Source: Rubripirellula sp. (GTDB lineage Bacteria > Planctomycetota > Planctomycetia > Pirellulales > Pirellulaceae). Taken from it: 64,000 nt of DNA. Under the pieces are notes generated by a model. That model ran no database searches and had not been told where the DNA came from. It saw only the letters and a list, made by a program, of their open reading frames with translations. The stretch spans positions 992,001-1,056,000 of the forward strand of contig OZ244207.1 of NCBI GenBank assembly GCA_965216875.1, given 5' to 3'. A program made the translations under genes and the position numbers. Positions 1 through 64,000 of this stretch are shown here, in pieces (within the stretch, counting starts at the first letter, position 1; every line of letters begins with the position of its first letter).

Positions 1-12
1 GTAGCGCCGTTC

Positions 13-146
13 GTAGTCCCGCCTTTAGGCGGAAAGCGTGAAGATTCCGGCTAAAGCTCGGTACTACAAACTGCTTTTCCGCGCCTGTAGCGTAGCTACG
101 GCGCAAGTGTTCAGCGCGAACCGGTGCCATGCAGAGCATGACCTAC
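13..146. repeat. REP-like cluster (family A 13-67, family B 125-146)
   Basis: GTAGTCCCGCCTTTAGGCGG...CCGGCTAAAGCTCGGTACTAC is near-identical to 58050-58105. Confidence 0.8.
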
Positions 147-1204
147 GGTGTTTCGGCGGCGGGTGCTGGTGCGGTCTCGGTCTTGGTGAGACGACTCGAC
201 GGCGTGGCGTCTGCTTCGACGTCGCCAAGCGCGTATTGAATACCATCGACGTAATGCTGCAGGATCGGCGGATGCCAGAACGTCGAGTTGTTGTGACCAA
301 AGTTCGAGTAGAAAACACGCCCCTGACCAAATGTGTGAATCCACGCGACCGGACGCACCGTCTCCTGTTGAGCCAATGGTTTTTGCTTCGGGTGCAGCTC
401 CTTCGCTTCGCGGTTGTGTGGTTGATCCGCATCGAGGCTGATCAACACCCGCGAGTGGTCGCGCGAATGACTGCCGTCACGATAAGCATAGATCTCATCG
501 CGATGCCAAAAGCCTTTGTTGTCGAAGGAAAGATTGAGCGGATGTGCCGGCGACTCGAGTTGAAACGCCCATGTCCCGGCCGGAAGCCACGGGTGACACC
601 AAAACACACCATTGATCAGACGTCTACCTTCCTGCCAGCCGCGTGAACTGTCGGCGGCGGCGTGAATCCCAATCAATCCACCGCCGCCACGAACGTAGTC
701 GAGGATCGCTTTTTGTCCCGCGGCGCCGACCGTAACGTCAAAGTTGGTCGTGTTGTTTAGCAGCAGCGCGTCATACTTCGCTAGATTCTCGAGATTGATG
801 TCGGCTGGGTCATCGGTAAGTGTCGGCTCGTAGGCACCGGTTTGAAGACCGATCTGGTCAAAGGCCAAGCACCCGGTCGCGATCGAAGCGTGCGGGTATT
901 GGCAGCGATAGAAGACCAGCAGCTTGCGTTTCTTGGCCGGTCGTCGACTCTTCAAAGTGGAAACGGCTTCACTCACCATCCGCGTTTCAACATCGGTCGG
1001 ACCATAGAACCCAAAGAGCACTTCTCGCTTTTCTTTCCACTCGAAACTCGGCCAACCGTTTGGTGCGCGCGACCGGGGCGATCCGTACGTTCGCACTTGC
1101 TCCGAAATGACCGGGTCTTCAGCGCAGGCTGGACCGCAGAAGGATGCAAAGACGAGCATCGCTGCGGAGAACATTAGGGCGTTGATTCGTCGAGTTCGCA
1201 TCAT
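143..1204 (-). CDS. Secreted ThuA-like (class I glutamine amidotransferase-like) domain protein
   Basis: Signal peptide; ThuA-type motifs YDALLLNNT, GGGLIGIHAA, DEIY, GRVFYSNFGH. Confidence 0.85.
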   Translation of the reverse strand: MMRTRRINALMFSAAMLVFASFCGPACAEDPVISEQVRTYGSPRSRAPNGWPSFEWKEKREVLFGFYGPTDVETRMVSEAVSTLKSRRPAKKRKLLVFYRCQYPHASIATGCLAFDQIGLQTGAYEPTLTDDPADINLENLAKYDALLLNNTTNFDVTVGAAGQKAILDYVRGGGGLIGIHAAADSSRGWQEGRRLINGVFWCHPWLPAGTWAFQLESPAHPLNLSFDNKGFWHRDEIYAYRDGSHSRDHSRVLISLDADQPHNREAKELHPKQKPLAQQETVRPVAWIHTFGQGRVFYSNFGHNNSTFWHPPILQHYVDGIQYALGDVEADATPSSRLTKTETAPAPAAETP

Positions 1205-1262
1205 GGATGACGCTCCGATGGCAAGTCGATTGATGAAACGAAAGATTGGACGAGCCGGAGCG

Positions 1263-2777
1263 CTATTGCTGTTCGCCCTTGACGATCACTTCAGCAAGTC
1301 CGAGCGTCGTTTTCTTGGCGATTGCTTTGATGCGAACCCATCGTCCCGAAACTTCTTCGTCGACAGTCGAAAAGGCCAACAAGTCTTGCGTTTTGAACTC
1401 GGGCGACGAAGGCTTGAACCGTCGTGTCCAAACGACGCTGCCATCGTTGTCGAGAACGCTGACCGCGAGGTTGGTCGGTTTTCGATCGTTATCGTCGGTC
1501 TGGAAATGGATTTCAAATCCGTCAATGCGGCAGGTCGCTTGTAGGTCGACTTGCCACCAGGGGCTCATCTCTTCGACCGTCATGGCGGCCTGTTCCATCG
1601 CGCCGATTCCTTCGGTCACTCCATCGACTGCGATTTCGGCGCGCGGGCGAGCACGCATGTCGATCACCGGTGGACCCGTGCTTGATTGGGTCGCAGGTTT
1701 GTAGAACGCAAGGTTCTTTGACACGTCATATTGAAAACCCCAGTTGTCTCCCGCTTCGGTCAGGTCGGCCGGCTTGTCCCATTCACGAGCCACTTCGGCA
1801 AGACGCTTGGAAACGTTGTCGTCGAGTCGTCCGTTCGGACCCGGAGAGATGTTTAGCACGTAAACGGAGTTGTGCGAGTTGTAGCTGTCGAGCTGCTTGA
1901 GGATGTATTCCTTCGACTTGGGAACGCGGTATCGAGGGATGTCGTCCCACCACCAATCGCCTTGTGACGTGTCAGAAGCTGCCGAGGGACGCATGTAGTC
2001 AGGATGGTATGGGTAGGCTCGGCCCGCCGCGTCGGCGAAGGGAACGTCGGCGTGGGCCAGGTTCGACTCGTAGGTGTGGCTAATGATCAGGCACTCGGGC
2101 TGTAGCGATTTGACATGTCGATAAAGCTCGCCGTAGTGCACATCATCGAAATCGGGAAGTGTCGGCCACGTGCTCCAACCATCGAAGTTCATGTAGTCGA
2201 TCGGGCCATAGTTGGTCAAAAGCTCCGTGAGTTGATCCTTCATGAAGTCGATCTTATCGCGGGTGACCGTTCCGTTTTCGATCCCGTGGTGGTAATCGAG
2301 GATTGAATAGTAGAAACCAATCTTCAGTCCTCGTTTGCGGAACACCTTGACGAATTCGGCAACGACGTCTGTCTTCACTGGCGACGACGCAACGTCATAG
2401 TCGGTGTGCTCGCTATCCCAGATACAAAAGCCGCCGTGGTGTTTGGTCGTCAACCAACCGCCTGCCATCTTTGCGTCAATGCAAACCTGTGCCCATTGAT
2501 CGCAATCGAGCCCCGAGGGGTTCCACCACTCAACCGGTTCGCGACCGCTGCATCGACCAGAGTGGGTTTCTTCGTTCACGTTCCGAAACGTGCAAAGGTT
2601 GTAGTGGAAGTAGGCTTGATACCGAGTGTTCACAAAATCGAGCAGAGCATCCTTGGAAAGGGTCTGGCCGTGGGCGACGCCAGTGAGTGGCAGCGCGAAG
2701 AACAAACAGGTGGGCAGTGCGAGTCGAATCCACGCAGAAAAGCGATGAGGGCTCATAGGGGAGTTTGGGCTTGTCAC
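1263..2777 (-). CDS. Alpha-L-fucosidase (GH29) with C-terminal F-type lectin/F5-8-like module
   Basis: GH29 motifs LTTKHHGGFCIWDS, GLKIGFYYS, MNFDGW, LNISPGPNG; C-terminal NLAFYKPATQSS...AVDG...PWWQVDL. Confidence 0.85.
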   Translation of the reverse strand: MTSPNSPMSPHRFSAWIRLALPTCLFFALPLTGVAHGQTLSKDALLDFVNTRYQAYFHYNLCTFRNVNEETHSGRCSGREPVEWWNPSGLDCDQWAQVCIDAKMAGGWLTTKHHGGFCIWDSEHTDYDVASSPVKTDVVAEFVKVFRKRGLKIGFYYSILDYHHGIENGTVTRDKIDFMKDQLTELLTNYGPIDYMNFDGWSTWPTLPDFDDVHYGELYRHVKSLQPECLIISHTYESNLAHADVPFADAAGRAYPYHPDYMRPSAASDTSQGDWWWDDIPRYRVPKSKEYILKQLDSYNSHNSVYVLNISPGPNGRLDDNVSKRLAEVAREWDKPADLTEAGDNWGFQYDVSKNLAFYKPATQSSTGPPVIDMRARPRAEIAVDGVTEGIGAMEQAAMTVEEMSPWWQVDLQATCRIDGFEIHFQTDDNDRKPTNLAVSVLDNDGSVVWTRRFKPSSPEFKTQDLLAFSTVDEEVSGRWVRIKAIAKKTTLGLAEVIVKGEQQ

Positions 2778-3240
2778 TTGGTTGTCTCGGGCGTCCTAGA
2801 GGGTTGGCATGGTGACGGCTGATCGAGCGCCAGCAGAGTCCATCGGAAAATGCGGTGGTTCGAATTCAGCAAGAAAGGAGGGCGAGTGCTGACAACACGA
2901 AGCTGCGGTCCGTGTCGTCCCAGGGTGGGGTTTCTCTACCCGGATACTGCCTGCCACGGGCATTTCAGTCGCAAAAAAGGGGATTCTTTTCCCTCTTTTT
3001 GCCAGAGACCGACACAAAGTTTGAATTCAATTTCTCTGCTGAGCCGTCAAATAAGTCGGCATCGCCGGCAAATTGGTTGCGGCAATGCGAAAGAGACGAC
3101 CGTGGCAGAGACGAGTAGATTGAAGTCCCCACTTCTTAGGCTATAGAGAAGGGGTGGGCTTTAGGGGCGTTGGGGAAGCCGACTATCCTATCTGGCCGAT
3201 CACCTGGCGGACTCCAGCCAAGATGGCACCAAGAGAAACC

Positions 3241-4560
3241 ATGAGACACGCGCGTTCCAGCAGAAATTCGAGCGGCCTTAGTCGTCGCAGTTGTCTGGCC
3301 ACCATGGGGGCTGGATTTTCGCTGCCCTTCTTCGAATCCGTTACCCGCCCCGCGGCGGCGTCGACCCCTTCAGAGAAACCGACCTCGAGCGAGAAACCGA
3401 CCTCGAGTGACGCGCGGTTGGTTTGCTTGGGCGTCTCGTTAAGCATGTACCCGCGCGAGTGGAATCCTGAGCAGACTGGTTACGACTACAAAGCTCCGAA
3501 GCTGATCGAACCGCTCGAATCGCTAAGAGACGACTTCACGTTGATCTCGAATACGGATCATCCTGGCGTCAGTGGCGGGCACAACGGAACGGCTGCATTC
3601 CTTTCTGGTGTCTACGAGCCCGAGATGGTTGGCCAGTCGATTGTGATTCGCAACCAAGTCACGTTCGATCAGCTCGCCGCAAACAAGCTCAACGCCGACA
3701 CGCGATACCGCTCACTCCAGTTGGCCGTTGCGCCGCTGGAACAAAACGACACGATCTCGTGGAACGACAAGGGCGTGCCTCTGCCGGCGATTTCCGATCC
3801 GCTGGAGGTCTACCGACAACTCTTTGTTGATGATGAAACACCCGAGCGAACCGCGCGCGCGCTCAAACAAGGCCAGAGTGTCCTGGATGTGATGCGAGAG
3901 GAAGCACGGGCACTACAAACACGCTTGTCTGGATCGGACCGCAACCGGTTTGAGCAGTTTCAAGATTCGGTGCGTGATGTCGAGAACGGGATCCGCCGCG
4001 AATTGGAATGGCTGGCAACACCAAAACCAGGTGCGCCGCCCGTGACGCAGCGACCAACCTCGTATCATCGCAACCTCGATCTACAGCTCGAGCTCACCGC
4101 TCTTGCGCTTCAAACCGATTCGACACGTGTCGTCTCGGTTGGCTTGCCCGGAAAAGGCATGCCCATTCACGTCGGCAATCGAAAAGCCAACGGCTATCAC
4201 GCCGAATCTCACCACGGCAAAGATCCAAAGGTTGTTGATCGGCTTGTCGAAATCGAACTCGAGCACACCCGCTCGTTGGCCAAATTCTTGAATCGGATCA
4301 AGTCGATTGAAACCGATACCGGTTCGCTGCTCGATTGCACTCAGGTGCTCTTCGGAAGTGGACTTGGCAATGGCAGTTCCCATTCCAATCGCGACTTGCC
4401 AATCTTGCTCGCCGGTGGTGGCTTTAAACATGGGCGTCACTTGAAGCTCGACGAAGGCACTCCGCTTTCGAACCTGTTTGTCACCATGATGCAGCAGATG
4501 GGGCTCGACACCGATTCGTTTGCCGGCAGCAACGGTGCCATCGATGAGCTACTGGGATAG
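3241..4560 (+). CDS. DUF1552 (HXXSHH) protein, copy 1
   Basis: Tat-like SRR leader, YHAESHH, GSGLGNGSSHSNRDLPILLAGG; start could also be 3223; 18-bp tandem duplication (EKPTSS x2) at 3373-3408. Confidence 0.9.
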   Translation: MRHARSSRNSSGLSRRSCLATMGAGFSLPFFESVTRPAAASTPSEKPTSSEKPTSSDARLVCLGVSLSMYPREWNPEQTGYDYKAPKLIEPLESLRDDFTLISNTDHPGVSGGHNGTAAFLSGVYEPEMVGQSIVIRNQVTFDQLAANKLNADTRYRSLQLAVAPLEQNDTISWNDKGVPLPAISDPLEVYRQLFVDDETPERTARALKQGQSVLDVMREEARALQTRLSGSDRNRFEQFQDSVRDVENGIRRELEWLATPKPGAPPVTQRPTSYHRNLDLQLELTALALQTDSTRVVSVGLPGKGMPIHVGNRKANGYHAESHHGKDPKVVDRLVEIELEHTRSLAKFLNRIKSIETDTGSLLDCTQVLFGSGLGNGSSHSNRDLPILLAGGGFKHGRHLKLDEGTPLSNLFVTMMQQMGLDTDSFAGSNGAIDELLG

Positions 4561-4566
4561 TCATCG

Positions 4567-6963
4567 ATGAAGTTACTTACTGCACCGAAGTCGGTGCTAT
4601 CGCTGTTGCTGTCGTTTGTTTGGGTGTTGGATTGCGCTGCCGACGATGAGTTTTCGGTGACCGTTGATCGCTTCACCCAGAAGCACTGCGCCGAGTGTCA
4701 CGACGCACGCGAAGGTGAGGGAGATTTTCGTGTCGACCTTCTGCCCCGTTCACTCGGGAGTGCCAAAAATGTGGTCGATTGGCAGATGGCACTCGACCTG
4801 GTCAAAGCGGGCGAGATGCCGCCCGAGGAAAGTGATCGCCCCACCGTAGACGAAGTTCGTGAATTCACCGAGGCGGTTGAAAACGAAGTTCGAAAATTTG
4901 CCCAGTCCAGCAGCGATAGCGATGTTCCCGAGTTTCGTCGGCTGAGTCGGACCGAATTGGACAACACGGTGCGCGACCTGCTGGGGACACGGCTCAAGCT
5001 TTCGAGAAACCTTCCGTCCGACCCGGTGGTGGGTGGTTTTGACAGCATTGCCGCGACGATGGGGCAGTCGACCGAGCATATCCGCGTCCTGCAGCGAAAC
5101 GCTCGAGCGATCGCAAGTGACGTCGTCATCGATGGCGACAATCCGAATACTGACCGCCACTATCCAAGACGGCGACTCCGCCACGGCTATTCCGTCAAAC
5201 GCCAGCGCGACGAGTTGGTGCTATGGAGTAGCCGCAATCGCACCTATGTCGCATGGCCTGATGGTTTCGTCGCCCAGCGCACGGGAGTCTATCGCGTTTC
5301 CATCACGGCGTACCAAGTCAACAACATCTACGAGCTTCGTCGCCAAGGCAAAACGATCGAAGCCAAGGATGACATCGTTAAGAATGCACTGAGAAGGCCG
5401 CTCCCGGAAGACCGCCTCCGCCAGGTGGCGATCTCTGCGATGCAGGCCCCCGTCAATGGAAACGATGCAGCGACGGTCGGTGGTCGCCAAGTGGGAATTA
5501 CCGAGGTTGGCACGACGATGTCGACCGTGTCGATCGATTGTGAATTGGTTGCCGGCGAAGGCATCTTTGTCAATCCAGTCGACTGCCCGCGGCTGGTGAG
5601 TCGACCGATTGCCGATGTCGACTCCGAGCGAATGTATGTCGGCGAGATGCTCCATCTCAAAGAGGTTCGCGTTGAGGGTCCGCTGGTCGAATGGCCATCA
5701 CGCGTGACTTCGATTCTGCTCGACCAACAGGGAGAACTGTCGACCAAGGGGCTCGGCGAGTTCTTGTCGCGCGCGTTCCGCCAGCCGGTTGGCGACGATG
5801 TGGTTACTCTTTACGAGTCATTGTTTCGATCGGTGACGCAATCGGGCGGATCGGTAAACGACGCGTTGCGACAGGTGGTCGAAGCGGTCTTGTGCTCGCC
5901 TCGTTTTCTTTATGTCCGCAGCGGCATCGGCGGAGTCGATGAAGCCGATCAAGCCTGGACGCTCGCTTCTCGATTGTCCTACTTTCTGTGGAACACGTTG
6001 CCCGATGACGAGCTGCGCGAGCTTGCCGCAAAGGGTGACCTGCTGCGTGAGGATGTGTTGCGCGGGCAAGTGGCGAGGATGATTGCGGATCCCAGGTCCG
6101 ATGGCTTTGTGATTGATTTTGCGGGGCAATGGTTGGGACTTCGACGTGTTGGCGCGATGATGCCCGACCCGAAGCTCTACCCGGACTACGACTCCGAGTT
6201 GGAACGTGCGATCCGGCAAGAATCCGAAGAACTGTTTCGCCACCTTTTGACCAACAATTCGAAGATCACGGACTTCATTGATCCGGGATACGCGATGCTG
6301 AACGAGCGTTTGGCTCGCCACTACGGTGTCGACGACGTGTCGGGCACTGACTTTCGAAAGGTGGTTTTGCCAGAGGGGCATCCGCGCGGTGGACTGCTCG
6401 GCCACGCGAGCATGTTGACCACCACTTCCAATGGAACGCGCACGTCACCGGTGATCCGTGGAGTTTGGATCCTCGAAAACTTGCTTCATTCGCCACCACC
6501 GCCCCCACCGGCGGACGTCGAGCCGATCGAACCGGACACGCGCGGTGCGAGCAGCATTCGTGAGATGCTGGCCAAACACCGTGACGTCGATTCGTGTCGC
6601 GAATGCCATCGTCGCATCGATCCTTGGGGGTTCGGCCTCGAGAATTTCAATGCCGTCGGTGCCTGGCGCGAGCACTACGGCAAGGGTGGCAAGGGCAAGG
6701 CGGTCGATGCAACGGGACGCATGGCGAGTGGCGAATCGTTCGACGGCGTCGTTGAAATGCGTGGGCTTTTGATGCAGCAGGAAGAACGTTTCACGCACGC
6801 GCTCGCATCGAAATTGCTCGCCTACGCACTAGGCCATCCGGCGACGGTGAAAGAGCGTGTTGCGATCGACGAAATCGTTTCTGCCAACGCGCATTCGGGC
6901 GGCCGCTTCGCTGACCTGATCACCGAGATCTGCACAAGCCAAGTCTTTCGCGGCAGCAAATAG
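4567..6963 (+). CDS. DUF1592/PSD-PSCyt c-type cytochrome domain protein, copy 1
   Basis: CAECH and CRECH heme motifs, RRLSRTELDNTVRDLLG, LASRLSYFLW, RTSPVIRGVW. Confidence 0.9.
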   Translation: MKLLTAPKSVLSLLLSFVWVLDCAADDEFSVTVDRFTQKHCAECHDAREGEGDFRVDLLPRSLGSAKNVVDWQMALDLVKAGEMPPEESDRPTVDEVREFTEAVENEVRKFAQSSSDSDVPEFRRLSRTELDNTVRDLLGTRLKLSRNLPSDPVVGGFDSIAATMGQSTEHIRVLQRNARAIASDVVIDGDNPNTDRHYPRRRLRHGYSVKRQRDELVLWSSRNRTYVAWPDGFVAQRTGVYRVSITAYQVNNIYELRRQGKTIEAKDDIVKNALRRPLPEDRLRQVAISAMQAPVNGNDAATVGGRQVGITEVGTTMSTVSIDCELVAGEGIFVNPVDCPRLVSRPIADVDSERMYVGEMLHLKEVRVEGPLVEWPSRVTSILLDQQGELSTKGLGEFLSRAFRQPVGDDVVTLYESLFRSVTQSGGSVNDALRQVVEAVLCSPRFLYVRSGIGGVDEADQAWTLASRLSYFLWNTLPDDELRELAAKGDLLREDVLRGQVARMIADPRSDGFVIDFAGQWLGLRRVGAMMPDPKLYPDYDSELERAIRQESEELFRHLLTNNSKITDFIDPGYAMLNERLARHYGVDDVSGTDFRKVVLPEGHPRGGLLGHASMLTTTSNGTRTSPVIRGVWILENLLHSPPPPPPADVEPIEPDTRGASSIREMLAKHRDVDSCRECHRRIDPWGFGLENFNAVGAWREHYGKGGKGKAVDATGRMASGESFDGVVEMRGLLMQQEERFTHALASKLLAYALGHPATVKERVAIDEIVSANAHSGGRFADLITEICTSQVFRGSK

Positions 6964-7159
6964 CCTCGCACCTGTTTCTCTTGCGTCTGTCTTTGGGCTC
7001 GTCTGTGACCGCGCGATGTGCGGCCGTGTAACCGTTCGTCACATGCGTGAGCCGAACGTCTTGGCATTCACTAGACTGCATGGGTGCACTTCACGCTGTT
7101 CTTTCAACGGCAATGAGACGAATCAATACGCGGGATCGGTGCCTTTGCACTGCAGGAAC

Positions 7160-8893
7160 ATGAACCAGCTTCCGTTTCAATCCTTGGCCGCATGTCTCGG
7201 ATTGGCGTTTGCCTTTACGTTGCCCTCTTCCTCGGCACTGGATTGCTCGGCACTGGCAAGCGATGGTGTTGTCACAACACGCGACGAGATCTATTCGACG
7301 GAGCGTTTGCTCGATATTCGGATCGAGGTCGCACCCAAAGATTGGGATCAATTGCGGCACCAAACGCGTTCGCTCGTCGGATCGCTCGCCGAGGACCGTG
7401 ACTGGGATTCTCCGTTTGAGTACGTGCCTGCGGACGTGACCATTGACGGTCGGTTAATCGTGAATGTCGGGATTCGAAAAAAAGGATTCCTGGGATCTCT
7501 CGATAGCGAACGGCCGTCCTTGAAGATTCGCTTTGACAAGTACGAAGACCAAGCGCCGTTTGGGGACCTGGACCGTCTGACGCTCAACAACAACAAACAG
7601 GATCCTTCACGACTCAGCCAATACCTTTCCTACCGCATGTTTGCGCAGGCTGGGGTCGCTTGCTCGCGGTGTAATTTCGCCAAGGTTTCAGTCAACGGAA
7701 AAGCATTGGGGGTCTATTCGAACGTCGAGGCGATCAAGCCGCCGATGTTGGCGCGAGCCTTTGGCGATGGCAGTGGCATGCTCTATGAAGGGACCGTGGC
7801 CGACTTCGTGCCGGGCACGACCAAACGTTTCGAGGCCAAGACGAAGCGAAGCAAAATGGAACCGTTGGATCAGCTTGCTGATTTGCTGAACCAAGAACAT
7901 TTTGACTTGAAGGAACTCGATGAGTTGGTCGACGTCGAATCGTTTCTGCGTTTTTGGGCCATGGAAAGTTTGATTGGTTTCTGGGATGGATACACCCACA
8001 ACCAAAACAACTTTTATCTCTATCGCAACCCCGCGAACTCCAAGTTCTATTTCCTGCCCTGGGGGACCGATTCCGCGTTCACGAATTTTGTTCCGCCAAT
8101 CATCGACAAAATTGCAAATCGATCGTTCCATGCCAACGCAACCCTTCCCAACCGGCTCTACCGAACGCGCGAGTCGCGACGGAGGTATCTACAAACCATG
8201 CGTGGTCTCCTTGCCGACCAGTGGGTTGAGGAAGACCTTTCGGCGGAAATCGATCAAGTCCGGTTGCTCCTGGAAGATTCAGTGCTCGACAAGGCAGGGT
8301 TCAGAAAGTCAGTCGAAGGAGTGCGGGCGTTCATTCACGCGCGACGTTCCTCGATCGAATCGGAACTGAGGCGATGGCCAATTCCAATTCGCCATGGCCC
8401 ACGACGTCCGGGGTACACTCGACTGCTGGGGGAAGTCACCGCCAGTTTTGAGACTCGATGGTCAACCCCTTTGGTCTTCCAGAGTGGATACCTGGGCGAA
8501 GCCGATATCAACCTGACGATGAACGGCAGTCCCGTTGCGTTGAGTGGCGCGACCGCCTCGGCCACACCGGACAAACAGAAAACGCCAACCCTTACCTTGT
8601 CTGCGACGCGCGAAAGCGACAAGACACCCTTGGCCTTTTCACTCAACGTCGCTCCGTCAGACTTTCACGCCGCTGAAGCTCCCGTGGCTGTCACCGGACT
8701 TTTTAGGGAAGGTAGCATGATCACTTTCCTTACAATGATGTCTGCCAATCCGGCTGCCATCAAATTAATCGACGGTACGGTAAAGCTCGAAGAGGCGTCG
8801 ACTGAGACAGACGGGCACGTTCGTGGGGTTGCGAGATTTCGCATCATGCAATTTGCCGGTGGGCAAAAGCCAGAAGTCGCCTGGGAAGAGTAG
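7160..8893 (+). CDS. Secreted CotH kinase family protein
   Basis: GIRKKG, PSLKIRFDKY, LTLNN, WDGY..NQNNFYLY, FLPWGTD motifs; start estimated. Confidence 0.85.
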   Translation: MNQLPFQSLAACLGLAFAFTLPSSSALDCSALASDGVVTTRDEIYSTERLLDIRIEVAPKDWDQLRHQTRSLVGSLAEDRDWDSPFEYVPADVTIDGRLIVNVGIRKKGFLGSLDSERPSLKIRFDKYEDQAPFGDLDRLTLNNNKQDPSRLSQYLSYRMFAQAGVACSRCNFAKVSVNGKALGVYSNVEAIKPPMLARAFGDGSGMLYEGTVADFVPGTTKRFEAKTKRSKMEPLDQLADLLNQEHFDLKELDELVDVESFLRFWAMESLIGFWDGYTHNQNNFYLYRNPANSKFYFLPWGTDSAFTNFVPPIIDKIANRSFHANATLPNRLYRTRESRRRYLQTMRGLLADQWVEEDLSAEIDQVRLLLEDSVLDKAGFRKSVEGVRAFIHARRSSIESELRRWPIPIRHGPRRPGYTRLLGEVTASFETRWSTPLVFQSGYLGEADINLTMNGSPVALSGATASATPDKQKTPTLTLSATRESDKTPLAFSLNVAPSDFHAAEAPVAVTGLFREGSMITFLTMMSANPAAIKLIDGTVKLEEASTETDGHVRGVARFRIMQFAGGQKPEVAWEE

Positions 8894-8942
8894 GTCATGC
8901 TGTGCATGACACCTGCAGACTGTCATGCGAAGCATGACCTAC
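8890..8942. repeat. Inverted REP doublet, family B
   Basis: GTAGGTCATGC..GCATGACA ... TGTCATGC..GCATGACCTAC. Confidence 0.8.
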
Positions 8943-8974
8943 GGGTCTACGGGTCTAAAAGACTGACAGAAAAT

Positions 8975-9523
8975 ATGACCAAGCAAACACGCACTTTATT
9001 GCTAATGCTGATTGTGCTAACTGCGCAAATGTGTGGTGCAGAGGACGGGTCCAGGAAACCCAAGGTCGGGGCGAAGGATCAATTGTCGCCGAACACACTA
9101 TTGTTCCGCGCGTTGTGCCTGCAAGAGTTTCCCAAGGAGGTGATTGAAACGGTTTACGGAATGCACGGTCAAGAATGGGTCGCACGGAAGCTGGGCATGG
9201 ACAATCAAACTCCAATTTACCTTTCGACCGGTTTGTCGAATGAGTTTCGTACGTGGCGCGCGCCTTCGCCAGAGTTGATTAACGCCATCGGTTCGAAGCG
9301 AGTCCGATCAGTGAACGATGCACCCGCTGACGGCATCATCGTCATCGTGGAGGATGTGGATTGGGAGTCGGCCAATGAGGTGTCGCTCGACATTGGCACC
9401 TATCACAAGGACTTGGGACGGATCCATGGCTCAATGGACCTTCACCTCGTGTTCAACGATGGAAAATGGGAAATTGCATTCCAGGGCGGGTGCTATACCC
9501 GCAAAGTATCCGACGCCGATTAG
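8975..9523 (+). CDS. Secreted hypothetical protein
   Basis: Signal peptide after ATG 8975; the upstream ORF extension runs through a REP element. Confidence 0.65.
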   Translation: MTKQTRTLLLMLIVLTAQMCGAEDGSRKPKVGAKDQLSPNTLLFRALCLQEFPKEVIETVYGMHGQEWVARKLGMDNQTPIYLSTGLSNEFRTWRAPSPELINAIGSKRVRSVNDAPADGIIVIVEDVDWESANEVSLDIGTYHKDLGRIHGSMDLHLVFNDGKWEIAFQGGCYTRKVSDAD

Positions 9524-11304
9524 TCATTTTGGCCGACGAAAGTACCATCGGACTTCTTGATTCTCAGATAGTCCAGACCAAACATGTAAGCTTTTACTGC
9601 ATTTCGGTTTGCTCCGAGGATCTGAACGTTCAACGCGTGGCGTTTGCCTTCGACCGAGACATTCGGGAATGAAAGGACACCGGTGGTGATCACGCCGTTG
9701 TTGTACAAATCGATCTGTGGTCCAAAAGGTTGGTCGTCAAGTGACAATTGAACGATGCCGTAGTCGCGAGCACAGGTCATGACAACTTCAACATCAACGG
9801 TGCCGGAGAAGTCGGGCAGCGCTAGCGACAGCGAATCACCCGGTTTCGCTTGCGTCCACCACAATTGCGACGAGTTACTCCAGTGATCGCCCGTGAAGTT
9901 GGCCAGGTCTTGACGCGATGTTTGACCGCCGGTTGGCTCGCCAGAAAGCGTTTCGCCTTCGATGGCATCGGCGACGTGACCGACAGCTTGATCGATCTTT
10001 GACTTTGGTCCTCGGAGCTGTTTCGCACCGTAAACCTTGGGCAATTTCGGGCCGGTGTAGAGCTTCGGCTGAGCCGCTTCGAATTCGGATTGACTGACTT
10101 TCCTCACATGCTGTGTCAACACATGTGCCCCCAGCATGCCGCCAACAACGATGTCAGGCAGTGCGTCGTTGTTCACGTCTGCGATCGATACCTGGCGACC
10201 AATCCCCGCTTCACCATCTGCCTTGTAGGGAATCCAATCCACGCCCTCTTTGCCGCGAACGAGCTTAAACCAATAGACCACTGCACCCGCGTCCCACTGA
10301 GGGCTTTGGCGGTGATGCGACCAATAGGTCTTGCCGGTGATGATGTCTTTGAGGCCGTCGCCATCCATGTCGGCCAACGCGACCGAGTGCAGTTCGCTAA
10401 ACACAACTCCGTATCGATTTTCCGAAGGGTGTTCATTCATGATCAAGTGATGCTTGAACGCGGGTTCGTTCTCGTTGCTGCCAGGAATCTGTTCATACCA
10501 AGCGAGTCCGAAATCATGGGCACGATGACTCGTGATGATGTCGTTGTCACCGTCACCATCGACATCGTAGGCGTGCATCTCTGCTCCGCCGTAGCCTTCG
10601 CTCAGCGAAACCTCATGCGGAATCCAACGTGACGTCAACTGATGATCCGATGGCTGTTCGAACCATCCGCTTGCGTGAATGATGTCCTTTCGACCGTCGC
10701 CATTGACATCGCCGATACCGAGCCCGTGGCCGTATCTCTTCGAGGCGATCTGCTGCGAGACGGGATGGAACTCCCAAGCCTCAAACGGCTGGTCCCAGTC
10801 AACCATTGCGAAACCGAAGAACCCGTCGCGCGTGCAAATCAACTCCGGTCGATCATCGCCGACAACGTCAATCAACTGAGGCGACTCATTGGAAACCCAA
10901 TCAAACACCTGGTGTTTGGTCCAGAGGTTTGCGTATCCATCTTCCCCCGGATTCTGGTAGACATACGCTGGAGTCCCTGGGAATCCGACCACAAAGACGT
11001 CTTTTCGTCCGTCCCCATCGAAGTCGTACAACCAATTAAAGAAATTGTTGGCGTAGCGATCCCGATTCTGTGGGACGGGCTTGTAGATTTCGTGCTTCGT
11101 CGAAAACTCTGGACCTTCAAACCAATAGGGGCCATAAACAACATCCGACACACCATCTCCATTGACGTCAGCTGCGTTCGCGCCCTCGGAGTAGTAGGTG
11201 TCGGTTAGTTGCAGCCGTTTGAACGAATGCACAACCCGCTGGTCGGCGAAGGTCGACGCTGTGACGAACAGACTGGCGACAAGAATGACTCGTTGAATCA
11301 GCAT
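9520..11304 (-). CDS. FG-GAP/VCBS repeat beta-propeller protein with C-terminal beta-sandwich (CBM-like) domain
   Basis: Repeated DxxGDGxxD motifs; signal peptide; C-terminal DYGIVQL...FGLDYLRI. Confidence 0.85.
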   Translation of the reverse strand: MLIQRVILVASLFVTASTFADQRVVHSFKRLQLTDTYYSEGANAADVNGDGVSDVVYGPYWFEGPEFSTKHEIYKPVPQNRDRYANNFFNWLYDFDGDGRKDVFVVGFPGTPAYVYQNPGEDGYANLWTKHQVFDWVSNESPQLIDVVGDDRPELICTRDGFFGFAMVDWDQPFEAWEFHPVSQQIASKRYGHGLGIGDVNGDGRKDIIHASGWFEQPSDHQLTSRWIPHEVSLSEGYGGAEMHAYDVDGDGDNDIITSHRAHDFGLAWYEQIPGSNENEPAFKHHLIMNEHPSENRYGVVFSELHSVALADMDGDGLKDIITGKTYWSHHRQSPQWDAGAVVYWFKLVRGKEGVDWIPYKADGEAGIGRQVSIADVNNDALPDIVVGGMLGAHVLTQHVRKVSQSEFEAAQPKLYTGPKLPKVYGAKQLRGPKSKIDQAVGHVADAIEGETLSGEPTGGQTSRQDLANFTGDHWSNSSQLWWTQAKPGDSLSLALPDFSGTVDVEVVMTCARDYGIVQLSLDDQPFGPQIDLYNNGVITTGVLSFPNVSVEGKRHALNVQILGANRNAVKAYMFGLDYLRIKKSDGTFVGQND

Positions 11305-11386
11305 GGCGAGATCTCGGCAACTCGTTGTAATGGTTGAGGTAACATCACACGGAAAGACTTGTCAGTGGATTCATGGACGGAAAGGT

Positions 11387-14239
11387 TCAATGATCGAATC
11401 GGTCGTGGTCAGGCCAATCGCTGACGTTGTCGATAGCACGCTCGAGTTCAGGAAGGACCGCGCTCACCACGCGTGAGACGCGTGCGCTAATCCGGGTATT
11501 GAACAAAAGGGCCACGTTTCGCCCGTCGGGGCGACGAATGAGGATGGTGTTGGTGCCCGGCAACGATCCGCCGTGCGAGGCAGTCGACTCGCCTGAGTCA
11601 TTGACGGTGACGGACCATCCGAGCCCGTAGTATCGGGGCTTTTCAGACCCATCTTTGCCGTATCCCGCCAATCCATCAGGGCGGGCAAACATCTCGGCGA
11701 TCCGATCCTGCGAGAGGATTGGGCTCTCGCTCGATACGTCGAAAGCGCTTGCAAATCGGACCAAGTCGCTCGCCGAAGCAATCCATGCGCCATGAGAGTC
11801 CATGGCTTCCAGGTGCCACGCGCCGTACGGTTGGGGCACCGGCAAATTCAAGTCGTTCGCAAAAACGGAATCACCCAAGCGAGGATCGTAGTAGCGAACC
11901 TCGTTCCGTTGTCGCCCATTCAACCGTGTTGCCCCGACGCTCATTGACTTGATGCCAAGCGGCTCAAGGACATGCTGTTTGACGTACGCTTCGTATCCTT
12001 GGCCGGACACCTTTTCGATGACCCGGCCGAGCAGGCAGTAGCCGTAGTTCGAGTACGCGTAACGCTGACCGGGATCGAAATCCAATGGTTTCCCGAGCAT
12101 CACACGGATGACCGTGTCCGGAGTCGCAGGCGGTTCGACACCAAGCGTTTCAGAAAACTCGCTTGACTTGAACATCGCATCGAACGATTTGTTGCGATCC
12201 CAACCGCCGCGATGTTGCAACAAGTGACGAATCGTGATGTTGTGATGCCGCTCGTCGAATGCTGCCTTCTCATCCAAGTGCGGTTCGTACTCAAGCAATT
12301 CAAAGACCTTATCCTCAAGCGAGAGCTTGCGTTGATCAACAAGGTTTAGGATCGCGACGGCGGTGATCGGCTTCGAAATGCTGGCGATGCGAAACAGGCT
12401 TTCGGGGCTCGCCGACTCTCGTTTGCCTACGTCGGCGTAACCGAATCCGCGAGCGTAAACCAATCGCCCTTGATCCGTGATCGCCAATGACGCGCCGGGG
12501 ATCTTCTGGTCACGAATGAACGTTTGCAAGACCTCATCGACTTCTGCCATTGCCGTGACAGGATGTCCGGTGGTCACCGAGTGCGGTGCTTTGGATTCGT
12601 CGTAACCGGGCCCTCGCAATACTCGCCCAGGACGCTTGCCGGTGAGTTTGCCATCGGCGAACACGATCTCGCCATTGACAATCACGTGCTGCATGCCCTC
12701 CGACAAAACGTTGGGGTCTTTGAAGTTGGCTTTGTCCGTGAGCTTGTCGTAGTCAAACACGATCACATCCGCAGCCAACCCTTCGGCAATGCGACCTCGA
12801 TCGTAAATCATCACGCTGTTTCCGGCGGCCGCACTGGCCTGAGCGACGGCGCGCTCCATGGAAACAACGCCAAGTTCACGGACGTACCGGGAGAGCATCC
12901 TGGGAAACGAGCCGAAAGAACGAGGGTGGGAAGCACTGCGGCTGCCGCCGGCTGGTCCCACATCCGTGCAGAAGGAGATGAACTCTTGCTGCATCGCCAA
13001 GATCTTGTTCGCGTCACTCATCGTTTCAGGGCATGCGAAGGATCCGGCGATACAGAGCGTGAAAAACGTGTCCCAAACGTCATCGCCGGTCGCCTTGGCA
13101 ATCGCCGCGACGGACTGTCCTGCGTATTGACGGTAGCGCGGCTCGTTGGTCTGGCCGACGACGATGCGATCCCAATCCGATCCCGCGTGGCGGTACCAGT
13201 TTTCCCAACCCGATGTGGTTTCGATTTCGCGACGTACCTGGTCGCGCAGTTCGGTATCGCGTTTGAGTCGGTTCAGGAAGCTCGCGCGGCCTCCCCCAAA
13301 ATGCTGTGGGTGAATGAGAGCGTCGATGCCCAAGCCGTTGTTGACGTAGGGATAGATGTCGGCCGTCACTTGATGACCTTCGGCGCGCGCAGCCTTGATG
13401 CGCGCGATGGCAAGTTGCATTTTTCCCCAGTTCTGTTTGCCGGCTGCTTTGAGGTGAAAAATATGTACGGGAGTGTTTCCGAGGCGACCGATCTCCAGTG
13501 CTTCGTCGATCGCATCAAGGAGTTGATCTCCTTCGTTGCGCATGTGAGTGTAGTAGCGACCTCCGTACTGGCCTGCGACTGCGGCCAACGCCCCAATCTC
13601 TTCGGTCGTGGCATAGACGGCGGGCGGGTAGATCAAAGCGGTTGACACCCCAATGGCTCCGGCCTGCATTGCCTCGTGGACATGTTGCTTCATCGCTTCC
13701 AGTTCATCATCACTGCAGCGGCGATTGTCTTCGCCCATCACCAGACGTCGGACCTGTGTGTGCCCAACCGTTTGGACGACGTTGACGGGCATGCCTTTGA
13801 GATCGAGCAGTTGAAAGTACTCGGCCATGTTCTGCCAGCCGAGTTTCGCGGCAGTGTCCTCGTCAACGGGTGCTGCAGACGAGCCTTCACCGGCGTTGAT
13901 GGTGGTGATCCCTTGGGTCAAGAGGTTGATTGCCGTTGATGGATCTCGCAGCATCGGTGTGGCGGTTTGACCCATCATGTCAATGAAGCCCGGCGCCACG
14001 ATCAATCCTGTTGCATCGATTGACACCTTGCCGGCTTGCGAGTCGATGCGTCCGATCTTGACAATTTTCCCGTCGCGAATTCCCAGGTCGGCTTCGAACC
14101 ATGGTGCGCCCGTGCCATCGACGATGCGTCCATTGGTGACGACAAGATCAAATTTGGGCTGAGGATCGTCGGCACGCACGCCGATCGGGTCATGAGCCAC
14201 AACCAAGATGATGAGCGAGATAAGAATGAAGTTTCGCAC
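11387..14239 (-). CDS. Fusion of N-acyl-D-amino-acid deacylase (amidohydrolase) and beta-lactamase-family serine hydrolase
   Basis: N-half NGRIVDGTG, APGFID, HMRNEG, HPRSFGSFPR; C-half SISK (SxxK), YSN, HGG; GTG start at 14239 estimated. Confidence 0.88.
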   Translation of the reverse strand: MRNFILISLIILVVAHDPIGVRADDPQPKFDLVVTNGRIVDGTGAPWFEADLGIRDGKIVKIGRIDSQAGKVSIDATGLIVAPGFIDMMGQTATPMLRDPSTAINLLTQGITTINAGEGSSAAPVDEDTAAKLGWQNMAEYFQLLDLKGMPVNVVQTVGHTQVRRLVMGEDNRRCSDDELEAMKQHVHEAMQAGAIGVSTALIYPPAVYATTEEIGALAAVAGQYGGRYYTHMRNEGDQLLDAIDEALEIGRLGNTPVHIFHLKAAGKQNWGKMQLAIARIKAARAEGHQVTADIYPYVNNGLGIDALIHPQHFGGGRASFLNRLKRDTELRDQVRREIETTSGWENWYRHAGSDWDRIVVGQTNEPRYRQYAGQSVAAIAKATGDDVWDTFFTLCIAGSFACPETMSDANKILAMQQEFISFCTDVGPAGGSRSASHPRSFGSFPRMLSRYVRELGVVSMERAVAQASAAAGNSVMIYDRGRIAEGLAADVIVFDYDKLTDKANFKDPNVLSEGMQHVIVNGEIVFADGKLTGKRPGRVLRGPGYDESKAPHSVTTGHPVTAMAEVDEVLQTFIRDQKIPGASLAITDQGRLVYARGFGYADVGKRESASPESLFRIASISKPITAVAILNLVDQRKLSLEDKVFELLEYEPHLDEKAAFDERHHNITIRHLLQHRGGWDRNKSFDAMFKSSEFSETLGVEPPATPDTVIRVMLGKPLDFDPGQRYAYSNYGYCLLGRVIEKVSGQGYEAYVKQHVLEPLGIKSMSVGATRLNGRQRNEVRYYDPRLGDSVFANDLNLPVPQPYGAWHLEAMDSHGAWIASASDLVRFASAFDVSSESPILSQDRIAEMFARPDGLAGYGKDGSEKPRYYGLGWSVTVNDSGESTASHGGSLPGTNTILIRRPDGRNVALLFNTRISARVSRVVSAVLPELERAIDNVSDWPDHDRFDH

Positions 14240-14897
14240 TGGCGTACCTGCGCTGTGTCTTGGGGTGGGAGAGGAGCCGGTGAAGGGCGATTCGATTGAA
14301 GTGAACGCGGTGGTGTCGGTCGAGATCGAGGCGAACGCGACTGCCTCCAAGGGGGCAGCTCAAAGTTGAAGGGGTGTGATGAAACGAAACGCGTTCGTTT
14401 GGCAACGCACTCGAGTGCAATGGGCTTACGCGATTGAGTTGCGTGGCGGCATACGTAAGCGATGGCACTCGACTGAGTTGGCTGGCGCGACGAACATCGT
14501 CGCTGATTGGCCTACGAACGTTTGATCTGCCCTCGGGTAGGCGGGTGAGGTGGGACCATGATGCTACCAGCTCGCCAAGGCAACGGCCAGTTTTTAGCCC
14601 AGGAAAGGGAAGTGGTGGCCATGGAACAGCCACGGGCCCGTCCGTCGAAAGTGGCGTGAGTTCGACTGGAGAGCTCGACTTCGATGAACGGTAGCTTTTT
14701 GCGAGGGTTTTTCGACTGTTTCCGGCTGCGCAAACCTTTCCGGCAAGTTTGCTCGGTGAACGTGGGTGTTGCAGCAGACTCGTCCAGAAAATTCGTCAAA
14801 ACAGAGAATTCGTCGGCTCGCGTCGCAAGTAAGTCCGACACTTTCGTAGTGACGGTGGAAGGGATTCACGCCCCAGCAATTTCGACAGTCGGCAGAG

Positions 14898-16184
14898 ATG
14901 TCCATGCAGTTCCGTGGCAAGGAAAAGCTACTGGTAACCCTTTTGCGAATGGTCGCTCTGTGCGTTTGTGCTGGGCCCTCTTTTGCATCTGCGCAAGGTG
15001 TTCAGCAGACCGGATCTTCCAGCTCCATTCGCGGCAACTACGTTCCGCCAAAGCTCTTTCAAAACCCGAACATCAATGTCACCGAGCTCACCAGCCCACC
15101 GCGTCTCGAGCCGGTCAACACAGACCCGTACCACGCTTTCAAGCAGCGTCTCTCCGAAAACTATGGCATCGACTACCTGTTCGCCTACGCGCCTCTGTTT
15201 CAAGTCGGCGAGGGCGGACGCGAATACATCGATGCAGAATTGGATTTCGGGTTCATCTGGAATCTGACTGACAACGGGCATTCCAAAGGCAACCTGCTCG
15301 CCTACATGCTTTGGGTGCAGACATTTTCGACCAACCCGACTGGCGAATTTCTCGCACCCTATGGTGTCGTCACTCAGGCGAACTCTGGCGGCACGGACCC
15401 GAATCAGGGGACGACGCAGCTGAACCTATTTGCTTGGGAACAGACGTGGCATGACGAAGCGATCAGCCTTCGTTTCGGCCAACTTCGGAATGACTTCTTC
15501 TTCGGCACCAACAAGTATCACAACGACGATCGGTTCGTCTTTTTGCATAGCGTGCTTTCCGGTTTGCAGGGCATCAATTGGGCCGCAACCGGAAAAGGGA
15601 TCGGTGGGATGGTTGATGTGCGTGGCGAACGTTTCTACACGACATTGGGCTTTGCCGACGCCAAGGCTCGCCAAACCTATCCCGAGGTGCAGAGCTTCTT
15701 TGACGGTCGCTACCACTACCTGGGTGAGGTTGGATGGACGCCAACGTTTGGCTGCAACAGCGAAGGCGAGTACAAGGCGACGATGAGCTACACCGCGCGA
15801 ACCGGTGATCCCAACAATGTCGGCTAGCGAGAGGGATACGGTTTGATTCTCAGTGCGCGTCAGGACTTCCATGAAAGGTTCGGCGTCGCGGCGCGATGGA
15901 ACAAATCGTTCGAGCGATACAACGCGGGCCTACGTGAATCGCTCGTGGCCAGTTGCACGATGACGGGCGTCGGCCGATACAAAGATGATTGGATCAGCCT
16001 CGGGTTTTTCTATGGCAAGCCCATCGACCGGTCACTCCAGGAAGAAAGTGGAATGGAGATCTACTGGAGGGCTCAGATCACCAAAACGATCGAGTTCACC
16101 CCCGACTTTCTGATGTACTTTGATCGAGCTCGGCAGAGTGGACCCGCCTTCTTCGGTGCCTTTCGAATCCGAATCCTGCTTTGA
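14898..16184 (+). pseudogene. Carbohydrate-selective porin (OprB-like) interrupted by one in-frame TAG
   Basis: ORFs 14898-15827 and 15843-16184 share a frame, separated only by TAG at 15825-15827; beta-barrel C-terminus EIYWRAQIT..FTPD..FRIRILL. Confidence 0.75.
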
Positions 16185-16318
16185 GTCACGATCGATCATG
16201 GCTGTGGCCAAAGTTGCAGAGATTGTGAGACTTGAGATGCCCTCGACTTCCCCGCGGATTGGATTTACGTTGCCATGAGGTGAAGTGCTTGCCCCCGTTA
16301 TCGCGCACGCCAACAAAC

Positions 16319-16366
16319 ACCCTCCCGCTTACGGGAGGGTCGGACGCAAGGTCCGGGGAGGGAGAG
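16319..16366. repeat. GC-rich palindromic intergenic element
   Basis: ACCCTCCCG-CTTA-CGGGAGGGT followed by CGGAC-GCAAG-GTCCG. Confidence 0.5.
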
Positions 16367-16583
16367 CCAGAGGATTTGCTGGCTGCGATTGGTGCGATCG
16401 ATCCAAGTGCTATCGCGTTGGGGACGTTTTGGCACCATGAATCCGTTTCGCTGGCCGCGGGGGGCGGATGACGATTCGGCGCGCACCGGATCACGGCGTC
16501 GCGCGACGACTCATTGAAAACCGACTCGCCGTGCCCGTTGGCGGCAGTCGTGATCAGGCGAACCAGATCAAGGCTCTAACCTA

Positions 16584-16985
16584 ATGATGCAACTATTCGA
16601 ACGATTTGCCGCCGATGTCGCAGCTCAACCGCAATGGCTTCAGGTGTGGGGGAATGTCCTGGGGCCCGTCACATTGCTATCGATGGTCTTGTTTCTGTTT
16701 CGGCGCAATCTAATCCCCGTTGCATTGCTCACGTTCCTCGTGCTGCCGTCAATGCTGCTACTCTACCATTACTTCGGATATAGCCGAATCCTCGGCCTTG
16801 CCCACATTGTTTTCTGGACGCCAGCCGTCGTCTACCTGCTTAGAATCAGACCCAGTTGGCGAGCGAAAGAAACTTGGCTCGGCAAATGGATCATCATCGC
16901 ATTGGCAGTGATGCTCATATCACTCGCCTTCGACTATGTAGATCTGGCTCGCTGGCTGATGGGGGATCGCGGGCGTGTTAATTGA
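16584..16985 (+). CDS. Small membrane protein (about 4 TM)
   Basis: Hydrophobic segments; GYSRILGLAHIVFWTP. Confidence 0.75.
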   Translation: MMQLFERFAADVAAQPQWLQVWGNVLGPVTLLSMVLFLFRRNLIPVALLTFLVLPSMLLLYHYFGYSRILGLAHIVFWTPAVVYLLRIRPSWRAKETWLGKWIIIALAVMLISLAFDYVDLARWLMGDRGRVN

Positions 16986-17088
16986 TGACGACGCGGTCCG
17001 ATTTGTTCGCATGCGATGTCGGATTACAGGTCACGCATTGGAGCACCGTGGCTCCTAGATGGCATCAACACGCCAACACAATGCAAGC

Positions 17089-17733
17089 CTACTTTTTCTT
17101 CTTTCTCGCGACGACGAAATAGCTCGTCGCTCCTTTGCTGATTTTTTCAGCTTCAATCGTTTGGAAACCAACACTTGCGATTAGATCGTCTAACTCGAAG
17201 CTTCTAAGTCGCCTGATGGAAATGGGGATGATTCCAGTTTTAGTCAGAAGCCGGACAAGCTGAATTTGCACGCCAACCCCAAACGACATTTTCTCTTTCA
17301 GGCAAGGCGTCACCGAGATCATTTTTCCGTTCGGTTTCAGCAGGTCGTGAATCCTCCGCATGACGTCATCCACATTCCCAACGGTGTGCAGCATATTGAA
17401 GGCCAGAATCACATCAAACGATTCTTTTTGGTAGCGATTGTCGAATATATCCGTTTGCACGAAGTGTGCATTTTCAATCGAGATTGCTAATGCCTTCTGT
17501 TTCGCCAGTTCAATCATCTTCGACGATGTGTCGATCGCATGAATCTCTTTCGCCAAACCGGCGAATTCGCAGGTTGTTGTTCCGGTCCCGCATCCGTAGT
17601 CTAAGACGATATCTTCAGAACTCAGGTGTTTTCTCGTGTTGTCTCTGCACTTGCTGTGAATGTACTCAAACCGTTCCTCTGTCTTGTCGTAGTTTTTCGA
17701 GGCCTTGTCCCAGAACGTTTGCGATTTGTTCAT
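17089..17733 (-). CDS. Class I SAM-dependent methyltransferase
   Basis: VLDYGCGTG motif I, FDVILAFN, LKPNG; visibly more AT-rich than flanking genes. Confidence 0.9.
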   Translation of the reverse strand: MNKSQTFWDKASKNYDKTEERFEYIHSKCRDNTRKHLSSEDIVLDYGCGTGTTTCEFAGLAKEIHAIDTSSKMIELAKQKALAISIENAHFVQTDIFDNRYQKESFDVILAFNMLHTVGNVDDVMRRIHDLLKPNGKMISVTPCLKEKMSFGVGVQIQLVRLLTKTGIIPISIRRLRSFELDDLIASVGFQTIEAEKISKGATSYFVVARKKKK

Positions 17734-17809
17734 TCTTATCTTCACGCCTTCGATGGCAACATAACGTCCGCCGCAGCTGTGCACGCCATGCGTCAGTTCG
17801 TGGACTCGT

Positions 17810-18043
17810 TTAGACGTCGCAGTGCCATATTTCGGGCGAATGGTACTTGCTGAGATCACTGCGCTGAAGGCATCCCCTGGCCGATTCCTCTGATTCAAAC
17901 GGCCCGTCAATGATCATTCTGTGCCGGCCCCTGTTGTGCGCAGTCATCGCGTCGATGTCGGGCGGCTGCCGATCGGAGATGAACCCTTCGCAAATGTAGT
18001 ATTTGCCGGTCTCGGGCTCGATGTCTTTGTATTCCTTTGTCAT
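17810..18043 (-). CDS. Small hypothetical protein (77 aa)
   Basis: ATG preceded by GGGGG RBS-like run; lies downstream of hairpin A. Confidence 0.5.
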   Translation of the reverse strand: MTKEYKDIEPETGKYYICEGFISDRQPPDIDAMTAHNRGRHRMIIDGPFESEESARGCLQRSDLSKYHSPEIWHCDV

Positions 18044-18362
18044 TACAACCCCCATCAACTTGTGCGCGAAGCAGTACGCAGTTTCGTGTATTGAATAGAG
18101 AGCCACGCGATCGGAAGTGGGTTGACCGCGTGGCTCCAAAGGCACGAGACCTCTTCAAGAATCGGTGACGCCGAATGCGTTCATGCCCCGAGTACGCGAT
18201 CAGCGTGCCGATGAATCATTTGTAGAGACGGCGCCAATACGCGGCAACAGTGAACGCCCGTAGTTTTCCGAAGTGCGAACCGAGGTTCGCCGATGCGAAT
18301 TCGCAACACCTGCGATAGTCGGTTTCCGCGTTACTGCACTAGGCGAGTTTGCAATCACATTG

Positions 18363-18941
18363 TCAGAGCAACGGGTCGTAGATAATGACGATGTGTGAAG
18401 AGTCCTCATCGTCGGCTCGAGAAACAACGATGTTGAGGTGGTATGACCTTGTCCGTTGTACAAGGCATTCTAGACGCACCGACCTCAATGACTTTGGGAA
18501 GTCTCCTGATTCGGGTCTCGAGTTGTCGCGTACAAACACCTGTGAGGAGGCGTTTGCACCGCCCAACGCAAGGTGCCCTGATGCCTTCATTTTTGCCAGG
18601 CGTTCTGCAGGATCTGCCACCTTCTTGAATTGCAATCGTTGGACATAGTACTTCACTACATTTTCGAAAGGTTCGGGAGTGGACCAAAGCCCGACTTGAG
18701 GATTGTGTATCTCAATTCCGCGGTCGGACGTTGCGCCTCCTGACGAAACCTTGCTATGTAACTTCGAGTTTGGAAACGCGAATTCCTCCAACAAGGGTGG
18801 TTGTTCGGCGTCTCCTACGATGTGGTTGACCGTCCGATCGATGGCGAGGAGTTCCACGTGGCGTTGTGCGACAAGGCCGGCGCAAAACGCGAGCCCGATC
18901 ACAGAAAATGCGGAAATCGCAACGAGTATGAACTTTCGCAA
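18363..18941 (-). CDS. Membrane-anchored or secreted hypothetical protein
   Basis: TTG start with GAGGGA RBS followed by a hydrophobic N-terminal segment. Confidence 0.6.
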   Translation of the reverse strand: MRKFILVAISAFSVIGLAFCAGLVAQRHVELLAIDRTVNHIVGDAEQPPLLEEFAFPNSKLHSKVSSGGATSDRGIEIHNPQVGLWSTPEPFENVVKYYVQRLQFKKVADPAERLAKMKASGHLALGGANASSQVFVRDNSRPESGDFPKSLRSVRLECLVQRTRSYHLNIVVSRADDEDSSHIVIIYDPLL

Positions 18942-19061
18942 TGGTCCCTCGCACTTGTGTCTTTTCCGTTCGCCAATGGCCGGCATCGTGCGCGAGTGCA
19001 TGGAGCGGTACGTCGGCAATCGTAGAGGCCGCTTTGGCGAAATCCATCGTCTCGCTAGTTG

Positions 19062-19409
19062 CTAACGACCTTCGGGGCGCAGCGACTCAAGAAGCTCAAC
19101 AATCTTGTCGTGATTCTTGGAGTGTGTTGAGATCACGACCGACGCGTTCTGTGGATACGGAGCCATCGTTGAGACTGTGCGTCCCGAATCCCAGTCCGGA
19201 ACGGAAACCTGGATCAATCGCATCAATACCGATGGATCGTATTTCCCATCGGAGGTCCATACAGGAAGGTCAGAAACCCGGTAGGTTTTCACAACGGTTG
19301 TTTGGTCTCGCTTGACCTCATCGTCTTCGGCAAACGCACCGTGATGGCCGACGAATACCGTCATGCCGATCACCAGAATTGACGACGCTAGAACACCGAA
19401 CAGTCTCAT
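19062..19409 (-). CDS. Small secreted protein, secretin N-domain-like (planctomycete type)
   Basis: Signal peptide; KTYRVSDL...LIQVSV.DW...SVVIS...HDKIVELLESLR pattern. Confidence 0.65.
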   Translation of the reverse strand: MRLFGVLASSILVIGMTVFVGHHGAFAEDDEVKRDQTTVVKTYRVSDLPVWTSDGKYDPSVLMRLIQVSVPDWDSGRTVSTMAPYPQNASVVISTHSKNHDKIVELLESLRPEGR

Positions 19410-19586
19410 GATTCAATCCTTGGTTTATGTGCGAGGAATCGATTCAAAGCCAAGGTATCGCATGCCCCCCGCATCACCAATAGTGATCCGGCCGCATGGG
19501 TATTGCGCATTGCGAACCACGATCGGCGTGCGCTTCGATCGCGCAAGGCTCATGCAGAAACGCATCGGGCAGTCTGCCACTTCGGC

Positions 19587-20540
19587 TTAATCGGCCTTCG
19601 CTGCAGCATGCAGTGCCCCAGCCTGCGGATTGATGGCTTTTAGAACGTCGGTCCACTGAGTGCGCTGCTTCTCATGTGGATCAAGAAAGCCATTCTCGTT
19701 GCGAGGCGAGTCACCTCGTTCGGCCTCGTCCCACTGCTGGATATATCCACAGTGATGCCAGCCGATGTAGTAACTGGTCGACATCATGCCACGCAACATT
19801 TCCTCATACATGCCAGCGACCTCTTCCAGAGTCTTCGCACCAGTGCGGAATCCCTTCACTCCCCATTCTTGTTGATTGGGGCTTGCGAGGCCAAAGCAAC
19901 CGTCGCCATTGAAAATCGGTTTGCCCGTTGCCTGATAGATCATGTCGGATAGCTTCTTGTCCTTTTCCCACGGCCCATAGGCTTGCACGCAGACAACATC
20001 AACGTGCTTCTTAATCGAAGGAAGCAGAAAATCGTAGTGCCACATGACCATGTTCTTGTCACCAAGGATCAAGTGATTGGGGTCGTACTTGCGAATGAGT
20101 CCTTCGTGCAGCGCGTACCACTTTTCGGCGATGACCGGCATGAAGGACAGCATGTCGTTTTTCGCGGAGGCGACGTCGGCGGGGTCGGTCCAATCCACTT
20201 GCCGAGCCATCTCTGCCCAGGAGATTCCGTAGGTCGGACTGACCGGGAGGCCCCACACCTTGGCCGCCGCCTTCGCATTTGGGTAACGCTCCTTCAAGTG
20301 ATCCAACCATCGCAACTTGCCAGGCGAGGATTCCCCGAGCTGCAGAATCGCATTGATCCATGGATAGATCATCGTCGTGTCGTTTCGTTCCATCTGCTCT
20401 GCACGACCCATGATCCAGCTGGGGACATCGGTGTAGAGGTAGCCGATTAGGTTGCGTTGATCCTTGTGAAGCTCAGTGACCTGCCTGACGCGTGTTTCCA
20501 CAAAGTCATGGAAGTCGCGTGAAAACACATCAGGCTGCGG
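19587..20540 (-). pseudogene. C-terminal fragment of a beta-agarase/GH50-like glycoside hydrolase
   Basis: PDVF, LIGY, IRKYDPNHLILGD, KPI, IGWH..Y, ENGF motifs; starts mid-barrel, no signal peptide, in-frame TAA about 24 codons upstream. Confidence 0.6.
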
Positions 20541-21166
20541 CCCGCGACCGCGCCGCTGCTGCCAACCGGCATCGCCAATAAAGTAGCGATGAATGACTTA
20601 CTCATGTTTACCGGATTCGCCGGTGTCGTAGGGCACCGAGAGCGTTGGCCGCTGACCAGGATCATGCATCCTGCCGTGCCAGGGGCCGCCGATAAAGATG
20701 GTTTCTTGATTCGCCATGCCCATCATCACAGCGTCCGCAACACAGCAGGAAGTGGGGTGACTGCGAGCGGTTGCGAACCGCTCAAGTCCAAGCACACTTA
20801 GCGAAGGCGGCACTGCCTTGTCGTCTTGCACCCAAAACCGTATGCGATGGTGTTGGGTGCTTTTTTACGCGCCGGCGTCAACAAAAAAGCCACGCGACCG
20901 GGCTGAATGATCACGTGGCCACGGACGGGAGTGTGTTGTGTCCGTGGCCAAAATTGTTTCAAGCTTTTCGGCACGATCAATGAGAAACTATAGCACGGAC
21001 GTGACCTGTATGATCGTGCAATGCGTCCGCAGCATTCATGCCAGCGTTTCGAGGTGGTTCGAAGTGTCTCATTTGACGATGCGTCTATCCGCAAAAGTCG
21101 AATGAGTTTCGATTCGTGACCTATGTTTGAGTGGGCAACTCTCTATCTCGGGCCGAAAAACCTTCC

Positions 21167-21574
21167 ATGAATTCGTTTGCAGTTGAAAGGGCGTATCGTG
21201 AGATCGCCGCCTTTAGTGACGGCATCGATAGGCTTGGGGGGCGAGAGCAGATGATCAAAGCAAGCGATTGCAACCTATTGCTGCGAGTTGCGATTGATGT
21301 CTTTCGGTGGGTCGCACACGCTGACGAATGCCTGCGAAGGGACTTCTACGAAGGTCGCGGGGTCGATGATGACGTCTTGTTTAGTGAAGCCATTGGACAC
21401 CTTTATTGTTCTTGGCTAGTCGTCGCTGATCGCATGGGAGGAGCTATTCTTCGGCACAAACTCAGTCCGCTCAGTAACGAACGCCAGTTCCAAAGCTGCT
21501 ATGCATCAGCCAAGCGATGGGCTGAAACCATGATGGGGAATGAGACCGGTATCACACCGCATACTGACCACTGA
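21167..21574 (+). CDS. Hypothetical protein
   Basis: Open frame with protein-like composition; no family recognised. Confidence 0.45.
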   Translation: MNSFAVERAYREIAAFSDGIDRLGGREQMIKASDCNLLLRVAIDVFRWVAHADECLRRDFYEGRGVDDDVLFSEAIGHLYCSWLVVADRMGGAILRHKLSPLSNERQFQSCYASAKRWAETMMGNETGITPHTDH

Positions 21575-21607
21575 GCAGTCGATCTGGCATCAACTCGAGT
21601 GAACGCA

Positions 21608-22015
21608 TCACACGACAACGCCCGGTGCCTCTTTCGGGTATCCAGTGAATTCTCTCAGCGACGCTTCGGAGGCCGCTGCGTAGTAGTGATTCCCCAACGG
21701 TGTGAACCAAGTCATAACGTAAACCGTTCCATTACTAAACGCCAAGGAACGCTCCTTGTCCGACGCCCACTTTACAGGCGTGCCTTGCTGGATGAGATAA
21801 GCCGCCCATTGCTCTACCGTCATGCCTGATTCCTTGTGTGGGTCACGCGTGACTACAGCACCGGCTTGGTCTGACGATTCAGTGAATGGCACTGTCTGAA
21901 CGACTACTTCGTCGCCGTTGCCCCTCAACTCGTCCGCCAGCGAGGTGGCATCAAATTCGTATTCAAACGCGGCGCGCGCTCTACCGGAAACCAGGACGAC
22001 CCAGACTTCGTTCAT
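21608..22015 (-). CDS. Hypothetical protein (135 aa)
   Basis: ATG with GGGG RBS-like sequence; lies downstream of tandem hairpins C and D. Confidence 0.55.
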   Translation of the reverse strand: MNEVWVVLVSGRARAAFEYEFDATSLADELRGNGDEVVVQTVPFTESSDQAGAVVTRDPHKESGMTVEQWAAYLIQQGTPVKWASDKERSLAFSNGTVYVMTWFTPLGNHYYAAASEASLREFTGYPKEAPGVVV

Positions 22016-22858
22016 GAACTGCCCCGTTCAAGACCATGATCTGACGTGTTTGAAAATGGCCACGTGATCGGGCTGAATGACCACGCAGCTCAGTCAGGCA
22101 CGAAACCAGACGTAGCGTGACAAGAAAAGCCGCACGACCAAGTGGGTGATCGTGCGGCTCCAAGGCGCGAGACCTCTTCGAAGGATCGGATAGCATCAAC
22201 AGCGGCGTTGCCCCTTCGAACGCTAGCGATGGCGGCCGATGCTCCAATGGTTTCTACGCAGCGCGGTGGAAATCAATCAACGCCGATTTTCCGGGATTTT
22301 CTTCCGAGAGAACGGATTTTCGGAATCGCGAATCGAATGAATGTGCCTGCCCAGGCGCGGGGCATGTGCGCCTGAGCAGGCCCGGATAACTGCCATAGGC
22401 AGTCACCTTCACTCGCTCATCGCGGGGCAAGGCGGCAAGCGAGTGTTCGGTCTCTAACCTAATCGATGCCTTTTGCGGCAGTCCGTCCGACACGTGCGGG
22501 GTGCCGCAGGCGCGAGAATCGGCCGCAACGCTTCAGTTCTTTTCCGAGAAGAGAAACACGCGGGGTGTTTGCGAAGTGGAAAGATGCCGCCCAGGGGTGT
22601 TGAGGTAGGTGTCCCTGGGCGGCAAGAGCCCCGATGGGAAATTGGCAATCCCATCGGAATCAGTGGTCGGTAGATAAGGCCGCCGGGGAAAGTGGCGAAC
22701 ATCCCCGGCGGCCCGCACAACAACACGCTGCACCTCCATTACGTAAAATGCAACGCATCGTCTCTTCTCATCGGCAACACCACGCAAGGCAAATATTAAG
22801 ATCCGCAACGGTCCGCAAGAAAGTTGAACGACCGTCGGCCACCGATGACAATCGCAGC

Positions 22859-22960
22859 ATGACTGTTCGAGATGTTGTGTTCGTTCTGGTTGCGTTGACC
22901 GCAATCTTGCTGACGGCCCTTGCGGCGCGATTCATGTATGGCGTGCTCGGTTTCGGTTAG
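22859..22960 (+). CDS. 33-aa single-TM peptide MTVRDVVFVLVALTAILLTALAARFMYGVLGFG
   Basis: Direct translation; strongly hydrophobic; weak RBS. Confidence 0.4.
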   Translation: MTVRDVVFVLVALTAILLTALAARFMYGVLGFG

Positions 22961-23014
22961 TTGCACCGGCCGCAAACAGCAACAAAAAGGGTTGCTCACC
23001 AACGGAGGCACACC

Positions 23015-23119
23015 ATGCCAAACCTGAATCGAATCAGCATTGTCATCTTCTTCGCAATACTAGCTGTGTCGCATTACGTCAGTATCCGCGTAGCCAAGGA
23101 CAACACCTGGCAAGAGTAG
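23015..23119 (+). CDS. 34-aa single-TM peptide MPNLNRISIVIFFAILAVSHYVSIRVAKDNTWQE
   Basis: Strong SD (GGAGG) 6 nt upstream of ATG; hydrophobic core. Confidence 0.55.
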   Translation: MPNLNRISIVIFFAILAVSHYVSIRVAKDNTWQE

Positions 23120-23507
23120 GGTCACCTCAGGTTGTTCGGTAATCGCACGCTATTTTCGGTATTAAGATCCACCTACCTCCTGGGCGGATTCTCAAAATCT
23201 CATCGGAAGTCAAGTGCCACTCGGCCATCGCGATGTTACCCGGGTCAAGCGGGTGTTCGCCCTTCCAGAAGTACCCCCAGCCGTGCAACAAGTGCATCGC
23301 GTTCCCCACCTGGGTTTCCCCGTGCCCCGCAAAGTCAGTTCGCATTGAATCGGTCGTATCGCTCATCCGGGATTGGCCATAAAGGTTTCCGAAAGCTGCG
23401 GTTTTTGTGGATTGACATCCAGCTCGACGTTACTACCGAGCAACGCTTGACTGGCTGCAATGTTTCAACACCACCGTGCAGCGACTCACATAACATCGGG
23501 GCAGAGT

Positions 23508-24818
23508 ATGTTCGGGAAGAAAAAAGACTGTGAAGCACCTTCGAAGGAACGATCAGACGCAGAGCTACTGGTAGACGCGTTTGGTCGTTCGCAAGCCATC
23601 ATCGAGTTCAAACCAAGTGGTGAAATACTCAATGCAAATGGCAACTTCTTGGCAGCTGTCGGGTATTCGCTAAATGAGATTCAAGGGCAGCACCACCGCC
23701 TCTTCATGGATCCGTCCGAGGCTTCCAGTACCGAATACAGTAGGTTTTGGCGCGACCTCGCTGCGGGCACCTTCAAATCGGGCGAATTCAAGCGTGTCAC
23801 AAAAGCAGGCAAGAGGATCTGGATCGCAGCCTCCTACAATCCCGTCATTGACGAATCTGGAAGCGTGACCAAGGTCGTGAAAATTGCTTCGGATATCACA
23901 GCAACGAAGCAACGCTCACTGGATCAGCTCGCAGTTCTTGCTGCCGTTGATCGTTCGCAGGCGAGAATTGAGTTCACTCCGGACGGCCACATACTCACGG
24001 CAAACGATAACTTCCTTGGTGCATTGGGTTACTTACTTGACGAAATCGTCGGAGGGCATCACAGGATGTTCTGTGACCGCGACTATGCGCGTTCGAATGA
24101 ATACGAGCAGTTTTGGCATGACCTTGCCAGCGGCAAGCACTTCGCTGGTAGGTTTCGACGGGTGGACAAGAACGGCAAAGATATCTGGATTCAGGCATCA
24201 TACAATCCGGTCATTGATACCGAAGGCAAAGTATCGAAGGTCGTGAAATTCGCGTCCGACATCACCGAGGAAGTTGCTGCCGAGCAACTGCGTACACGCG
24301 ATGCTGCTCAAGTTGCCGAATCTGTTGCGGTGAGCACTAGCGAAGTGACATCTACAATCCAAGAAATAAGTGCAACCATCAGCCGGACGGCATCTATCGC
24401 ACAGAACTCCGAGGCGGCGTCCAAGAATGCAGTTGAGTCGATTAAGCATCTGGAGACTCGTAGTAAGGACATCGGTAAGGTCGTAGACCTAATTCAAGAC
24501 CTTGCTGAGCAAACTAACCTCTTGGCCCTCAACGCAACGATCGAGGCAGCACGTGCTGGCGATGCGGGGCGTGGATTTGCCGTTGTCGCAACCGAGGTGA
24601 AGGAGCTAGCTCAGAAAACAAGTAACGCGACAGGGAGCATCGAAAAGTCCGTGGCGGACATTTGGGAAGGCGTACGAGAATGCACAAGCATGACTGAGCA
24701 AATCGGCGAGTCTGTTGCTGATGTGCGTGGTCAGACGCAAACCATCGCAGCAGCCATCGAAGAGCAAACCGTCACAATGTCTCACTTGAGCGAGATTGCA
24801 TCGCGTCTGAGGTGCTAG
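23508..24818 (+). CDS. Soluble methyl-accepting chemotaxis protein with two PAS domains (BdlA-like)
   Basis: Two PAS-PAC repeats (AIIEF..G.IL.AN.NFL; WI.ASYNPV); QTNLLALNATIEAARAGDAGRGFAVVA.EVK; no TM. Confidence 0.93.
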   Translation: MFGKKKDCEAPSKERSDAELLVDAFGRSQAIIEFKPSGEILNANGNFLAAVGYSLNEIQGQHHRLFMDPSEASSTEYSRFWRDLAAGTFKSGEFKRVTKAGKRIWIAASYNPVIDESGSVTKVVKIASDITATKQRSLDQLAVLAAVDRSQARIEFTPDGHILTANDNFLGALGYLLDEIVGGHHRMFCDRDYARSNEYEQFWHDLASGKHFAGRFRRVDKNGKDIWIQASYNPVIDTEGKVSKVVKFASDITEEVAAEQLRTRDAAQVAESVAVSTSEVTSTIQEISATISRTASIAQNSEAASKNAVESIKHLETRSKDIGKVVDLIQDLAEQTNLLALNATIEAARAGDAGRGFAVVATEVKELAQKTSNATGSIEKSVADIWEGVRECTSMTEQIGESVADVRGQTQTIAAAIEEQTVTMSHLSEIASRLRC

Positions 24819-25549
24819 CCAGGCAAAGGCATTGGAGTCCAATCATGCACGCTTGGATTCCGATCACCAGCTGTCCGGAATGTTGCGAGACAGATTCCCG
24901 CGGGAACCTGCAAATCTCAAAGTCAGGGTGTCTCATAATCATCTACCCGCAGGTTGACGACGATCAGAAAACACGCACGGCACCGTGCTGTTGCTAGGGT
25001 CGCCGGATTTCGCTCACAATCCTCCGGCGGCCTTTCTCTCACGCGGCCACGGGTTATGGCGTGGCTTATTCTCCCCGGTCGGGCTCTTCCGCTCAGGAAA
25101 GCGAATCTCGCAGGGGCTTTGGATCGAGGCCTGCTGGTTGCTTTCGAACGGAGTTCGTATGCTCACGACTTCATCCTGAGAATGAACGACGGTCTCGCTG
25201 TGTCAGTGTAGTTCGCTCCGCCGAATGCAACCAATCGCGAGCCCCATTCTGCTCTGAGGGCGCGAGATCCTGTCGTCATTCAGCGGAGCGAACCGCACTA
25301 AAGGTTGGTCACGGGGCGGCACGAGTGAATCGGTGACTTTGGAAATGCCCAAATAGTCTTGGGGATTCGCTAGGTGCAACCAAGACACATGCACCAACTG
25401 ATTGTCTTGTCCCTTGGTTTGCGAATAGTTTCTAAGAAATCTCCGTTTTTTGAGAAACTTCGCAGCAAGTGGCGGACTTGCGTAATGGGCAAACGCGGGA
25501 TCGCGTCAATCCATGCGTCCACATTCATTACCCCTTCCCATTTCCTTAG

Positions 25550-26092
25550 ATGCCAACAGACGACCAAACGCACGGAAACCTGGTCGCGTTGTTGACGAGA
25601 CACCAGGGTGAGCTAATGGCATTCATACTCTCCGCTATTGGTGACTTCACACACGCTAGCGATATTCTGCAGCGGACGAACCTGAGAATCTGGGAGAACG
25701 CGGGCAAGTTTCGAGAGGAAGGCGCTTTCCTTCCATGGGCGTTTACTATTGCCCGTTTCGAGGTTCTTAGTTTCTATCGAGACAGAAGCAGAGAACGGTC
25801 GCGAGTCGCGTTCCATCCAGATGTCGCCGAACTGCTAATGGACACATCAAACGAGACCCTAGACGTGAATCAAGATCGTGAAGAAGCGCTCGGTAGATGT
25901 TTCAAACGGCTGAGCGAGGGGCAAGTCGACATGTTGCGACTTCGCTATTTTGAGGACCGGTCACTGGCGGTTATCGCCGAGGAAACGGGACGGTCGATCC
26001 AAGGAGTTAAGAACATGTTGCTGCGACTTCGGGAAAAACTCCGAGATTGCATTCGGATTCAATTACAGCAAAACGACCTCGATGCCATGTAG
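25550..26092 (+). CDS. ECF RNA polymerase sigma factor (planctomycete type)
   Basis: DILQRTNLRIW, FLPWAFTIARF, region 4 LRY..SL..IA. Confidence 0.9.
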   Translation: MPTDDQTHGNLVALLTRHQGELMAFILSAIGDFTHASDILQRTNLRIWENAGKFREEGAFLPWAFTIARFEVLSFYRDRSRERSRVAFHPDVAELLMDTSNETLDVNQDREEALGRCFKRLSEGQVDMLRLRYFEDRSLAVIAEETGRSIQGVKNMLLRLREKLRDCIRIQLQQNDLDAM

Positions 26093-26104
26093 AAGAGCTC
26101 GACG

Positions 26105-27817
26105 ATGGCAAATCAGAATAGAGAAGAACGAACGCAAGAGCTTCTGATGCTTGTCATGGCGCGGTCAGCAAGCGACGAAGAACGCAATGAATTGAACGAG
26201 CTACTTCGTGGTGACGATCAGTTGCGTCGCATCGTGGTCGATTCGCTGTCCATTGACGCGATGATCCTGAATCAGTTTCGCATTCGAGAGTCTCCTGACG
26301 CTGCGGATACTGAAGAAGGCAGGCGCGCCGCAGCACTGGGACTAAATGAAGTAGAGCCTCCGGTGCCGTACAGAGGTGCTCTTCTGGTAGCGGCGCTGGT
26401 ATCAGCGACCGTCATCTTTGTCATCGCCTCACTGCTCTTTGAGGGCAGCAGCAACGAAGGGCAAGAGAGTGAGAATCGCCTCGAGGCTCGATTTGAGGGC
26501 GGTTCATCTAGCCGTTCATCGGACGGTCTGGCCATAGGCGCTATAACCTTTACGCTGAATGCGAAGTGGCATCCGAGCAAAACACTCGGTGACGTGATCA
26601 AGAAAGAAGAACTGCACTTAACAGAAGGCGTGGGCAGGATCCACCTTTCAAACGGTGTTGTCCTCGTAGCGGACGCAACCACTCAGCCAGTAAAAATGCG
26701 TTTTAGGGAGGATGACGCATTGGTTGTTATGCAAGGTCGGCTGATAGCCGATGTGCCTGAGGAGGAGCTTGGCTTTACCGTTCTTACTCCAACGGCACAT
26801 GTCGTTGATATAGGAACAAGGTTCGGAGTCGCCGTCGATGCGAATGGTTCGGCGCAAGACGCATCCAGAATCACTGTGTACGAGGGGACAGTCTCGTGCA
26901 GGTCTCTGGCCAAACTGTCGCCCCGAAACCCGAATGAAATGCTGCTTGGGAACGCGTTTGAGTTTCAAAGCGGGAGCCTAAATCCTGGTATGCAGATACA
27001 ACCAGACGAGGCGTCTGACAGGGCGGAAACGATTTTGGATAAGATCGAGCTTCATGAACGAGATTCGGACCTGTGGCTTCACGCTTGTGAAAAGTTTCAG
27101 ATTCCGGTTGGCGATCCTGGTCGATCTGATTTGGGAATAGGTTGGGATGGCCCTTGGTTCCGAGCGGACCCCCGCGTCAGAAACGCGGTCGCGGTCGTTC
27201 GCAGCGGTGAGTTCTTGTCTTCTCTGCCATGGCTAAATCGCGATGATAAAAAGTACCTTGTCGTTCCATCGGCTTCAATTTGCTCGCGTGCGTTTTCCGA
27301 TCCCATAAGCCTGGACCAGAATCGCGATGTCTTCGTCAGTTTCTTTGTTCGGCGCCGTTCCGTCGCATCAGCGGACGAATGGTCTGCCACGAAAAATCCG
27401 ACGTCGGTTGGAGTCGGCTTCCGGGGCTCCGACTCACTTAGCGCGAAACCAGCTGAGTTGACGCACAACAATCTGAAATTCCTGTTCTCGTTAGGAAAAG
27501 ACGAACTCATTGCTGTGGAGTCTAGGGGAAAGCAAGGGGCACCCGGTGGGAAGGGGGCAGCTGGGAAGACTCACTTTGTGGTAATTCAGCTAGGCATCCG
27601 AAGTGACGAGCCCGACTTCATTCGGGCAAAGCTCTTCTCCGAAAACGATACTCCGCAAGTGGTCGCCCCCGAGAACTGGAACTGCACTGCCAAGTCTATT
27701 AACCATTCTGGCTACTTGCGAACGGTCAATCTTTGGTCAAACGAGAACGCAATTGCGGCTTTCGATGACCTAAGAATTGGTGACTCGTGGCAGTCGGTCA
27801 TCCCAATTCGCAATTGA
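26105..27817 (+). CDS. FecR-like anti-sigma factor with periplasmic C-terminal domain
   Basis: Single TM; GFTVLTPTAHVVDIGTRFGVAV; immediately follows the sigma gene. Confidence 0.82.
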   Translation: MANQNREERTQELLMLVMARSASDEERNELNELLRGDDQLRRIVVDSLSIDAMILNQFRIRESPDAADTEEGRRAAALGLNEVEPPVPYRGALLVAALVSATVIFVIASLLFEGSSNEGQESENRLEARFEGGSSSRSSDGLAIGAITFTLNAKWHPSKTLGDVIKKEELHLTEGVGRIHLSNGVVLVADATTQPVKMRFREDDALVVMQGRLIADVPEEELGFTVLTPTAHVVDIGTRFGVAVDANGSAQDASRITVYEGTVSCRSLAKLSPRNPNEMLLGNAFEFQSGSLNPGMQIQPDEASDRAETILDKIELHERDSDLWLHACEKFQIPVGDPGRSDLGIGWDGPWFRADPRVRNAVAVVRSGEFLSSLPWLNRDDKKYLVVPSASICSRAFSDPISLDQNRDVFVSFFVRRRSVASADEWSATKNPTSVGVGFRGSDSLSAKPAELTHNNLKFLFSLGKDELIAVESRGKQGAPGGKGAAGKTHFVVIQLGIRSDEPDFIRAKLFSENDTPQVVAPENWNCTAKSINHSGYLRTVNLWSNENAIAAFDDLRIGDSWQSVIPIRN

Positions 27818-28157
27818 AGTGAGTTTTGCATTTATCGATGCCGATTCTGGCAGCAGGTTCGTGTTCTACCTCTTTTCCCACGCCCTTCCACTTTTCGAGC
27901 GACTCTGCTTAGAGCAGCGGGACCATAGGCTGTTGGCTAGGCGTGATTCCGGACAGCGGATTCGATCGCTCCAGTCAATTGCGCTGTCGTGAACGGTTAC
28001 CGCAGTACTACTGCTCCTATTGCCTCATTAGTTGGCAAACCGCTTATGATGACAACAGGAATTCTCACGCCAGCTTCTCGCAACTTGCCAAGGCATTCGA
28101 TTCCCGATAGACGCGGCATGTCCACCGGGCGATTCCGTTTTCTATGTCTCGTCTAGG

Positions 28158-28410
28158 TTGCTCGACATCCTTGACCGCGACACTGAAGCGGCTGGCATTC
28201 CGAAGGTTGATTCAGAGAGGTACGTGGTTCACGTCCACGCACTACGGCACTCGTTCGGGATGCACCTTTCCCGCGCTGGAGTCGCACCGCGCGTAGCCCA
28301 GGCAGCTATGAGGCATTCGTCGATCGATTTGACGATGAACACGTACACGGATGTTCGCTTGCTCGGGACTGCAGAGGCGGTTGAATCATTACCCTCGTTT
28401 GATGCCGATC
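28158..28410 (+). pseudogene. 5'-truncated tyrosine recombinase/integrase (catalytic C-terminus only)
   Basis: HALRHSF, MRHSSIDLTMNTY (HxxR, H, catalytic Y); first catalytic Arg region absent; abuts tRNA 3' end. Confidence 0.88.
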
Positions 28411-28496
28411 GAACCGTTGCACCAAACCTAGGCCAAGAGGGTCACACAGGGTCACTTTCTGGCAATTTGGACAAGGTTGACGACGCGACAACGCAC

Positions 28497-28535
28497 GAAA
28501 AAACGCCGGATTCCCAAGGAAACACGGCGTTTTTC
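28497..28535 (-). terminator. Bidirectional hairpin terminator downstream of tRNA-Pro
   Basis: AAAAACGCCG...CGGCGTTTTT inverted repeat. Confidence 0.6.
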
Positions 28536-28539
28536 GAAG

Positions 28540-28613
28540 TCGGGCCGACTGGATTTGAACCAGCGATCTCTACACCCCCAGTGTAGCGCGTTACCAGACT
28601 ACGCCACGGCCCG
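28540..28613 (-). tRNA. tRNA-Pro(GGG), CCA not encoded
   Basis: Cloverleaf CGGGCCG/CGGCCCG acceptor, anticodon arm CTACA-CTGGGGG-TGTAG, T-loop GGTTCAAATCC. Confidence 0.96.
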
Positions 28614-28799
28614 TGTTGGTTTTGGAAACGAGTTCCAGCCAACGCGGTAGATGCTACTGCCTCGCGCTGGCTCTGTACAGACGACATCTTTTGGCTGTCA
28701 GAGGTTCGCCCCTGGTCGACGGGAAGCCTGCCTCGGGAGTGCGGAAAAAACGGGGAAAGTCGATTGGCAAGATTGGCGTGAATCGTTTTTTTGAAGCGG

Positions 28800-30776
28800 T
28801 TATTTTGCTTTCCGGCCGCTGATCGGGTCGGCCATCTTCGCTCGCCATTGTGCGTGCAGCTTCGTCATCGACTTGACGCGTTCCGGGTACTTGGCGGCGA
28901 CGTCAGTCGTTTCGCCGGGGTCGTCAGCCAAGTTGTAGAGGTGCGTGCCAGCCGGAATCGGGATTTTGAGAAACTCGGAATCAACTAAACCCGACTCATC
29001 GAGCTGGTACATCAGGTAGTCTCGCGCGGTTTCGCGAAACACCAATTTCCAGTCGCCTTGCATGGTGATCCAGGTGGGTGTCTTGTTCCCACAATCCCAA
29101 AACAGGGGTTCGGTGTGTACGGTCTTGGCTTTGCCCTCAAGCAACGGCAGGAAACTCTTGCCGTCGATCTCTTGTGCCGGTTCGATTTCAAGGATTTCAG
29201 CCAGACTTGCAAAGACATCTCGATGGGTCACAACCGCATCGTGTGTCGAGTTCATCGCGACACGCGCTGGCCACGACAAGATCATCGGGACTTTAATCCC
29301 GCCATCCATCAAGCAGTATTTGTAGGCGTTGAGATCGCCATTGTTGGCATAGGATTGATTCGACCCGCCATTGTCGGATGAGAAGACGATGATCGTGTGT
29401 TCTCTCAGGCCGTTGTGCTCTAGCGTCTCGACGAGTTGGCCGATCACGGTATCCATCAGTTCAAGGTGTGCGAGATAAATCTTGCGGCCGTAAGGGTCGG
29501 CGATACCAAGATGGCACGTTTGGTCATACCACTCTTTGAAACTAGGCTGCGCGATGGGATCCCAAATCGGATAAGCCCATTGATTGGCGTTGCGATCAAA
29601 CGTTCGGTCAGGGATGCCATACTTTTTCCTCAATTGTTCCGGTGCATGTGTAAGCGGAGTATGGACAGCGTTGAATTCGAGTTGCAAATAGAACGGCTTC
29701 TCGCTCTTTCGGGAGACAAACGCGTTTGATTCGCGGCCGAACACTTCGGTGGTTGTCGTGTTTTCGAAAGACTCGGCCTGTTTGCCATCTCGGATCAGCG
29801 GCCCGAATGGCGCTTGAGTCGACTTCTTTGCACTGCCGGGACTGCGACGTTCGTAGGCGGCGACGTCCTTTTCGCTCAACATGTGGTAGTGCCACGAATG
29901 ATGCGTGAATGCCAGCGATTGATCAAAGCCATGTTCGATTGGCTCTTCTTTAGGGCCGCCGTTGAGATGTGTTTTACCGATTTTCATTGTTCGATAGCCT
30001 GCGCCACGAAACATTTCAGCCATCGTTTGTTCGGTCGTCGGCAATCCACCCTGGCCGTAGTAGTAAGCGCCCCAACGCTGTGCGTATCGGCCCGTGGAAA
30101 GCGCCAATCGCGAGTTGCTGCAAACGGGCGAGGCGGCGTAGGCATTGCGGAATATAGCGCCTGATTCGGCAAGACGATCGAGATTAGGCGTGCTGGCGTC
30201 TTGGCTGGTAACGTCGTGAAATCCGACGTCGGCATAACCGAGATCGTCGGCGAGGATGACGATCACGTTGGGCTTGTTGAAAGCGCGAGCGGATCGATTG
30301 GGTTGGGTCTTTATTTTTCGATAGGCGGCGCGTTGCTCTTGCGTGAGCAGTGCCAGTGCATCGGATTGGAACTGTTTGTTTCCATGGTGTGTTTCGCGAA
30401 ATGCCGCAGCCTGCTGTGCGTTCAGACCGGCGTGCTGCTGGACGTGACTCCAAAGTGCATCATCCTTGAGGTTGAGTTGTTTCGCTTTCGAGAACGCTTT
30501 GTCGCGGGCTTTGACTAGTTCCTTGGTGATGCCTGCATGTTGGCGGAGCGCGTGGACCTTTTCACGATGCTTGACGCTCAGTGCATCCAGTTCCGCCATT
30601 TGATCGGGCGTTGCACCAATTCGATTAAACTTTTCCTCGGCGCGTCGGGTGACCAGCAGATGTCGTGGCGGTTGAGTGATTCCCGTTTCTTGCGATCGGA
30701 GTGCTTGGGTCTCTGCGGTGATTGGCACGAGAGCGGTGATGAACAGAAGTCGACGCAGGACAGGATTCATTTGCAT
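28800..30776 (-). CDS. Sulfatase (S1) with N-terminal helical LTXXQ-like extension
   Basis: KPNVIVILADDLG, VCSNSR..LSTGR, GKTH, SDNGG. Confidence 0.9.
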   Translation of the reverse strand: MQMNPVLRRLLFITALVPITAETQALRSQETGITQPPRHLLVTRRAEEKFNRIGATPDQMAELDALSVKHREKVHALRQHAGITKELVKARDKAFSKAKQLNLKDDALWSHVQQHAGLNAQQAAAFRETHHGNKQFQSDALALLTQEQRAAYRKIKTQPNRSARAFNKPNVIVILADDLGYADVGFHDVTSQDASTPNLDRLAESGAIFRNAYAASPVCSNSRLALSTGRYAQRWGAYYYGQGGLPTTEQTMAEMFRGAGYRTMKIGKTHLNGGPKEEPIEHGFDQSLAFTHHSWHYHMLSEKDVAAYERRSPGSAKKSTQAPFGPLIRDGKQAESFENTTTTEVFGRESNAFVSRKSEKPFYLQLEFNAVHTPLTHAPEQLRKKYGIPDRTFDRNANQWAYPIWDPIAQPSFKEWYDQTCHLGIADPYGRKIYLAHLELMDTVIGQLVETLEHNGLREHTIIVFSSDNGGSNQSYANNGDLNAYKYCLMDGGIKVPMILSWPARVAMNSTHDAVVTHRDVFASLAEILEIEPAQEIDGKSFLPLLEGKAKTVHTEPLFWDCGNKTPTWITMQGDWKLVFRETARDYLMYQLDESGLVDSEFLKIPIPAGTHLYNLADDPGETTDVAAKYPERVKSMTKLHAQWRAKMADPISGRKAK

Positions 30777-31020
30777 GAGCTTTTGTTCCAAGCTGGGCAG
30801 CAGTGAAGTGTCTGGGCAGCAGTGAAGAGCAATCGGCGCGGGCGGTCACGGGCCTGTTTTGCCGCGAGCCCATATCAACCTATTCCCGAATCACCGTCGG
30901 TCTGACGCATGGAATGGCGATTTTGCCCGATTTTTGCGGGCTACCGAGAGGCGTCGCGCCGCGCGTTGGGGTATTTGGTACGCTTTGAATGGGAAGCGAG
31001 ATGGAGGGGGCTGCAACGCG

Positions 31021-31602
31021 ATGGCTGGTGACAATTCACTTGGTACGGGCGCTTACTACCGCAAGGAAGACTACGCGGGATTTCTGCGGCGTCTCATTGT
31101 TATCTTTGTAGATAGCGCCTTGTTGGTTGCGTTTGGATCGGGTCTTTGGGTTGCATTAATACTTGCCGCCTGGGCCGTCCGCCCGAACTACGATCCCTCG
31201 TTTATCTTCTTGGCGGTTTGGCTGTCCTTCGCATGGACCTATTTGGTCCTGATGAAGCGTTCTCGCATCCGCACGGTTGGGTACCAACTGGTCGGGGTCA
31301 AGATCGTCTCGACCAAGGCGGAACGACCGTCCGTTTGGGCGATGACATTTCGGATGATGCTGTGGATCTTTGGACCGATCAACATGCTGTTTGATTTGCT
31401 TTGGCTTGGTGCCGATAGCGAGAATCAATCACTCCGAGATTGTTTCGCAGGGACTTACGTCGTGCGAAAAAACGCCGAGCCAATTGGTTTTGCGCCGATG
31501 CACCTGACGCGGTACGCTGGCGCTGGTCTGTTCCTTTCCTACCCTCGCGTCTGTAGGCCCGCGGTTGACGACGGCGACAGCTTCACCAGCGAGCGGCAAT
31601 GA
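31021..31602 (+). CDS. RDD family membrane protein
   Basis: YAGFLRRLI..FVD, TVG..LVGVKIV, QSLRD.FAGTYVV. Confidence 0.88.
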   Translation: MAGDNSLGTGAYYRKEDYAGFLRRLIVIFVDSALLVAFGSGLWVALILAAWAVRPNYDPSFIFLAVWLSFAWTYLVLMKRSRIRTVGYQLVGVKIVSTKAERPSVWAMTFRMMLWIFGPINMLFDLLWLGADSENQSLRDCFAGTYVVRKNAEPIGFAPMHLTRYAGAGLFLSYPRVCRPAVDDGDSFTSERQ

Positions 31603-31644
31603 GATCAATGTGTCAACCTTTGACTGGGCGTCTACCAGAGCCAT

Positions 31645-33543
31645 TCAATGGCTGTCACGCAACGAGATGTAAACGTAGTAGGCTGCCGTTTCAGAATCAT
31701 CGTCTGAAATGAGGGTCGCTTTCAGTCGCTGTAGTCCTGTCGTTAAGTCGACGGCGAAGACCGCTTGTTGGTCCTCTTGGGCCACGCGAACCGTTCGATC
31801 GAAATCGCCCACCTGCAATTGCACCTGTGCAACTTCAATCGCTTGGCTTGGCAAATTCATCGTCTTGTTGTTTTCGTCGTGTTTTGACTCGTCGATTGGA
31901 TGTCCCAGCGTCGTGTCTGAGAGTGAACAATCGACTTCGCGCGGCCATCGACGGACGACGAATTCGTATTGCCCCGATTGTTTGACGTCGATCCAAGTCC
32001 AAGCTTCGGGGATGGGCATTGCGTTTCGGACATGATGCTGGCTGTAGGCGACTCTCGCACCGAGCAGATTTTGTGAGCTAATGGTTGTTGTTGCTTGTTG
32101 GTTTGGATCGATTTCAAATGCGTTTGGCTTGCCGAAGTTCTTGGAAACGCTGTCCCACCAATGCTCGTAGGCTTGACGCATTTGTTTGCATTTGTGCGCG
32201 TGTTGTGACGCAATGTCATGATGCTGACCAGGATCTTGCCGAAGGTCGAACAGTTGCGAACCGACTAATCGCCAAGGACCTGACATCACTGCAAAGTCTT
32301 TGCCGTGGATGGGCATCCCATCGCCAATCGGCTTTGCAAAACGACCTTGGTGGTGGACGACCATTGTTCGCTGTGGCACACGCTGTCTCGGCTGCTTCAG
32401 TACTGCTGCGAGCGAGATACCGTCGAATTCGATTTCATGCGGCAGCGACAGCCCACACAAGTCGATCAGAGTCGGCATCAAATCAAGATGGGCAGTCAAG
32501 CCACTGACGTCCTTACCGCCGTTGATGTTGCCGCCTGGCCAATGGATGAAGCAGGCAGCCCGGTGCCCACCTTCGTAGGCCGACGCTTTGCGGCCACGCA
32601 TTCCTGAATTGAACCCGCCCGTCTTCGTTGTCGACTCAACCCAGCCATTGCGGTCCGGTTTGCCGTTGTTCGTGAGCGTGACCCCGTGTCCCGTGCCGTT
32701 ATCGTTAAGGAATACGAGGAGGGTGTCGCGATCAAGATTCAACGCGGCAAGGTCGGCACGCAGCTGTTTCAGGTTCTCGTCGATGCAGGCAATCATGCCA
32801 TAAAAGTGTGCGCGCGAATGCGGTATGGCTGGGTTGTTGAGCAGCGGTGTGACGAATTTTTCGGGAACGTGCAGCGGCCCATGAGGCGCGTTGGTGGGTA
32901 GATAGAGAAAGAACGGGCGGTCGCGGTTGCGTCTGACAAATTCCCTGGCTTCGCGGAACCAAACGTCGGTGCAATACCCTTGCACCTGTTCGGGTTCGTT
33001 ATTGCGAAAGTAAACGTCGTCGTAATAATCGTTGTTCCAATGGTCCGGCGTTTCGCCGATCATCCCACCCCCATGAATCAATGCTTCGTCGAACCCGCGG
33101 TCGGTAGGGCGAAACGGATAGTTATCGCCAAGGTGCCACTTGCCAAAGATCGCAGTGCGGTAGCCGTTGTCTCGAAACGCATTGGCGAGCGTCGTTTCGT
33201 CACGTTGAAGATGGTGTCGGCTCCCATACGTCAGCCAGACGCCGACGCGGGATGAATAACGACCGGTTAGCAGAGCCGCGCGAGTGGGCGAACAGGTTGG
33301 ATCGACATGAAAGTCGGTCAAACGAACTGAATCGCGGTGCAGTGAGTCGATGGCTGGAGTTTGAATGTAAGGGTTGCCGTGACAAGACATGTCGCCGTGT
33401 CCCTGGTCGTCGGTAAGAATGACGATCACGTTCGGCTTTGGGGATGCTTGGTCGGCGGCGCTGGCACTACCTGCAGCGGCAAACGTCAGCAACGCGAGGG
33501 CAAGACTCTGGTGGAATAGGGGATGACTGTTTGGGATCTGCAT
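31645..33543 (-). CDS. Arylsulfatase (S1)
   Basis: PNVIVILTDDQG, CSPTRAALLTGR, GKWHLG, EGGHR. Confidence 0.93.
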   Translation of the reverse strand: MQIPNSHPLFHQSLALALLTFAAAGSASAADQASPKPNVIVILTDDQGHGDMSCHGNPYIQTPAIDSLHRDSVRLTDFHVDPTCSPTRAALLTGRYSSRVGVWLTYGSRHHLQRDETTLANAFRDNGYRTAIFGKWHLGDNYPFRPTDRGFDEALIHGGGMIGETPDHWNNDYYDDVYFRNNEPEQVQGYCTDVWFREAREFVRRNRDRPFFLYLPTNAPHGPLHVPEKFVTPLLNNPAIPHSRAHFYGMIACIDENLKQLRADLAALNLDRDTLLVFLNDNGTGHGVTLTNNGKPDRNGWVESTTKTGGFNSGMRGRKASAYEGGHRAACFIHWPGGNINGGKDVSGLTAHLDLMPTLIDLCGLSLPHEIEFDGISLAAVLKQPRQRVPQRTMVVHHQGRFAKPIGDGMPIHGKDFAVMSGPWRLVGSQLFDLRQDPGQHHDIASQHAHKCKQMRQAYEHWWDSVSKNFGKPNAFEIDPNQQATTTISSQNLLGARVAYSQHHVRNAMPIPEAWTWIDVKQSGQYEFVVRRWPREVDCSLSDTTLGHPIDESKHDENNKTMNLPSQAIEVAQVQLQVGDFDRTVRVAQEDQQAVFAVDLTTGLQRLKATLISDDDSETAAYYVYISLRDSH

Positions 33544-33710
33544 GATCACGTTCGTTGAATTTGAGCTGGCTTCGAGGTACACGCCAGTCCTGACGCGTCC
33601 CTCTTTAGATACCGTATCCCGCAAAGATCTGCCGCAGAATCTACATCATTTTGGCAACGGCAACGGTCATCAGTACTTTCACGGAAAGGCAAAGTTGATT
33701 GTGCCCGTTC

Positions 33711-33875
33711 GTAGTACCGGCTTCAGCCGGAATCTTCTGGCTCTTCCGCCTAAAGGCGCCTAAAGGCGGGATTACGAACGATGTGAGCCGAACGCGCTAG
33801 CGTCGGGCCTTGCGTTCGATTTTTTGTCATGCGGAGCATGACCTACAATTGCTTGTCATGCCGAGCATGACCTAC
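33711..33875. repeat. Mosaic of REP families A, C and B (x2)
   Basis: Matches copies at 13, 60920 and 8890. Confidence 0.8.
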
Positions 33876-33883
33876 GAACGACG

Positions 33884-35392
33884 CTAGTGATTGGTTTGTT
33901 TGACCAATTCGACGTAGAGTCGATCGAGTAGCTCGTTTGCCGAGAAGGGTTTTCGGATTGGAGCACAGGCTTCTGGATCGATGTGGTGAAACCTGAGTCG
34001 ATCGTCGGTGTAACCGGTCAAATAAACGACTGGGACGTCGCAGCCCATGGAACGCGCTCTGTCGGCGAAAGCTGGACCATTCATTTCCGGCATGATGATG
34101 TCTGAAAGCACGAGGTCGAAGCTTCGGTCTTGTACCTTCGCAAGGGCCTCGACGCCGTCGCCGGTTGAGACGACCAGCATTTCTTCGGTTTCCAAGATGC
34201 CGGTGATCAAGTTGCGAATGCGCGGGTCATCTTCGACCACCAAGATTTGGGTTCCTCGAAGGGTTTGCCTGCGCTGATCGATCAAGTTGTCGCCGGTGGA
34301 TACCATCACCACTTCACCCGGATCGTGTAGTGGAAACAGCAAGTCGATCGTTGTGCCCCGATCAAGTTCGCTATCGATCTGAACCGAACCTCCCGCTTCG
34401 CGCATGATTTTGCAAACCGATGCCAAGCCGAGTCCGGTGCCAGCTCCGGCCGCTTTGGTGGTGAAAAATGGCTCGAACGCTTTCTCTTGCGTTTCGTAAC
34501 TCATCCCAGACCCCGTATCCGAAAACGAAACCTTGGCTTGGTTTTCTTGAGTGACCGTAACGGATAGGTCAATGCGTCCGCCGTTTGGCATCGCGTCTCG
34601 GGAATTCGACGCCAGGTTCAGCAAGACGAGTTCGACGTTGCCGATTTCCGTTTGGATCCAAAGTGGCGTGTCGGGCCCGGTGTATTTGAGGGCAACGTCT
34701 TCGCCAACGAGCTTTTGAGCCAAGGGCAAGGTCGAGCGAATCGATTCGGTCAAATCGAGTCGCACCAATTGGCCACGATCTTTTCGGCTAACGGAAAGGA
34801 GTTTTCGAATCAATGATGCCGCGAGTGCTCCGGCGCGGTTGATTTCCAAAGCCCAATGGCGCCACTCGGAATGATCTTTGAGCACATCGGCAAGTAACCC
34901 CGAGTAGGTGATGATCGGAGCGAGCGTGTTGTTGAAGTCGTGTGCGATGCCGCTGGTAAGATTCCCGAGCACGTTCATCTTTTGCGCGTGCCGGACTTGT
35001 TTCTCGAGGTCCTTTTGTTCGCTCAGCTCGCGCCACGCGATGTGCAACATCGGTTCGCCGTCGGCAACGATTTCGGTCAAAAGGACTTCGACCGGGAACT
35101 CCTCGCCGTCGGACCGCCGGTGCACCCACTCGAAACGCTGGTTGCCAGCTTCACGGCTCAGGGCAAGTATCTCGTTGGCTTTGTCAAACGATCGCTTGCC
35201 ATCGGGTTGATAGACGGGCGAAATCTTGGATGGATGACACTGTAGCAATGACTGTTTGTCGGCGAACCGAAGCATGTCGACAGCCGCCTGGTTGCAGTCC
35301 ACGAAGCGATCGCCTTTGATGATAAGCATCGCATCCGCAGATTTTTCAAACAGGGCGCGGTATCGATCGCTCTCGGTGTCGTCGGAATTCAT
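33884..35392 (-). CDS. PAS hybrid histidine kinase/response regulator
   Basis: PAS, H-box GIAHDFNN, N/G boxes (NSRDA, DTGSG, GTGLGL), receiver EDD..SDIIMP. Confidence 0.93.
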   Translation of the reverse strand: MNSDDTESDRYRALFEKSADAMLIIKGDRFVDCNQAAVDMLRFADKQSLLQCHPSKISPVYQPDGKRSFDKANEILALSREAGNQRFEWVHRRSDGEEFPVEVLLTEIVADGEPMLHIAWRELSEQKDLEKQVRHAQKMNVLGNLTSGIAHDFNNTLAPIITYSGLLADVLKDHSEWRHWALEINRAGALAASLIRKLLSVSRKDRGQLVRLDLTESIRSTLPLAQKLVGEDVALKYTGPDTPLWIQTEIGNVELVLLNLASNSRDAMPNGGRIDLSVTVTQENQAKVSFSDTGSGMSYETQEKAFEPFFTTKAAGAGTGLGLASVCKIMREAGGSVQIDSELDRGTTIDLLFPLHDPGEVVMVSTGDNLIDQRRQTLRGTQILVVEDDPRIRNLITGILETEEMLVVSTGDGVEALAKVQDRSFDLVLSDIIMPEMNGPAFADRARSMGCDVPVVYLTGYTDDRLRFHHIDPEACAPIRKPFSANELLDRLYVELVKQTNH

Positions 35393-35641
35393 CGCTTTAC
35401 ATGTCCAGGGTACCGGTAGCGATTGATGGAGTAGCAAGTGGGTGTTCTCGTTTTCCCCCACCAGGATTTTAGCAGGTCTCGGTCCTGCCATGAGCGTCGA
35501 GAGACCGGTCGCCCTGTCGGCAATAGGCTCGATTTTGGTGCTGGAATGGCCATTGTGGAGCATGGTTGAATACAATCGTTACTCAACCACATAATCCCGA
35601 CACACTTGATCCATCCAATCACCCAATCGTCCGACTCGCCG

Positions 35642-36433
35642 ATGAGACTCATACCCGTCCTTTTCTTCGTTTTGATGTCCGCCCTTACATCGGAGCTGCC
35701 CGCCAACGACGCGGGTGCGTGGCCCGAACTGAGTGGCGATGGTGTCACCGCCGCGGTGGACGGAAGAACGCTCACGCTTGAGCTTGATGCGGACACGGTC
35801 AAAGAAGGGAAGGTGGTCTTGCCGCGGTTATGCGCCACGATCCGCTCGGTACAGTGGCGGGGACATGCCGACGCGAAGATCGAGATTCGGCCTGAACAAA
35901 CGGAGTGGACCTTCACCTGGAAATCAGCGCCAGCAGATGCATCTGTGATCGAAATTGTGTTTGATACAGCGCCCTTGTTTCCAAAGGATTGCCCGATCGC
36001 GACCGCGCTTGGCGATGGTTCGGTCATGCTTCATGCTTGGCAAGCCGAAACGTTTGGCGACAAGATCCTGTTTGAACCCCAGTGGTACAAGAACACCGTT
36101 GGCTATTGGGTCGACGACAAGGCCTATGCGACTTGGGATCTCGAGGTGGAACAGCCGGGAACCTATTCGATCGCCGTGTTGCAAGGTTGTGGCAAAGGTC
36201 AGGGCGGCAGCGATGCCGTCGTGACCCTGAGCAAGGATGGTAAGGCAAAGGCGACGCTGCCGTTTCGAACGCTCGACACCGGGCACTTCCAGAACTTTCG
36301 CTGGATTCACCTGGGCATGATTGAGCTCTCCGAAGCAGGGGCCTACGAGTTGCGCATCAGTGTCAAGAAGATTGCCAAGGTCGCACTGTTTGATGTGCGG
36401 AACATCCACCTTGTGCGACAAGCTCAGCCATAG
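35642..36433 (+). CDS. Secreted protein with carbohydrate-binding-module-like C-terminal beta-sandwich
   Basis: Signal peptide; KNTVGYW, PGTY, DTGHFQNF. Confidence 0.7.
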   Translation: MRLIPVLFFVLMSALTSELPANDAGAWPELSGDGVTAAVDGRTLTLELDADTVKEGKVVLPRLCATIRSVQWRGHADAKIEIRPEQTEWTFTWKSAPADASVIEIVFDTAPLFPKDCPIATALGDGSVMLHAWQAETFGDKILFEPQWYKNTVGYWVDDKAYATWDLEVEQPGTYSIAVLQGCGKGQGGSDAVVTLSKDGKAKATLPFRTLDTGHFQNFRWIHLGMIELSEAGAYELRISVKKIAKVALFDVRNIHLVRQAQP

Positions 36434-36451
36434 TCGAGCGACGCAGACCGC

Positions 36452-39049
36452 TCATTTCGTTCGGAAGACCTCGCTGTCTACTAAGTCAGCGATGAGGTCG
36501 CCGAACTTCAGGTTGTTGTCTTTGGCTGCATCAACGATGTCAGCAACGATTTTTCTTTCGCGGTAGTTGAGCGAACGCCCGGTTGCATAGGTCAATAACT
36601 TCTCGCTCAGGCAACAAGCAAATCGCGTAGGGTGATCGGTCAGGTATTTCTTCAGGTCGGTGACGTCACGCAGCTCTTCGCCGCTGGGGAGTGTGCCCGT
36701 TGCATCGATCGGGGATCCATCCTTGCGTTTGCTGCTTCCCTCTTGATCGAAGTATGCGGGGTACGTTTCTCTCCAGCGACCGATGGGGTCGAAGTTCTCG
36801 AGCACAAAGCCAAGCGGATCGATTTCGCGATGGCATGCGGCGCAGGATTGTTCGGCCATGTGTGTGGCCAATCTGGCTTTGGGAGTCGTTGCGCCGCCAA
36901 TGTCAGGGGTGAGTGCCGGAACGGCCTTAGGCGGCTCTGGCGGCGGTGAGCCCAAGATGTTTTCGAGCAACCAAACTCCTCGAAGCACCGGTTGGGTATC
37001 AACGCCGTTTGCCGTCGCCATCATGACTGCCGGCATCCCCAACAATCCGCCCACGCGACCTGATGGGTCGATGGCCACTTGCCGCATGCCCTTTTTGGCT
37101 TTCTGTTTCGCCTTTTTCGACCCCGCTTTCAGGCTTGGCAACTGGTAGATGTCTTTGCCGATCACCTCATCGGTGAAAACGAAATCTGGCGTGATGAGAT
37201 CGGTCACGTCTTGGTTGTTGTCCAACACATGGCGAAAGGTAAGCACGACTTCTTGCTGCATGCCCTGTCGATGCGCGGCGGTGAAGTTGCGAATCAAGCG
37301 TGCGTCGGGCATCAGTCGGTCGACCGCATCGAGGCCGAGCCACTGGTGCGTGAAGTCGGTGGCGAAGGTGTTGGAGTTCTTGAGCAGGCGTCGCGTTTGT
37401 TTTCGCAGTTCGCTTGGAGTCGATAGTTTTCCTGATGCGGCCAACTTCATCAAAGTCGCATCGGGCGGTCCCGACGTCAAGAAATAGGAGAGCCGGCTTG
37501 CGAGTTCGTGGCTAGAAAGCTCTCCAGCCCCAATGCTGCGATAGAGGAACGCTGGCGAAATCAATGCGGTGCGAATTGCCAAGTGCATTCCGGCGTCGAG
37601 CGAGCCGTTCGCTTGCCGCTCGTTGTCGACAAGTCGAACGTAGCTGTCGACTTCCGCTTCGGTTGCTGCGCGACGGAAAGTCGTACTTAGAAACTTGGTG
37701 AAGAAGCGTTTCAAAGCAGTTTGATCCGACTCTGGCGAGAGCTCGCCAAGGAACTGTTTGCGTTGTCGGTCCCGACGCTGTTGATCTCGGTCATCGTAGG
37801 GTTCGATAGGACCGATGATCTTGATGTTTTCGATCGCGATGTAAGGTCCTTCTTCAAAGAACTTGTAGACCAGCGTCTCACCGCTGGACACCGCGTTCTT
37901 TGAGACCGATTTGACAGCCTGTTGGAGTGCATCGCTGTCGGGTTGAAATTGCGAGACTTCGAGATCGTCATCGGCCATGACCTGTTTGAGTCGCTCCCAT
38001 CCGCTACCGCCGCGGGCTGGCGAACCGAGCTTTTTCCAGGCAGCCGCGATCTGAGGTTCTCGCAAAAACAGCGACTCTAAAAACTCAGGGTAGGCCGCTT
38101 TGTCTTCGTAGTTGAACGGCCCGTTGGAATAACGCGCGCGAACCGTTGCGCCAGCATCGAGGCCGATTTCAAACTCGAAGGTTCGTGTGCCGCCCGGCTC
38201 GATGGACAATGCCTTCTGACGCGGCGCCGTGCCAGTCATTTGGCTCGATTCGACCAGTAATTCCGGCACGTGACCCGATGCCTTTCTTGGATCGAAACTC
38301 GATGCCGTGATTGCGACTCGGTAGCGACCACTCGCCGGTGCCTCGAACTTGGTGGGCCAAGTTGCATGGCGTACGGCGTTGCTGCCGGACGATGCAAGCC
38401 GCATGGCTCCATCAATCAAGCAAGCGGACGAATAGCTAATGACAAGTTCTGGGGCCGGGACGTCAAATGTCTTGACCGCGGTCGGCTTCGTTTCGGGCGG
38501 GAAGAACTGGTCCGCGATTTCGGTTGCGGCGTCGGCGAGCGCTTCCAAGTGCGAAGCGGCAATCACGAGAGCTTCGCCTTGGTTGTCGAATCCGTGTTGT
38601 TCGTTGTCGGGCGGGAAGCCATCTGGGAGCGAATAGTTTTCCAGTCCGAAGATTTCTGAGACGGTGTTGGCGTATTCACGTCCGCTCAAACGACGAAGCG
38701 GCGTGCCGCCGATCGGGCTGTTTTCAATCAAAGCTCTGTCGAGCCAATCGAGAACCACTTTCCGCTGACGCTCGCTGGGTTGGTCCATGTCGGCAGGCGG
38801 CATGATCTTTTTTACGATCATGGTGTGGGCGAGTTCAAGCGACGAGATGACGTTGGCGTCATCCCAGTCCGGAGACGCAACCGGCAGGACAAAGTCGCCT
38901 TCTGCTGCCACGTTGTCATGGCAATCCATGCAGTATTGGCGCAGGACCTTTACCCCGTCCTCGATGCCGCTCTCTTCGGCCTGGCATTGAACCAGAGGCC
39001 ACAGCGTTGATGCGGCAATGAGAACAAAAACGCAACTACGCCCAATCAT
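36452..39049 (-). CDS. DUF1592 cytochrome-domain protein, copy 2
   Basis: CMDCH and CAACH; RRLSGREYANT; LASRLSYFL. Confidence 0.9.
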   Translation of the reverse strand: MIGRSCVFVLIAASTLWPLVQCQAEESGIEDGVKVLRQYCMDCHDNVAAEGDFVLPVASPDWDDANVISSLELAHTMIVKKIMPPADMDQPSERQRKVVLDWLDRALIENSPIGGTPLRRLSGREYANTVSEIFGLENYSLPDGFPPDNEQHGFDNQGEALVIAASHLEALADAATEIADQFFPPETKPTAVKTFDVPAPELVISYSSACLIDGAMRLASSGSNAVRHATWPTKFEAPASGRYRVAITASSFDPRKASGHVPELLVESSQMTGTAPRQKALSIEPGGTRTFEFEIGLDAGATVRARYSNGPFNYEDKAAYPEFLESLFLREPQIAAAWKKLGSPARGGSGWERLKQVMADDDLEVSQFQPDSDALQQAVKSVSKNAVSSGETLVYKFFEEGPYIAIENIKIIGPIEPYDDRDQQRRDRQRKQFLGELSPESDQTALKRFFTKFLSTTFRRAATEAEVDSYVRLVDNERQANGSLDAGMHLAIRTALISPAFLYRSIGAGELSSHELASRLSYFLTSGPPDATLMKLAASGKLSTPSELRKQTRRLLKNSNTFATDFTHQWLGLDAVDRLMPDARLIRNFTAAHRQGMQQEVVLTFRHVLDNNQDVTDLITPDFVFTDEVIGKDIYQLPSLKAGSKKAKQKAKKGMRQVAIDPSGRVGGLLGMPAVMMATANGVDTQPVLRGVWLLENILGSPPPEPPKAVPALTPDIGGATTPKARLATHMAEQSCAACHREIDPLGFVLENFDPIGRWRETYPAYFDQEGSSKRKDGSPIDATGTLPSGEELRDVTDLKKYLTDHPTRFACCLSEKLLTYATGRSLNYRERKIVADIVDAAKDNNLKFGDLIADLVDSEVFRTK

Positions 39050-40319
39050 TGATACCACGGCTTGTGCCCGAGAACGTTTCGATGGGGGAACCAAGTTGCT
39101 TGAGGATCGAGACGAACACGTCGCCAAGTTTCAAGGCATTTGAATCTTTGGCGTCCGTCGCAAGGTGCCGGCCGTGTTGGAATCCGCCGCCCGCGACAAG
39201 GGTTGGCAGGTCACGATTGGAATGTCGGCTTGCATCGCCCATCCCCGTGCCAAACATAACGACGGTGGTGTCGAGCAACGGACGGCCATCGGCGTCCGTT
39301 TTCTGTTTGAGTTGTGTCAAGAACCTTGCAAGGCACTTCATGTGTTCGGTTTCCACTCGAACCAAGTCCCGGATCAAATCGGGGTCGTTGCCATGATGCG
39401 ACAACGCATGGTATCCCGCGCGTAGCGTTTGGCCATCGAGCGTGAAGACTTGACCGAGTCCGGCGATAAACAGAGTTGCGACTCGAGTCGAATCCGTTTG
39501 CAGTGCCAACGCCATCAAGTCGAACATGATGCGTTCGCATTCAAGCATCAAGGTCGGCGCCACTGGATCATAGGCTGGCAATTCGTAATCGACCTGAACG
39601 GCATCGTCGGCCAGGTGATTGAGCTGTCGGCTCATCCGTTGTTCGAGTTCACGAAGCGACGTGAAATACTCTGACAGTTTTTGCTTGTCGTCCTTGTTGA
39701 CCGAACGCTCGAGTTGTTTGGCGTCTTCTCGAACCACATCGAGAGCGCTTCTTCCGCTCTTGAGCAAGTACTCCGTTCGTGCCCGGTCATCGGCGCTCGC
39801 AAACAGCTTTTTGTAAACCACGCTGGGCCGATTGATCATCGGCAACGGAACGCCTTGTCGCGTGAAAACCATGCGTTGTTTGGGGATGCCGCCGGCGCAC
39901 AGTTGTAAGGATTCGAATCGCGTCGATCTGCCGATGGTTTCGGCGGCGATCTGGTCGAGCGTGACATCGCCAACCCGCTGCCCACATAAAAAGTTGTCCC
40001 AGTTACGATGTCCGTTGGCGGCGCGATGATCGAAACCAGAGAAGACCGTGAAGTCATCGCGGTGCTGCTCAAGTGGTTCAAGGAGCGTGGTGGTTTTGTA
40101 GTTTTTGCCCGCTTGGTCGGGATAGAAAGCCTTGCGATACAAACCAAGGTTCGAGCCGACGCAGATCAGGCGTTTGGCTTTGCCTTCGTTCTCGCCGCCG
40201 TTTTCCGCCTCGTTTCGTTCCGAGGCGACGGCGCGTGGAGCCGACTGAAGCATCGGCAATGTCAGCGTCAGCCCAGCGGACTTGAGCACGGAACGGCGGT
40301 CGTTGTTGCTTGGTTTCAT
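39036..40319 (-). CDS. DUF1552 protein, copy 2
   Basis: DRRSVLK Tat-like leader; YHALSHH; GTGMGDASRHS. Confidence 0.9.
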   Translation of the reverse strand: MKPSNNDRRSVLKSAGLTLTLPMLQSAPRAVASERNEAENGGENEGKAKRLICVGSNLGLYRKAFYPDQAGKNYKTTTLLEPLEQHRDDFTVFSGFDHRAANGHRNWDNFLCGQRVGDVTLDQIAAETIGRSTRFESLQLCAGGIPKQRMVFTRQGVPLPMINRPSVVYKKLFASADDRARTEYLLKSGRSALDVVREDAKQLERSVNKDDKQKLSEYFTSLRELEQRMSRQLNHLADDAVQVDYELPAYDPVAPTLMLECERIMFDLMALALQTDSTRVATLFIAGLGQVFTLDGQTLRAGYHALSHHGNDPDLIRDLVRVETEHMKCLARFLTQLKQKTDADGRPLLDTTVVMFGTGMGDASRHSNRDLPTLVAGGGFQHGRHLATDAKDSNALKLGDVFVSILKQLGSPIETFSGTSRGINDWA

Positions 40320-40638
40320 GAGCATCCAACGCGATGAGGGGATTTGCGGCCAGTGGGCCAAGGTGGGACGCCTGAGTGAATGCTCTTCGAAGGAGTGGTT
40401 TCGACTCTGGCGGGAGCGAGACATCCAGGCTTTGAGGGGACCGTCAGCATACCCAAGACGTTCGGTCGAAGCAAAGTGAATTCGTCCACCAAGCCGTCGA
40501 TCGATCGTCATGAACAATGAGCTGAATCGCAGGCGTTTTTTTCGGCAGTTTGGGGCGATACGCCAAATAAGCTTTGGGCCGAATTCGATTCAATCGCAAG
40601 CCCCTTGCTTTCTTCTCGACTTCTACAGATTGATCTCA

Positions 40639-43122
40639 ATGCGATCACGACCACTTCGACTCTCGCTGCTTTGTGTGTTGCTGGCTTGTGCGGCGTTCGG
40701 CAAGACGCACGCTGAGAATCCGACCTTCGTTTTGTCTCTGTCTGGCGAGCGAAAGCTTGTCTCATACAGTATCAGCTCCGACGGTAAGCTCTCGCGGATG
40801 ACGGAAACTTCGTTGGAGGCCAGTCCAGGAAATTTCTGCGTTGATGCAACCGGACAACACCTCTATGTCGCTGGCAGCATTCCCGATTCGATTCATGTCT
40901 TGCGTTCGGGGCGCGACGGATTGAGGCCACTGCAATCGATTCCTGCGCCGGCCAAAGCAGCGTATCTATCGGTGTCACCATCGGGTCAATTCTTGCTGGG
41001 GGCGTACTACAAGACCGGGCAAGTGACCGTTCATCGGATTGTTGGCGAGGGAAGAACGTCGACCGACCCGTTACAGGTTCTTGATGTTGCGCCACGCGCG
41101 CACTGCATCGTCACCGATCCGAGCGGACGATACGCATTCGTTCCCCATACGAGCGCCAATCGAATCTCGCTATTCAAGTTTGATTCTACCAACGGCATAC
41201 TCTCCCCCAACGAACCCGAGGCGTTGCCGCGCGGCGAAAAAACAGGGCCGCGTCATCTCTGGTTCCACCCGTCCCGCGAGTATGCCTTTGGCAGCGACGA
41301 GCAAGGGCGGTCGTTGAGTCTGTATAAGCTGGATGAAGAATCGGGGAAGCTTAAGATCCTGCAGACCGTTTCCTCCGTGCCCAGTGACTACGAAGGCAAA
41401 GGCACAACATCGCATGTCGAATCGGGGCCATTGGGCAAGCACGTTTACATTGCCAACCGTGGGCACGGCTCGATCGGCGTCTTTAAGTTCAATCGAAAGA
41501 GAGAATCGCTGACGCTGCAACAGCATGTTGAGGTTGCAAAAAACGTACGTGGGTTCGCCGTTTCTTCGGACGGGCAATTCTTGGTCGCTGCTGGACAATC
41601 CTCCAATCAACTGATTTGCTTTCGCGTTGGTCGCGATGGCAATCTGACGATGACCGATAAGCAATCATGTGGCAAAACGCCTTGGTGGCTTCGTTTCTTG
41701 CCAAACCAGGCGGCCGCGGACGGAACTTTGGTCGACTACGATGCGATCGATCGATCGTTAACGCTCGGGCAAGGCACGATGGCCGGAGAAGTGACCGCTT
41801 CGAGCGCGCTGTTGCAAACGCGATTGACAAAGGGCAGTCAGCTCGATCGCGATGGTGGGATTCCCGGTGGCGACGGCATCGTGAGGTTTCAATGGTCTCT
41901 TGATGACGACTTTTCCGATGCGGCAACGACGCCGTTTCAAGTGACCGGTCCTTTAAGCGACTTCATCGCGCGTGCAAAGATCGATGGGTTGAAACCCGGA
42001 ACACGCTATTTCTATCGAGCCCACTACGGTCACACGAAAGAAACGACCAAGGCAGGACCAACCTGTAGCTTCAAGACGTTGCCGGGATCGGATTCCGAAC
42101 GCGACGTCACATTCATCGTGGGAAGCTGTATGAACTACATCAAATTCATGCATGGGCGACGCGGCAATGCAGGCGGTCCGTTGACGGCGACGCCCGAAGA
42201 CAAGCGGCTCGGCTTTCCGGCATTCGCTTCGATGCGATCATTGCATCCCGAGTTCTTCATTGGTACCGGAGACATCGTCTACTACGACAATCCGTACCGC
42301 GTCGCACGTACCGTTTCTCAACTTCGTAAGTGTTGGCAAGAACAGTTTCGGTTTCCTCGGATGGTTCAGTTCTTTGCCGACGTGCCGACCTATTGGTCCA
42401 AAGACGACCATGACTTTCGCTTCAATGATTCCGATAACGAAACCAATCGCATCCCGCTGCCTAAGACGGGGATCGATATGTTCCGCGAGCAGTTGCCGAT
42501 CGCGGAAAGTGGCGTGTTCGATACGCCAAACTATCGGACCTTCCGCGTTTCAAAACATCTGCAGATCTGGTTGACCGAAGGACGCGATCATCGATCGGCC
42601 AACAACGATCCGGATGGTCCGGAAAAGACGATGTGGGGAAAAGAACAGCTTCAGTGGCTCAAGACGACACTGGTTGAAAGTGATGCGACATGGAAAGTGA
42701 TGGTCAACCCAACGCCAATGGTCGGCCCGGACGACGCCTACAAAAGCGACAATCATGCGAATCTGTTGGGCTTCCGACACGAGGCGGACGCCTTCTTTGA
42801 TTGGACGCGTCAAAAGGGAATCGAGAACTTGTTCTTGGTCTGTGGTGATCGTCATTGGCAATACCACAGCATCCATCCGCTCGGCATCAACGAATTCGCA
42901 TGCGGGGCGCTTAACGACGAGAACTCGCGGATGGGGGTTCCGCCGGGAGCCGATTACGGAAGCGATCCTGATGGCAAAGTCAAACAGCCCTACACGTCGT
43001 CCGAGCCAAGTGGTGGCTTCTTGCGCATTGAGGCTGGGAAGCGTCTACGGATGACGCACTTTAGCGACGACGGTGATCAGCTCTATCAGGCCGTTTTTCC
43101 GTCAGATGTTGGGGGCTCGTGA
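40639..43122 (+). CDS. Fusion of 6-phosphogluconolactonase-like beta-propeller and PhoD-like phosphatase
   Basis: N-half RAHCI..DPSG, GPRHLWFHP, YIANRGH; C-half GEVT, GSC, GDIVYYD, DDHD, GDRH. Confidence 0.85.
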   Translation: MRSRPLRLSLLCVLLACAAFGKTHAENPTFVLSLSGERKLVSYSISSDGKLSRMTETSLEASPGNFCVDATGQHLYVAGSIPDSIHVLRSGRDGLRPLQSIPAPAKAAYLSVSPSGQFLLGAYYKTGQVTVHRIVGEGRTSTDPLQVLDVAPRAHCIVTDPSGRYAFVPHTSANRISLFKFDSTNGILSPNEPEALPRGEKTGPRHLWFHPSREYAFGSDEQGRSLSLYKLDEESGKLKILQTVSSVPSDYEGKGTTSHVESGPLGKHVYIANRGHGSIGVFKFNRKRESLTLQQHVEVAKNVRGFAVSSDGQFLVAAGQSSNQLICFRVGRDGNLTMTDKQSCGKTPWWLRFLPNQAAADGTLVDYDAIDRSLTLGQGTMAGEVTASSALLQTRLTKGSQLDRDGGIPGGDGIVRFQWSLDDDFSDAATTPFQVTGPLSDFIARAKIDGLKPGTRYFYRAHYGHTKETTKAGPTCSFKTLPGSDSERDVTFIVGSCMNYIKFMHGRRGNAGGPLTATPEDKRLGFPAFASMRSLHPEFFIGTGDIVYYDNPYRVARTVSQLRKCWQEQFRFPRMVQFFADVPTYWSKDDHDFRFNDSDNETNRIPLPKTGIDMFREQLPIAESGVFDTPNYRTFRVSKHLQIWLTEGRDHRSANNDPDGPEKTMWGKEQLQWLKTTLVESDATWKVMVNPTPMVGPDDAYKSDNHANLLGFRHEADAFFDWTRQKGIENLFLVCGDRHWQYHSIHPLGINEFACGALNDENSRMGVPPGADYGSDPDGKVKQPYTSSEPSGGFLRIEAGKRLRMTHFSDDGDQLYQAVFPSDVGGS

Positions 43123-43190
43123 AGAGGGAACCACGAATGGTACGAATCGAACGAATGAAGATCGCGTACCGCCTTTCGTGCGGAATCCAA

Positions 43191-43269
43191 GTGAGCCGCT
43201 GGCCGTCAGGCCTCGGGCCCTTTGGCGCGCGTAGGAGTGTGAGGCCCGACGCAAGCGCGCTGGGCTCAT
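43191..43269. repeat. Inverted doublet, family C
   Basis: GTGAGCCG...CGGGC and AGGCCCGACGCAAGCGCG..GGCTCA. Confidence 0.65.
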
Positions 43270-43343
43270 TGAAGGGCCGTTTGTCATTGACTGACTCTCG
43301 CGTCTAGAATCATGACATTGGTTCGAGCGTACGGAGTGGAACG

Positions 43344-43901
43344 ATGACGACACTGTTTGCGAATCCTTATGAGGCGCCCAATACCGAGTCACTTGTGGAC
43401 GTTCACCCGACGCGTGAACGGTTTGCGATGCTGCCGCGGCTCGATTGGTTCACCGGTTCGGTGCTTGCCTCGAGTTTCGCAAGTGCGATTGGAATCTATC
43501 TCTATTTCACCCAAGGAATCTCGTCGATTGGTGACCCAATCTTAGCTCCCCTCGCGGCGCAAACGATCGTGTGGATTCCCATCTACCGGATGGCCACACC
43601 GGCACTCGTGCTTTTCATGCCGCAAACGAGCCGCCGTGCGTTTGGTCTGTTTCACCTCGTCATTAGCATCGGCGCGTGCGTGAATGATTTTGGTGGCGTC
43701 TATTTTGGGGAATGGGTGTTCGTATCGGCCATTGGACTCATCCCTAGCTTCCTGTTTTGTGTGACGCTGGGGATTGCTGTCTTTGCCTACGAGCTCTGGA
43801 AGGCCGAGCGTCGTACCCAGGTGATCGTGCATGGCTTTGGCTGGCTTGCAATCACCCTTGGTTTGCAAACGATGTTCTGGATGATCGGGATGGCCGCGTA
43901 G
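43344..43901 (+). CDS. Membrane protein with planctomycete-type NPY N-terminus
   Basis: NPYEAP motif and multiple TM segments. Confidence 0.7.
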   Translation: MTTLFANPYEAPNTESLVDVHPTRERFAMLPRLDWFTGSVLASSFASAIGIYLYFTQGISSIGDPILAPLAAQTIVWIPIYRMATPALVLFMPQTSRRAFGLFHLVISIGACVNDFGGVYFGEWVFVSAIGLIPSFLFCVTLGIAVFAYELWKAERRTQVIVHGFGWLAITLGLQTMFWMIGMAA

Positions 43902-43984
43902 CGGTTCGTCAACGCCAGCTGCAAGACCCGGCCGCTTACGCGATCACGGCTGACTGGTTTCGTTCGAGGTGCCAAACTTTCGCA

Positions 43985-44344
43985 TCAACGAAAGTCAGCG
44001 AACAACACGTCAGGGCCGCTGGTCGGTTTCTTCTTGGCGACCTTTTCGGTCTGGGCTGATACCTGTTTGATCAATCCAGGTTCGGCATCGCCCAATTCGG
44101 CATCGCCCAGTCCGGCATCGCCCAGTCCGGCGACTGCGGATTCGCTGCCCATCGCATGATCGCCCATCGCTTTGTCACTCAGGGTCAGGCTGCAGCTTCC
44201 GTCGGCACAGGCGGCACCGTCGGTTCCCGCTTTGCTGAATGGGTTTGGCAAAGGCGTGTCGAGGGATCGGCATCCAGCGAATGTGAAGCTGGTGATTAGA
44301 GCAACGGTCGCGGCCAGAATTTTTGGTGTTTGGGAGAAACGCAT
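43985..44344 (-). CDS. Small lipoprotein with CADGSC motif and GLGDA repeats
   Basis: Lipobox FAGC; 15-bp tandem repeat x3.4 at 44081-44131. Confidence 0.65.
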   Translation of the reverse strand: MRFSQTPKILAATVALITSFTFAGCRSLDTPLPNPFSKAGTDGAACADGSCSLTLSDKAMGDHAMGSESAVAGLGDAGLGDAELGDAEPGLIKQVSAQTEKVAKKKPTSGPDVLFADFR

Positions 44345-44712
44345 GTGGGATATCCCGGGTATTGGTTTGGAGGACGGCAAAGCGATGGAGTGTGGAGGCG
44401 ATTTGGTCTGATCTATCGGTTTTTTGTCCCTCAAGGCAATGTGAGATCGTCAACAACTTGCGGGAAAAACGTTGTGTTTTTGAAGTCAAAGCGTTTTAAA
44501 CGGTTTGTGGCGGGCTTAGCTGACAGATGTCCATTAAAGAGTTGCACGGACCGTCTGAGCGGTCGCAGGATCCGTCCGCAGGCTGCCCTTCACAAAGTCT
44601 TAACACGGCCAACGCCCGCTCGACGTCGAATCTTCATGACTCCCAAAAGGCAATTGACCCCGTGATTCACTCTTCGCATCAAGCCCCATCAAATCGCATC
44701 GCATCGATCAAC

Positions 44713-45426
44713 ATGGAATCATCAGAGGGGTCAAGCGGAGTCGAGCACAGCTGGCTGGCTCGACGAAATCCACTATTCAGCTCGCTCTATCCGCAGCAAG
44801 TGAGCGAGATTGAGTCGGCGATCAGTTACCGTGACTTTTCAAAGGGCTCGGCAATCTATTCGCCTGGCGATCAAGCCGATCACCTTTGCTTGTTGGAACG
44901 TGGGCGGGTGAAGCTCTGTAGCACTTCGGCCAGTGGGAAGCAGGCGATTCTGCGTTTCGTTGAGTCGGGTGAGATTTTTGGTGAGCTCGCCATCGTTGGG
45001 CAAACGCAGCGTGAAGAAATCGCAGAAGCGGCCGCCGACACGCGTGTCGCACTGTTGCCGGTTCAGCGACTGCGCCCCGTGGTGCGATCCAACTCAGATT
45101 TTGCTTTCATGTTGATGGAGTTGATTGCGACTCGCCGACGTGCTGCAGAACGCCGGGTCAAATCATTGCTGTTTCACAGCAGTCGCGATCGCTTGATCCA
45201 TCTGCTGACGGAACTCGCGCAGCAGTACGGTGCCGTCGAGGGCGGTGCTGAGAACCCGATTCGGATGTCGCACCTTGATGTAGCCAGCATCATTGGCAGC
45301 ACCCGTGAAACCGTGACGACGTTGCTGGGCGAATTGCAACTGCAAGGTTTGATACGTGTGAAACGTCAGCGTATCGAGATTTTGGATTACAAGGCCCTTA
45401 CGGCCGAGGCCGCACTTCCAGCGTGA
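44713..45426 (+). CDS. Crp/Fnr family transcriptional regulator
   Basis: cNMP domain GEIFGE; HTH ASIIGSTRETVT; start estimated. Confidence 0.92.
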   Translation: MESSEGSSGVEHSWLARRNPLFSSLYPQQVSEIESAISYRDFSKGSAIYSPGDQADHLCLLERGRVKLCSTSASGKQAILRFVESGEIFGELAIVGQTQREEIAEAAADTRVALLPVQRLRPVVRSNSDFAFMLMELIATRRRAAERRVKSLLFHSSRDRLIHLLTELAQQYGAVEGGAENPIRMSHLDVASIIGSTRETVTTLLGELQLQGLIRVKRQRIEILDYKALTAEAALPA

Positions 45427-45580
45427 TTCGAATCACGCTGGCCGCATTTTGGCGGCGGCTGTGTCGAACCAAGCGTCATTGAAAGTTCCCCTGGCGACGA
45501 TCCCTCCGAAATGGTTATGGGATGGTTGTCGCCAGAAGTAGGAACTCTCTGACGCTCAACCCTTTACGGATATCGACACA

Positions 45581-45997
45581 ATGATTCGTGCATTTCGTGT
45601 GGCATTGCTTGTGCCCACCCTCGCTGTAATCACTCTCGCTTCAGCAAGTCGCGCTCAAGCTGAAACCAGCTGGCACACGACGCCCAAAGCGGCCTTCGAT
45701 GCGGCCCAAGCGAGCGGCAAGCCGATCTTGGTCTTTGCCAGTGCAACTTGGTGTGGCCCGTGTCAAAAAATGAAAAAGGACACCTGGGCCGATGCAACGG
45801 TTGAAGCCGTTGTTGCCGGGAACTTTGAGATGCTGAAGCTGGATGGGGACAAACACCGCAAGCTGCTCAAGAAGATGAAGGTGAGCGCTTTCCCAACCAC
45901 GTTGCTCTATTCGCCTGGCGGCCACTACGCCGACATGCATGAAGGGTACGCCGCGCCGCTGAAGTTGTTGACGTGGCTCAAGCAACAGCAGCCGTAG
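45581..45997 (+). CDS. Secreted thioredoxin-family protein
   Basis: WCGPC active site, cis-Pro FPT, signal peptide. Confidence 0.9.
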   Translation: MIRAFRVALLVPTLAVITLASASRAQAETSWHTTPKAAFDAAQASGKPILVFASATWCGPCQKMKKDTWADATVEAVVAGNFEMLKLDGDKHRKLLKKMKVSAFPTTLLYSPGGHYADMHEGYAAPLKLLTWLKQQQP

Positions 45998-45999
45998 GT

Positions 46000-46170
46000 G
46001 ATCGTCGCCTTCGTTGGAAGGTGATTTGTTTCGCCGGACCGGTCTCTGTTGTCCCACGCTCTGGCGAGCGTAGCTACGGTGGCTCCTAGTGCGTAGCTAC
46101 CTTCGCCAGAAGGTGGTTTGTTGCGCTGGACCGGTCTCTGTTGCCCCACGCTCTGGCGAGCGTAGGTACG
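46000..46170. repeat. Two tandem REP doublets, family E
   Basis: GGACCGGTCTCTGTTG.CCCACGCTCTGGCGAGCGTAG.TACG occurs twice, about 92 bp apart. Confidence 0.75.
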
Positions 46171-46202
46171 AAGAGAAGCCCGGCAGCTGACGTGATTGCG
46201 GC

Positions 46203-47657
46203 TCACTGATTGGCCGATTCCTTTGCGGCGCGTTCGATTGCGGCGATCGTTTCGGGCGAGGGCTTGAAGGAACCGGGGCGATAGCCTTGGGCAATCTTCT
46301 TGGGTGTCCAGCCGTGTTTGTTCTTGTGGTTCCACGTCTCGGGATCGGCACCAAGGTCGGCCAGGAAATCAACGACGTCGGGAAAGGTTCGATAGGCTGC
46401 GCCATGCATCGGCGTTTCGAGATTCTTGTCGACCGTGTTCACATCGCCGCCACGATCGACCAACCACTGAATGGTTGCGATCACTTCGGCCGGCGTTCCC
46501 GGGTGTTCGTCAACTGCGGTCACACCCACACCGGCGGCAGCCATCAAGGGCGTGCAGCCATCTTTGTTGGGGCGATGCAGGTCCGCACCCAATTCCTCAA
46601 GTAATTCCATGAGCTGTAAGTCGCACCGTTTGGCGGCAAACAAGAAGGGCGTGCCACCCTGTGGATGCAGTCCGGCTTTGCCAGCCGAGCCGCGTCGCAA
46701 TTGCAGGTTCACATCCGCGCCGTTGGCGACCATCACTCGTACAAACTCAAGGCTCGTCAGTTTGCCTGAACCACGTGGTGGTGGATCGCCATCGACCCCG
46801 TCACCGCGGTTGGCTCGTCGTACCCAAGCGAGCGCATGAAGTGGTCCGTAGCCGCTGCGCTGATCATTCGGGTCAGCACCGGCTTTGACTAATTCCACCG
46901 CCATTTCGAAGTGTCCACTTTCGACGGCCAACAACAATGCGGACATTCGACTTCGCGGATTGCGGCCACTGGTGTTGGCTGGCTTCATCGCGTCGTTGAC
47001 ATCGACCCCCGCTTCGAGCAGTCGTTTGACTGCGCCGATGCGACCATGACGCGCCGCGAACAGGGTCGCGGTGAAGCCCGATTTGATCGACAGGTTTGGG
47101 TCGGCACCCGCGTCAAGTAATGCATCCACCGCGTCGACGTTTCCTTCGGCGGCTGCCCACATCAACGCGGTTTGGCCACGATGATCTTTGGCATCGAGTT
47201 CAGCGCCGCCGTCAATCAGGTATTGGACTGCCTTCCGCTCGCCTGTGCGGCTGGCTGTCATCAAGGGTGTTTCGTTACCGGGCAAACGGTGGTCAAGTTT
47301 TGCACCGGCATCGACCAAAAGCTTTACCAATGCCGCGTCGCCGCTGGTGCAGGCGATCGACAGCGGTGTGACCTTGTAAGCCGTTTCGGCATTCACATCG
47401 GCGTTTGCGCTAACAAGCTTTTGGGCCGCATCGGAATTGCCCCAGTAGACGGCCCAGTGCAGCGCCGTCATTCCGTCCGGCTGCGTTGCATTGATGTTGG
47501 ACTTCGAATCGAGTAGCTGTCCGAGAGCCGCCCAATCCTTGTTCTCGCTCGCATCGGCCAGCAACGGCGTCAAGTCGGCAGCGATGACATGCGGGCAGGC
47601 AAACAGAGAAACCAACAGAGCAATGGCGACGCTGCGGCTGCTAACAAACTGAATCAT
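46203..47657 (-). CDS. Secreted ankyrin-repeat protein
   Basis: Many G.TALH.A...GADVN repeats. Confidence 0.92.
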   Translation of the reverse strand: MIQFVSSRSVAIALLVSLFACPHVIAADLTPLLADASENKDWAALGQLLDSKSNINATQPDGMTALHWAVYWGNSDAAQKLVSANADVNAETAYKVTPLSIACTSGDAALVKLLVDAGAKLDHRLPGNETPLMTASRTGERKAVQYLIDGGAELDAKDHRGQTALMWAAAEGNVDAVDALLDAGADPNLSIKSGFTATLFAARHGRIGAVKRLLEAGVDVNDAMKPANTSGRNPRSRMSALLLAVESGHFEMAVELVKAGADPNDQRSGYGPLHALAWVRRANRGDGVDGDPPPRGSGKLTSLEFVRVMVANGADVNLQLRRGSAGKAGLHPQGGTPFLFAAKRCDLQLMELLEELGADLHRPNKDGCTPLMAAAGVGVTAVDEHPGTPAEVIATIQWLVDRGGDVNTVDKNLETPMHGAAYRTFPDVVDFLADLGADPETWNHKNKHGWTPKKIAQGYRPGSFKPSPETIAAIERAAKESANQ

Positions 47658-47677
47658 GGATCGAACGCAGGATTGGG

Positions 47678-49024
47678 CTACAGCGAGACGGGGTCAAAAA
47701 GGTCTTCCACGCGCCCACTGGCGTCGGCGAACGTTTCGATTGGCACACCCGCTTTGTTCAGCAGCGTGAGGTGCAAATTGGCCAACGGTGTTGGATCCTT
47801 GTATCGAATGTGTTGGCCGCCGCGCATGTTTCCAGCGGCGCCGCCAGCAACCAAGATTGGCAGGTTCGAGTGGTCATGAGCGTCGGGATCGCCCATGCCA
47901 CTGCCATACATGTAAATCGAATGATCGAGGAGCGATCCATCGGCTTCGGGCGTGGCGGCCATCTTCTCGAGGAAGTAGGCGAATAGCGAAACGTGGAACT
48001 GGTTGATTTTGGCAACCTTGGCGAGCTTTTCAGGATTGTTGCCGTGGTGAGTCACCGGGTGATGCGGTTCGGGCACTCCGATTTCGGGATAGGTCCGTGT
48101 GCTTGCTTCGCGAGCCAGTTGGAAAGAAACGACACGAGTGATGTCGGCTTGGAAGGCGAGGACTTGAAGATCGAACATCAACTTGGCGTGCTCTTCGTAG
48201 GCGGCCGGCACACCCACGGGACGATCCAAGTCGGGAAGCGGGTTGTCTTTGACGCTCGCTTCGGCCTTTTGGATGCGGCGCTCGACTTCGCGGATCGACG
48301 TGAAGTACGAATCAACCTTCTCGCGATCGTTTGCGCCGAGTTGGTTCTTCAGACGCTTCATTTCGTTGGTGACCGAATCGAGCAAACTTGCACGTTTCTT
48401 GAGTGCCGCCTCACGCTCGGTCGCCGAACCCCCTTCGCCGAACAGCGACTCAAAGACGATGCGCGGATGTGCTTCGGAAGGCAGGGGCGTGGTTGGCGAA
48501 GACCAAGACAGGTTGTTCTGGTAAACGCAGGCGTAACCGTTGTCGCATTGGCCAACGGTCGTCAGGAGGTCCATCGAAAGTTCGAGTGATGGCAATTGTG
48601 TGTCTTGGCCGATCTTTCGCGCTGCGATCTGGTCGACCGTTGTGCCAAGGTAATAGTCCGAGCTTTCGGTGAGTTTGGCTCGCGCGGCACTCAAGAAGGC
48701 CGAGTTCGAAGTGGCGTGGGAGCCGGGGTAGGCGTTTTGCAGGTCCATGCCCGTCAGCACGGTCACTTGGTCTTTGACCGATTCAAGCGGCTTGAGACTC
48801 GATGGCAATTGATCGAGCGTATTGTCTTTAGGAATCCACTCGGCGGGATTGAATCCCATCGGGATGTAGATGTACCCGAGGCGTCGCAGATTGTTGGGCG
48901 CCGCGACGGTGTTGGCCGAAGCGGTCATCGCGGGGATCATTGCATCGAGAAGCGGCAGGGCCAAGGCCGCGCCGGTTCCACGCAAAACGGTTCGTCGTGA
49001 CAGTGCTTTCCGTGATACGATCAA
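47678..49024 (-). CDS. DUF1552 protein, copy 3
   Basis: LSRRTVLRG Tat-like leader; CDNGYACVY; HHPVTHH. Confidence 0.9.
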   Translation of the reverse strand: MIVSRKALSRRTVLRGTGAALALPLLDAMIPAMTASANTVAAPNNLRRLGYIYIPMGFNPAEWIPKDNTLDQLPSSLKPLESVKDQVTVLTGMDLQNAYPGSHATSNSAFLSAARAKLTESSDYYLGTTVDQIAARKIGQDTQLPSLELSMDLLTTVGQCDNGYACVYQNNLSWSSPTTPLPSEAHPRIVFESLFGEGGSATEREAALKKRASLLDSVTNEMKRLKNQLGANDREKVDSYFTSIREVERRIQKAEASVKDNPLPDLDRPVGVPAAYEEHAKLMFDLQVLAFQADITRVVSFQLAREASTRTYPEIGVPEPHHPVTHHGNNPEKLAKVAKINQFHVSLFAYFLEKMAATPEADGSLLDHSIYMYGSGMGDPDAHDHSNLPILVAGGAAGNMRGGQHIRYKDPTPLANLHLTLLNKAGVPIETFADASGRVEDLFDPVSL

Positions 49025-51396
49025 TTTGCTGTCCTCTTTTGAAACGGCGTGCTTTCGACAATTCCTAGCACGATCGACGAAAATCGATAGTCGTTGTCCC
49101 TGGCGTTGCGAACGATGTTTCGCACCGCGGGCCCATCATAAGATTCTATTCCGCGCCCGAGTGCGTACACGAGCAGTTTTTCCGTGAGAGCTTGGACAAA
49201 CAGGTCCGGATTCCCCAAAATCGCACGTTCCAGATCATCTACCCCTGCGACTTCGCTGCCATCGGGAAGGATTCCCGAGACATCAATGGTCTGATCATCC
49301 TCAAACTCACGCCATCGACCGACGGCGTCAAAGTTGTCGAGAGCAAAACCGACCGGGTCGATCAAGTCGTGGCAGCTCGCACAGGCTGGGTTCGCTCGAT
49401 GTTGCGCGAGGCGATCGCGAAACGACAAGGCGACCTGCTCGTTCTTCTCTTTCAGCGTTGGAACATTGGGCGGGGGTGGCGGTGGCGGCGTGCCAAGGAT
49501 GTTTTCCAGAATCCAATTGCCACGGATGGTGGGCGCCGTGCGGGTGGCGTAGGAGGTCACCGTCAAAATGCTGCCGTGACGCAGGATGCCGCCGCGGTGA
49601 CTCGCCGGGGCGACTTTGACCCTTCGAAAGTGGCTTCCGAAAACGTGTGGGATGTCATAGTGCCTTGCAAGTCGCTCGTTGAGAAACGTTTCGTCCGACG
49701 CGATCAATGTCATCACGTTACGGTCTTCTCGCATCACGCTTTCAAACAACAGCTCGGTCTCACGCCGAAACGCGTTGCGAAGGTTGTCGTCAAAGTCGGG
49801 GAAACGCCGCAAGTCGGGCGTGACCGAATCGAGGTTTCGCAAGTAAAGCCATTGGGACGCAAAGTTATCGACAAGCGATTCGCTCTTGGGATCTTGCAAA
49901 ATTCGCACGACTTGACGCTCGAGAACGTCGGGAGATCGCAACCGCCCGGCGATCGCTTCGCCAAGCAATTCGTCATCCGGAATGCTGCTCCAGAGGAAGA
50001 ATGACAGCCGCGAGGCGAGTTCGACGTCGCTGATTAAGTAGTCGTCGCCAAGTTGCGTCCCCTCTGGCTCGACCTCGACGCGAAGCAAAAAGCTGGGGTT
50101 GACCAAGATCGCTGCGATCGCCGCTTCGATTCCCGCGTCGAATTTCTTGCCGCCATCGGAGTGCTCGTCAAAAAACTGCATCGGGCCATCGATGTCTCGA
50201 TCAGAAACTGGCCGTCGATAGGCTCGGCGCGCGAGTTTTTCAACGATGCCGCGAGCCCGTTCTCGAGACGGCGCCGATGAGTTCATGTCTGAAAAGATCC
50301 GTCGACGGCTTGGCGTCGCACCTGGTCCTTCGGGATCAAAGGGGCCAACGATCGAGATCTCGAAGATCGCCGGGTTTTGCCGTGGATGACGATGCCGGTT
50401 GTAGGCGGCGTCAAAAGGCTGACGCTTGATTTCGAGCAGCGACGATGAAGTGTTCGGAAACGTTGCCGCCACTTTGTGCGGTCCAGCTTTGACTGCGATT
50501 CGCACCTTCAGATTGGCGTCGATCATCGTGTCATCGCGTTTTTCGTAGCTGTTCTTGCCCGAGGGGGCTTCCACCACGAACTGATGCACGCGTTTTCGAT
50601 CGACAAGCAAGTCGATGGGGTGTTTGCCACGCAGGCCTTCGATGTTTTCGTCGCGGTCACGTGTGAGCCGCAACTGGAATTCATAGATTCCGTCTTGCTC
50701 GAAGTTGTGCTCGACCAATCCGCCACCGCGTGTACCGAGCGGCAGCCCTTCGATGTGAGACTCTTGGGTCAAATCAGCCGGCAGACGGAAGTTCACTCCG
50801 CCAGGTGTTCGTTGTCTGCCGCCAATGGCGATGCGGCTGATGTGCTGTGCCGCCGTGATGTAGCGACTCAACAAGACTGGCGACAACTCGCTGACCGTCA
50901 CGTTGTCAAAGCCATGACTCGATTCATCAGCAGGTAACATCTTTTGAACGTCGACATCGATTGCCAAAAGGTCGCGAACCGCATTCTGGTATTCCCGACG
51001 AGTCAAACGCCGAATCGACTCCGTTCGACCTGGTCGAGGGTGTTTGGCAGCGTGCTTGTCGAGCGCTGCAACCAACGCGCTGATCGCTGCGCGGTATTCC
51101 TTTTCGTCGGGACGGTCAGCATCAGCCGGTGGCATCTGACGCGATTGAATCCGTCGAAGCAGTTTTTCCCAGTGGGTGCTGTCCCATGTCGCACCTGCCG
51201 AAGCGATTTCGGTGACATCGAAACCGTCAAGGTCGAGGTTGCCCACCTTGTCGGCATCGTTGTGACAATCAAGGCAATAGCTTTGGACGAAGTCAGATAG
51301 GCCATCGAGATCGGCTTGACCATCGAGGTCTTGCCCAAAGGTGGCCGCTGATGAAGTGACGAGAATCAGCAGGGAGAGAAGAAAGGATGCGCGCAC
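49021..51396 (-). CDS. DUF1592 cytochrome-domain protein, copy 3
   Basis: CLDCH and CASCH; RRLTRREYQNAVRDLL; start estimated at GTG 51396 before the signal peptide. Confidence 0.88.
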   Translation of the reverse strand: MRASFLLSLLILVTSSAATFGQDLDGQADLDGLSDFVQSYCLDCHNDADKVGNLDLDGFDVTEIASAGATWDSTHWEKLLRRIQSRQMPPADADRPDEKEYRAAISALVAALDKHAAKHPRPGRTESIRRLTRREYQNAVRDLLAIDVDVQKMLPADESSHGFDNVTVSELSPVLLSRYITAAQHISRIAIGGRQRTPGGVNFRLPADLTQESHIEGLPLGTRGGGLVEHNFEQDGIYEFQLRLTRDRDENIEGLRGKHPIDLLVDRKRVHQFVVEAPSGKNSYEKRDDTMIDANLKVRIAVKAGPHKVAATFPNTSSSLLEIKRQPFDAAYNRHRHPRQNPAIFEISIVGPFDPEGPGATPSRRRIFSDMNSSAPSRERARGIVEKLARRAYRRPVSDRDIDGPMQFFDEHSDGGKKFDAGIEAAIAAILVNPSFLLRVEVEPEGTQLGDDYLISDVELASRLSFFLWSSIPDDELLGEAIAGRLRSPDVLERQVVRILQDPKSESLVDNFASQWLYLRNLDSVTPDLRRFPDFDDNLRNAFRRETELLFESVMREDRNVMTLIASDETFLNERLARHYDIPHVFGSHFRRVKVAPASHRGGILRHGSILTVTSYATRTAPTIRGNWILENILGTPPPPPPPNVPTLKEKNEQVALSFRDRLAQHRANPACASCHDLIDPVGFALDNFDAVGRWREFEDDQTIDVSGILPDGSEVAGVDDLERAILGNPDLFVQALTEKLLVYALGRGIESYDGPAVRNIVRNARDNDYRFSSIVLGIVESTPFQKRTAN

Positions 51397-51691
51397 GGAT
51401 GACGTCGAATTGCGTGAGGAATAAGGAAGGTCTTCTGTAGGTGGGCCGCCGCGTACCCAATTGTAGCGTGGAGGCTGCGAATTCCCAATTCGGAAGTGGC
51501 ACGTCCGCCGATTCATGCCGCCCGAAATAGACCCACCTGACACAGAATCCCTCTGTGCGCGAAAGACCAGCGTCAAAACCAACACCGGCCAATGCAAATC
51601 GGCTCGGCGTTGCCGGTTTGACTGCCTCGGCGTTTCCGGCTTTTCGGGCGGTCGACCTGCTTCAGCCCGTTTGGAAGGTAGGAAAGATATC

Positions 51692-51719
51692 TTGACATAT
51701 CGTGACGTCGCGATATGTT
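51692..51719 (+). promoter_or_regulatory. Sigma70-like promoter overlapped by a palindromic ArsR operator
   Basis: TTGACA at 51692; ACATATCGTGAC/GTCGCGATATGT inverted repeat, 11 of 12 pairs. Confidence 0.75.
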
Positions 51720-51747
51720 TAAGTAACCAGGAGTGACGTGCCGATCC

Positions 51748-52089
51748 ATGAACAAGAAAAAGAAACCTGCCAAGTCTGCTGACACGACCAAGCCGGTTGG
51801 AAGCGTCCAAGCGTTTGTCGATGCGGCCGAATGCCTCAAAGCACTCGCCCATCCAGTCAGGCTGCGGATTGTCCAGTTGCTGCTCCACGGCCAGTTCACC
51901 GTGGGGGAGATCGCCGAGGATTGCGAGATTCCTGACAATGTCGCGTCGGAACACCTTCGGTTGCTGCAGCGTTGTGGGTTTTTGATCAGCGAGCGCCAAG
52001 GACGCCGGGTCTACTACCAAGTGGCGGAACCGCATTTGGAGCAAATGATGGCTTGTATCGAAGGTCGATTTTTGGCCAGCGGCGCCTGA
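51748..52089 (+). CDS. ArsR/SmtB family repressor
   Basis: LKALAHPVRLRI..LL, SEHLRLL, RQGRRVYY. Confidence 0.92.
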   Translation: MNKKKKPAKSADTTKPVGSVQAFVDAAECLKALAHPVRLRIVQLLLHGQFTVGEIAEDCEIPDNVASEHLRLLQRCGFLISERQGRRVYYQVAEPHLEQMMACIEGRFLASGA

Positions 52090-52112
52090 GCGTCTCTCTT
52101 ATTTTGAACGAT

Positions 52113-52132
52113 ATATCGTCACCTCACGAGAT
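52113..52132 (+). promoter_or_regulatory. Second ArsR operator-like site
   Basis: ATATCGTCACCTCACGAGAT versus ATATCGTGACGTCGCGATAT (16 of 20 identical). Confidence 0.55.
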
Positions 52133-52173
52133 AACGACAGCTGACTTCAAGCAAACTTGAAAGGAAGAAAGTG

Positions 52174-52722
52174 ATGAACACCATCTCGCCAAAACGGCTC
52201 GCAGACACCAACGCATCGTCGCCCGTTGAGTTGATCGACGTACGGACGCCGGTGGAGTATCGCGAGGTTCATGCAACGCCAGCGCGCAACGTTCCTCTCG
52301 ACACGCTCGATCCTGAGGCGCTGATGGGTGGCCGCAATGGGAATGCCGGTGAGCCGCTTTATGTGATTTGCAAATCGGGCGGTCGCTCGACTCAGGCTTG
52401 CCAAAAGCTGATCGCCGCCGGACATGACAACATCGTCAACGTCGAAGGAGGCACAGACGCATGGGTTGATGCGGGGTTGCCGGTGCAGCGTGGAAAGAAA
52501 GCGATGGCACTGGAGCGGCAGGTACGCATTGCCGCTGGAGCGTTGGTCCTGATTGGCGTCGCACTCTCCTTCTTCAATCCTTACTTCCTGGGCCTCTCCG
52601 CCTTTGTCGGTGCAGGGTTGGTCTTTGCCGGTGTCACAAACACCTGTGGCATGGGAATGCTGCTGGCCAAGATGCCATGGAATCAGGTGAGAGGCTGCGA
52701 CAACGGATCATGCTCGGTTTAG
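52174..52722 (+). CDS. Rhodanese + DUF2892 membrane sulfurtransferase (YgaP-like)
   Basis: LIDVRTP.EY, CKSGGRS active loop, ERQVRIAAG, TCGMG.LLAKMPWN. Confidence 0.92.
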   Translation: MNTISPKRLADTNASSPVELIDVRTPVEYREVHATPARNVPLDTLDPEALMGGRNGNAGEPLYVICKSGGRSTQACQKLIAAGHDNIVNVEGGTDAWVDAGLPVQRGKKAMALERQVRIAAGALVLIGVALSFFNPYFLGLSAFVGAGLVFAGVTNTCGMGMLLAKMPWNQVRGCDNGSCSV

Positions 52723-52926
52723 CCCCGTACTCGTGCTCGTAATCGGCCTGAGCAATTTCGGCCGGATTGATAACGAGTACCGCAATGCTGAGCACGAATT
52801 CGTAGGGTGTGTGCTTGCACGCACCAACACGAGATTGATGCGCGAAAGCACACGAAAGAGAGACGTGAGACGAGTGGACGCGAAGAACCGCTCTGGTATC
52901 GCCGACGCACTCGTCCCACATCGCAG

Positions 52927-53002
52927 TGACCAAGGAGGGAGTCGAACCCCCAAATTCACGAGCCTCTCATGCTCGCCGCTTTGCCGGTTTGCGTACTTGG
53001 TC
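52927..53002 (-). tRNA. Non-canonical tRNA-Leu(GAG) with 7-nt variable region
   Basis: GACCAAG-TA-CGC-AAACCGGCAAA-GCG-G-CGAGC-ATGAGAG-GCTCG-TGAATTT-GGGGG-TTCGACT-CCCTC-CTTGGTC-A; all stems pair. Confidence 0.85.
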
Positions 53003-53030
53003 GCAAGAAGTAGTGTCCTGATGGCGCAAC

Positions 53031-53061
53031 AAAAAAGGCTCGATGCCAGTGACATCGAGCC
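53031..53061 (-). terminator. Intrinsic terminator/attenuator between leader peptide and tRNA
   Basis: GGCTCGATG-7 nt-CATCGAGCC followed by T6. Confidence 0.8.
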
Positions 53062-53089
53062 GCTACGAATTGCATTCGTTTTGCCGATC

Positions 53090-53176
53090 TCACACGGGCC
53101 TATCGCCTCCGCTCTCACCACATGAGAGTGAATCAAGCGAGCAGGAGGTGCAGTTGTATGGATAACGGCTATTCAT
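53090..53176 (-). CDS. Putative leader peptide MNSRYPYNCTSCSLDSLSCGESGGDRPV
   Basis: 28-codon ORF whose stop lies 28 nt before the terminator stem. Confidence 0.45.
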   Translation of the reverse strand: MNSRYPYNCTSCSLDSLSCGESGGDRPV

Positions 53177-53252
53177 GATTCAATGCGATTCTTGGGGGTC
53201 TGTTGAAAGGTAAAGACAATCGCCCCTCGCGAAGGTTCACGCATAAAAGCAG

Positions 53253-53316
53253 CGTAGGGTGTGTGCTTGCACGCACCGATCGCGTGACATTGGTGCGTGC
53301 ACGCACACACCCTACG
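53253..53316. repeat. Inverted REP doublet, family D (single copy also at 52801-52825)
   Basis: CGTAGGGTGTGTGCTTGCACGCACC and its reverse complement. Confidence 0.8.
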
Positions 53317-53340
53317 AAAGAACGCCTGGACAATTATCCG

Positions 53341-54240
53341 TCAAACGCGGATGGCGACGCGCAGTTTGGCGCTTCGCGAGCGTGGGTTCTCGGCGACTTC
53401 GCGATCGCTCGGTCGAAGCGGTTTCTTGGTCATCACTTGCCAGCGTTCATCGTCGCTAAATGCATTCTTGACGATGCGGTCTTCGAGCGAATGAAAACTG
53501 ATCACCGCAACGCGGGCACCGCTTGAAAGCCAATCGGGCGCCGACTTGAGTGTGCGTTGCAGGATATCAAGTTCTTCATTCACCTTGATTCGCAGCGCTT
53601 GAAAGGTACGCGTTGCCGGGTGAATGTCATGATTCTTGCTGCGTGGAACACAGCGTCGGCAAATGTCGACCAAGTCGTTGACCGTTCGCACCGGACTTTC
53701 GTTACGCCGCTGGGCAACGATTTCGCGGGCGATCCGGCGACTGTAGCGTTCTTCGCCATATTGATAGATCACGTCGGCGATCGCTTGCTCTTTGTTCCAG
53801 GCGAGCCAATCAGCAGCACTGCAACCATTGTCGGGATCAAACCGCAAGTCGAGCGGGCCATCTTCGGTGAAACTAAACCCACGCGAGCGATCGGCAAGCT
53901 GATCACTCGAAAGGCCGAGATCCAGCACGAGTGCGTCGGCCGCTTCCAGCTCTGTCGCCGCCAACGCTCGCGGTGCCGCTTCGTAGCTTCCCAAGAAAAG
54001 GCTGAGTCTCGGGTCGTGTGTTTCGGTCTCGAAACGCTCGGTGACGGCGGGATCGCGATCGAGCGCAATCAAGTGCTTGAGGTGATCGCCCAGTGTGTCG
54101 ATCAGTCGTTTCGAATGTCCGCCGCCGCCGTAGGTGCCGTCGACGACGATTTTGGGCAGGGCGATGCCATCACCAATGTCTTCCGCGACCCAATGAACGA
54201 TTTCATCGGGCATGACCGAAACGTGACAACTTTGTGTCAT
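53341..54240 (-). CDS. rsmH: 16S rRNA m4C1402 methyltransferase
   Basis: HVSVM, DGTYGGGGHS, DLGLSSDQL, HPATRTFQALRI, NPRSRSAKLR. Confidence 0.96.
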   Translation of the reverse strand: MTQSCHVSVMPDEIVHWVAEDIGDGIALPKIVVDGTYGGGGHSKRLIDTLGDHLKHLIALDRDPAVTERFETETHDPRLSLFLGSYEAAPRALAATELEAADALVLDLGLSSDQLADRSRGFSFTEDGPLDLRFDPDNGCSAADWLAWNKEQAIADVIYQYGEERYSRRIAREIVAQRRNESPVRTVNDLVDICRRCVPRSKNHDIHPATRTFQALRIKVNEELDILQRTLKSAPDWLSSGARVAVISFHSLEDRIVKNAFSDDERWQVMTKKPLRPSDREVAENPRSRSAKLRVAIRV

Positions 54241-55223
54241 CCAAAGACGCTCTTGACTGTCTTGCTGCAGTGAAGGGCTTTTTCCAAGTTCCCGCTGACC
54301 TCTTTGAGGCGATTGAGGTCGCCCCCGCCAACTTCGGCGGCGAGCCAACCGGTGAACTTGATGTCCTGCAACGCCTTCTCGACTTCAGGCCAATTGATAT
54401 CCCCTTCGGTGATCTTGGCCCAGCCTTGTTTGGCGCGCGAGTAACCCTTGATGTCCAATTTTTTGATACGAGGACCAAGCGTGCGAATCCAGCCCGCCGG
54501 GTCACCGTACTTCCAATGGTTGCCGATATCGAACTGGACGCCAACCCAGGGCGAATCGAAGGCATCGACAAACTGAGCCAACTTGTCGGCGGTTTGGTCG
54601 TCGCTGCCATCGTGGTCGTACAAAAAATGGTTCCAGACGTTTTCGATCAAAATCGAAACACCGTGCTTTTCGGCATCCGGAAGCGCTTCGCGAATGCCCG
54701 CCATCGATCGTTCGAAGACTTCGGCTTCGGAGCCGTCCTTGCCGTGGCCTGGGACAAGCAGCATGGTGTCGGCGCCAACCGCTGCCGTTTCGGCGATCCC
54801 TTGTTTGAGCCGCTTGAGTGCATCGGCGCGGACTTTGGGATCGGGATCGCTATGTCGCACGCCCCAGTGATAGCCGCCAACCGTACCATCGATGATCAAG
54901 CCACTCGCTGCTGCGGCCGCCTTGGCTTGTTCCACATTGATTCCGGGCGTGTTGAGTTCGACCCCTTCGAATCCCGCTTCTTTGGCAGCTTTGAACTTGG
55001 CAACCAAGTCTCCCTCGACCCGGATCATGCCGATCTTGAGCGTCTTGCGCAGCCAGGGCAGTTCTTCTGCTGGCAGGGGATGCTCTTTGCCCCAAAGTTG
55101 ACTTGTCGCTGGCAGCGTCAACGCAGCCGCCGTCGCGCCTGCCATCGAGCGAACAAATTGACGTCGAGATTGTTCAGGTCGCATGTTTCTATTCTGTGGG
55201 TTGTTCATTTGTTTCGCACTCAA
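54237..55223 (-). CDS. Tat-exported sugar-phosphate isomerase/epimerase (TIM barrel)
   Basis: SRRQF leader; IENVWN, FDIGNH, LDIK. Confidence 0.88.
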   Translation of the reverse strand: MSAKQMNNPQNRNMRPEQSRRQFVRSMAGATAAALTLPATSQLWGKEHPLPAEELPWLRKTLKIGMIRVEGDLVAKFKAAKEAGFEGVELNTPGINVEQAKAAAAASGLIIDGTVGGYHWGVRHSDPDPKVRADALKRLKQGIAETAAVGADTMLLVPGHGKDGSEAEVFERSMAGIREALPDAEKHGVSILIENVWNHFLYDHDGSDDQTADKLAQFVDAFDSPWVGVQFDIGNHWKYGDPAGWIRTLGPRIKKLDIKGYSRAKQGWAKITEGDINWPEVEKALQDIKFTGWLAAEVGGGDLNRLKEVSGNLEKALHCSKTVKSVFG

Positions 55224-56566
55224 ACTTGTTCAGGACCCAAGCAAACCAATTCTTCGCCAACGCGAATCAACAAGCGTCCTTGCGAATAAGCGGGAGTTGC
55301 ACCGACTGGGGCTCCCAAATCGACTTCACCGAGTTTCTCGAATGTGTCACTTGCCTTCAGCAGCGTTGCTTTTCCATCAAGGCTGATCAGCAACAGCGTT
55401 TGTCCAACAAGGATGGGTGACGCACCAAAGTTCCCTCCGATCCGCTTTTGCCAAACGCTCTCGCCTGTCTTTGCGTTGATGCAAGAGGCGATGCCTTTGT
55501 CATCGACCATGAAAAGGCGATCACCGCTGACGACGGACGTCGGAACATAGGGGGCACCGCGATCGATGCGGTAAACCGATTCGGGTTTGTCGGAGGATGA
55601 CTTGGGGATCTTTACGGCGACAAGGTGATTGCCGCCCCCGCCGCTGCCGCTTGATCCGATCACCAGATCACCAACGATCAATGGTGAACTGCAGCATCGC
55701 ATTTCGAACACCTTCAAGTTCCAAAGCATCTTTCCAGTCTTTGCGTCGAGTGCGAACATGCCGTTGCCGGTATTGGCGTCGATGATTTGCGTTGTTCCAT
55801 CGGCTGCTTCGTAGATTGCGGGAATGCCGTAGCACGAGCGCGTCGTCTCGAGCGGTGTTTCCCAAACGGTGTCGCCGGTCTTGCGATCGACAGCGATCAT
55901 GCGGCTTTGCCCTGGGGCATCACCCGGCTTGATTTGGTCGGCTTGTTGAGAATTGAAAAGCAGGACCATCGAACCAAAGATCCGTGGCGAGGTTCCGAAT
56001 CCGTGTTGACTTTGCCAGCTTCCAAAATCGCGTTTCCAGACCACGTTGCCGGCATGGTCAAGGCAGACGAGGAAGGTGTGATTCGGATCGCTCCAAGCGA
56101 CGAAGACGTTTTCTGCGTCGACCGCCGGCGTGCTTGAGGCGTAAGTATTGCGACGGTGTTGGTGATGGCCCGCCTGATCAAATTCTTTTGACCAGTTCAA
56201 ATCGCCCGAGACCAGATCGATGGATTCGACCGCGATCTTTTGTTCGTTGGGTTTGGACACCATCAGGAAGACGCTCTGGTCGTGTACCACGGGCGAACCG
56301 ACATCGCGCGAACCCAAGTTGCGGCGCCAAACATAGTCGCTCTCGTTCCAACCGAGTGGCATGTGGCCCGTCGCCACACCATGAGCGTTGTCGCCGTGGA
56401 ATTCGGACCAACCACTGGGGCTTTTGGCAGACGCCTCGGTTGCCGCAGAAAGGACCAACGCCAAGGCGGCCAACACAGCGAGGGCCGATGCTGGGGACGA
56501 CAGGAATGCAGGGCGCAACAGGGATGCAGGGCGCAGGAGCCCGTGCAGCCGGATGGATCGCTTCAT
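55220..56566 (-). CDS. PQQ-like beta-propeller (BamB-like) protein
   Basis: WSEFHG, repeated A.D..TG...W and SSP motifs. Confidence 0.88.
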   Translation of the reverse strand: MKRSIRLHGLLRPASLLRPAFLSSPASALAVLAALALVLSAATEASAKSPSGWSEFHGDNAHGVATGHMPLGWNESDYVWRRNLGSRDVGSPVVHDQSVFLMVSKPNEQKIAVESIDLVSGDLNWSKEFDQAGHHQHRRNTYASSTPAVDAENVFVAWSDPNHTFLVCLDHAGNVVWKRDFGSWQSQHGFGTSPRIFGSMVLLFNSQQADQIKPGDAPGQSRMIAVDRKTGDTVWETPLETTRSCYGIPAIYEAADGTTQIIDANTGNGMFALDAKTGKMLWNLKVFEMRCCSSPLIVGDLVIGSSGSGGGGNHLVAVKIPKSSSDKPESVYRIDRGAPYVPTSVVSGDRLFMVDDKGIASCINAKTGESVWQKRIGGNFGASPILVGQTLLLISLDGKATLLKASDTFEKLGEVDLGAPVGATPAYSQGRLLIRVGEELVCLGPEQV

Positions 56567-56878
56567 CTTTGGATTGATCTCGTAAAGGTGATGTTCAACG
56601 CCCGCCCAGGCATTCGGGCCGAGGTTTTTGGGCACCCGCAATGCAAACGGCAAGTGACCGGCAGTGGATGGATCGGGAAGGCGGGTGGGGACGCGAGGCG
56701 GGATGGAATCGGGGGTGGGATTGAATCGATTTGGACAATCGCAACGGGCAACGTCGACTCAACCTCTGTGCATTGTAAGCGCTCGACGCCAATGTCGCTC
56801 GTCTGATCACACCTGCGTCCTAAGTTTTCTCGACCACTTTCTCACCGTTCACGACGCACCGGCAAGTCCCGCACCACC

Positions 56879-58012
56879 ATGTTCCGGATCGAAATCAGCC
56901 AAGATATCCAGTCGCTTTTTGCCGACGAAGATTGCTGGAACAAGCTCGCGGGGGGCGTGCCCTTTCGTGAAACGTCATGGCTTCGGCCCTGGTGGAACCA
57001 CTTCGGAACGCCGGGCGAGGCGTATGTGGTGATCGCCAAAGATGACGATGGCGTCACTCGAGGGATCCTTCCGCTATTTCGATCTGCCGATTGCCATCGT
57101 CACCTTGAAGTTGTCGGTGGCGGGCAAGCGTGCAGCGACCACGCATCGATTCTGGTTCAGCGCGACGATGTTGCCGAAGTCGCTCGTTCGATGGCCGAAT
57201 ACCTTGCCGATCATGCAAGCGATTCACAATGGGGATGGGACACGATCAGCATTGATGGTGTTGTTGACGGCGACCAGCCGATGGCGGAGTTTTCCAAAGC
57301 CATTGAAGAAGCCGGCGCCGCGCTTCATGCCCAGTCTCGAATGAGTACCTGGTTTAAGCCGAGCGATGACTCGTGGGATGAGCACCTGAAACATTTTGGG
57401 AAGACGCAACGCCGTAAGATGCGCCGTTGGAGCGAACGGATCGACAAGACCGATGGTCTCGAAAAATCAATTGTCGATAGGTTAGACGATGTGCAAGATG
57501 CTCTCGATTCACTGATCGACATGCATCAACGACGATGGAACGCCGAAGGCGAACCGGGCAGCTATGCCGATGCCGAGTTTGCCGCGTTCGTCCGCGATAG
57601 CGCTGATGACTTTTTCCGCCGCGGTCGACTTTATCTTCCAACGCTTTCGATGGATGACAAAGTGATCGGTGGTGAGCTTCATTTCATCGGTGGCGACAAC
57701 CGCCTGTATTGCTACAGCAGTGGCTACGACATCGATTCGGCGGAACTGGAGCCAGGCCGGATTCTTTGCGTTGAAACGCTGTTGGAGCTTTATCGACGCG
57801 ACCTCGCAGGTATCGATTACCTGCGCGGCGATGAACCGTACAAGAAACGTATGGCGGCAACGCCAACACGTATCTTTCATTTGCGTGTGATTGCACCAAC
57901 GTTGTTGCCGAGGTTGCGGCACGCAGCGTGGTGTGCTGGGTTTGAACTCAAGCAATGGGTCCGCCGCCACACAGGACGCAAGCCAATCGAAGTGGCCAGC
58001 ACGCTCGCGTAG
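56879..58012 (+). CDS. GNAT acetyltransferase, CelD/BcsL-like
   Basis: WLRPWW, YSSGYD...EPG, DYLRGDEPYK. Confidence 0.85.
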   Translation: MFRIEISQDIQSLFADEDCWNKLAGGVPFRETSWLRPWWNHFGTPGEAYVVIAKDDDGVTRGILPLFRSADCHRHLEVVGGGQACSDHASILVQRDDVAEVARSMAEYLADHASDSQWGWDTISIDGVVDGDQPMAEFSKAIEEAGAALHAQSRMSTWFKPSDDSWDEHLKHFGKTQRRKMRRWSERIDKTDGLEKSIVDRLDDVQDALDSLIDMHQRRWNAEGEPGSYADAEFAAFVRDSADDFFRRGRLYLPTLSMDDKVIGGELHFIGGDNRLYCYSSGYDIDSAELEPGRILCVETLLELYRRDLAGIDYLRGDEPYKKRMAATPTRIFHLRVIAPTLLPRLRHAAWCAGFELKQWVRRHTGRKPIEVASTLA

Positions 58013-58049
58013 GCGTGTGCGGGCATGCAGGTATTTCGTTAGTCAGTTT

Positions 58050-58105
58050 GTAGTCCCGCCTTTAGGCGGAAACGCACGAAGATTCCGGCTAAAGCTCGGT
58101 ACTAC
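58050..58105. repeat. REP doublet, family A
   Basis: Near-identical to 13-67. Confidence 0.8.
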
Positions 58106-58109
58106 GAAC

Positions 58110-60035
58110 CTACTCGTCGTTTCGGCTCAGGTCTTTGACGGACTCGACGAGTGCAATGACGTGTTCGACGGGGGTTTCTTTCAAGACGCCGTGGCCGAGA
58201 TTGAAGATGTGGCCGGGCCGTCCGGCAACCGATTTGAGTAGTTTGTCGGCCGCGTCACGAATGACTTCGGGTTCGGCTAGCAAGACGGCAGGGTCGAGGT
58301 TTCCTTGTACCGAACAATCGTGGCCAATCCTCTGCCAAGCAACGTCGAGAGGGATTCTCCAATCGACACCCACGACGGTGCGTCGATCACCACGCAGCAG
58401 CGGCAATAATTCCGGGTTTCCCGTCGCGAAGTTGATCACGGGGACGCCCGGTGTGATGCCGGCAATGATTTGCTTCATCCAAGGCAACACGTGCTCGGTG
58501 TAGTCAGCTGGCGACAGGCAACCGGCCCAGCTGTCAAAGATCTGGACACACTGAGCACCCGCGGCGATCTGATGATTGAGGTAGATCGTGATCGTTGCGG
58601 ACAAGCGATCCATGAGGGCGTGCCACGCGCCACCGTCGGCGTGCATCAGTTTTTTAGTGTTCGTGTATTGGCGGCTGCCGCCTCCTTCGATGGCATAGCT
58701 TGCCAGAGTAAATGGCGCGCCGGCAAAGCCGATCACCGGAATGTCTTCAGGCAAATCGGCTCGCGTCTGTCGAACCGTTTCAAAGACGAAATCGAGTTCA
58801 CTGTGGTCGTGTAGATCCTTGACGCGATCAATGTCGTCAAACGAGCGAATCGGGTTATGGATCACAGGTCCGTCGCCCGCAACGAATTCCAAGTCGAAAC
58901 CCATCGGCACGAGGATCGGGAGCAGGTCGGAAAAGATAATTGCAGCATCGACGCCAAGTCGGTCGACGGCGGTGCACATCACTTCGCTACACAGTTTCGG
59001 ATTTCGACAGAGTTCGAGGAACGATTGTTTCGCTCGAACCTCTCGGTACTCGGCCATGTAACGTCCTGCTTGACGCATCAACCAGATCGGTGTCCGCTCG
59101 GTGGCTTCACCGCGGCAGGCTCGGATAAACAAACTGTCGTTGGATGGGTGGTCAGACACAGTATTGGGAGTCGATGGGCTCGAAACTTGTAAGCGTTGTT
59201 TGGCCGCCACCATTGACCCGCAGCGTTTGGCAGATTCGGTGACGAGGTGCCCCATCTTGGGATGGGTGGGTTCCATGTCAACGTGGATGTCACACTCTTC
59301 CAACATTTGACTTGTGGTCGGTCCGATCGATGCAATGACCGTTCGGTGCAAACCGGCACGCAACTGATCGACCATGTTGAGTCGTTCAGCCATGCGCAAC
59401 ATGTTGACGACTTGATGGGCACTGGTAAGAAGTAGTACGTCGCGTTGACCCGCGGCCAGTGCGCGTACGTTTTGTTCCAGCGGGTCGGTGTCTTCAGGGA
59501 ATTCCCAGCCGTAAACGCGGACCGATTCGACCGTCGCGCCGCGCGCTTCCAAGCCGGCTACGAGCGAGGCGTTAGTGACACCGTATTCTTGCAGTCCGAC
59601 TGTTTGATTGGCGACCGGAACGAATTCGTCGATCGTTTGCAGTAGTTCACGCCAAGTGTTCGGTTCGGGCACCTTATAGGATGGCGTCACCCCGACCTCA
59701 CGCATGGCCGCAGCCGGCTTGGGACCGCGACACACAGTGATGATGTCTGAGAGCGAATCGAGAAACCGCTGCTTGTCCATGTGCGGTTCGATGGCACGAA
59801 GCAGGTATCGGAAGCCGACGCCCGTCATCAGGATCACGACGCTGACGTGGCCCGTCATCAAGCGATAGGCAAAGTCGATCGCGGGCCGGTTGGGTTCGAT
59901 GGGGACCTCGCGCATCGAAGGACTGACGTGCGCGGCACCGCCAAACTTTTGGATCATCCGTTCCATGTCGGCCGCGCGGCGGCTTTCCAATGAGGCGATT
60001 CGTAGTCCGTCAAAATCAGCTTCCGGCTGTGCCAT
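58110..60035 (-). CDS. hemE: Fused uroporphyrinogen-III synthase (HemD) / uroporphyrinogen decarboxylase (HemE)
   Basis: HemD ESRR, RGPKP, SIGPTT; HemE PIWLMRQAGRYMAEY, IIFSDLL, QGNLDP, FNLGHG. Confidence 0.94.
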   Translation of the reverse strand: MAQPEADFDGLRIASLESRRAADMERMIQKFGGAAHVSPSMREVPIEPNRPAIDFAYRLMTGHVSVVILMTGVGFRYLLRAIEPHMDKQRFLDSLSDIITVCRGPKPAAAMREVGVTPSYKVPEPNTWRELLQTIDEFVPVANQTVGLQEYGVTNASLVAGLEARGATVESVRVYGWEFPEDTDPLEQNVRALAAGQRDVLLLTSAHQVVNMLRMAERLNMVDQLRAGLHRTVIASIGPTTSQMLEECDIHVDMEPTHPKMGHLVTESAKRCGSMVAAKQRLQVSSPSTPNTVSDHPSNDSLFIRACRGEATERTPIWLMRQAGRYMAEYREVRAKQSFLELCRNPKLCSEVMCTAVDRLGVDAAIIFSDLLPILVPMGFDLEFVAGDGPVIHNPIRSFDDIDRVKDLHDHSELDFVFETVRQTRADLPEDIPVIGFAGAPFTLASYAIEGGGSRQYTNTKKLMHADGGAWHALMDRLSATITIYLNHQIAAGAQCVQIFDSWAGCLSPADYTEHVLPWMKQIIAGITPGVPVINFATGNPELLPLLRGDRRTVVGVDWRIPLDVAWQRIGHDCSVQGNLDPAVLLAEPEVIRDAADKLLKSVAGRPGHIFNLGHGVLKETPVEHVIALVESVKDLSRNDE

Positions 60036-60197
60036 CGTCGCAGCAAACTCTCAGATACCGGGGGGTGGGCATTCAATTTGCCTCCGTGACTCGGGTCGAG
60101 CCGACTCAGGTCAGCGGGGCATTTCTCAAAGGACGTTCTCGTCGGGGCTTCGATTCCTCGACGACGTGTCATTGTAGGGAATTGTTGCGAAGTTACG

Positions 60198-60908
60198 ATG
60201 AGTCCAAATTGTGCTCAAAAGCGATCGATTCAATCCAAGCCCTACTCTAGCCCCCGTTTACCTGTGCCCCGCAGTCCCGTCAAAGCACCGCCGTCCGATC
60301 TCGATTTGACTCGCTATCTGCGAACCATCCCACAGTTGCCCGAACAACTGAGTAGCCAGTCACTTTTTGGCAATGATCGTCCACTTGAAGTCGAAGTCGG
60401 TTCGGGCAAAGGGCTCTTCCTGTCAGCGACCGCCCCGGCCAATCCCAAGCACAATTTTCTCGGGATTGAGATCATGGCCAAGTATGCGACGCATTCGGCG
60501 GGTCGGATCGCAAAGACGGGCGTCGATAATGCGATGATGATTTCTGGGGACGCTGGCCCGCTGTTTGACGATAGGATCGGCGACGACAGCTTGGAGGCGG
60601 TGCACGTCTACTTTCCCGATCCTTGGTGGAAAAAGCGGCATCGAAAGCGTCGCGTTGTGAACGAAAAAAGCGTGCGTCACTTTTCACGCGTGATCCGAAG
60701 CGGCGGACGGTTTCATTTCTGGACCGACGTGCTCGACTACTTCGAAAACACCGTCGAGATGATCGCCGAGATTGCCCCGGAGTTTGGTGTGCCGATCCCC
60801 GAAGAAGAAATCGAAGCGACCCACGAACTCGACTACCGAACGCACTTTGAGCGGCGCAGCCGGCAACACAACATTCCCGTCTACCGCGTGCGCTACGAAC
60901 GGGCCTAG
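60198..60908 (+). CDS. trmB: tRNA (guanine-N7)-methyltransferase; start may be GTG 60264
   Basis: EVGSGKG, FLGIE, YFPDPWWKKRHRKRR, TDV, THFE. Confidence 0.94.
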   Translation: MSPNCAQKRSIQSKPYSSPRLPVPRSPVKAPPSDLDLTRYLRTIPQLPEQLSSQSLFGNDRPLEVEVGSGKGLFLSATAPANPKHNFLGIEIMAKYATHSAGRIAKTGVDNAMMISGDAGPLFDDRIGDDSLEAVHVYFPDPWWKKRHRKRRVVNEKSVRHFSRVIRSGGRFHFWTDVLDYFENTVEMIAEIAPEFGVPIPEEEIEATHELDYRTHFERRSRQHNIPVYRVRYERA

Positions 60909-60919
60909 CGATCCGTTTT

Positions 60920-61160
60920 GTGAGCCGTACGCGCAAGCGTCGGGCCCTTCGAGTTGCGTGAGAGATGGCAAGGCCCGACGCTAGCGCGTTCGGCTCACGG
61001 GGGCGGTTCGTAGTACCGTCTTTAGACGGAATCTTTAGGCCCTTCCGCGCGTTCGGTCCACGAGTATGAGCGCGGGACAAGACACCTGCGTGCTCGGATT
61101 AGGGGCGGGGACGCGGAGCGTCCGAAGAGTGCGTTACCACGCCGGAGCGTGGTAACGAGG
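60920..61160. repeat. REP mosaic (family C doublet, half family A, GACGCGGAGCGTC-type element)
   Basis: Palindromes shared with 33783 and 33711. Confidence 0.7.
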
Positions 61161-61174
61161 ACAGAGGACACGAT

Positions 61175-62923
61175 TCATTTCGCTGGTTTGGGAACGACCC
61201 CTTTCGCAGTTCGATCACCGACGACGAAATAGCCCAGCGGGTTGTCGGTTTGATCGGCGATCATCCAGACCGCTCCTGGGCGTGTTGATTGCCGCTTGCG
61301 CCAGCCCGCTTCGAGTGTTCCGTACGGCCGCGGCTTGCCGCTGCGGTCCATCCAATAGACTTTCACCCCTTGTTGCCGCTCGTTGATCAAAACGATCTCG
61401 AATTTGTTTCCGTCGGGCCGCGAAGGCGGAACGTTTCCCTTGTTGATCGTTCGAAACTCGAGTGTCGCGAGTGCTTTGTCGCTTGGTGCGACGAAAGGCT
61501 TGAACGAGGTCGGAGCCACATCCCGAAAGTGTTGTAGACGTGCGGCATGTTCGGAAGCACCAGCAAGGTTGTTCCATTCGTACCGGTCCCGCAGGACGTT
61601 GTAGAGTTCTTCGCCACCGTCGTCGTAGCGGATGTAACGCCAATCTTTGCCGCTGATGCTGTAGTTGCCGGGGCGATTGAGGTGGGTGACGGAAGGATGC
61701 GGCCAATCCGCGTTTGCGTTTTGCAGCAGTGGCAAAAGACTCGGCCCGTCATGAACCTTTCTCGCGGGCAATCCAGCCAGTTCGGCCAGTGTCGGAAAGA
61801 GACTGAGCAGGTTGACGGGCTGGTCACATCGGGTGCCACTTTGAGTACCGGCGGGCAAACCCGGCGTCTGTTTGGGGACACGGACGATTAGCGGAACACG
61901 CGTGCAAACTCGCCAGCCGGTGTACTTTTGCCAGTGTTGCTTTTCGCCCAAATGCCATCCGTGATCGCTCCACAACACGACGATCGTGTTGTCGCGATTG
62001 GGGCCTGATTCGAGCGCATCCAAGACGCGCCCAATCATCGCATCGGCGAATGAGATGGAGGCGAGGTAACCTTGGATCGCCTGTCGCCATTGGCCGTGAT
62101 TGCGAATGTGGGCAAAGTACCGATTGGCGCCGCGGCGTTTTCCTGCGGTCGGCAAATCGTCCAGGTCGCCCTCGAGATACCCGGGTGGCAACTTGATTTC
62201 GTCGATTGGGAACGCATCAAAGTACTTTTGCGGGACAAACCATGGCTCGTGGGGCCGGTAGATGCCGCAGGCTAAAAAGAATGGTTTGTCATGCTGGCGA
62301 CTCAGTTGTTTACCAACCCAGTCCGAGACCAAATAATCGCCGCCGAATTCTTCGTCCGTTGCATCCAGTGCGGCCCAGTCCGTTTCGATGTATTGCCATG
62401 GCCCACCGCGCGGAAGGTTGACGGGGCGTTGCTTGGGGTACAGCGTGCGCGGAAACGGGTCTTCGGTCTCTTTGGACGGATAGTACTCGTCCCAGGATTG
62501 CGCGTCGATGAAGTAGTGCAGGATCTTTCCCGAGCCGGCTGACCAGTAACCCTGGCGCGAAAAGAACTTTGGCATCAGCTCGGCGCCGGGCAGGATTTCA
62601 CGCATCGATTGGCGATTGTCGTAAACCCCCGAAACGTGCGGAGAGATGCCCGTCATGATTGCAGTGCGCGACGGATTACAAGCGGGAGCGGGGCAGTGCG
62701 CGTTGGTGAAGAGGACACCACTCTCGGCCAGCCGATCGATATTGGGTGTTCGCGTTTGTGGATGACCGCCCATGCACCCAATCCAGTCGTTCAAGTCATC
62801 AACCGAGATGAACAAGATGTTGGGCGCCCGGTGCGCCGTCGGGCTTTCAGCGCTGCTGGGCGTTTGGAAGAGAAGTCCGACCGAGAGAATTGCGGCAGCG
62901 CAAATGAGTTTGGATCGGGGCAT
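61175..62923 (-). CDS. Sulfatase (iduronate/choline-sulfatase-like) with C-terminal VHL beta-like domain
   Basis: DDLNDW, CNPSRT, SDHGWHLGEK; C-terminal IN....VKVYWMD..G..YGTL..G....T.PG.VW. Confidence 0.9.
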   Translation of the reverse strand: MPRSKLICAAAILSVGLLFQTPSSAESPTAHRAPNILFISVDDLNDWIGCMGGHPQTRTPNIDRLAESGVLFTNAHCPAPACNPSRTAIMTGISPHVSGVYDNRQSMREILPGAELMPKFFSRQGYWSAGSGKILHYFIDAQSWDEYYPSKETEDPFPRTLYPKQRPVNLPRGGPWQYIETDWAALDATDEEFGGDYLVSDWVGKQLSRQHDKPFFLACGIYRPHEPWFVPQKYFDAFPIDEIKLPPGYLEGDLDDLPTAGKRRGANRYFAHIRNHGQWRQAIQGYLASISFADAMIGRVLDALESGPNRDNTIVVLWSDHGWHLGEKQHWQKYTGWRVCTRVPLIVRVPKQTPGLPAGTQSGTRCDQPVNLLSLFPTLAELAGLPARKVHDGPSLLPLLQNANADWPHPSVTHLNRPGNYSISGKDWRYIRYDDGGEELYNVLRDRYEWNNLAGASEHAARLQHFRDVAPTSFKPFVAPSDKALATLEFRTINKGNVPPSRPDGNKFEIVLINERQQGVKVYWMDRSGKPRPYGTLEAGWRKRQSTRPGAVWMIADQTDNPLGYFVVGDRTAKGVVPKPAK

Positions 62924-63084
62924 CTTAAGCTTGCATGGTGAGGTGTGGTGGGCCGTCGCATTATAGACCAGCGTCTGCCGTGAAATGAGCGACTCGTTGC
63001 GATGCAGCCTGATTGCACATCGGTGCCCGACGATTGTGTTACATTTTTAGCCCCACCCCATTCCTTCTCGGCATCTTTGCAGCG

Positions 63085-64000
63085 ATGTTTGTCTTTGACG
63101 CCCACCTCGATCTCAGCCTCAATGCGCTCGAGTACAACCGCGATTTGCGGATGACGATCGAGGCGATTCGCGCTGACGAAGAGGGCATGGACGATTTAGC
63201 GGGACGTGGCAAAGGAACCGTTTCCTTCCCCGAGATGCGGAAAGCAGGAGTTGGACTCTGCGTCGCGACGCAACTTGCCGGCTGTATGAAACCACCCGGA
63301 CCGGTCGGCGCGTGGAATTCCCCCGATCAAGCGTGGGCGATGACGCAGGGGCAATTGGCTTGGTACCGCGCGATGGAAGCGGACGGCCAACTGCGCCCGA
63401 TTCGCAATGAAACGGAGTTAAGCGAGCATCTTTCAAATTGGAAGGCGTCGCCTGAATCGACACCGATCGGCTACATCCTGAGTCTCGAAGGAGCCGATTC
63501 GCTGAGAACGCTCGATGACCTGCAGGAGTCCTATGATCAAGGTCTGAGGGCGCTTGGGCCGGCGCATTACGGGATCGGCAGGTATGCGCTCGGACACGAC
63601 AAACAAGGTGGTGTCACTCAAGCCGGCCGCGAGCTGCTTGCCGAAATGGATCGGTTGAACCTGATCCTCGATGCGACTCACTTGGCCGAGCAAACGTTTT
63701 GGGACGCCCTCGAGCTGCACGCAGGGCCCGTCTGGGCAAGTCACCATAATTGTCGAGCCATCGTGGATGACCCGCGACAACTCGCGGATGATCAAATCAA
63801 GGCGCTCGCCGCCCGCGATGCCGTAATCGGCGTTGCGTTGGATGTGTGGATGGTCGCCCCCGGCTGGGTGCGCAAAAAGACAACGCACCCGCATCACCCC
63901 AATGCAAACTTGCAAACACTGGCCGATCATGTGGACCACGTCTGCCAACTGCTCGGTACAACAGAACATACGGGGATTGGAACCGATCTCGATGGTGGAT
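63085..64000 (+). CDS. Membrane dipeptidase (M19), runs off the window end
   Basis: Read directly: MFVFDAHLDLSLNA, LSLEGAD, DATH, ASHHN, GIGTDLDGG. Confidence 0.9.
   Translation, partial: MFVFDAHLDLSLNALEYNRDLRMTIEAIRADEEGMDDLAGRGKGTVSFPEMRKAGVGLCVATQLAGCMKPPGPVGAWNSPDQAWAMTQGQLAWYRAMEADGQLRPIRNETELSEHLSNWKASPESTPIGYILSLEGADSLRTLDDLQESYDQGLRALGPAHYGIGRYALGHDKQGGVTQAGRELLAEMDRLNLILDATHLAEQTFWDALELHAGPVWASHHNCRAIVDDPRQLADDQIKALAARDAVIGVALDVWMVAPGWVRKKTTHPHHPNANLQTLADHVDHVCQLLGTTEHTGIGTDLDGG

Follow-up and report, generated by a model that had tools for sequence, protein, structure and literature searches.

A one-tRNA unit in Rubripirellula as a putative ribosome-mediated attenuator related to the heads of tRNA arrays in Pirellulales

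How is a tRNA gene expressed that stands alone behind a short open reading frame and a hairpin followed by a run of T? Such a gene is found in the stretch of DNA analysed here, 64,000 nucleotides of contig OZ244207.1 from Rubripirellula sp. (positions 992,001 to 1,056,000), which we call the window; coordinates count from its first letter unless another genome, locus or genome position is named. An earlier note, made from the letters alone, had read the unit as a minimal attenuation-controlled module in which stalling of the ribosome on a leader peptide permits read-through and releases a rescue tRNA. We asked whether its parts can be recognised, whether they occur together elsewhere, and what they might do in concert. 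The features of the unit and its surroundings are as follows.

53238-53214, minus strand: promoter-like motif GAACC-N16-GTCT (from the sequence)
53176-53090, minus strand: leader ORF with ATG start, 28 codons and TGA, peptide MNSRYPYNCTSCSLDSLSCGESGGDRPV (from the ORF list)
53093-53083, minus strand: 5' strand of the predicted antiterminator (region 2), overlapping the stop codon at 53092-53090 (from the fold of the nascent transcript)
53079-53065, minus strand: small linker hairpin ACGAAT-GCA-ATTCGT between region 2 and the terminator (from folds)
53061-53037, minus strand: terminator hairpin of 11 pairs with a 3-nt loop (from a terminator scan and fold)
53060-53049, minus strand: region 3, the 5' arm and loop of the terminator hairpin (from the fold)
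53036-53031, minus strand: T6 tract of the terminator (from the sequence and the terminator scan)
53002-52927, minus strand: tRNA with anticodon GAG (Leu codons CUC/CUU), short variable region, A73 and no encoded CCA (from Rfam and ARAGORN)
about 52922-52862, minus strand: 3' hairpin with a 15-pair outer stem and a pyrimidine-rich tail (from the fold)
53320-53253: REP-type palindromic repeat 5' of the unit (from BLAST against the genome)
52853-52799: REP-type repeat 3' of the unit (from BLAST against the genome and fold)
54348-53341, minus strand: rsmH (Pfam Methyltransf_5)
52171-52722, plus strand: rhodanese/YgaP-like gene, convergent with the unit

Every part that the earlier note had described is present at or near its proposed place, including the 28-codon frame, the REP copies on both sides, the 15-pair stem with its pyrimidine tail and the cloverleaf, which matches Rfam RF00005 (44.9 bits, E 7.9e-8) and is called by ARAGORN as tRNA-Leu GAG at 52926-53002. 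The hairpin with its T6 tract is there as well, but its stem, given before as 9 bp, has 11 pairs in the terminator scan. The antiterminator is an element beyond that list of parts. The T tract is separated from the tRNA by 28 nt. The stretch with the 3' hairpin, which is possibly the end of the unit, has a fold z of -5.5 over 151 nt, the REP hairpin being included in the same 151 nt. Of the 371 BLAST matches to the genome that we obtained for a 641-nt stretch, most come from a REP family with the core GTGCGTGCAAGCACACACCCTACG.

Neither the promoter motif nor the terminator hairpin exceeds chance when considered on its own. GAACC-N16-GTCT has one match in the window and at least one match in 37 of 100 shuffles; in its strict form it has 54 matches genome-wide, which is about the chance level as we reckon it from the size of the pattern and the length of the genome. 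A generic terminator scan finds 3 sites in 2 kb (2.4 expected), and a sigma-70 promoter scan of 2 kb found none. The combination of the parts is, on the other hand, far from chance.

The genome (8.26 Mb in one contig, with 99 tRNA calls by ARAGORN) holds three dense tRNA arrays, which we number 1 to 3, at 591-595 kb (14 genes), 607-608 kb (3 genes) and 628-633 kb (31 genes). The array stretches (591000-594748, 606699-608012 and 628016-632638) all fall within 42 kb, and each is headed by the same putative attenuator module. A regular expression for the specific terminator hairpin gives three matches in the genome, namely the window unit and the sites before the tRNA-Phe genes that open arrays 2 and 3; in array 1, a related hairpin precedes the first tRNA by about 10 nt. 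The window unit has one tRNA only, with 24 kb between it and the closest other tRNA of the window.

The heads of the arrays were reached through short hairpin matches in an order-wide search. A DNA search with the leader and terminator in 401 genomes of the order gave weak, short matches to the hairpin alone, one of them in the genome of the window, where it precedes the opening tRNA of the 3-gene array by about 100 nt, and the others just 5' of tRNA-Phe genes. With the whole unit as query in 41 relatives, only the tRNA part was matched (10 of the 41 genomes, always in clustered copies), and a tRNA-core pattern, scanned once through genome contigs and once through metagenome contigs, gave array contexts only. 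We aligned 32 heads, 31 from arrays and the window unit, and built from them a covariance model of the module from the stop codon to the terminator. This model has four matches below E 1e-5 in the genome, all of them members of the training set, and the next best has an E value of 0.1; each of the four is directly upstream of a tRNA unit (14, 3, 31 and 1 genes).

Next, we determined how widely the module is distributed. The model matches in 75 of 151 sampled genomes of the order (Pirellulales) with 1-4 copies each, roughly 120 heads in all, counts that are not independent because all heads descend from one mobile element family. Matches are also found in 7 of 150 other genomes of a sample of the phylum, 4 of these 7 in one family of the same class. 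Among five loci of the phylum sample, three have tRNA-Phe arrays 20-37 nt 3' of the module and one has a tRNA-Gly set of four tRNAs about 70 nt 3'; the weakest has no tRNA downstream. Among 24 heads that had not been used for training (the top-scoring, consensus-like matches), a tRNA, mostly tRNA-Phe, follows within 160 nt in 22. A second one-tRNA unit occurs in another genome (G215; L029, contig C1, 1501-1656), with an attenuator head before tRNA-Phe(GAA) and no further tRNA in 1.4 kb downstream.

The search for leader, terminator and tRNA in this order across Planctomycetota, which the earlier note had proposed, thus finds the order at array heads, with the leader frame conserved. Judged by these comparisons, the window unit carries, in front of a single tRNA, a copy of the control module found at the heads of long tRNA arrays in Pirellulales; the minimal one-tRNA unit exists, but its module is not unique to this locus, the unit being the one-tRNA version of a widespread array head. 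According to PMC4758250, an L-array has about 20 or more tRNA genes at 2 or more per kb. The window unit is no L-array in this sense, though its head and its tRNA are homologous to their array counterparts.

The leader is the first of the parts that can be compared among heads. An ATG frame ending at one aligned stop codon is found in 31 of the 32 aligned heads, the window leader included, and the same holds for 22 of the 24 non-training heads, where the aligned stop is TGA. Across the 32 heads the stop codon is TGA in 30, TAA in one and TAG in one. The frame of this stop is open for at least 29 codons in all 32, and the other two frames are open that long in 13 and 10 heads. The conservation of the leader frame, which the earlier note had made a test of its reading, is therefore seen at tRNA-array heads (31/32 and 22/24); it is not seen at the syntenic rsmH loci described below, which hold no leader. 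One head (genome G268; L053, 1453-1535) keeps the TGA motif and has no in-frame ATG ORF ending there: its ATG frame continues for 12 nt to a TAA inside region 2, which could be due to a frameshift or an assembly error.

In the main leader family, the peptide has the form M-x-F-L-R-P-S-S-I-Q-E-R ... P-L-R-L-stop, and all 17 members are in frame despite lengths of 31-48 codons. Thirteen sequences of this family differ at 229, 279 and 441 nucleotides in codon positions 1, 2 and 3, so that third positions are about twice as variable as first and second ones; to judge from its sequences, the leader is under coding-type selection. TTA is the third codon shown in 11 of these 13 leaders and ATA the twelfth in 8 of them (leaders in L075-L097). 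TTA makes up only 2% of the Leu codons in the long ORFs of the genome, and the arrays carry tRNA-Leu(UAA) and tRNA-Ile(UAU), which read the TTA and ATA codons. The conservation of the peptide hints that the nascent chain may sense something in the ribosome, for example a drug or a metabolite.

The leader in the window represents a diverged branch: aligned with the three array-head leaders of the genome it reaches z values of 3.5-4.8 over shuffles, and it shares a D-S-L..S-C-G..G.D stretch with the leader of array 1. We compared codon adaptation with gene windows and found the window leader at the 2.5th percentile, that of array 3 at the 0.4th and those of arrays 1 and 2 at the 15th and 19th; a low codon adaptation is clear only for the window and array 3 leaders. 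The window leader has no regulatory run of Leu codons, with 2 Leu codons in 28, both CUY. A match between the Leu codons of the leader and the tRNA was considered and was not significant: the CUY share of Leu codons is 0.42, and two out of two being CUY has a chance of about 0.18.

We were not able to assign the leader to any described family. Rfam searched with E up to 1 has no family for it, and neither Pfam nor NCBIfam has one for three leader peptides, that of the window among them. For the larger overlapping ORFs (52711-53136 on the minus strand, 52733-53122 and 53203-53523 on the plus strand), Pfam gave nothing above threshold. A protein search with a 44-aa leader found one unnamed predicted protein among 5.8 billion.

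The second comparable part is the stretch from the stop codon to the T tract. The terminator has 97.2% of its cells paired across the 32 heads (29-48% when it is slid) with five pairs changed on both sides, and a run of at least four T follows the hairpin in 31 of 32. Region 2, which reaches from the last sense codon through the stop codon to the ninth base after it, is complementary to the 5' arm and loop of the terminator; in the alignment it occupies columns 24-36, with the stop codon in columns 25-27. The resulting antiterminator helix is paired in 82.7% of cells across the 32 heads (25-43% in slid controls), six of its pairs are changed on both sides (21 cells), and its covariation score was reached in none of 500 shuffles. 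In the 24 non-training heads, which are consensus-like, the helix is 86.5% paired (25-47% when slid) with almost no covariation. Regions 2 and 3 were also considered as half-sites of a DNA operator, and this was ruled out: in a tally of pair types, 66 of the 415 antiterminator cells are G-U pairs, which are mismatches on the other strand. For the same reason the pairing belongs to the RNA of the minus strand and not to a DNA palindrome.

The predicted folds fit an exclusive switch. When the nascent transcript is folded up to the end of the 5' arm, the helix of regions 2 and 3 appears in all 32 heads, with -16 to -26 kcal/mol; in the window, region 2 forms 10 pairs with 53060-53049 at -17.9 kcal/mol. 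With the 3' arm added, the terminator becomes the best fold in 26 of 32 heads and the antiterminator is still best in 6. A linker hairpin of differing sequence appears in the nascent folds of many other heads. On the other hand, no conserved region 1, that is, no hairpin between a region 1 and region 2, was found by RNAalifold in 17 complete leaders, which gave only the terminator and a 5-pair local stem.

We can now state how the unit might work. Transcription would start at the GAACC-N16-GTCT promoter, and the 28-codon leader would be translated while RNA polymerase moves on. The leader stop codon and the nine bases after it could then pair with the 5' arm of the terminator. It is known from toeprinting that a ribosome whose A site is occupied by a stop codon protects about 12 nt, counted from the codon, and this is region 2; a ribosome at the stop codon would hence cover region 2, the terminator would form, and transcription would end at T6, with the tRNA still 28 nt ahead. 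With the leading ribosome delayed or missing, the pairing of regions 2 and 3 would come first, no terminator would form, and polymerase would read on into the tRNA, which would be cut out of the read-through transcript. As no region 1 was found, the module should read through without translation, unlike trp.

This is our main reading, to which we give a probability of about 0.7: the unit is a ribosome-mediated transcription attenuator before a tRNA gene, a one-tRNA copy of the module at the heads of arrays. The conserved leader frame, the position of the stop codon and the covarying antiterminator at array heads lend support to the attenuation that the earlier note had proposed. Any tRNA behind the module would probably be produced only under faltering translation. 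Which way the switch works, and that it responds to translational stress, is what we infer from this arrangement, and a "rescue" role of the tRNA, with read-through under stress, is likewise conjectural.

The promoter motif bears on where transcription begins. GAAC-N16-19-GTC[TA] is found exactly once in the 600-nt upstream region of 24 of the 32 heads, 240-420 nt before the first tRNA, and it is present in 19 of the 24 non-training heads. The motif GAACC-N16-GTCT, which we take to be ECF-like in sequence, was found in the window as the earlier note had placed it. It need not be a stress ECF promoter, since GAACC-N16-19-GTC[TA] also occurs within 200 nt upstream of 15 of the 51 non-array tRNA genes of the genome (for example 195222, 889561, 3751896 and 5930257), where we reckon from base composition that about one would be expected by chance. 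Several of these copies end 12-31 nt before the mature 5' end. The motif looks like, and may be, the usual type of tRNA promoter in this organism.

There are other ways to explain these parts. The leader could be an independent small gene with an ordinary terminator, transcription of the tRNA or array depending on a start of its own or on unregulated leak-through; the two would be neighbours only because one mobile element carries both. With coding-type selection on the leader family, the peptide could well have a function of its own; furthermore, the distance from the terminator to tRNA-Phe is 100-130 nt in arrays 2 and 3, and in array 3 this spacer, 106 nt long, has tandem GCTAAC-type repeats which could carry a promoter. 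We nevertheless regard this explanation as unlikely. In 20 of the 24 new heads the T tract is separated from the first tRNA by 14-82 nt, the distance in the window being 28 nt, and each 600-nt upstream region has at most one promoter-like motif, which is always 5' of the leader. The stop codon keeps a fixed distance to the hairpin, mostly 33-37 nt, and it pairs within a covarying helix formed with the terminator arm, a feature for which a plain terminator would have no use.

To return to the attenuator reading, what kind of tRNA would be controlled? The window tRNA has 76-77 nt with a variable region of about 7 nt, compared with 84-87 nt in the five canonical Leu tRNAs of the genome, among which there is also an 86-nt tRNA-Leu(GAG); the long variable arm of bacterial class II tRNA-Leu is absent. 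Its nearest relatives in its own genome are array genes with the Leu anticodons GAG (77% identical), CAA and UAA. The closest relative in a DNA search of 41 relatives is 92% identical over 60 nt, and compensatory changes between the two preserve the acceptor, anticodon and T stems. We infer that the window tRNA is an intact member of a selected family, because 11 of the 21 pairs of the cloverleaf show compensatory changes among 11 members of the GAG family.

Short "Leu" tRNAs of this kind (GAG, CAA, UAG and UAA; 73-79 nt, with no long variable arm) are met repeatedly in arrays belonging to several families (loci L002-L012, with examples in L012 at 1489-1565, 2270-2344, 2356-2428 and 2537-2611). 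The long arm is kept in 6 of 7 distinct CAG array sequences (83-86 nt; the copy in L006 has 78 nt) and in the Ser and Tyr tRNAs of those arrays. As described in PMC9976931, a 2023 review of tRNA identity, Leu and Ser tRNAs have a long arm everywhere except in animal mitochondria, and the LeuRS of E. coli needs A73, A14, A15-U48, G18G19 and A20a, not the long arm. The window tRNA has A73, a Leu-type AA..GG..A D loop and a U just before the T stem (numbering by eye), and is predicted to be charged with leucine. The short-arm Leu tRNAs bear on substrate recognition by LeuRS and possibly on the evasion of tRNA-targeting nucleases. Other unusual ARAGORN calls in the genome are a tRNA-Pyl(CTA), a tRNA with a four-base anticodon (tttc), two adjacent 88-90-nt tRNA-Pro(CGG) and a tRNA-SeC (genome positions 3282034, 3442059, 5617444-5617650 and 7784436).

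How did the unit come to lie beside rsmH? At the syntenic rsmH loci of two genomes of the same genus (RsmH about 70% identical), an AP-endonuclease-like gene and rsmH are kept, and neither tRNA, leader, hairpin nor the YgaP-like gene is found. No tRNA was found at the rsmH loci of five relatives, and no such hairpin on the rsmH strand in the two same-genus loci scanned. The unit is situated between two REP copies, where synteny with the same-genus genomes breaks. Since the syntenic same-genus loci lack tRNA, leader and hairpin, the window unit is best read as an insertion, and the hairpin as no conserved terminator of rsmH.

Its absence there and its REP flanks also suit a second explanation, in which the remnant of an array head, fused to one tRNA and dropped between REPs, is decaying and has lost both expression and regulation. 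Among the four matches in the genome, the window unit has the lowest covariance score (44.6 bits), its leader is only weakly like those of array heads, and the Rfam score of its tRNA is modest. However, the unit is complete despite its divergence, with all six parts intact: promoter motif, ORF, stop position, 10-pair antiterminator, 11-pair terminator with T6, and full cloverleaf. The ORF keeps its start, its frame and the aligned stop, the stems of the tRNA have been preserved by compensatory changes, and a second one-tRNA unit exists in G215. Decay appears to us slightly less probable still than an independent small gene.

As a possible refutation, the earlier note had named that the hairpin is only the rsmH operon terminator. 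This reading, in which the hairpin and T6 end transcription of the rsmH operon upstream and the 28-codon ORF is a chance frame, is very improbable, for although rsmH ends 280 nt upstream on the same strand with no other terminator-like site between, the hairpin is missing at the two same-genus rsmH loci scanned, the rsmH loci of five relatives have no tRNA, and the same hairpin, leader and motif head three arrays in this genome and arrays in many genomes without rsmH nearby.

Beyond the attenuator reading of this one unit, we lean slightly towards a broader claim, namely that a conserved, unannotated leader peptide with a terminator/antiterminator switch gates supernumerary tRNA arrays across Planctomycetia, so that whole sets of tRNAs, or here one tRNA, would be stress-inducible after initiation. 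The module addresses two questions, how individual bacterial tRNA genes are regulated and why silent spare tRNA arrays spread. If the module works as proposed, the sensor by which an order of bacteria switches on extra tRNAs is the ribosome itself. The one-tRNA unit would be a compact test object for it, measuring about 380 nt and having one RNA as its only product.

Amino-acid operons are known to follow this logic; the new aspect, as far as our literature searches go, is that tRNA genes are the target: at the level of listings, these searches found no paper on a leader-peptide attenuator before tRNA genes. In the attenuators of amino-acid operons (trpL, hisL, leuL, pheL, thrL, ilvL), the position of the ribosome on the leader chooses the fold. 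The window module is like them in having a promoter-proximal short ORF, an intrinsic terminator and an exclusive antiterminator with its 5' strand at the leader stop codon. Unlike them, it would control tRNAs and not enzymes, has no run of codons for a single amino acid and no detected hairpin of regions 1 and 2, and its leader peptide is itself conserved across families. T-boxes, too, are terminator/antiterminator leaders, which sense the charging of tRNA. They bind uncharged tRNA directly, without a leader ORF, and control aminoacyl-tRNA synthetase and amino-acid genes, whereas the module has a leader ORF and matches no Rfam family (E up to 1).

To our knowledge, Anabaena, with promoter repression, is the only studied case of how a silent spare tRNA array is controlled. 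L-arrays have been described before, those of Planctomycetes included (PMC4758250, PMC8421152). The trn operon of Anabaena sp. PCC 7120, as presented in PMC8421152, is a silent array that is induced, via promoter repeats, when translation is impaired, and it has in common with the arrays considered here that they are supernumerary and horizontally spread. The words attenuat-, leader, hairpin and terminator are absent from the main text of PMC8421152. Control of trn, as that paper describes it, is at the level of the promoter, whereas control of the window module appears to come after initiation, in the leader ORF and the terminator switch. Finally, there are drug-responsive attenuators of resistance genes, such as that of mef/mel (PMC4335068) and the tylosin-induced yxjB (PMC6851288), in which, according to these sources, a ribosome that stalls on a short leader of specific sequence lifts the block at a terminator downstream. 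They resemble the putative module in reporting the state of translation and not one amino acid; their output, however, is an efflux or rRNA-methylase protein, and that of the module described here would be an RNA.

Follow-up and report, generated by a model that had tools for sequence, protein, structure and literature searches.

A one-gene tRNA-Leu(GAG) cassette in a Rubripirellula genome with a putative leader-peptide attenuator of planctomycete tRNA arrays

Why would a Rubripirellula genome keep a solitary tRNA-Leu(GAG) gene that lacks the long variable arm of its class, and how might such a gene be controlled? The gene lies in a window of 64,000 nucleotides (the whole stretch of DNA analysed here), where ARAGORN calls a tRNA-Leu(gag) at 52926-53002 on the minus strand and a local Rfam search matches RF00005 at 52927-53002 (44.9 bits, E value 3 × 10−8), a match absent from the fast-filter Rfam scan of the whole window. 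Its stems are fully paired (acceptor 7 bp, D 3 bp, anticodon 5 bp and T 5 bp with one G-U), its variable region is 7 nt long and its anticodon loop reads A32 U33 G34 A35 G36 A37 G38. A class II tRNA-Leu(GAG) would have a long arm and a G37 for TrmD; the 7-nt region and A37 place the gene outside that class, and its cloverleaf, Leu anticodon and variable loop of less than 10 nt are those of a type I tRNA-Leu. A14, A20a, A15:U48 and A73 can all be read from the sequence, including the Leu identity set of U8:A14, A15:U48 and A73, and leucylation by a planctomycete LeuRS is plausible, judging from sequence and from analogous enzymes. Like almost every other tRNA gene in the genome, it encodes no CCA. 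The fold has a z score of −2.14 (3 of 200 shuffles are equally good), and a public run of the organism (kind unrecorded, and possibly the source sample) shows no alternative letters over the stretch. Three RNA runs under the same species label gave no contig that covers it, a result that speaks neither for nor against expression. Reading the gene as an att site or a pseudogene was rejected, since a genome BLAST with the gene returned only array paralogues and the stems are intact.

The gene belongs to a sizeable family. Searches of relatives, combined with a pattern scan of GTDB genomes (at least 119 stretches), gave at least 126 distinct short-arm Leu(GAG) genes in at least 171 loci, almost all of them in planctomycete arrays; nearly all titles among the 80 matches listed for the pattern scan are planctomycetes, and the pattern matches 86 of 401 family genomes. 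Across the 126 genes listed, 98-99% of stem cells are paired (acceptor 870/882, anticodon stem 620/630, T stem 620/630), and the stems are kept through compensatory change, with several pair types. The variable region spans 5-9 nt in these genes, with 7 nt in 91, and A73 and A15:U48 occur in 124 and 125 of the 126, counts for which the search patterns fixed the D arm, so that A14, and largely A15, were preset. A37 is found in 31 of the 32 family genes obtained via BLAST and in 90 of the 97 pattern matches for which G was permitted. A32 is a lineage trait (9 of the 126 genes listed). At the next position, C33 replaces the near-universal U33 in 100 of the 126 array Leu(GAG) genes listed (for example, in loci L003, L004 and L014), and the window copy has U33.

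By its structure and sequence, then, the window gene is an array-class type I tRNA-Leu. Sequence comparison indicates that neither the short arm nor A37 is a local oddity: both are traits of the family to which array tRNAs of this kind belong, and a short arm by itself is an ordinary finding. The original prediction had described the short variable arm, the paired stems, the GAG anticodon and the loop AUGAGAG, all of which ARAGORN, RF00005 and the sequence bear out, and the Leu identity elements it named (A73, A14, 15:48 and A20a) are present, with A73 and A15:U48 kept across the family listed. Its proposal that the tRNA is independent of TrmD would follow from A37. It had also taken the gene for a singular exception to class II tRNA-Leu, which it is not, being the standard Leu(GAG) of planctomycete arrays, and had offered a pseudo-tRNA as the alternative if stems decayed in orthologues, which is not supported, as the orthologue stems covary. 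The combination A32/A37/G38 in the loop is real, but G38 is no peculiarity, since the housekeeping Leu(GAG) of the genome also has it.

A canonical tRNA-Leu(GAG), the presence of which the original prediction had marked as worth checking, does exist elsewhere in this 8.26-Mb genome of 99 ARAGORN calls: it has the long arm and G37 (G000:C1:3165451-3165536), and TrmD is encoded too, along with RlmN and a single LeuRS (open frame of 944 aa). The genome has three array blocks (C1:591-595 kb, 607-608 kb and 628-633 kb), the last of which holds a paralogous short-arm Leu(GAG) together with short-arm Leu CAA, TAG and TAA. The window tRNA differs from this array copy at 18 of 76 positions, compared with 8 of 76 for the nearest gene in another genome among the matches listed, and we therefore discarded the idea of a duplicate of the genome's own array gene. 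With one tRNA gene, the locus is not the long co-oriented cluster of an L-array, and it shares with L-arrays a supernumerary gene, a patchy spread and an array-type sequence. It is the sole gene among the 126 listed without another tRNA on the same strand in its locus (loci of 0.4-14 kb); in 40 further loci, no other single-gene cassette was found, the smallest having 5 tRNAs. No orthologous cassette follows rsmH in G001 and G002, two other genomes of the genus, which have other DNA and no tRNA there. The neighbouring genes, at 51733-52722 (+) and 53341-54243 (−), encode an ArsR-family regulator with a rhodanese-YgaP protein and rsmH/mraW, respectively, and we found no link between either and the cassette.

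What lies upstream of the tRNA, a promoter, leader ORF and attenuator that the original prediction missed, is more informative than the tRNA (Table 1).

Table 1 Features of the cassette and its flanks, in window coordinates.
Feature	Position	Strand	Basis or remark
REP-like palindromic repeat, upstream side of the cassette	53253-53316		
ECF-sigma-like promoter motif (GAACC, spacer, GTCTTT)	53212-53238	−	Family position upstream of the leader
28-codon leader ORF, ending Arg-Pro-Val-TGA, rich in Ser, Cys and Gly	53090-53176	−	ORF at the family position
Predicted antiterminator: strand 53093-53083 (with the leader TGA) pairs with the terminator 5' arm, one G-G mismatch	53048-53093	−	Folding
Intrinsic terminator, 11-bp stem (53061-53037) and T6	53031-53061	−	Hairpin family of the genome's array heads
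Type I (short-variable-arm) tRNA-Leu(GAG), planctomycete tRNA-array family, no encoded CCA	52927-53002	−	ARAGORN, Rfam
Long hairpin, 15-bp closing stem, beginning 4 nt after the tRNA	52862-52922	−	Fold z −3.37
REP-like repeat half, downstream side	52802-52826		88 + 84 genome matches with at most 2 mismatches

The promoter motif, which we take to be of ECF type, scores 19.0 bits in the window; 15 real sites in the genome and 7 shuffled ones score at least as high, and this score alone is not compelling. Its position recurs, with GAAC-N17/18-GTC upstream of the leader in 39 of 43 aligned leaders, and no sigma70 promoter was found in 52700-53400. The array promoter matrix also scores at G000:C1:1193149 (+), 2193089 (+), 392693 (−) and 3426052 (+), sites that presumably precede an initiator-type tRNA-Met gene and ORFs resembling EF-Ts, EF-Tu and a ferritin/Dps-like protein; relative to shuffled DNA, its sites are enriched only some twofold. 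From the main text of PMC7826278, no ECF group could be named that matches the motif.

The leader ORF is short and stops just before the terminator, which stands 34 nt ahead of the tRNA. Before the 3' arm of the terminator is transcribed, the antiterminator is the favoured fold of the nascent RNA (−17.9 kcal/mol, z −3.13, equalled by 0 of 200 shuffles), and the complete leader RNA of the window folds as the terminator (−24.3 kcal/mol); these energies lie within the range of the family. The two modelled structures are mutually exclusive, and a ribosome on the stop codon would cover the antiterminator strand. The exact start of the terminator hairpin occurs three times in 8.26 Mb, in the window and at two array heads; a looser hairpin pattern occurs four times and adds only the third array head, and the control module is likewise found four times, at the three array heads and in the window. 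The window leader is the weakest of these four, at 36 bits compared with 55-70 at the array heads. Rfam has no match to a T-box or another catalogued leader RNA over 53003-53240 (−) at an E value of 10, and none over the leaders of four relatives at an E value of 0.1.

The same arrangement precedes tRNA clusters in other genomes. A terminator lies less than 200 nt from the first tRNA of the cluster in 46 of 68 upstream regions, and a covariance model finds the leader in 12 of the 22 regions without such a terminator, so that neither method detects one in 10 of the 68. When 43 leaders are aligned, the terminator shows 99.2% pairing and 44 both-side changes, a result that none of 500 shuffles attains, as expected of an intrinsic terminator maintained by compensatory change. 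An invariant TGA about 42 nt upstream of the terminator opens a strand complementary to the terminator 5' arm, and the resulting antiterminator is 88.3% paired, compared with 26-41% for slid partners. Since there is almost no variation in the core, covariation of the antiterminator is weak (16-19 of 500 shuffles match it on cells, and 135-194 of 500 do so for pair counts); the G-G mismatch of the window falls at a nearly invariant pair. This alignment, A1, left out L024 (a duplicate of L001), L057 (identical to L047) and L098, L102 and L122, which have no TGA within the chosen distance. The leaders are kin, and shuffles and permutations overstate significance throughout.

An ATG-initiated ORF of 25-60 aa ends on the family TGA in 40 of the 43 leaders, compared with 4 of 67 nearby control stops; L117, anchored on the wrong TGA, is scored as a miss in this count. 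Most of the peptides close with (Y/H)-P-L-R-L and vary synonymously in their codons, Arg standing at −2 in 35 of the 43 through five synonymous codons, an ending of P-L-R-L that the window leader does not have. Among 19 leaders outside the model, the ORF is present in 18 and the promoter motif in 11. In a sample of the phylum, 19 of 121 genomes match the covariance model. Of 24 matches examined, seven have their TGA where the model places it together with an ATG ORF of 26-51 aa, and every one of these seven leads into tRNA genes; the remaining 17 have no tRNA downstream and are mostly plain terminators, and the possibility that the same switch precedes protein genes was dropped. One of these 17, L203, has a 51-aa ORF that ends three bases off. 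Near 6995 (+) in L104, the array promoter motif stands directly before a Leu(GAG), with no leader and no terminator.

Leader codons match the tRNAs of their own arrays. Over 20 chains of at most 20 tRNAs, some of which are only the heads of interrupted long arrays, the match was reached in 0 of 20,000 permutations, a test that the relatedness of the leaders inflates. Six tuned leaders (L111, L106, L035, L005, L114 and L120) have z scores of 2.1-3.3 and reach 39-81% matched codons; no matching was seen in L064, L110, L112 and L122. A conserved mini-array of seven genes (Phe, Glu, Ser, Leu x3, Ser) recurs at L035:2074-2155 (−), L238-L241 and L246-L248, with L035 and L246 leaders made up largely of Leu, Ser, Glu, Phe and Arg codons; leader and tRNA set correspond in a similar way in L111, L005, L120, L114, L106 and L208. 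We consider it quite likely that leader-peptide attenuators with matched codons form a class-wide system for switching on tRNA arrays in planctomycetes.

Attenuators of amino-acid operons (trp, his, leu and ilv) combine a leader ORF, a stop codon on the antiterminator strand and an exclusive pair of antiterminator and terminator, and bmrBCD carries an antibiotic-responsive leader-peptide attenuator. The tRNA leaders share with both the short ORF, the stop on the antiterminator strand and a mutually exclusive antiterminator and intrinsic terminator. Unlike in the amino-acid attenuators, the genes controlled are tRNA genes and the regulatory codons are spread, multivalent and matched to a set of tRNAs; the window leader likewise lacks a run of cognate codons. 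We infer ribosome-coupled switching from the parts of the module, their conservation and the two folds, by analogy with these systems. An ECF-type promoter would start the leader RNA and a ribosome would translate the 28 codons. A ribosome that has reached the TGA while the polymerase is in the terminator region would mask the antiterminator strand, allowing the terminator to form and keeping the tRNA off, a state whose geometry is given by the folds and whose timing is presumed. Under slow decoding, caused by tRNA shortage or damage or by ribosome-targeting antibiotics, the ribosome would lag, the antiterminator would form and transcription would read through into the tRNA. The control module thus probably turns spare tRNAs on upon ribosome stalling. 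In the window, the product would be a type I tRNA-Leu(GAG), probably CCA-tailed and charged by the single LeuRS, that could serve as a TrmD-independent backup for CUU and CUC codons.

How, then, did a single gene come to carry this switch? The window leader matches its tRNA at only 2 of 27 codons, which are not in tandem (z 0.59); the other 25 are for absent tRNAs, mainly Ser, Cys, Gly, Tyr, Asn, Asp, Arg and Pro. Because its codons point to missing Ser, Cys, Gly, Tyr, Asn and Asp tRNAs, we find it fairly probable that the cassette is a one-gene remnant or offshoot, a stump, of a planctomycete spare-tRNA array that has kept the whole control module, and the window cassette is a convenient, probably orphaned example of the array attenuator.

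The two matched codons suggest another reading, in which the cassette is a feedback unit of one tRNA kept for a purpose: CUU and CUC would sense a failing m1G37-dependent Leu(GAG), through a TrmD shortfall or a nuclease recognising the long arm or loop, and induce the short-arm A37 substitute. Both Leu codons of the leader (14 and 17) are CUU/CUC codons read by the anticodon GAG, compared with a CUY share of 23% (38/167) of Leu codons in other leaders; as many GAG-read codons occur in 1 of 39 other leaders, a comparison that omits L081 and L117. Counted back from the stop, they are at 12 and 15 codons, and a ribosome stalling there would leave the antiterminator free; promoter, ORF, folds and tRNA stems are intact despite the 18 differences from the array copy. 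However, the z score is far from the 2-3.3 of tuned leaders and the 40 further loci hold no second cassette of this kind, and we regard as unlikely both this reading and its corollary, that the cassette is a tRNA feedback loop as small as any that a bacterial chromosome could contain and, with its single gene, the extreme case of the class-wide system.

Intactness could also be a legacy. The absence of the cassette after rsmH in G001 and G002, its redundancy with the two other Leu(GAG) genes of the genome, a leader composition suggestive of lost partner tRNAs, the position between REP-like repeats and the weakened leader score all fit a recently orphaned relic, silent or uncharged and not yet decayed, whose intact parts reflect past selection within a larger array. 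We hold this to be distinctly improbable, given that no near-identical parent appears among the matches listed (the nearest is 8/76 off), that stem changes keep pairing and that all elements of the module are in place and fold as in the family.

The stump reading, in which the tRNA would be made and charged, can be set beside known cases. Streptomyces LeuRS charges a type I tRNA-Leu(CAA), which E. coli LeuRS does not; no other prokaryotic LeuRS is known, according to the same study, to accept both types of tRNA-Leu, and 5 nt is the shortest workable variable loop for type I (Fan et al. 2019, PMC6614811). The window tRNA resembles this S. coelicolor tRNA-Leu(CAA) in its short loop (7 nt here, 5 there), the coexistence of type II tRNA-Leu and the single LeuRS; it differs in having GAG and A37 and in being supernumerary and array-derived.

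In Anabaena PCC 7120, translation stress induces an array of 26 tRNAs, of which 23 are reported as aminoacylated in vivo (PMC8421152); its promoter is described as sigma70-type, with the repressor TrcR (PMC8421152, PMC10272220). All four Leu genes of this operon lack the long arm, with TAA, TAG and CAA intact, and the Leu(GAG) (L218:1753-1830 (−)) has a broken T arm. With four short-arm Leu genes and 23 of 26 tRNAs charged, at least one short-arm Leu product should therefore be charged there, with an amino acid that the report leaves unnamed. The window tRNA is like this L-array in being supernumerary and patchy and in its short-arm Leu, and stress induction would be predicted here as well. 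Unlike the L-array, the window locus has one gene, an ECF-like promoter and a leader-peptide attenuator; at the Anabaena operon, model R1 detected no leader of this kind.

Phage tRNAs with altered anticodon loops are proposed to resist host nucleases and to act as a backup against tRNA depletion (PMC10264068). The 75-nt Leu(GAG) of mycobacteriophage Stubby is also a short-arm Leu with a similar D-arm design, and unlike the window tRNA it keeps G37. Odd loops are equally a trait of the array family (C33 in 100 and A32 in 9 of the 126 genes listed, A37 nearly always), some Anabaena operon tRNAs migrate oddly and the array Leu(GAG) there looks decayed, which might suggest a stress-induced tRNA mimic or decoy (a substrate for nuclease or repair activity, or a donor of Leu outside the ribosome) instead of a decoder of CUY codons. 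We judge this very improbable: the window copy has U33, the family conserves both its anticodon and its Leu identity elements, the agreement of leader codons with array anticodons implies that the tRNAs decode, and the Anabaena operon tRNAs tested are all reported in polysomes (PMC8421152).

A leader attenuator that tracks codons would tell us what the arrays respond to, namely slow decoding of specific codons, and the tracking of tRNA content by leader codons supports the use of array tRNAs in translation. At 330 nt, with promoter, leader, switch and one tRNA, the stump is the simplest unit for testing array control, and it also suits asking whether a LeuRS from outside Actinobacteria charges a type I tRNA-Leu. 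The codon-matched attenuator of planctomycete tRNA arrays, well supported computationally by sequence and folding, does not appear in the literature searched; this literature, with few subscription papers and including the accessible part of PMC4833913, gave no account of leader-peptide attenuation of tRNA genes, of a short-arm Leu(GAG) family or of the control of spare tRNA arrays outside cyanobacteria. An 8-nt complementarity between leader and anticodon loop was set aside, as it falls within a local hairpin and the fold of the entire leader ORF does not surpass that of shuffled sequences.

The hairpin downstream of the tRNA has no homologue in the loci or the genome and no Rfam family. From its modelled fold it is possibly a 3' end, a processing structure or a small RNA; a decayed tRNA was rejected, for want of Rfam or ARAGORN support and of a homologue. 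It sits where full arrays have structured RNA past their last tRNA. Elsewhere in the genome, we noted a well-formed tRNA-like gene with anticodon CUA (ARAGORN: Pyl) at G000:C1:3282034-3282109 (+) and a Glu-like tRNA with an 8-nt anticodon loop at G000:C1:3442059-3442132 (+). Apparently structured non-coding stretches of roughly 600-700 nt lie near array heads, at about G000:C1:607200-607850 (−) and after 1587 (+) in L208.
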